From: Pelomyxa schiedti
Lineage: Eukaryota > Protista > Evosea
Length of the DNA: 32,193 bases
Direction: 5' to 3'
Assembly (NCBI GenBank): GCA_020536535.1
Contig: JAHLWZ010000993.1
Coordinates: forward strand, 1 to 32,193
Every line of letters begins with the position of its first letter. Position 1 is the first letter of the stretch. Below are positions 1 through 32,193 of this stretch, piece after piece. The notes under the pieces were generated by a model. The model made no database searches. It had not been told where the DNA came from and worked only from the letters and a program-made list of their open reading frames with translations. Made by a program: the position numbers and the translations under genes.

Positions 1-2
1 AA

Positions 3-152
3 ATGTTTGCTGAAGCCGGCACTCTGATACATGTTGAAGACGGCATGGTTGTGGAGGTGCAGGACTGGGTCTCTGGGGCTCTCATTCTCACAATGTCCTT
101 CCGTGGCACATGGCACCTGACTGTCACTCGTGTTGCCTCGTCTCGCTCCTGA
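3..152 (+). CDS. Probable 3' end of a hypothetical protein gene entering from the left edge
   Basis: Open frame ...FAEAGTLIHVEDGMVVEVQDWVSGALILTMSFRGTWHLTVTRVASSRS* ending at TGA 150-152; beta-strand-like pattern, no recognised family. Confidence 0.35.
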   Translation: MFAEAGTLIHVEDGMVVEVQDWVSGALILTMSFRGTWHLTVTRVASSRS

Positions 153-2279
153 TTGATTGCCATGAAAACCTCCACTTCGTTGTTGATGATTCGAAACTAA
201 AAAGGAAGAACTTTTTCCCCTGTTCCGTTTCCGGTACCCTTCTGTGGTTGGGTGCAAGGGAGTGAACAGAGGTGGCACTGGGAAGGAAGGTGTCCAACCT
301 CAAGGGCGTGACGCTATGTTTTGGCATCAGAATCTGACTTGGGAGCTTATTGTACCGCTTTGTTTCACCCATCTAGCCTTTTTGGAATCCCAGAGTTTTA
401 ACATCATCCAAACTATTGCTGTCCTGTCAGGTTAAGGAGAGGCAAGTCCTAGGATTGTTTCCAGTTTTGCCCTATAATGTTATCCGTGACGAAAGTAAGG
501 CACAAGAAAGAAACTCCTAGCAAGATTTGCATGATTTTTTTAAATGGGAATACATATTAATGTGCCCGCCCGACACTAGTCGAACTGAATATTGTGAGAA
601 GAGGTGAACCCAGTTGTTTGCCACTAATAATTTGTATTGGAGAAAGAAGTGCTTTGCGGGAAGCGATGTTCCGGTGTTCCCGACAGTGAAGATAAAGCAG
701 TCATTGGTAGTTTAGTTTTATCGAGATTCTTCCCCCCTTCTAGGTAGAGAAAACATCATTAAAACTACATTCGATCTTCTGAGTGTTCGTTATACCTTCT
801 GAGGTTTTTAGTTCAGTGTTGAAGTTGTAGCCTTCGCCACGAATACACAGGGCACTACCCCATTCATTCTTCTGATAAACTACGTGTCTACTCGGAAGAA
901 ATACGAATCGAAGTGACCAAACCTACAATCTGATTCCCAAACACAAAAACTCCCATTAGATCTTCTCAGGTCAAAAAAAAAAAAAGAATTGATGCACATT
1001 GGTATGAGAAACTGGAAAGCTTTTAGCAAAATGAAATCCAAGTAACACATATAGATACCTACAGCGTCCAGTGTATGGCATTACTGACTTGCTGGGGTGT
1101 CAGAGCCCCCAAACTCTCTAGACAAGGTGCCTTCCCCTTCTTCAAACGCTACGTTCATGTGTGGTTGGTGGGGAGTGAGTGTTGGTAAAGCAGTGGTGGG
1201 TTTATCCAAAAAGTATTTCTTGAGCAACTGGTAAACCAGAGGTGCCAAAGAAAGTTACATCGAGGATAAAAATGATGACTCTCCCCACTGGGGCAGATAT
1301 GGTTCATCATACTATACAAATCAAACCAGTAAAAGTCCAGAGGATGAAAAGGTAAGAGGTTCGTCGTCGATAAACGACTCAGTTTGCAACAGGAAAACCA
1401 ACACCGAGAGCTCTGGATATCAATTAAAACAAGGAATGACATTTGAGGGATTTGTACCTTGTGGGAACGGTGCCGTGTACCTCAAGGGATGGTCACTACT
1501 AGCTCACTCAACAACTCACAAATGAGCTCTGAGCGGAGCGGTGGTTGTTTCCAGCGTCAACGCTCACAGCTCCGAGGGTAGTGGCAAGAAAAGAACAGTA
1601 AAAAAACGCCATGCATGGGTGAGTGAAAACATGAAGTCCTCGTTTGAGTTGCCATCCTTCCGTGCGGGCCCAATCATCACATCCCCCAGCAAGTCTTGAT
1701 GCTAACAAAAAAGGGTGGAGGGTGGTCTTTGACCCAACCAGGAGAATAAAGAAAGGCCCCTTTAAAGACCCCAAAGAAGTTCTCCCCAGACAAGACGGAG
1801 GAGAATCAGGACTATCCATACCACCAGTTTGGTGGAAAAAATCTGTTCTGCCGATGGAGGTCTCCCAGATGTGCATTTTTTCTTCGGAGCACATAGACGG
1901 CCGTCTCGACCTACATTCATTCTAGACGATATCTGTGGCTGTGAGTCCATATTCCCCATAGAGGGGTTGGTTATCAAAACAAGTGAAAAGGGTTCCAGCT
2001 CAACAAGTTGATTTTCATCGCACTGAAATGCCACACTCTTGGGGGCAAGCCAGGGAGCACTAATAACACCAAAGATTAGTTTGACTGACACCGGTGTTGT
2101 TCAGAAGAAGGGGGACATTAAAAAAATAAAAACCAGCAGGCAGGGAACAAGTGGTCTTGTCAATTGGAATATCGCCCGCCACAACAACAAGACACGATGG
2201 AGAGGCCGTGACGACCACTCTTCGAAGAGTTGTTCCAGGAGGAAACAAAAAAAAAAAACAAGTGCCGCTCCCAGCCGTG

Positions 2280-3483
2280 ATGCATCTAATCCCCACAATG
2301 CCGGAGGCCAACCAGCTACCGCCCTATAGGCCAACTCGAGCTACGCCAGCACGCTCCCTCTCACAACGCTTTGCGTCGCCACCCCCAATCTACCAATTAC
2401 CACTGCTCTCATGCAAAGTCCATCAACGTCGCAGACGCCACCATGCCGGCCCGGGAGCTAACAATGATCGTGGAATTCCTCTTTCGTCATCAAATCCGCA
2501 CACATCCCACTTCATCCCCTGGGAGACATCGATAATGCAGAATGTCTCCGTCCTTGGCGGGTTATCAACCTGACTCCTCATCAACCTGGCTCCTCATCAC
2601 TTTCTGGTTTGAAAACAAACAGAAGAACAGCCACACCAGTGGTTGATTTGTGAGAGGCAATGCAACGAGATCTTCGTTGTCGCGCCAACTGCTCTCTCTA
2701 AGTCTATTTTCCTGAAAGCAAGATCAGACTAAATCAAGCCGTAAATTCACCAGGCAACCAAGGACAATGCACCGGGAAGTGGTTCACAGGCAGCAAATCG
2801 TTCTCACCCCCCTGCCTCCTCAAGCAGAGCCGGGGTGCCCTCCGTAAGCTTTTTTCTACTTCAGTAACTAAGTTATCAGTTTCAGCAGCAACGCTCACAC
2901 TCTCCTCACCGTTTCAGGGGAAGACCTTTCATAGAGTTACAGTTTGGAACAGGATTACAGGCCAAGTGCAAGTGAGTGTAATTTAATTTCCTCGTTCCTC
3001 TCCCATTCCACCAACAATAATTGGACTGATCCGAACTCTCGATACTAAAACCCTGCGGATGGCTTTATGATGAAGGATGGAAAACCTACAAAGCACTGAT
3101 AGGTGTGTGTGAGATGTTTTTGTGCCTGTAACACTTTTTACAGAGTCGGAAGTGGAGAGTGAGAAGTAATTCACCTTATGAAGAGAAAATATTACAGGTG
3201 GAACCCATACTGAAGGTGATGAGCCAGAATCACGGGTCTGCCTTACGTATGGTCCTCCCTCGGAGTACCTAGTCTCATCAGAAACTTGTCCTTCAGAGCT
3301 GAAGTGGAGATGACTGTGGGGGAGCAAAAACTGATGATTGGTCACTCTGTTTATCTAAACCATGGCAGCAGCATTGCTATCGGCAGTCAATGTAAAAATC
3401 AACCTCAAGATTTTTCTTTAACTCCAAAAATAAAAGGCATCTGTTTCTACTGGCATGATGAGTGTAATCAAATAAAAAAGTAA
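2280..3483 (+). CDS. Hypothetical intron-containing gene, possibly with a C-terminal FHA-like segment; exon chain not fully resolved
   Basis: Run of + strand donors and acceptors (gtaagc ~2844, gtgagt ~2972, gtatgg ~3247, ttcag ~3296). Last exons read AEVEMTVGEQKLMIGHSVYLNHGSSIAIGSQCICFYW, resembling the end of an FHA fold. Start position uncertain. Confidence 0.3.
2564..2599. repeat. Short tandem duplication, 16 bp unit x ~2.2
   Basis: atcaacctgactcctc atcaacctggctcctc atca. Confidence 0.7.
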
Positions 3484-3713
3484 CCCTGAGCCTAAGCAAT
3501 ACCGCGTTTTGTGGGGAAGAAGGCAAGCAAACTTGGAAGGTGGTCTGATTCTTCAAAATGAATCGTATCCTTGACTTGGGTAAACTGCTGATAAAAAAAC
3601 ACCCTTTGGTTGTTGCATTGAACAAGGCCCCAAAACCAAAAAATAAGAACAGCAGGAACCCAAAGCAGGCAAACATACAACACCAAACAAACCAACAGCC
3701 AAAACCAAAGTCC

Positions 3714-3993
3714 CAAAAAGTTCGGTAGCCCCGCCAGGATTTGATCCCCTAGACTTACGCATTTTGCGTGTGTTGTTCAGACGCGTTGAACGCCCGAACA
3801 AGCGCAACCCGAACAAAGTGTAAGATTCGAAAGGGTGAAGGAAATCTAGCCACAGTACGAAAACAACCTGGAGCCCGGGGTTCCGTTTCGAAACCAAACA
3901 GTGTGGTGTTCGGGCGTTCAACGCGTCAGAACAACACACGCAAAATGCGTAAGTCTAGGGGATCAAATCCTGGCGGGGCTACCGAACTTTTTG
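3714..3993. mobile_element. Non-coding foldback/MITE-like element, copy 1 (87 bp inverted arms)
   Basis: 3714-3800 is the reverse complement of 3907-3993 with one mismatch (A3779/A3928). The internal 48 bp core 3818-3865 is identical to 31955-32002. No target-site duplication or transposase seen. Confidence 0.8.
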
Positions 3994-4039
3994 TTTTTTT
4001 TTCCGCTTTCATACAACTTTATATCCACACTTCTTTGAA

Positions 4040-4882
4040 TTAGATGTATAAAGAGAGCACCAGGCATGTGAGTGAGCAAAATAAAGCCAAGATAAACCTC
4101 GTCTGCCTTGTATCACCAATAGCTTGCATAGCACTGTCCATAAGAGAGTCACAGAGCAGGACGGCGATGCCAGCAACTGGAAGGGCTACACAGGTCAGTA
4201 AGATATGGCTCCATGTAATCCAGTGCAAAACAAGGATGCGGACGACAATGATCCCAGTTACTGCAATGAAGCTCAGCACAAATAGAATCCAGTATCCCCA
4301 GTGCAATTTGCATTTTCGAATCATTATGACCATAAGAACGAAGGAACAGAAGAGAAGTAGTAAGGCCCTGGAAAGGTGCAGGGTACTGCCCATAACAAGA
4401 ATCATAGCACCAACTGCGACAAATCCCCGAGCTTTGGTTCCATTTCCTTTCAGGCTGAATCACATTACTCATTCATTACCAAGAACCAACTGTGTGTGCA
4501 TACTGAAAGAAGAGGCCTACTAGTGCATAAAGCACCCCTATGAGAAGCGCCACCAGAGCAATTAAACCGAGAGCCGCTAGGCATGAACACAGCAACAGTA
4601 AACCAAGAAACCCAGTATACACGTCCTGCATTCATGGTTATTGTTTTTGGTTTTTGCTTGTATCTCGCTTGCAAGTTTACAAATGGCCGAGACAGACAGA
4701 CAACAAACCTTTTTCTGTGCGTCAAGGGGAGCATTTTCAGTTGACAACGCAGGCAACAGAGGGCGTGCCTCGTCGCACGATGTGTATCCATATTTGGGGA
4801 CAGCGTTCTCAGCCATGTCGTGTGACCGCTCACTCTCTTTCGACACCTCTGCTACTGGAACAACTACGTATGACTCGATCAT
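4040..4882 (-). CDS. Hypothetical multi-pass membrane protein (3 exons)
   Basis: MIESYVVVP...DAQKK | DVYTGFLGLLLLCSCLAALGLIALVALLIGVLYALVGLFFH | LKGNGTKARGFVAVGAMILVMG...LVLSLYI*; two GT-AG introns keep frame; several hydrophobic helices. Confidence 0.7.
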
Positions 4883-4992
4883 CTTGCTCTTTCGTCAATA
4901 ACTAACGGAGGCTTTGTTACAACTTGTTTCCTTTTTATCATTTTCGCCAATCGGAAATTTGGCAGGTTTGCCCCTGCTTTTTCTTGGTGTTG

Positions 4993-7900
4993 TTACAATG
5001 ACCAGTCTATTTGTTTCTGGTCTTCGTCGTCCAAAAGTTTGTTTGCCTGCGAGAAGTGTTTGCAGCCAAGGAAGTGCTTCACAGACAAAGGAGAGGGGTG
5101 ACCAGCTAAAGTTTGTAAGTAAACCTGAAATGGGGGTGATGTGCGAGGGGGAAATACACACCAGAGAGAATGTGGTGGGGTGGCTGCCTGATTAACTTGG
5201 CTTTGGTGTTGGCAGGGCCTCCCCAGAGCATGAAAATAACCGGTGTTTCCTTTTGGTTCACCTTGTGGGAGTTTAGTTGTATTCCTCAAATCAAGTGGGA
5301 GCCTTACGATATTGATTATTTCCGTGGTGAATGTTTCCCAACCTTGATTTGCGTGTGACATGGGTTTGTGTGCTTCTACAGTGAGTAGCGTGTTCAGTAG
5401 TAGCACCCCTTGCTTAGCCCATTGCTCGAGGTTACCATGGGATGGAATGGCAATTCCGGTATCTTCAAAGAAATTGAATACGATAAAGGAGAGGAAATTC
5501 TATCTAGTACCGGCATGCAACTCCTTGAAAATGTTAACCAAACTAGGAGGAGGAGGGACCCCCATTTGCACGGAGAAGCACAACCCGTGGGCTTGTCCCT
5601 TTTGTATGTAGGGATCTACAGGTTTTCAGTTGGTGTGTAAAAAACAGGTTAAAAACCTTGTCCCAAAATGACCACCTGCATTTCGTGAAAAAGGGCCTTT
5701 TTTGGTGGTAAATTACCTTTACTTTCGAAAGTGGACACAGGTTAAGAGCGTGGAACACGTGCTCGTTATCTGGAAATACTTCACATCTATGGCGTTGGGC
5801 TTCAACAAAAGACATTAATTTTTTGTAGTAAGGTTTCTACAATTGGTTGGATAATGAGGAAAATGAGACACGTAGTACCTCCATTTCAGTGGATAGTGCT
5901 TGGCGCCACTCTGTACAAGTAATTTGAGGGTAGCCAGAGGTAGATGATACAGTTGGTACCGGGCCGGAAATGAGGGGAAAGTCGTTGGCTTCTATAGTGA
6001 CAGGTTTTTTCAATTTTTTAGTAATGACTTTTCGTTGTGGCTTTGTGGAACAGGGGAGTAGGGCTTGTAGTGCTCCAAAAGAGATCTGTTGTGGTTGGCT
6101 CCCTGTGGAGATTGTATTCAGGGGATTTATTGCTGTTGCTGTTTCGTTTTGCCAGGTGGTCTCCTTCCCTGACTTTGGAGCACATCGTCTGAAGGAATCG
6201 AGAAGCTCGGAAATGTCATTGTCAACTGTTATTTTGTAAAGCTATGTGTCTTTGAAGGGCAAAATACCTCCGTAAACCGTGAAAAATGATGCAGCTAGTC
6301 CGGGATTGGAAGCCATCACGGATTTCAGTGTGTTCACAGCAGAAGGATCTATTCTAGACACTGCGCGCTCGACTGTGAGAAACAAGTTATCGCAAGTCAC
6401 CAAAGTGGGAACAATACTCTCAGGTGAAAGATGAACGAGAGAATTTATCACTGGCTCTATATTGGTAGAGAAGGGAAATTCTACTGCCTTGGGAGAAGTT
6501 GGTTGGAGAAATTGTTCTGCTGAAACGGCGGGATTTTCCTTCTTCAACAAATGTACAACAGAATCAACCAACTCAGCCAGAGACCCATCAACTGAAAGTA
6601 TTATTAAATTCAAATGCAGAAACAAGAAAGAATACCTTTAAAAACTTGAAGCATACAGCTGATAAGGGCCGCGTGGTTCATGGTTCCTGACGATTGTAGC
6701 ATAGCCTGGGCCAATGGTGGTGGAATTTTCCCTTCACGCTCCAGGGAAGAAATTGTGGATGTGAGAGACGGGCCTGTATGTTTTATAAGACGAGCAAAAA
6801 CGAATCGGCTTACTGAGTCTTGTGTCTGGGTTGCCAGATTGTTTTTGTGGGACAAAACTGGTGAAAGGGGATGGTTTTATTGCCAATGTTGAGGGTGCAG
6901 ATGTAACTTGTGTGGGAGCTTGTAGATGATCTTTGAATTTAGGTGCCGCTTTTTTAGGTGCTGCTTTTTTAGGTTTGGGTGCAAGCCCAGGCTTAGACTT
7001 TACAGGAATGGAGTCCGACGAAGCAGAGTCTTTAGACGAGGCAGCCTCTTCAAGCTGTGCTGGGGAGTAGTATATTTTTCGTTTTTGAACAGTTTGAAAT
7101 GGGCCTTTTCCATAGACTCTGGGAAGTATTACACAGTACCTGGGGCAAGAGAAAAATACCTTAACCAATCATTAAATTTGGCCAATTCTTGATCATTGCC
7201 GTATTTATTCAACCCTTGAAATATCAGGTAAAGGTACCCCGTTTTGTGCCAAAATAGTACCTTTTTGAAGAACTTCGTTTGGGATATCCTGACAAAGTTG
7301 GAGCAAGAGAGGCCCTTTGCTGGACTTAAGTACAGTGGAGGCAATGTCAAACGGGTTCACATTAGCTCGATGAAGTATCTCGGCTCTGAGATAATTTCCA
7401 ACACCTACAGTCATCATTTTTGGTATTTATTCAACGAAAGTTGTACATACCATTGAAATATTTTTGGTTTAGCATAACCTCACATATTTGTTTTTTGAAA
7501 TCCTGTGCAATTGTTCCATGAAAGAAAATGTATTATTGCGCATACCGAATGGCTAATATGTTTCATAACATTGTCACAGAACTCTTCATGTGCCTTCGTT
7601 TGGATTTATTTGTTGTAAAGTGTAAAAAAGAAATACATCAAGTGGATCAGGGCCCCTGTCAGGACCCCAGGATCCTTCACTCCAACTAGCCATCTTCATG
7701 GTGTCTGAGAGTCTGTGGATATGTAAGAGGGAAATAATAAGCAGGGAAGACTTACGTGAGGCAGTTTTTCCCATCTGTAGTGATAAATTCCAGTCTACGG
7801 CCCTCCACACTGTCCAGTGCCTGAGTACTGCAGAAAATCCACTTACCCACCTTAGGAAGAATTACGCAGTGCACTAACAACATGAAGGGCCTACAAGACC

Positions 7901-8266
7901 ATGGTTGAAACGAAGCATAATGGTCTCACCACTGTTCACAGAGGAGAAAGTCAGTACGAGTTCTTTTCCCCTCACCTCACTAGAAATCTTGAATGGCCTG
8001 GAGTAAATCAAGCAGGACCATTAGCTCCAACAATCTCCATCCCAACAACAAACAGAATACTTGAAAGTCGGCAAAGCTCCTGCATTTGGCTTCGTGGGCC
8101 CCGTGGTCCGCGCAACAGAGAACGTATCTCCAATGGAGTTGATGGTGTTGTTGTAGCGATGTACCTGCCGTAAAGAAGGGGGGAAAAAAAAAGGCAAGAA
8201 AACACGTCGTGAGTGTGATCCATTGAGTTGGGTGTAAGATCTAGTCACCTCTGGTAGTTCCGGCAT
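4993..8266 (-). CDS. Fusion DNA glycosylase: N-terminal NEIL1-like Fpg/Nei domain + linker + C-terminal family-1 uracil-DNA glycosylase (~800 aa, 19 exons)
   Basis: Nei motifs: [45 protein letters not shown] (H2TH), FNDWLRVYG, KRKIYY. UNG motifs: [74 protein letters not shown]. Eighteen GT-AG introns join all exons in one frame. Confidence 0.88.
6938..6975 (-). repeat. 15 bp coding tandem repeat encoding [12 protein letters not shown] (histone H1-tail-like)
   Basis: cctaaaaaagcagca cctaaaaaagcggca cctaaa on the minus strand, inside the glycosylase linker. Confidence 0.7.
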
Positions 8267-8632
8267 GTCGTCTGTACGATCTACAGGTGGGATCTACTAT
8301 AAATTAATGTTCTTTTTTTTTCCCTTTGTTTTTGTTTGATCTGTTAACCGTTTAATTTTTTTCTCCTTCGGAATTTATGCAAAAGAAAAACCCTTCACTA
8401 ACAGATCTGAATGATGAAAGTGGGTCCTCACTTCACCTCAGCCAATTCCTCCCCCACAGACAACTGAGCCAGTAACAATCATTCGTACAAGGAGCCACGA
8501 GGAGAGCAATTTTGTCAGCTGAGATCTGCACAACATCAGAAGTAAACAACCCCCTGTTTTTTTTTTGTTTTTCTCGTGTCGCGTGGCAACACAAAGAAGG
8601 GCCTAGATCCACAAACACAAAAAACAAAACAG
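8267..8632. promoter_or_regulatory. Divergent (putative bidirectional) promoter region between the NEIL1-UNG gene and AP-1 mu
   Basis: Head-to-head ATGs at 8266 (-) and 8633 (+), 366 bp apart; inferred from geometry only. Confidence 0.45.
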
Positions 8633-10333
8633 ATGTCGGCCTCAGCGGTATTCATTCTTGACGCCAAGGGGAAGCAGTTGATCTCCAGGAACTTCCGCGG
8701 AGATGTGCCGATGAGCATGGCCAGCAGATTCATTATGAGGTTGCTCGAGGAGGACGAAGTTACGATGAAACCCGTCATTAACGAGGAGGGAATTACTTAC
8801 GTCTTTGTCAAGCACAACGGATTGTTTTGTGCGTATCCCTTTTCGGGGGTTTTTTTTTCCTCCTGCTATTTTTCCGAGGCTAACCTGTAGTTGTAGTCTT
8901 GGCAATATCTGACAGGAACATTAATGCTATGCTTACCCTAACATTTTTGTATAAATTCATTGAGGTATGCCTTGGTATGCAACAGTTTAATCCGCTAATT
9001 CTTCTTCCCTTTTTTTTTTTTTTTTTTTTAAAAAAAAAGGTGTGCACTGAATATTTTTCGGAGCTTTGTGAGGAATCTATTAGGGATAACTTTGTTGTTA
9101 TCTATGAACTACTGGATGAGATGATGGATTTTGGATATCCTCAGACAACAGAGTCCAGAGTGCTACAAGAGTGAGTTGTTATGTTTAGTTAGTAATTGCT
9201 CAGAGTGTAGTTTTATTACCCAGGAAAGTCACCGCATAGAGCTGGCAGCGGCACCAGCGTTGCTTAAAGCAGTTACAGGAACAGTTTCGTGGCGTACTGA
9301 CGGAATTAGACACAAAAAGAATGAAGTGTACTTGGATGTTATTGAATCTGTCAACTTGTTGGTGTGTTCATAGTTTGTCTCGACTAGGAATTTATTCTTT
9401 TTAGGTTAGCTCTGATGGAACAGTTCTCCGTTCAGAGATTCTGGGCCAAATAAAACTGAACTCGCTTCTTAGTGGTATGCCTGAGCTGAAACTTGGCCTG
9501 AACGACAAGATACAATTTGATTCCACATCCAAATCAATTACTGCACCACCTGAACCTGGAGGTTGTTTTCCACTTTTTGGCAACTCATTTACTTTGTGCA
9601 GCAACCCCATCACGAAAAGCAATTGAGATGGAAGACGTTACATTCCATCAATGTGTGAGGTACGTGCTTTATCGAAACACTTCATTACCTGATGTAATTC
9701 AGATTATCTCGTTTTGACACGAACCACACCATCTCTTTTATTCCTCCTGATGGTGAATTCCAACTGATGTCATACCGTCTCACAACACACTTCCGCCCAC
9801 TCATATTGATCGAGTCTCAAGTGAGCAAACATGAACACAGCCGTATCGAATTTCGTGTTAAGGCACGGAGTCAATTCAAGCCCCAGAGTACTGCCAACAA
9901 TGTTGACATTATCATCCCTGTCCCTCCTGATTGCTATGGCCCCAAGTTCAGTGTTTCTACGGGAACGTAAGTGTAGCAATACAACTAAGTTTCTCCCTGA
10001 CAAAACCACAGGTGCAAATACGCTCCTGAGAAGGATTCCATAATATGGTCAATAAGGCAGTTCCCTGGTAATAGGGACTTCTTGATGTCTGCCCACCTCA
10101 GCCTTCCTAGCATTTCTTCTGGTAATTCAATTTTGTTTGGAAGCCTTTTTCCCTAACAAAGCGAAGATGACCGCACTCTGAAGCGACCTATTACTGTGAA
10201 GTTCGATATTCCATCCTTCACAGTGTCAGGCATCCAAGTTAGGTACCTTAAAATCGTTGAGAAATCCAACTACCAGGCACTGCCTTGGGTGCGCTACTTG
10301 ACACAAAGTGGGGACTACCAGTTCAGGATGTGA
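8633..10333 (+). CDS. AP1M1: AP-1 adaptor complex mu-1 subunit (9 exons)
   Basis: MSASAVFILDAKGKQLISRNFRGD, EESIRDNFVVIYELLDEMMDFGYPQTTE, VSWRTDGIRHKKNEVYLDV, LSGMPELKLGLND, FHQCVRL, ISFIPPDGEFQLMSYR, FTVSGIQVRYLKIVEKSNYQALPWVRY. Confidence 0.95.
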
Positions 10334-10452
10334 AACAAACAAATCCACGAGGACTTTACCCTACTTAGATTTTAGCCAAAAAAAACCTTTTTTTCGACAA
10401 CTCGCACTCTTAAAATTGGAACCAGAGGGCGGAAGCCTTTGATTCAACGATG

Positions 10453-12837
10453 TTACGAGCGTACGAACTTCTGTAAGTGCAAGACCCAGTCTGCAGCAGA
10501 ATCGGAATCGGAGGCTCGGAGTTGGTAGCTGCGCACGCTACTGCCAAAGAAGGAGGATGCCGCCGGAGTGCAATCAATCTGGAATAGGTTGTTCGCTGGT
10601 GCGGAGAACCGGAGCCGGCATGCCCACAGGGGTATGCTGTCGTCTGGTGCTGGTGCCTGTGTAGGGCGGGATTAAACACCAGGGTAAAGGAATAAGGCGC
10701 TGGCAGGACGTACTTGGATGTATGTAAAGTAGTGCAGGAAGCCGTAGGTAGTAAGAACGAAGTGGTATTTTCGCCATGAGAACATGCCACTGCATTCCAA
10801 CTCTCCTTCTTTAGCGACTGTTCTTTTTTGTGTTGATTTGGTTTTTTTTTTCCGTTGTAACAATTACTATCCTTTTTTTTTGTTGTTGTTGTTGGAATAC
10901 CTGATTCTTAGGTAATTTGTTGCAGGGAAAACACTCAGGTATGGACGAGTTTCGGTAATCCTTGAGTAAGGTAAGTCTTTCTTTTAAAAACCTAGTCGCA
11001 TACTGAGTTTCACTTTCAGTGGTTTCCTTGGGGGTCGTTGATTCGGGAACAGCGTGGCCACGGCTATCTTTGAGTGCTGCAACCTTGTGAACGAGTGAGG
11101 GTGGAAAATATGAGTTGAACCGATTACCACTTGGTTGGCAATCCCGATGTCAGTGAGTACCTTCCCCAGCATGTTACTTTGCTGGATCATAAGTCTTTGC
11201 ACAACATTTTTCACAAGAGAAAGGACCTGAGTTTCAATGGCTTCAGTTTCCTTTACGAAAATGTTAGTTTGGCAGAGGTAATGTTGCTTGATTACTTGAG
11301 AAAATGCAATGAGAAATGACGATAACTGGCTATGTGACAGGAAAAAAGCGTTGGTGCAATGTATCACACTCGCTTGAACAAGCCACGGATCCCTACTCAA
11401 GGAATGGAAGGATTCAGGCTTGCAAACAGCAGTGCATTGAGCTCCCTCATGTGTCAGGGTGTCGATGCTACCTTCCAGCTCTTGAAGAATCTTCAGTACC
11501 CTTGCTGTAAGTTACTTATTACATCCGTTTTAGGGGAAGGCTTGCTTGTCATAATTAGTAATGAGAACAGTCAGTGTTGGTACTCCTTTGGTATTTATCT
11601 TTTGTTGAGTGCTATTAATCTTCGTAAGGTAGCTCTTCAGAACAGGCCCGATTTCCAGATTAATAAGTCGACAAAATTGTGATCCCATTTCCACTTCAGT
11701 ACGAGATACTGAGGAGAGGTTTCATAAGAGAATCATAAATCTCAGTGTAATTACAAGATACCTCTCTGAAAGTAATCAAAGACGTTCTCCATGGACCTGT
11801 AGTGGGTGAGACTGTAACATGTAACAAGTGCTCACCCCAAGGAAACTGTCGAGGGTGCCTGGAAGGTCAAAGCAGCATTGTACGCTTCATATGCTTTTAC
11901 TCTGAATTTGAGATTAAGTATGGTACACTTGTGTAGTGTTGCTCTCGTACTTGGCAGTGACGTGATTCAAAAGAAGCTGAACAGATGATGCTGCATGAGC
12001 TAGTCTTGCCCTCAGTGTTTCCAGAAGAGACCTCATTCCTTCAGTGCAAGAGTCCAAATGCATCCCTCGTACACGTCGTAACTCTTCCTCAAGTTCACGC
12101 TTTGCTAGAAGTATGACTGGGGCCAGCTTATCAAGGGGTGGGTGAGTAGGAAAACCAAGTGCACTAGCTCCTCGTGTCGGCGGCTGTTGAGGGTGCGTTC
12201 CCGGCTTGGACCCAATCACACTGCCTCCACTTACGCTTGTTGGTGCCGAAGTCGTCGAGACTGAATTCACTGCCCCAACCACTGGAGTAGCAGTGACAGG
12301 GGGGTTCAGCGAAACTACTGGCAGTGCGGTTGTTGAGGCCGGATTAGCACTAACAGCAGCTGGAGTTACAACAGGATGCTCCGCAGAACAAACCGTCTCC
12401 GTAACAGACACAGCAGCTCCGCTCGTGGTCGTAACAGCAATGGCTGATGTCACACAAACAGGTGCTTCTGCCGTCGTCGTTTCCTTGTGTGCCTCAGGCT
12501 TTACTTCTTCTTCTTCACGTGTGTCGCTATTACTGCTGCTTTTGGTGTTGCCTTCATTTTGGATGTGACCGGGCGACGGCGACCTGTCCGTAGAAGTCGT
12601 ATTCGACGTTTCCGGGGCAGAAAAGACGTCGTTCACGGGGGTCGTTTTTCTCTGCGGTTGGTCGTCTTCGGGCCGCAATGTAGGTGACGGTGCGGCGTCG
12701 TGATCACCAACAACATCGGAGGATGTGCCTTGATTGTTCTTCTCGTCGTTATCGGGCCTCGAGATCTCGTCTACAACTACTCTCGTCTCTGTCGCCTCTG
12801 GCGCAGCACCGACAACGTCGCCAGGGGAGTCACTCAT
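10453..12837 (-). CDS. Protein with low-complexity N-terminus, helical BAR-like region and C-terminal PH domain (Slm1-like architecture)
   Basis: S/T/A/V/P-rich first exon, amphipathic helical middle exons, and PH pattern KEGELECSGMFSWRKYHFVLTTYGFLHYF...PDDSIPL...YQLRASDSDSAADWVLHLQKFVRS*. BAR call is inferred. Confidence 0.7.
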
Positions 12838-12993
12838 GCCAAAACAAAAAAAGGAGAAGAATCTTTTCCTTTTTCCGGTAACGAGGAAAGAAAGAAAAAC
12901 ACGAGCGAAGGAGATAACAGATGTGTGGCTTTTTTTTTTGGATTGGATTGCTGTAATCTACAAAGGGGGTGATGTGGCATCCTCAGAACAAAG

Positions 12994-15900
12994 TTATTCT
13001 GAGGAATTGATGCTGAGAGAAGGGGGTGGTTTGTTGTTCGCAATGTCGTGTGCCTTTTCAACCCGAGATACGATGGTATTGAAGTCTATTCGAAGGTGAG
13101 TGATTTTGTCAAACTGGGAGAAGGGGTTCATTCACAAACCGGGTCTATCTGCGGGGTCTTGTGCCCAGCAGGCGGAGATAAGTTCACGCATGGATGGTGG
13201 AACGGTGTCTGGAATCGGCAGTCGGGAGCCGGAAATCACGAAATCAGATATTTCTGCAAGAGATAGAATTGGGGAAACCCGTGTGAGAATTGGGGAAGGG
13301 AGTGGGAAGTGGAGAAAGAGCATACTCCAAACAGACGAGAATTGTGCCACGTCATACGGCTCTAGTTTGAAAAGAAAAATATTGAGCTAAATAAATACAT
13401 TGGAATGGCGTTCCGATGAGTACCTTTTTCTGTCCACACTTGGAAAACGAGGATGGCGAAACTAGTTTGGAAATGAAAGAAAGGAAAAAACAAAAAGATA
13501 ATGAACAACAGCAAGTTTAAATATCTCTACCTGAAAACATCAGCACTAGTGCTGTAGGGACCGTCTTGTATAATTTCAGGAGCCATGAAGACTGGTGTGC
13601 CAATCTACATTCGCTAGAAGTCAATGTACAGAATGGTGGTGTTTGAGCGGACCTGTTTGGTGAGCTGCTGCATAGTTGCATTTTTATTGACTCCTCTGGA
13701 TGTTCCTAGTTTGGGGGTAGTTGCACCTGATTTTATTTGTCACATACCAAAATCACTTAGTTTGCAGTGGATTGGCGCGTCATCCGCGGTTGATACCATG
13801 AGAAGGTTATCTGGCTTCAGGTCTCTGTGGAGTATTGATGAAGAGTGTAGGAATGCGACTCCTTGGAGGTACCGTTAATTTATTAATTAGTGCTGTCCAA
13901 CACAGCCACACCTCGAGCACAGTCAGTAATGCATCTCAATTTGAGTATTGGTGAGAACAGTTGCTTTTTCATGCAAGACACTAAGCTCCCCAGTGGCAGG
14001 AATTCCTTTTGAATTCAGGGAAAACCGGAGAAAAAGAGTACGCACTGTAACAATGGATAGGGAGCCACTGAGGTGAACTGCGCCAATGAAATTTACAATC
14101 TTGTTCACCCGTTGAGAAATTGGCACTACATGAGAAAAGTACATATGGACTACGGAAAGCTTCCATATTTTCCACCTCTCGTTTAAAATCGTCGTATACC
14201 CCGGTTCCTGATTGATATTTCAGCAGTTTGATGGCCACTTCCATTCCACGCCATTCACCTACACAAATAATTCTCAGTGGTTGAATATTGTCGTTGGAGT
14301 TGCATACCACGATAGACTGTGCCAAAGCTGCCCTCACCTAGATTGAGTTGGACAATGAAAGAATCGTAAAAGTGACTTACCAACTTCAGGCTACAGTCAT
14401 TTGATGAGGAAAGATCATGTTAGAAGTGTGAATGTCGAGCAGCTAGACTCACCTTGAACAGTGTCAGTTCTTCTGGATCCAAGCGTGTACTAACTTTGGC
14501 TTCCGCCGACATTGGTATTTGAACAAATGTCGATTCCGGAGGTTTAAACTCCTTTCCTTTGGCATGTAAAAAGGTAAAGTCAGAAAAAGAGCGAGACAAA
14601 ACCAGGGGACACAGCTAAAATTAGATTTTGTGTTACACGACAAGAACAGTGAAACTTGAGAACGGCAGTAACTTCAAGGGTCTCTTTCTTCAGAGGTGTT
14701 ATTGAATATGACTGTACGTGAAGGAAGCTCACTTTTCGCAAGGTTCCACTAGGTGGGGTAACAAAAACAGAAAACTTCTTGGTTACGGGCGGAACAAATT
14801 TGAATGTTTTCGGTTTATGTGATGGATTTGCAACTGTAAACGTTTCCGTATTCTCGGTATCAATAAGGGCTTGACGATCACCTTGTTTTATTTTTTTGAG
14901 ACCAGATAGATAGATAGAAATAACACAAACCAAGTCCAAATGTCATTTTGCTAAGAGAGACCTGGTTTCAGTAAGAAAAACCCGTAGTAGTGACAGTTTT
15001 TACCAAAAGAGGAAATCCAAACAGATCCACTTGCCTGGAAGAAGGTAAAACAAAAAAGAGGAGAGTAACATCTTAACTGGGAAACTTTGAGATCAAATTC
15101 TTCATGCTGGTCTTCATCTGCGAAGTGAAGGCGTTCCATTGTTCTGTCAACAGCGGGGAGAACAGGTCTTTGAATATTTATAAATTGTTGGAAAGTACAG
15201 TCAAGTAAATACGTCTTTGACTTCCTTCGAAAAATGCAGTAGGTGACCCCTGACCCTACACTAAGTGCAAGCAACCCAACTATTATAATAGAAATGGACC
15301 AATAAGGTGGTTTCTTTGGTTGATGAGAGGAAGAAGTATCCGGTGGCTGTTCACAGAACTCTTGGGAAAGTTAGAGGAGGCCAAAGGAGTAGACTACCCA
15401 GAGTTTCAGCAAATGTGAGTGCATCAATATCAATGTAAGTAAAGGAGGACTCGGCCGTTTTGAAGTAGAATTCAATGGAAATTATTGCACTTTCATTGAG
15501 GAGGTCAGATGTCACATTCATGCACACACTTTGCCTAGTTTTGGGTAAATTAAGGAGTAATAAAATGAGAACAACCAAGAGGAAGTGAGATTAGTTTCGA
15601 AAGCATAGTAAACGGGATTTGTTTGCCCATATGCATCCAAAATGTGAACCTCAAGGGAATCTTCATTGAAATAAATTTCATGTATTTTTGGGGGTACAAA
15701 CTGATAAAACCAGATGTTACTGTTGCCCGGACGGCAAAATCCAACCTAAGATTTTGTGTAAAAAAATATAGACATGCCTCATTAAAACCATGGGTACTGT
15801 GCCAAATTGAAGGAGAAGTGATCAGCTGATACTGACACCAGGGTTACCTCACCTTCAATTTCATCCGGGTAGCGACGCAGAACTGCATCACCCAGCAGGG

Positions 15901-18900
15901 GTCGGTCACTGACTAGTATTGTGTGGTTACAGCACAGAGTGAGGTTGAGTCCCGGACCAAAGTCGGTGGTTGTTTCTGTGAGGTCATAGGAGGGATCCCA
16001 TGGGATGGTTTCTGATGCGGGGAAAACGGAAATTAGATGATGGCAAGGTTCCTTTGGGAGAGCACACACGAATCCAAAAGCGGAGGTATCTGATGATGCT
16101 GGAAACAAATTCGTATGGATTCCAAGCATAAACAACGCAGTCCATTTCATAAAGATAGTAATATGGCAGGTCGATCAAAACTGTGTTTGATGTGGCCTCA
16201 TAAAGAAGAACGTAAACACTTTGGTCAAAGGAGCACCACAGTTGATAAGTGTTACACTGAGGCGCAGAGACTGGGCAAGAAACACCAAATTGCACTTCTG
16301 TTAATGTGTCAAAAAAATTAGGAGTGGGGGGAAAGGGGTGTGATTGGGCAAAGCGTTAGAATTTTTCTACTCACCATTCCAGAAGAACCGAACCGTTGGC
16401 CACAATATCTCATCACCAAGGTAGTACATAAATGAATACTCAAAGTCATCGATCGGGGTGGGAAACGCCGGCACACAAGGTAAAACACCTGCCATTTATT
16501 TTTCTGTGGTGAAAAATCTTTGTTGAAATAAACAACTATGTACTTAAAATTGTTGAGAACTTCCCAACAATGGGATTGCTAGCTTGATATTGTCCCTCGT
16601 ATGAAACATCAGTTGTGCTGATGAAGTACGGGTCTTCGGAATAGCTAACACAAGGTGTTAATCGACAATAAGACAAGCAATATCAACTCACCCAGAAACA
16701 AGAAGGTCACCCGTACTTGACACAACAATTGAAGAGTACATGCCTGTGTCATTATTCAGGGTTACGACTTCATGATAAAGCAAAGAGTTGAAAATGTCGT
16801 AGTACCCTGATTTCCACTTTATTGACTAAAGTAAGGAGAATTGACTGGCCTACCAACAAATGCCTGGGAATCGGTGGTTTCACCAGCTAAAACTAAAGTG
16901 TCAAGAGAGAATTGCGCGATATCATTTAGTGTGCCAAAGTCTGAAACAGCGAGTTTCGAGACAGTGTAAGACCCCCACATTGCCTTCGAGTAATCAGTCA
17001 ATTTGAGCATACAAAAATAAGACACCTTGTACAGTATATTTTCCTTTTGTGTGAAATAAAGATGAATCCCTGTCGTGTAGTCACTAACAAGGGTTGGTGC
17101 TCCACATTCGGCCTATGTCAGAAAAGTGAGTGGCGGTGCGGAAATATCCAACAAACCACGATAGAGCTATCACCAGCTCCAATAAACACAAGGGCGCATT
17201 TCCACTGCCCCGAGGTTGTGTCACACTGAACTGATATGCAATCTGGTGATAAAAGAGCCAGAAAGTAATTCACTGATTGGGCACTCTGAACTTCTGTGTA
17301 AGTAGCGATTCTTGATTGAACAGGTGCTACATATTGAAAAAGTTAGACTTAAAGAATGAAAATTAAAACTAATGTCATCAATGCCTACGTGATGTGCCAT
17401 AGCAGTAGAACATGTTCCAGTCAGCGTCAAAGAACAGTAAAAGGAAACTGTATGAAGATGGACAGAGATCAGGATCTTCCAGTGGGAAAGTTGTTGTCAC
17501 GGGAGAGACAAGAATTATTCTACCGGAAATAGTTGGTTTAATCTGTTGATGGAGAACAGGTACTTAGTTCCATCATCAAATATAACTAGGTCATGGAAGA
17601 ACTCCTCCTGGGGTCCACCCCATCGTACTGTAGAAATGTTGAGGGATACAAAAATAGCCACAAATCACCTACCTGACCAATAGCGGGTACAATCTTGTAT
17701 GTTAAATGCAATTATGGAAGCGTCAATGGTATTGAATGAAGTTGCCACAAGTAATCCAGCGGGAGCATTTTCAACTTCCAGGGGGGTATTTTCTTAAAGG
17801 AAAAAAATTTTGCTTAGACAAAAGGTGGATACAATGCAAAGTTACCTCCAGCCCCAACAATGTAAAAGAGCTGGGCATCTTCATCTAGTACAATAGTGGA
17901 AACTGTCCCAGTTGTGGAATCCCACGTGTTTTTACAAACTGGGGTAGCACTGGAATCCAATTTTGCAATGAAAGGGCCATCGCTTTCACCACAAGTGTAC
18001 AAAACTGTAACTTCATGAGTTGAAAAAAAAATTGATATACAAGAATCCATAGAAAGAGGCACACATCCTTTGCTGTCTTGAGCTGCTTTAATTAAGTAAC
18101 CAGAATCGGAATTTGGCTCCACAAAAGAGCTCACAAAAAAAGATACATCAGAATTTTGCACACACAGTGTGCTGCAATTTTGCACATACACATCCCAAGC
18201 ACACCCAGGTGTAGAATCACAATCTTCCAGTGAGATTTGCCAGCATTGCATACATGGCGCATTAGAAGCGTAGCATGTAAGCTGACTGGAGCACCATTGG
18301 CAGTTGGGCCTTACGTTTTGAGTTAAAGAAAGGTAGACTAGACATATTGCAAACCTCTCATCGCAAGTGAACTGGGTTGTCCACTGCTCACAAGGACCAC
18401 AGCACTGAGGAAGTTTTGTGGATTCATTTAAAGGTGCACAGAGGTACTCTTCCTCACAGAATCCACACTGTAATTGAGAATTGCATGTAATATCATTACT
18501 CAGATCTGAGCAATAGCTGCAGTAGTCATGCGAATCCATGCATACATTAGTGGAGTTGCACCAACTGCATGCGGGCCTAAACATGGGGGAAGAGTCAACC
18601 CAGTGGTTGGGCCATTTTAATAGCAGTACTGTTGGCAGTCGAAATATTTTCTTTGAAAGCATTGTGGGCAAGAATCTGAAGTACATAGAGATCCCAGTTC
18701 ACAGAAGAGGCAATTACCGTACTCAGGACTGAAGAAGCTAAGTTAGTCAAGTGGTCACAGTGGTGTGAGACTTATTAATCTAATTTATTATGGAAGACTC
18801 TTCAGAAGAATGAGTGCTGCCGTTATGACATACTCAATTAAGCACACATCCTTGGATTTGGCTGTCTCACAGGGTTCACAAGATGCTGGCCCAGCAATGC

Positions 18901-20622
18901 AGGTATGTCTCTGTGAGCACCAAAGGCATGGGGACGTGCATTCAGTGTTAGATTTGACAGAACAATCTGAAGATAGTGAGTACGGACTTAATAATAGGGT
19001 TGAGAAGCTACCAACAAGTGTTGTGGAATAAATAGTAATAGTTGTTGAATTAAAAACGGTATTGCTTATTTGTGGCATGTCTAACCAAGATCTTTGATTT
19101 TGGGTAAAAAAAGGGAATATACATAAATTAGATTGGATTGAAATTGATATCATACGCAGTTGTAACAAGAATGCTGCCTGCAGGGTCAGTTACGCGGGCG
19201 CCGTATGTGTGTAAGAGGTAATCTTTCTCTTGTGATAAGTTCTCAATTATTCCAACTTCTGTTTCTTCATATGGGGAAAATAATAAATCCTCATCACCGT
19301 CATCATCTAAGTTTATGAAAGAGTGAAGGGAGAACAACTATGATAGAATATTCTTAAAATAAAGGAAAAGGATATCAGTGCACAACAGTTGGCAACTTGT
19401 CAAATTTGTTGCATAAACTTCAACAGTTTCGTTGATCCACTCGCCCCCTGGAAAAGTGTCCCCATTGTACTGTATAACTACAAAATTTATCACTCCTGTT
19501 TTCCGCATCTCTGCAATCCCTATTGTCCAGCTCTCTATGGTGCATAGCCATTAAAAACCAGTAATAATACTTTTCGAGAGCACCTGCACAAACAGCAGAG
19601 CACAAAATATCGCCACTGTTTCCGGAATCAAAGATTAAACCGGATGTCCAAGAGGATTCCAAGTCGGAGTCTTTCCACAGCACCCACACAGAGTGATTTC
19701 CAACCCCAATTGAGACAAACGGAGACGGCTGCTTTGGGACAAGTGGAAGGCTTTTCTGGTACATTGGTAGAGGGTACAGTCGCTCTAGTGGCACAGTTGT
19801 GAAGCTTGTGTCACATGTAACTTGATTCCCTGAAATCACTTCCCCTGCACACACATGAACCACTTGAAGTGGTGGGCTATAACCCATTCTATTGCTCTTT
19901 TGTGGTGATGAATTGGCTGGCAGAACCAAATCAGTGGAGGAACACAAAGCTAGTAGATACAGTACATCCGAGCTGTCAGCATAATAAGATGAGGCTGACC
20001 CACAGTAACCAAGTACAAGGGAATATGTCCACGTGCTGCCTGTGATTATTTTAACACCGGTATATCCTGTGACAACTGTAACGACATTTGTGCCCCATAT
20101 AGAAGTCGAACATTGCACACTAGTTACAGTGAAATCTGTTTGCCCCCACAAATTAGTCAAGTGCAAGAAAAACTAAGGGGCGACAAATACAAAAACCAAT
20201 GGGAAAAACCAAAAAAAAAAAAAAACCAAACACTTTGGTTTACCAGTGTACTTGTAACGATACACAGGGCCATAAGTCACGTCAGTGAGCCCAAACACCT
20301 CCGACAGGCAGTCTTCCTCCTCCTCGCCCCCGTCTGCTGCAACTTCAGGGGACGGCGCGCACGCGGTGTAGGCGCCCACGACGTCCCACCACCACGGCTG
20401 CGTAGACATCATCGTCCACTGCACAGCGTAGCCAGCGTCGACCGTGCCGCGCCACTGCGCGTTGGGCCCCGACAGCGTGGTGATCTCGCGGTGCGCCTCC
20501 TCTTGCAATGTGATCGCCGACGCCGACATCGCGCCCGGGTCGTGGAAACCGCAGATCTCACATGCCACGATGACCCCCAGCACAACGAACACGGTGTCGA
20601 CAAACGCGGAGACTGCCATCAT
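12994..20622 (-). CDS. Large single-pass receptor-like protein kinase (TKL / Entamoeba transmembrane-kinase type) with Cys-rich PSI-like repeats
   Basis: Hydrophobic N-terminus; repeated CxWC/CxFC units; [16 protein letters not shown]-like loop; [29 protein letters not shown]; kinase motifs [43 protein letters not shown]. Not every ectodomain splice junction was traced. Confidence 0.85.
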
Positions 20623-20911
20623 CGTCGTCGACACACCCTCCACTCGTGACGGCGCCTGACGCCCGTTATTTACGTAAAATCTGTTTCGTGTAACCAATTT
20701 GCAAAGCGTTTCGTTTTTTTGGGGGCATTGACACTGATCTGGGGCTCATTGTGCACAATAAGCAATTGGAGTTGCAGAGGGGAAAAAAAAGGGATTTTCC
20801 GATTGCTGATATCTTTTTCATTCTTTCAAGGACAGCTCACAAATGACATGACGCCTGTAACAGAGGAACATTTTTGAAATCAATAGAATGTTATCCTTCT
20901 TTTCGGCCTGG

Positions 20912-22197
20912 TTATAAAAGTCTGTGAAGGAGCTTGTTTGCCTCTTCTTCACCAACACCGGCTGTACCAAGGCGCCTGTTGGTTGGGTCATGGCAATCAG
21001 ACCCCCCTGTCACGAGAAGGTTGTATCTTGTTGACCATTCCACGACGATTCTTTCCAGTTCTGGTGTGTGGCCAGGGTACCGGGCCTCAAATCCATGCAC
21101 AGGAAGTAACGCAGGTGCTGCTGATGCACAAGTTGTGCTTGGTGACTCTGTGAATCCTGTGTGGAACATTTCGGCCATGAGCTGAATAACTGTACTGACG
21201 GGAGGTAGAACTTCCTACAACGTGCATAAATACAAAAAAAAGAACTTCCATAACTTAGGGAAGAACCTTGTAAAAGGATTCCCCAGGGAATGACCCTGCG
21301 GCAGGATGGGCAAGGATTCTCACTAGTTGTGGGTACTTGTCCAATAGCGGTTTCAAATCAGCAGGCTCCATCCCTGTGTATAGTTGGTCTTTCTACATAT
21401 GACTGAGAAATTCACCAGAGGGTACATATGCAGCACTGTCATTACTTATCAAAAGGTTAATTGTATCAGTTTCAAGACCGCGGGCTTTCAGTGCCAGCAT
21501 GAAGTGCCTTCTTGTCACATTACTTGCGAGAGCCTTTTAATAAAAGTTGGAAGAAGTTACTGACAAGAAAAACCTCACCTCTATCTCTTCCACAGTCAAG
21601 TCTGTTTTAAGTACTTGCTTAATGGCTCCCGCAGGACCAAATAGGGCATTTATTTTGTCAACTCTTGCCTTGTTAAGGGCATGGCCTCGAGCTAAACTGT
21701 GTCGAATAAGCCTTGGAGACTAGAGATTGTGCAAAAATAAAACATACACACCTGAGGACATGCTCTGCTTCCTCCCTGAATTGTGCATTGTGAAACAAAC
21801 TGGCAGGAATGTACAACAGGTAGTGCAGAGTGCCAACGAAAAACGGGCGAGTGAATCTCAAACTAACTTCAACACCAGGTACAAACTACGAGCACTTTAA
21901 AATTAACAAACCAAAGGGGTGCCGCTTGGAAAGACCAAGCGAGAAGAATAATAAAAAAAAAAAAACAAAAACCTTAATGCCAAGTGCCTGAGCCTCACGT
22001 TCCGCCTCGTCGAGGCCTTAAGGGTATCAGCTTCAGTGTTTTCGAACGAAAGCGAAAACGAAAAAGATACCGGCAAGGGTGTCGTGGTCAGTGACGCCGA
22101 GGACCTTGATGCCCAGATCGCGGGCAACTTGCACCAATTGAGCGGGGGTGTATGTCCCATCAGAGGCCGTCGTGTGGTTGTGCAGATCCCCAAACAT
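20912..22197 (-). CDS. PHP-domain metal-dependent phosphoesterase (TrpH/YciV-like), about six introns
   Basis: MFGDLHNHTTASDG, GVTDHDT, FVPGVEVS, LHYL, LAHP, GFEARYPGH, TGGSDCHD: full PHP metal-ligand set. Confidence 0.9.
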
Positions 22198-22544
22198 CTT
22201 GTTGTCTCTGTGGTGTCTCTACGACGGACGGATTTTTGTTTGTTCGGTTGAATCCAAACAGGGAAGAGATTCTGATCAACGTGACTACGACTGGGAGGCA
22301 GTTTGGAATCTGGTTTGTGGAGGTACTTGGACTCGTTCGCTTGTGGGGGGACACATCTGTCCAGCATCGAACCTGTTTTTCAGTTCGCCCTGTTATTTGA
22401 ACCGTTTGGTGCCGCTCGGGGTTTCAAACAATTTCGTTGTCCGTTTTTAAACAAGAAAGAAAATACTGGAAAGATCAAATTAAAAAAACAACAAGGAAAC
22501 CAACAGCAACACCACAACAACCAGCATCGTATTCTGCCAGCAAA

Positions 22545-23248
22545 ATGGCGGCGTCTGATATTGAGTACAAATTTGTCGTGATGGGAGGTGGGGCGGTGGG
22601 CAAAAGTTCACTCACGTGCATGTTATGCAAGTCTCACTTGTGAGTATTCCTCATATGAGGTTTTTGTCCTCCTCTAATATCCTTCCCAGCATCGAAGTTT
22701 ACGATCCCACAATCGAGGATAGCTACCGAACTCAATTCGAGACTGAAGATGGTCGCGTAGTAGTTCTCGATATTCTCGACACAGCAGGGCAAGAAGAGTA
22801 TGTCTTTCCCTTGCGTAGTAATTAATAAGTCTCACCCATAACCAGTTACTCTGCTATGCGCGAACAATACATGAGAAGCGGCCAGGGATTCCTGATAGTG
22901 TACAGTATCACATCCCACCAGAGCTTCGAGGAATGCGCCACATTCCGCACGCAGCTGAACCGAACCCTCGACCGCGACGAATTCGACAGCAAGCCGGCAC
23001 CCATTGTTCTCGTCGGCAACAAGTGCGACCTCTCAGACCAGAGACAAGTCACACAGCGCGAGTCCGCGGAATTCGCGTCGGCCAGCGGCTGGAAGAACAT
23101 CGAGACCAGCGCCAAGGCTCACTTCAACGTAGAACAGGCATTCAGGCTACTTGTAAAGGCCGTGGACGAGTGTGATGAGCTTGCCGGGAAGCCCGTGAGG
23201 GGAAAGAAGAAGAAGGCAAAGGCCAAGAAGAGGTGCTCTGTGATGTAA
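22545..23248 (+). CDS. Ras-subfamily small GTPase (3 exons) with polybasic tail and CAAX
   Basis: [57 protein letters not shown]. Confidence 0.95.
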
Positions 23249-23370
23249 AATACAAAATACATATCATCCACCAAAGAGGAAAAATCAAGTGTATTGTAAA
23301 AATTATTCTTATCTGGAATTGTTTCTTTTTTCTTCTTCCTTCTTTCTTTCACAACAATCCCCTTGTGTTG

Positions 23371-24248
23371 TTATGAGGACGAGGGTGAGTACATGTTGTC
23401 TTGGCGGTAGGGTGTTGAAGTTTGTGGGTCGGCCGATTGTGGTGGAGGTCGAAACACGGTTTGTACTCCTTTGTCTGTGACCACTTTGACTGTGCAGTGG
23501 TAAATAAACAAAGTAAAAACGGAGAAGAGAAAGGAAAGAAAAAGGGAATGATCGTACTAATGAAATGCGGAGCATTGAGGAGAAGTCGCTTTTGTATTTC
23601 CGCCACAGCTCTCTGTAGCAACTCAAGCCCCTCTGGCAAAGTCATATCCTTCCTCCAGTATTTGTCAAATAAACCCAGGACAAACATCCCACCGTAGCCG
23701 TGCGCAGCAAACGGCACCCTCTGCATATTCCCAAGGTAATCAACGAAGTACAAGGAAGACTTGTTTCCTTTATCCAAACCACCAATAAGCACGTTGCACA
23801 TGAAAGGGCCATGGCGAATAGCATAAGCTAGCTCCTCTCTCACCCAACTAGCTGTTGCTTGGGTGGACAACTTAACACCTATTTTCACGTTAATACATAA
23901 TCGTTTTTAATCAAATTGTAAGCAATAAGCAAAATTGATAGCGTATCGGCGGGGCTAAAACATTACAATTTACGAATACCAATTATTGCATTTATTTTAT
24001 CGTGATTTTTTTTCCCCCCGCTCCTTTTTACCTGTCCTTAAGGTATGCAGGGTTATGTTCTTCTGAGTGTATTGGCAAAATTGCCCCCTGTCGGCATCTT
24101 CGCCCTGGCATGCCATAATTTTGTTGTCGTCGAGCTTGAAGGTCTTGTCTTCGTCATTCTTGAGCACGAATATAGATCTGCTGCACGTGCTGTCGCTAGC
24201 CACCAACACCCATCCCGGTCCGCTAATACCCAGCACAGAGTCCGTCAT
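23371..24248 (-). CDS. PSMB2: 20S proteasome subunit beta-4 (PSMB2/PRE1), 3 exons
   Basis: MTDSVLGISG...VLKNDEDK...GEDADRGQFCQYTQKNITL, VREELAYAIR, YFVDYLG, FAAHGYG, AEIQKRLLLN. Confidence 0.93.
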
Positions 24249-24897
24249 CACTGTTTGTTTTTGGTTTTTCTTTGTTTTTATTTTTTTTTCCGAGTTTTTC
24301 CTTTCTGAAGTGCCGAGACGTTTGACAGGTTTTGTTCTTGGCGTGCTTTGTAGGGATATCCACCCGAAGGGATGTGTGGTAAAGTTGGAGTCCTGAAGCG
24401 ATTACAACATCGAAAACTGGGTTCGGTTCCCTCATACTCCACGGTTCCCCCTAATTCCTTACAAATCGGCTGCGTTATTTATTATTTATACCTCAGGTAA
24501 ATAATGGCGACGATGCCTGAACAGAGGACGAATGCTTGGTAGCCACTGAATACATAATCTCTAACACTCAGTCATTTTGGCCTCAGTGGTTCAGGAGTTG
24601 AAGACAAGGGTGGATGTGTTGCTTCCAAGTGCACATTACACTACAATCTCGTATCAATGGATTGCTGGTATGGCCCCCCTCCTTGCATTACAGCATTTTT
24701 GGTACGCAGCTCGTCTTCTGAATCCCCTACTGTATCTCGCACTGCCGGGGTTCGACAGAGAGGAGGCCATAAAAACTCAACACAAAACAACCCTAAATGT
24801 TCATCCTTTGGGAAATGATGGGATGACTGTTTATCTTACTCATGCCACAAGAGCACGAATTGGTATTTTCATTTATTTTTGGTGTTTTTGAGAGACG

Positions 24898-27402
24898 ATG
24901 GAGGGCGACAACCACAGTGCACCGGAGATCCTGGACGAGATCCTCTGTTCCGCTATTTGTAGACTGGGTAGATCTTTACCGTCTTTTCTCCTTAACACAC
25001 AACTACATTGTGCAGTGCATGTGCCACCACGTAACGTTAACAACTACAAAGGGGGCGCGGAACCGGGTGCGTTGAGCGCTGTTGTTGCTCAGAACGAGAC
25101 GGGATTGACAACTGCGAGGTGTGCCATTGATGACTTTGACGGCCGATTTGCGCCGAGTGACGAGCAGTCGACGGCAAGACCGGCGCTCGAGCCGATCAAA
25201 TTGAAGAGGGATGTGCTGGAGGGCACGCTAGTTCCTGAAAAACTGCTCCAAGAGAGGACCGAACCCCTGCCCCTGTGTGGATTTGATTCCCTTTGTGACA
25301 AGTTATCCGTGGTACTGCCACTCGTTCTGGGACTCGCGTCTCTTTAATTCCCTGTTTAAAAGGACGACATTCCTGAGAGTGAATTGCGACTACTTGTCGA
25401 GGACATGAAGAAGTGTGTTGGTGCTGTGAAGGAAACATTGCAAAAAACCGAGCTTCATCGTGATGATGAACAAGTGGAATCCATTCTGCACTTGTTGGTA
25501 TCAATTTCCGAAGAGATCATTCCAGTATGTGCACACGAAAAAAGCTATGACTGATCTCTATTAAAACTCTCTTTCCCAGTTGGCCAAAGTTCCAGATCTC
25601 TCGTCTACTATAGAACGATTGAATAAAGAAACTGTGCTTCCACTCCAACAAAGATATGAGGAGTCCAAAGCAGCCCGCAGCACCATCGACCCGCTTGCCA
25701 ACCCAGAAGCTGTAAGTAGATCCTTTTGTTTTTATCATCAACTGGAGTTAGTACTGTGAGGAAGACAACAACTGCTTCTCGGCCCGTGACAAAATGATCA
25801 AAGATCATTCCATCTTGGACGGTATCCACAAATACGCTGAAGAGAACTTACATTTTAAGTACATGTCTCCTTTTTTTTTTTTTTGCAAAAAGTAAACTGT
25901 TGCTCACATCTTCCCAGGGGTGTTAATAAAAATCTTCATGAAGACTTGGAACACACCACTTCTGCAGCACTACAGTCTTTGGAAGCCGAACATTCAATAG
26001 ACACTGTTGATATAACGTACTCCAGTACCATTTCCTGAAAGGCGAATTCTCACTTCGAAAAACAGGTGCATTGAAAATGGATGTGTCGAACTTGGTAAAG
26101 AATTGGAGTCAGTAATCACAGATCTATCAAAAAGAAAGATGGCGCTGTTAAAAAGACGGGAAAAGGGGGAAAAGGACGTTCAGATTATGGAGTTGCTTAT
26201 GGCAGCTCTTTTGGTGAGTACCCTCTAAGATTCATTTTCAAATGCCTGACTTTTTCCCGTTGCAGAAAAAACACCGAGATCAAGTCGAAGAAAACAAGCA
26301 TGATACCAAAGAAATTGATCTTATTGATTCCCACATCACTCCCGAAACTGGGACCCTGCATGCAGAACAGTCTTCAAAACTGGAAGTTGCCGAGGCCCGT
26401 ATAAAGCAGCTTTCCATTCGGGTCCATTTTACCCCTTTGTTTTGTCCTCGATAATCTCACTCAGAACGAGGACTGCACTTGGCGAATGGAAGCCTGGAAA
26501 ACAGTACAAAAAGCCAGTACTTTCCTCCAATCCTGCGAGCAGGTTACTTAAGCTGAAGAAAGAAAGAGAACTTCCTGGCCAATTTTTTGTTATACACAGA
26601 TAATGAAGACCCGGGCAGATGAATATTTCAGTGCACACCAAACCGAGTTGAATCACCTCCGAGAACAACTTCTTATGCTACTGGAAGAACTTAGTATATT
26701 AGATAAATTGAGTAAACAGCAACTAACTCCATCACCAACAGCTGTCAAGCAATCGGACTGCAATCATCAGGTAGAATTCATATGAATTACCTTACTTTTG
26801 CCTAACTCTCTACCAGTTGACTCTCCTCAAAGAAAAAGTTGCTTCTGAAGAAAACAAACAACTTCAATGCATCAAGACAAGTCATAGAATATCTGATAAG
26901 CAACGGGAAGGGTTGGCTTCCAAAAAGGAAGATGTGGTGTGTTTCCCTCTCACACAATATGCACTGAATGAATCCCATGCAGAGAAAAATGGAAGAACTC
27001 CGGGATCACCTTACAGACAAGATCGGATTCCTGCAAGACTACCACACCCAGCTCATGGTGGACGCTCTTAAAGGAGAGAAAAAAGAAGTCTGCGGTAGCT
27101 CTTCAAATGAGCCTGCACCGAAAATGACTGATCTGGAGGTTCACACAAAATCTGGCACTCACCATTGGAAGAATGCCGTTGAAGGTTGTTATTCCCAGTA
27201 TCATTGCACATACACTGACCATTTACAACCAGTTATGGGCATCGTCTCCGCAACCCGGTCATTCAACCTGCTTAAAGAAGAGTTAGAACGAGACAAGGTG
27301 AAGATGGAAGAGAAACAGCGAGAGATCAAGAGACTGACGGAGTACCTCGAGTCCCAAGCCCGACAGCAACCACTTTTCCTGCCCGGTTCCGGCCTGGAGT
27401 GA
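24898..27402 (+). CDS. Hypothetical coiled-coil protein (multi-exon); 5' end could extend towards ~24.5 kb
   Basis: Chain of + strand exons rich in E/K/Q/L heptads (e.g. LLKEELERDKVKMEEKQREIKRLTEYLESQ) separated by short GT-AG introns. Confidence 0.7.
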
Positions 27403-27828
27403 GCCTCATTTCCTCATCTTCCTCTTGGCCTACACTCTTCATCCCTCTCCCCTACAAAAGCTGATTTAAACAAAACATTCCCCATAATCCCACTTTGTCG
27501 ACCAGCAACGCACCTATTTCTTGCCCGGGTTTACTCGGCGCCCAAGCGCCAGTACATAGTGTGTTCAGTCGATTGTTTTGGGAGTAAAGAAGGTCCGCCA
27601 GTCAACAAAAGGACCGGAGGCCGATACCCACTCCCCAAAGCTAGTGCGATTTAATTCCACCCCACATACACAGTGTTGTTTGTTGAGGGTGAAGGTAGAA
27701 TGCCACATTTGATACTGACACTAGCCAGTACAGAATTGAGGTTCTATTTTTATTTGTTTATGTAGTTTCTGGTGGTGTGGTGAAGTCTGTGGGTGGGGTT
27801 GTGTAATGTTGGAACTACGGAATTAGCT

Positions 27829-30800
27829 TCACAAATAGTGGGCATTTTGTGACAGCCAATCAGCCAAAACAGTGTAGGATTTAACCTTGTTGGGGTTAGA
27901 GTGAATTTGTAATGTGTTGTTGCGCATACCTGCGGTTGTGACTGGATGAGGGAAGTGATGCATCTTAGGAAGTACTGCTTGGGGTCAAGTGCCCCTATAA
28001 AGCGTACAGAAGGTTTGGATTCATCTGGGAGAGCGCATTTGAGTTGTGCAAAAGCGAGATCTGAATAGTTGGAGTTGTTAGTGGGCACCTGATCTAATTT
28101 TCAAGTTTGGTGTGATACCTTCATCATCCACTGCTTCCTCTCCATCATCATCCTCCTCGTTTACCCAAGGTGGGGTTTGCAACAATTGGATTATCAGCAT
28201 AACCAGCTGGCACCTAGAGAAAGATAGTCAGGTAGAGGCACCAAATTTACTTGACACTCACCATAATGTTGAAATAGATGGAGAAAATAGATTGGGAAAG
28301 CTGCAAACAATTTTCGTGGCGGCAGTGGCTGCTGCTGACCGTTCTTCGTTCATAAGATATGGTGCTCGTTTCAATAACAGATCAATGTTTTGAAGAAACG
28401 ATCTGCACAGAAGAATCAAAAAAAAGAATGAAAACGAGCAGAGAAACTACCCAGGTTGAACCCCTTCAAAAAAACTGGTGATAGTTGGGGGATCATACTT
28501 CAAAACGAATAGGGAGAAAAAGAAAACAGTCAAGTCATGCAGAGTCGCACTTTGCTTCAAAGGCTGTAATGATACTACACACTGCCGAAGATGGTTATAA
28601 CACTTTGGCCTGAGGAAAAGGTCATTGAGGGATGGTAGGAGGGTAAACCTTACAAATCAAGAAACATCAACAAGTTATTTAATAAGGAGAAAGCTTCAGG
28701 AAGAAGATATTTGCGCCGAATAAGCTGTTGGAAGAACCGCAGGATGTCATCCAGGCAACTTCCCACATCCACAGATTTTCTGTTGGTCTACATGAGAAAC
28801 AGGCGGGCATCCAACAAAAAGAGAAAGTACCTGATGCACGCACAGAGAAATTGATTTAAAGGTATACTCAGGCCTTCGTTGCCAAGAAGTGATCCAGTGG
28901 TTTTGGGTAAAAGGTTGGCACACACAGTTGGAGTGGTAGCTGACTGAGTTGCAACCACCGTGAAAAGTTGCAAAATGTATCCAATAAAATCTATAACACA
29001 TGTCATGGTAGGGAGAAAAGCGAAGGAAAATGTACCAGTGTGTGAAGAAATGAAATAAACTATAAGGTTCAGGACCTTTGTTTCAAGTAAAGACATCAAA
29101 AGAGTGTCAGTTGATATGAGGCTGAGGGGAAATGAAGTAAACAAACATCCATTAGACCGTGAAACTTTTTCTTTCAAAATTAGAGACGAACGAACCAGGT
29201 AACTCTTGCAGTTGCCTCAAAAAAGTGATGTGTGAATTCAATTGGAACCCCAATCTGCAGCATCAGTTTGCAAACGGATGATAAGCTCTCAATTAAGAGA
29301 GAAGCTATTTCTCGTGTAATTGAATCGAGTGACATCAATGCCTTCATAAGAGCTTCAGGAAGGAATTAGGGAGAAATCAGTGAGCGACCTTGTTCGAAAC
29401 CAAAGTTTTTACGGGAGAAATAGGTCAAACCTTTCATTGCTTGTGCTCGAGAACAAGGGGAGTTAAGCGCACCAATCAAATTAACGAGTGCCGGTGAAGA
29501 AATATCATTTCGGATTTGTTGGGCGAGTCTGGGTTTTTTTTATCAACAAATTGGGAAAAACCGGTACAGTTACAACCTCAAAAAAATGTGTGATAAAGCT
29601 ATCGAAGAATATGCTTGTATTACGCCATTTGGAGACCTGAGCAATCCAATAATCGTCATGCACAATGATTGTTCTGATTCTGGAGACAGTTTTGGGGCAA
29701 CCTTTGTTGGCTCTAAGAATTATTCAAAAAATAAGGGAAATTACAAAGGGATAAAAAAAGTCCAGAAATTTGAGACACGACGCTACAACAACCGTCGAAG
29801 AAGCTGCTGCAATCTCAGGAAGGATGAATGAAGAGAAGAAGCTATCAATTGGTGAGTTTCGGTTCACCTTCACAAAGTGAGCGGGTGACATCCTGAGGGA
29901 CAAAAAAGGCAACAGTGAGGGTGCAATCAAGGGACTGGGAGTCACACACCCCTTTATAGACATACTGATGAATACGAAAACAGCAGCTTCTTTCGTAATC
30001 CAGATCGTCTCCGCTGGTTGGTTCTGTACGCAAAGAAACTGTAAAAGTTGGGTGGTTACCTAAAACGAGGTACCTGAAGACTGTTGTTCAAAGAGTGCAT
30101 GAGTAATTCAGTTGTTGCTTTTTCATTGTACCCACATAGTGATTGGATCTATCACAGCATCACGAAAGTTTATGAGAGGGGTTTAGGATTACGAGCTCAA
30201 GCAACTTTCTTCGGCGTGTATGGGAGTCGTACCCTTCCATATCCCGTCTAATAAATTCCTCTGGGTCTTCTTCCAGGATCTGCAACTCCGTTTCTAAAAA
30301 TTCACATGAAAAATGAATCACTGGCTAAGTAGAATGCACCCACCACAAAGAGGAGAATTACGAACTACAGACACACACAGTTTACTGTGCAGTTCAGGTG
30401 TATACAACGACTTGATTTCAGGACTCCGGAAAACTGCAGACCAAAATTTGCAGGTCAAAATAAATATCTGCAATGTGAATAAACAACAGAAGTCGGAAAA
30501 AATGGAAAGTAAAGACATTATCATGGTATTGCCTGGTTGTCAGACTCGTGAACAAATCCAAAAAAGTAGTCAATAAACATGAACATAAAGGACTTCCAAC
30601 TTGTCGTGGAAGAACCAAGTAAGACAGGCAACACTTGCAGCAATTCTCCTTGAGCTTGGCAATACCTGCAGGCTCCTTGGGGGAGGAGAGGGATAAGAAT
30701 AACGTGGCTGCAAGCAAGTGTAATACCAATGTTTCACTTGGTGGAGGGTTCCACTCCAAGCATTTGATAATGCTCCCACACCACTGAGGAATGGGAAGAT

Positions 30801-31797
30801 CAGTAACATCACACATCAAAATTTTGTGGTGCAATTTAATGGCGAGTTTCAGGCACTTGAAAGAAGTAAGAGTCATTGCCATAGAGCGTGTTTCTCACTT
30901 GGATTAGGTCATTTGAGGGATTTCCCAAAGATGGTGTTAAATTATTCAAGAGCGCTAACAGAGGAGGAGCAACAAATGAGGAAAACTGTTGCATCTGAGC
31001 ACGTAGTTCGGAATCAGACAGAGGGTCAGAGAAAAACCTTGTGGTGTATTAAAGGGACAATTGCACTACTGTAATTTGACTTTGCCTGCTGCCTAAGGCA
31101 AGAACAATAGTGAGGCTCCCTTGAATCCCTCTTATAGAGGAAAAATCAGTGAATTTTTCAATTAAGGCCTGTGTAGAAAATAAGTTCATTTTTTTGTGGG
31201 TTATTAATGTAACTGGTAATAGAAGACCCCAAGTAGTAGGGCGCTCACGCTTCGCCATTAAAGAGAGTGCTGCTCTTAACTGTTTCAGCTGAGAATGATG
31301 TGTGAAGTCACTCAATGTCAACACCAGTCCCACCACATTTGTAATCAGTGCATATCTTTCATCTTGCGACAAGCACTTGAAGAAAAAGGATTAGAGGTGG
31401 AGTGTTACTGTGGGGTTTTTCTTTATATTTTTTTAGAAATAGACAACGTGCACACAACCAACTGTTAACAGCAAAGAGGAAATTATATTCGTTACAAATG
31501 GAAAAAAGGAAGCACACGCACCGCATGCCAATTGCTTCTGGAAATGAAATTTCTGAACAACACGGCGGCGGAGGCACCACACTGTTCCTGTGACCCCACG
31601 ATGGCCAATAGATCCGCAACCACTGCCGCACTGCAACTGCACGCCGAGGGCGACGGCGCCGCGCTGGCGTCGCTGCTCCCCGTGGGGATCCCGAGCACCG
31701 ACAACAGGTGCGCCTCAGCATCTCGTCGCGGCAACGACGCGTCCACGCGCAGCCCCGCCGACACTTCAACCAGAACACGCAGTTGCTCGCCCTGCAT
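27829..31797 (-). CDS. CSE1: Divergent CSE1/exportin-2-like importin-beta family protein
   Basis: IBN_N-like RRDAEAHL...AAVLFRNFISRSNW; QLRAALSLMAKRERPTTW; EEDPEEFIRRDMEG; WITKEAAVFVF; FFSSFILPEI; VIQAYSSIAL; YSDLAFAQ...DPKQYF, colinear with CSE1 motifs. Confidence 0.75.
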
Positions 31798-31877
31798 GCC
31801 CCACCCAATAGATTGCTGATTTGTAGATCAAAGCTGGGGCCCGTTCCATGAATATCCCACGGAGAGCGAAAGGGGGA

Positions 31878-32179
31878 CATTTTGCGTGTGTTGTTCTGAC
31901 GCGTTGAACGCCCGAACAAGCGCAACGCCCGAACAAGCGCAACGCCCGAACAACGTGTAAGATTCGAAAGGGTGAAGGAAATCTAGCCACAGTACGAAAA
32001 CACTTCGAACCCGGGTCCCGTTTGGTCGATCTTTGTAGTTGCATGGATAGACATCACCCCCAACACCTAGTTTCAATTGTTCGGGTTGCGCTTGTTCGGG
32101 CGTTCAACGCGTCTGAACAACACACGCAAAATGCGTAAGTCTAGGGGATCGAAATCCTGCGGGGCTACCGAACTTTTTG
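31878..32179. mobile_element. Foldback/MITE-like element, copy 2 (left arm truncated)
   Basis: Left arm starts at cattttgcg (31878); core 31955-32002 identical to copy 1; right arm 32077-32179 is the reverse complement of 3714-3816 apart from small indels. Confidence 0.8.
31907..31953. repeat. 17 bp tandem repeat (aacgcccgaacaagcgc) x ~2.8 at the inner end of the left arm
   Basis: Units at 31907, 31924 and 31941 (partial). Confidence 0.85.
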
Positions 32180-32193
32180 TTTTCTTTTCTTTT

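Follow-up and report, generated by a model that had tools for sequence, protein, structure and literature searches.

A Pelomyxa schiedti gene joining a NEIL1-type DNA glycosylase/AP lyase to uracil-DNA glycosylase, and its counterparts in other eukaryotes

Introduction

Excision of uracil by uracil-DNA glycosylase (UNG) produces an AP site. A Nei enzyme of the Pro2 type cuts an AP site by beta,delta-elimination, which gives a one-nucleotide gap with a 3'-phosphate, and the phosphate is removed by PNKP. In a first-pass annotation of a 32,193-nt stretch of Pelomyxa schiedti DNA (assembly GCA_020536535.1, contig JAHLWZ010000993.1; here called the window), both enzymes were placed in one gene and a self-contained base-excision module was suggested. 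Here, we asked whether this gene indeed encodes one protein, whether the architecture is peculiar to Pelomyxa, and how its two activities may be related.

Results

Gene model and RNA evidence

The gene lies on the minus strand, from 8266 to 4993, and has 20 exons (19 had been counted at first) and 19 introns, all 19 of which are GT-AG introns of 40 to 84 nt. As the first-pass annotation had it for a product of about 800 aa, a single spliced frame runs from the ATG at 8266 (MPELPE) to the stop at 4995-4993 (IDWSL-stop). The 791-aa product matched the public P. schiedti record KAH3743406.1 (P0001), annotated as uracil-DNA glycosylase alone, residue for residue; exon 8, used as a query, had led to a database protein of 791 aa with 100% identity. 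The model was built from RNA joints where present and from homology elsewhere. Exons were searched singly, and whole-protein searches used the public record. The features, all on the minus strand, are as follows.

4993 to 8266, minus: whole gene, 20 exons, 791 aa, equal to KAH3743406.1 (RNA joints)
7058 to 8266, minus: NEIL1-type Fpg/Nei glycosylase/AP-lyase domain, aa 1-252, exons 1-10 (human NEIL1, Foldseek, Pfam)
8258 to 8263, minus: codons of catalytic Pro2 and Glu3 in the 18-nt exon 1 (sequence)
7964 to 7966, minus: Lys52 of the RGK motif, human NEIL1 Lys54 (alignment)
7691 to 7897, minus: void-filling triad Leu75/Met112/Met114 (alignment to human NEIL1)
7201 to 7209, minus: lesion-recognition loop N216-K217-Y218, human K/R242-G243-Y244 (alignment)
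7079 to 7081, minus: Arg245 of the zincless finger, human Arg277 (invariant in the fused-protein alignment)
6769 to 7057, minus: disordered Ser/Pro/Lys/Ala linker, aa 253-335 (pLDDT <50, composition)
6530 to 6768, minus: degenerate copy 1 of the four-helix domain, aa 336-400 (hhalign, family profile)
6179 to 6460, minus: four-helix domain copy 2, aa 424-488 (profile match 3e-13)
5921 to 6178, minus: second disordered linker, aa 489-574 (pLDDT <50, composition)
4996 to 5920, minus: family-1 UNG domain, aa 575-791 (TIGR00628, Foldseek, residues)
5657 to 5675, minus: micro-exon 16, 19 nt, where the GQDPY motif begins (contigs of libraries X1 and X2)

RNA evidence was available as contigs from three single-cell libraries (X1 to X3) of one sample in one study; because these runs may underlie the public annotation, RNA and annotation are not independent. 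Fifteen RNA joints defined 16 of the 19 introns; the five introns of the linker (5837-5878, 6226-6267, 6373-6417, 6592-6635, and 6774-6813) are all among them. Splicing was in frame across the linker introns, among them 6226-6267, which had been singled out for an RNA check, and no single contig in the three libraries spanned both enzymes. Overlapping contigs ran from the UNG end (4935) to 7013 and resumed at about 7072, covering parts of the Nei exons to about 7920; exons 1 and 2, most of exon 3 (7925-8266), and 58 nt within exon 10 (7014-7071) were left uncovered. In X1 and X2, contigs contain the letters of the micro-exon with the neighboring exons on either side. The joint of exons 1 and 2 lies in the uncovered region and was placed by comparison with homologous transcripts of Mastigella and Amoeba. 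Only intron 8165-8248 yields the N terminus of transcript-derived homologs, and the alternatives 8165-8205 and 8165-8203 were rejected on this ground. Retention of this 84-nt intron is possible and would keep the frame. At 4986, in the 3' untranslated region, two of the three libraries had T in place of G, an allele or strain difference.

The spliced linker of 322 codons was free of stops in the gene frame, while the other two frames held 16 to 17 stops. None of 20,000 shuffles was stop-free, and the analytical probability of such an open linker was about 3e-7. It had been claimed that no in-frame ATG precedes the first UNG helix; M358 (6702), M365, M374, and M457 (6316) contradict this, and exon 14 alone is without one.

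A divergent gene starts 367 nt upstream of the fusion gene (8633 onward, plus strand), and the two may share a promoter. Its first exon may encode part of an adaptor-complex mu subunit; the 65-aa piece had no Pfam match. A foldback element at 3714-3993, with 87-nt arms that are 99% complementary and 106 nt apart, has a second copy at 31878-32189, near the contig end, and looks like a small non-autonomous transposon.

A NEIL1 subfamily with an altered triad

The N-terminal domain (aa 1-252) matched human NEIL1 with an E value of 4e-33 and gave Foldseek TM scores of 0.77-0.83, depending on the target. Its H2TH motif scored 36.3 bits against Pfam PF06831 (cut-off, 34.7; E 5.8e-9), and both the Pro2-Glu3 nucleophile motif and Lys52 of the RGK motif, which mark the NEIL1 type, were present. 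The finger is zincless, with an invariant R245 in a two-strand hairpin (239-248) and no Cys4 finger. In contrast to the canonical NEIL1 triad Met81/Arg118/Phe120 (GMS, DxRRFG), the domain has L75/M112/M114. In the loop, the Tyr244 equivalent was kept, Asn216 occupied the position of residue 242, and an invariant Lys217 followed one place on. All fused proteins carried HGL (or FGL), DxxKM(G/A), and NKYG instead of the canonical FGMS, DxRRFG, and GYG, and the equivalent of Arg118 was replaced in every fused member of the alignment. The first-pass view that both active sites are retained thus stands for the catalytic residues it named and fails for the void-filling triad of the Nei part.

Arg118 of human NEIL1 holds the base opposite the lesion, and NEIL2, which is without this orphan-base arginine, strongly prefers AP sites (PMC10711445). 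Residue 242 of the human NEIL1 loop activates oxidized bases (PMC8257757). Judged by its motifs (HGL, DxxKMG, NKYG), the Nei part is a distinct NEIL1 subfamily without the orphan-base arginine. Both glycosylase and beta,delta AP-lyase activities are predicted for it. The loss of the arginine hints at a bias toward lyase activity or open DNA, and the domain probably still removes some oxidized bases; the invariant K217 may fill the role of human K/R242, in which case glycosylase activity would be normal.

The altered motifs were also found in unfused proteins of Acanthamoeba, Balamuthia, Endostelium, Clydonella, and Copromyxa (the last three from transcripts), so the altered triad is not in itself an adaptation to UNG. 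The genomic neighbors of the unfused Acanthamoeba and Balamuthia genes included no UNG. In a quick tree, 28 subfamily rows split from 36 canonical NEIL1 rows with an SH-aLRT of 82.

The UNG domain

The C-terminal domain (aa 575-791) scored 272 bits against TIGR00628 (cut-off, 186), with a Foldseek TM score of about 0.9. Its functional residues were intact, namely D635 and Y637 of the GQDPY loop, F648 and N693 of the uracil pocket, and H757 and L761 of the HPSPLS leucine loop, and uracil excision is predicted. A motif scan of the protein found no canonical PIP box. In a tree of UNG domains, the fused members did not form one clade; a single clade was neither shown nor rejected (p-AU 0.078) with this biased reference set, in which the unfused rows were bacterial-type matches chosen for likeness to the Pelomyxa domain and three loci entered as concatenated exon pieces.

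The middle region

The linker is not empty, since a four-helix domain of about 65 aa occurs in it twice, and the order of the protein is NEIL1-type glycosylase/AP lyase, two four-helix domains, and family-1 UNG. Copy 1 matched the family profile with an hhalign probability of 93.6% (E 2e-7) and copy 2 with 3e-13, and a homolog was modeled as four helices (pLDDT 90.6). The first linker (aa 253-335) holds a short Lys/Ala/Pro repeat, and the second (aa 489-574) a basic patch at aa 538-546. The middle domain belongs to no Pfam family and had no firm match in the PDB sequence, Atlas feature, or three fold searches. Its best Foldseek row was VEL1, with a TM score of 0.70 over 70 residues at an E value of 1.3 and 6% identity; VIA reached a Z score of 4.4, and the Zuotin and DAXX bundles reached 4-5, which is within the chance range for helical bundles and is taken as a lead only. 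The domain is not specific to the fusion enzyme. It is also present in four other Pelomyxa genes (L045, L046, L047, and L048), mostly beside Pro/Ser/Gln- or FG-rich low-complexity stretches, and is therefore probably a mobile module that serves protein contacts.

In the full predicted model, made from a 13-sequence alignment, the enzyme domains were well folded, the linkers had a pLDDT of <50, and the pTM was 0.41, with no fixed mutual domain orientation. A rigid two-domain enzyme is thus unsupported by the model.

Distribution of the fusion

In six named genera, Pelomyxa and five others, the Nei domain precedes UNG in the same way, and metagenomic data added about eleven eukaryotic proteins with this order. 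Transcriptome proteins represent Mastigella eilhardi (761 aa), Amoeba proteus (797 aa), Pyxidicula operculata (763 aa), and Rhizamoeba saxonica (partial), and the 816-aa Thecamonas trahens protein is genome encoded. We take these genera to span Archamoebae, Tubulinea, and Apusomonadida. Six of the metagenomic proteins hold both H2TH and UNG motifs in uninterrupted open reading frames (ORFs), which removes the splicing doubt for the architecture as such. In the Thecamonas genome, a single frame encodes Nei and the first half of UNG; a one-base frameshift within UNG may be an assembly error or real. A viral origin of the intron-poor homologs was rejected, as their neighbors were eukaryotic genes (Ras, GATA, VPS8, and kinesin).

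The Nei tree placed fused rows at no fewer than three positions, and one group (SH-aLRT 86) contained most of the amoebozoan fusions along with the unfused Copromyxa protein. Judged from this tree, one old fusion with losses and repeated fusions would both fit. The linker content varied: that of Thecamonas was without the four-helix domain, and that of the fused homolog P0041 had an extra WGR-like domain (aa 381-441) between its Nei part and its four-helix domain, at an E value of 3e-4, just below the Pfam cut-off. Two distant Nei-like proteins (P0084 and P0085) carry precomputed RRM or zf-GRF domains and represent other fusions of this family in protists.

In databases, the names of the fused proteins refer to the UNG part only. 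The literature searched, which misses most subscription papers, contained no description of either a natural Nei-UNG fusion or the Nei subfamily. It had been noted at first pass that no characterized protein with this architecture was known; the fusion is indeed unnamed in the databases and papers searched, but it is not unique to Pelomyxa. As far as tested, what is new is the architecture, together with its distribution and the altered triad; both enzymes are known.

Other repair genes in Pelomyxa

A check of the genome for stand-alone counterparts found motifs of an APE1-like (contig C954), an APE2-like (C1109), and an Nfo-like (C676) locus in exon pieces, three PNK3P loci (PNKP-like, 3'-phosphate), and one HhH-GPD match. 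Three further family-1 UNG loci were present, two behind a SAP domain (C852 and C914) and one downstream of BRCT/PARP (C952). The fusion gene was the only H2TH match in the genome, a search in which exon-split genes can be missed. In C952 (28500-38000), BRCT and PARP pieces lie upstream of the UNG on the same strand and probably belong to one large BRCT-PARP-UNG gene. UNG thus seems, from these arrangements, to be a readily appended module in Pelomyxa.

The SAP-UNG genes in C852 (L006:388-1870) and C914 (L007:348-1871) are near-identical. In the UNG tree, their UNG joined that of the Amoeba and Pyxidicula fusions (SH-aLRT 96) and not that of the Pelomyxa fusion gene, which hints at domain swapping. 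A family-4/5-like UDG of bacterial type, with introns, was found in C291 (L001:1168-1962).

Neither the loss of AP endonuclease nor a role as the only UNG explains the fusion, since APE1-, APE2-, and Nfo-like loci exist, as do three more family-1 loci and one family-4/5-like UDG. The fusion is thus not a patch for a missing enzyme.

Discussion

The best reading of the gene, in which we place about even confidence, is a hand-off from UNG to the lyase along a flexible tether. The product would be a single nuclear protein with two base-excision enzymes on a long flexible tether, which would let the Nei domain seize the AP site just made by UNG. Uracil repair could thereby become independent of AP endonuclease, as in the USER mix, in which UDG and endonuclease VIII leave a one-base gap (PMC2764453). 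Because two folds cannot share one AP site, the hand-off would work by local concentration and not through a composite active site. This reading agrees with the retention of catalytic residues across the fused proteins and with the flexible model, which has a low pTM and disordered linkers. A fuller version, in which an old protist NEIL1 lineage turned into an AP-lyase specialist and joined UNG, possibly repeatedly, and so gave a uracil-to-gap enzyme acting in cis and an AP-endonuclease-independent route of uracil repair, is offered tentatively. The self-contained module suggested at first pass survives in part: the single NEIL1-UNG chain is conserved, and the independent route is chemically possible with the PNKP-like genes, but gene loss does not force it, given the AP endonuclease-like genes and the other UNG loci.

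As the leading alternative, the two glycosylases might be co-localized and uncoupled, sharing chromatin or replication sites, expression, and nuclear import, with AP sites from UNG going to AP endonucleases and the Nei domain handling oxidized bases alone. We regard this as a real possibility, though we lean against it. Several findings suit uncoupled scanners. Three kinds of AP endonuclease are encoded, and UNG is also found at the C terminus next to SAP and BRCT/PARP domains. The linkers differ greatly in length and content, discosean relatives live with an unfused enzyme, and the fused UNG domains did not group as one clade. However, fusions of this pair in this order were retained or arose anew at three or more positions of the Nei tree, which suggests selection for the pairing, and the product of UNG is a substrate of its partner domain.

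It is improbable that the gene works mainly through separate isoforms, a 359-aa Nei-only protein with intron 10 retained and a four-helix-plus-UNG protein from M358, with the full-length form as a minor product. Below about 6740, RNA coverage is both deeper and less broken, and contigs of two libraries end at 6725-6739; the retained intron would yield a NEIL1-sized product, and 541-aa and 488-aa Trinity isoforms of Mastigella hold one enzyme each. Yet intron 10 is spliced in X2, exon 10 is spliced at both ends, the X3 contig end bears a tagmentation adapter and no start mark, and complete fused ORFs occur in transcriptomes and intron-free contigs. Contig depth, moreover, cannot rank the parts of a gene, and a 3' bias is usual in single-cell RNA libraries. 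A prediction artefact, with two adjacent genes wrongly joined, is very improbable. It would draw on the missing contig over both domains, the uncovered stretch of exon 10, and the RNA perhaps behind the annotation, but the linker introns are all spliced in frame, so open a linker is hardly due to chance, and the fusion is encoded by a single unbroken ORF in independent species.

Compared with human NEIL1, to which it has about 31% identity over the structural alignment, the Nei domain shares Pro2, Glu3, the RGK lysine, H2TH, the zincless-finger arginine, and the loop tyrosine, and differs in its Leu/Met/Met triad, in the loop NKY versus K/R-G-Y, and in being followed by four-helix domains and UNG in place of a plain disordered tail. 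[quoted passage not shown] The USER reagent (E. coli UDG and endonuclease VIII) draws on the same two enzyme families; it is a man-made mix of two proteins, whereas the fusion is one natural chain with a predicted NEIL1-type lyase. NEIL2, which prefers AP sites, is likewise without the orphan-base arginine (PMC10711445), and AtFPG with ZDP runs an AP-endonuclease-independent route in plant cells (PMC6728418). The Pelomyxa domain differs from NEIL2 and plant FPG in that its sequence and fold resemble those of NEIL1, its second loop is complete, and UNG is attached to it.

Since both parts are well-known enzymes, the novelty lies in the architecture and not in the chemistry. If the two activities are coupled, a USER reagent made of one protein might be developed from the shortest members (578 aa). 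The existence in these organisms of a NEIL1 subfamily whose DNA-wedge triad is altered runs against the statement of a 2019 review that Nei homologues are restricted to metazoans (PMC6728418). How an AP site passes on from a monofunctional glycosylase, and how much weight lyases carry where AP endonucleases exist, are open questions of base excision repair. The occurrence of the fusion across amoebozoan lineages and in an apusomonad permits a cis-versus-trans test, for which the unfused enzymes of Acanthamoeba and Balamuthia are natural controls.
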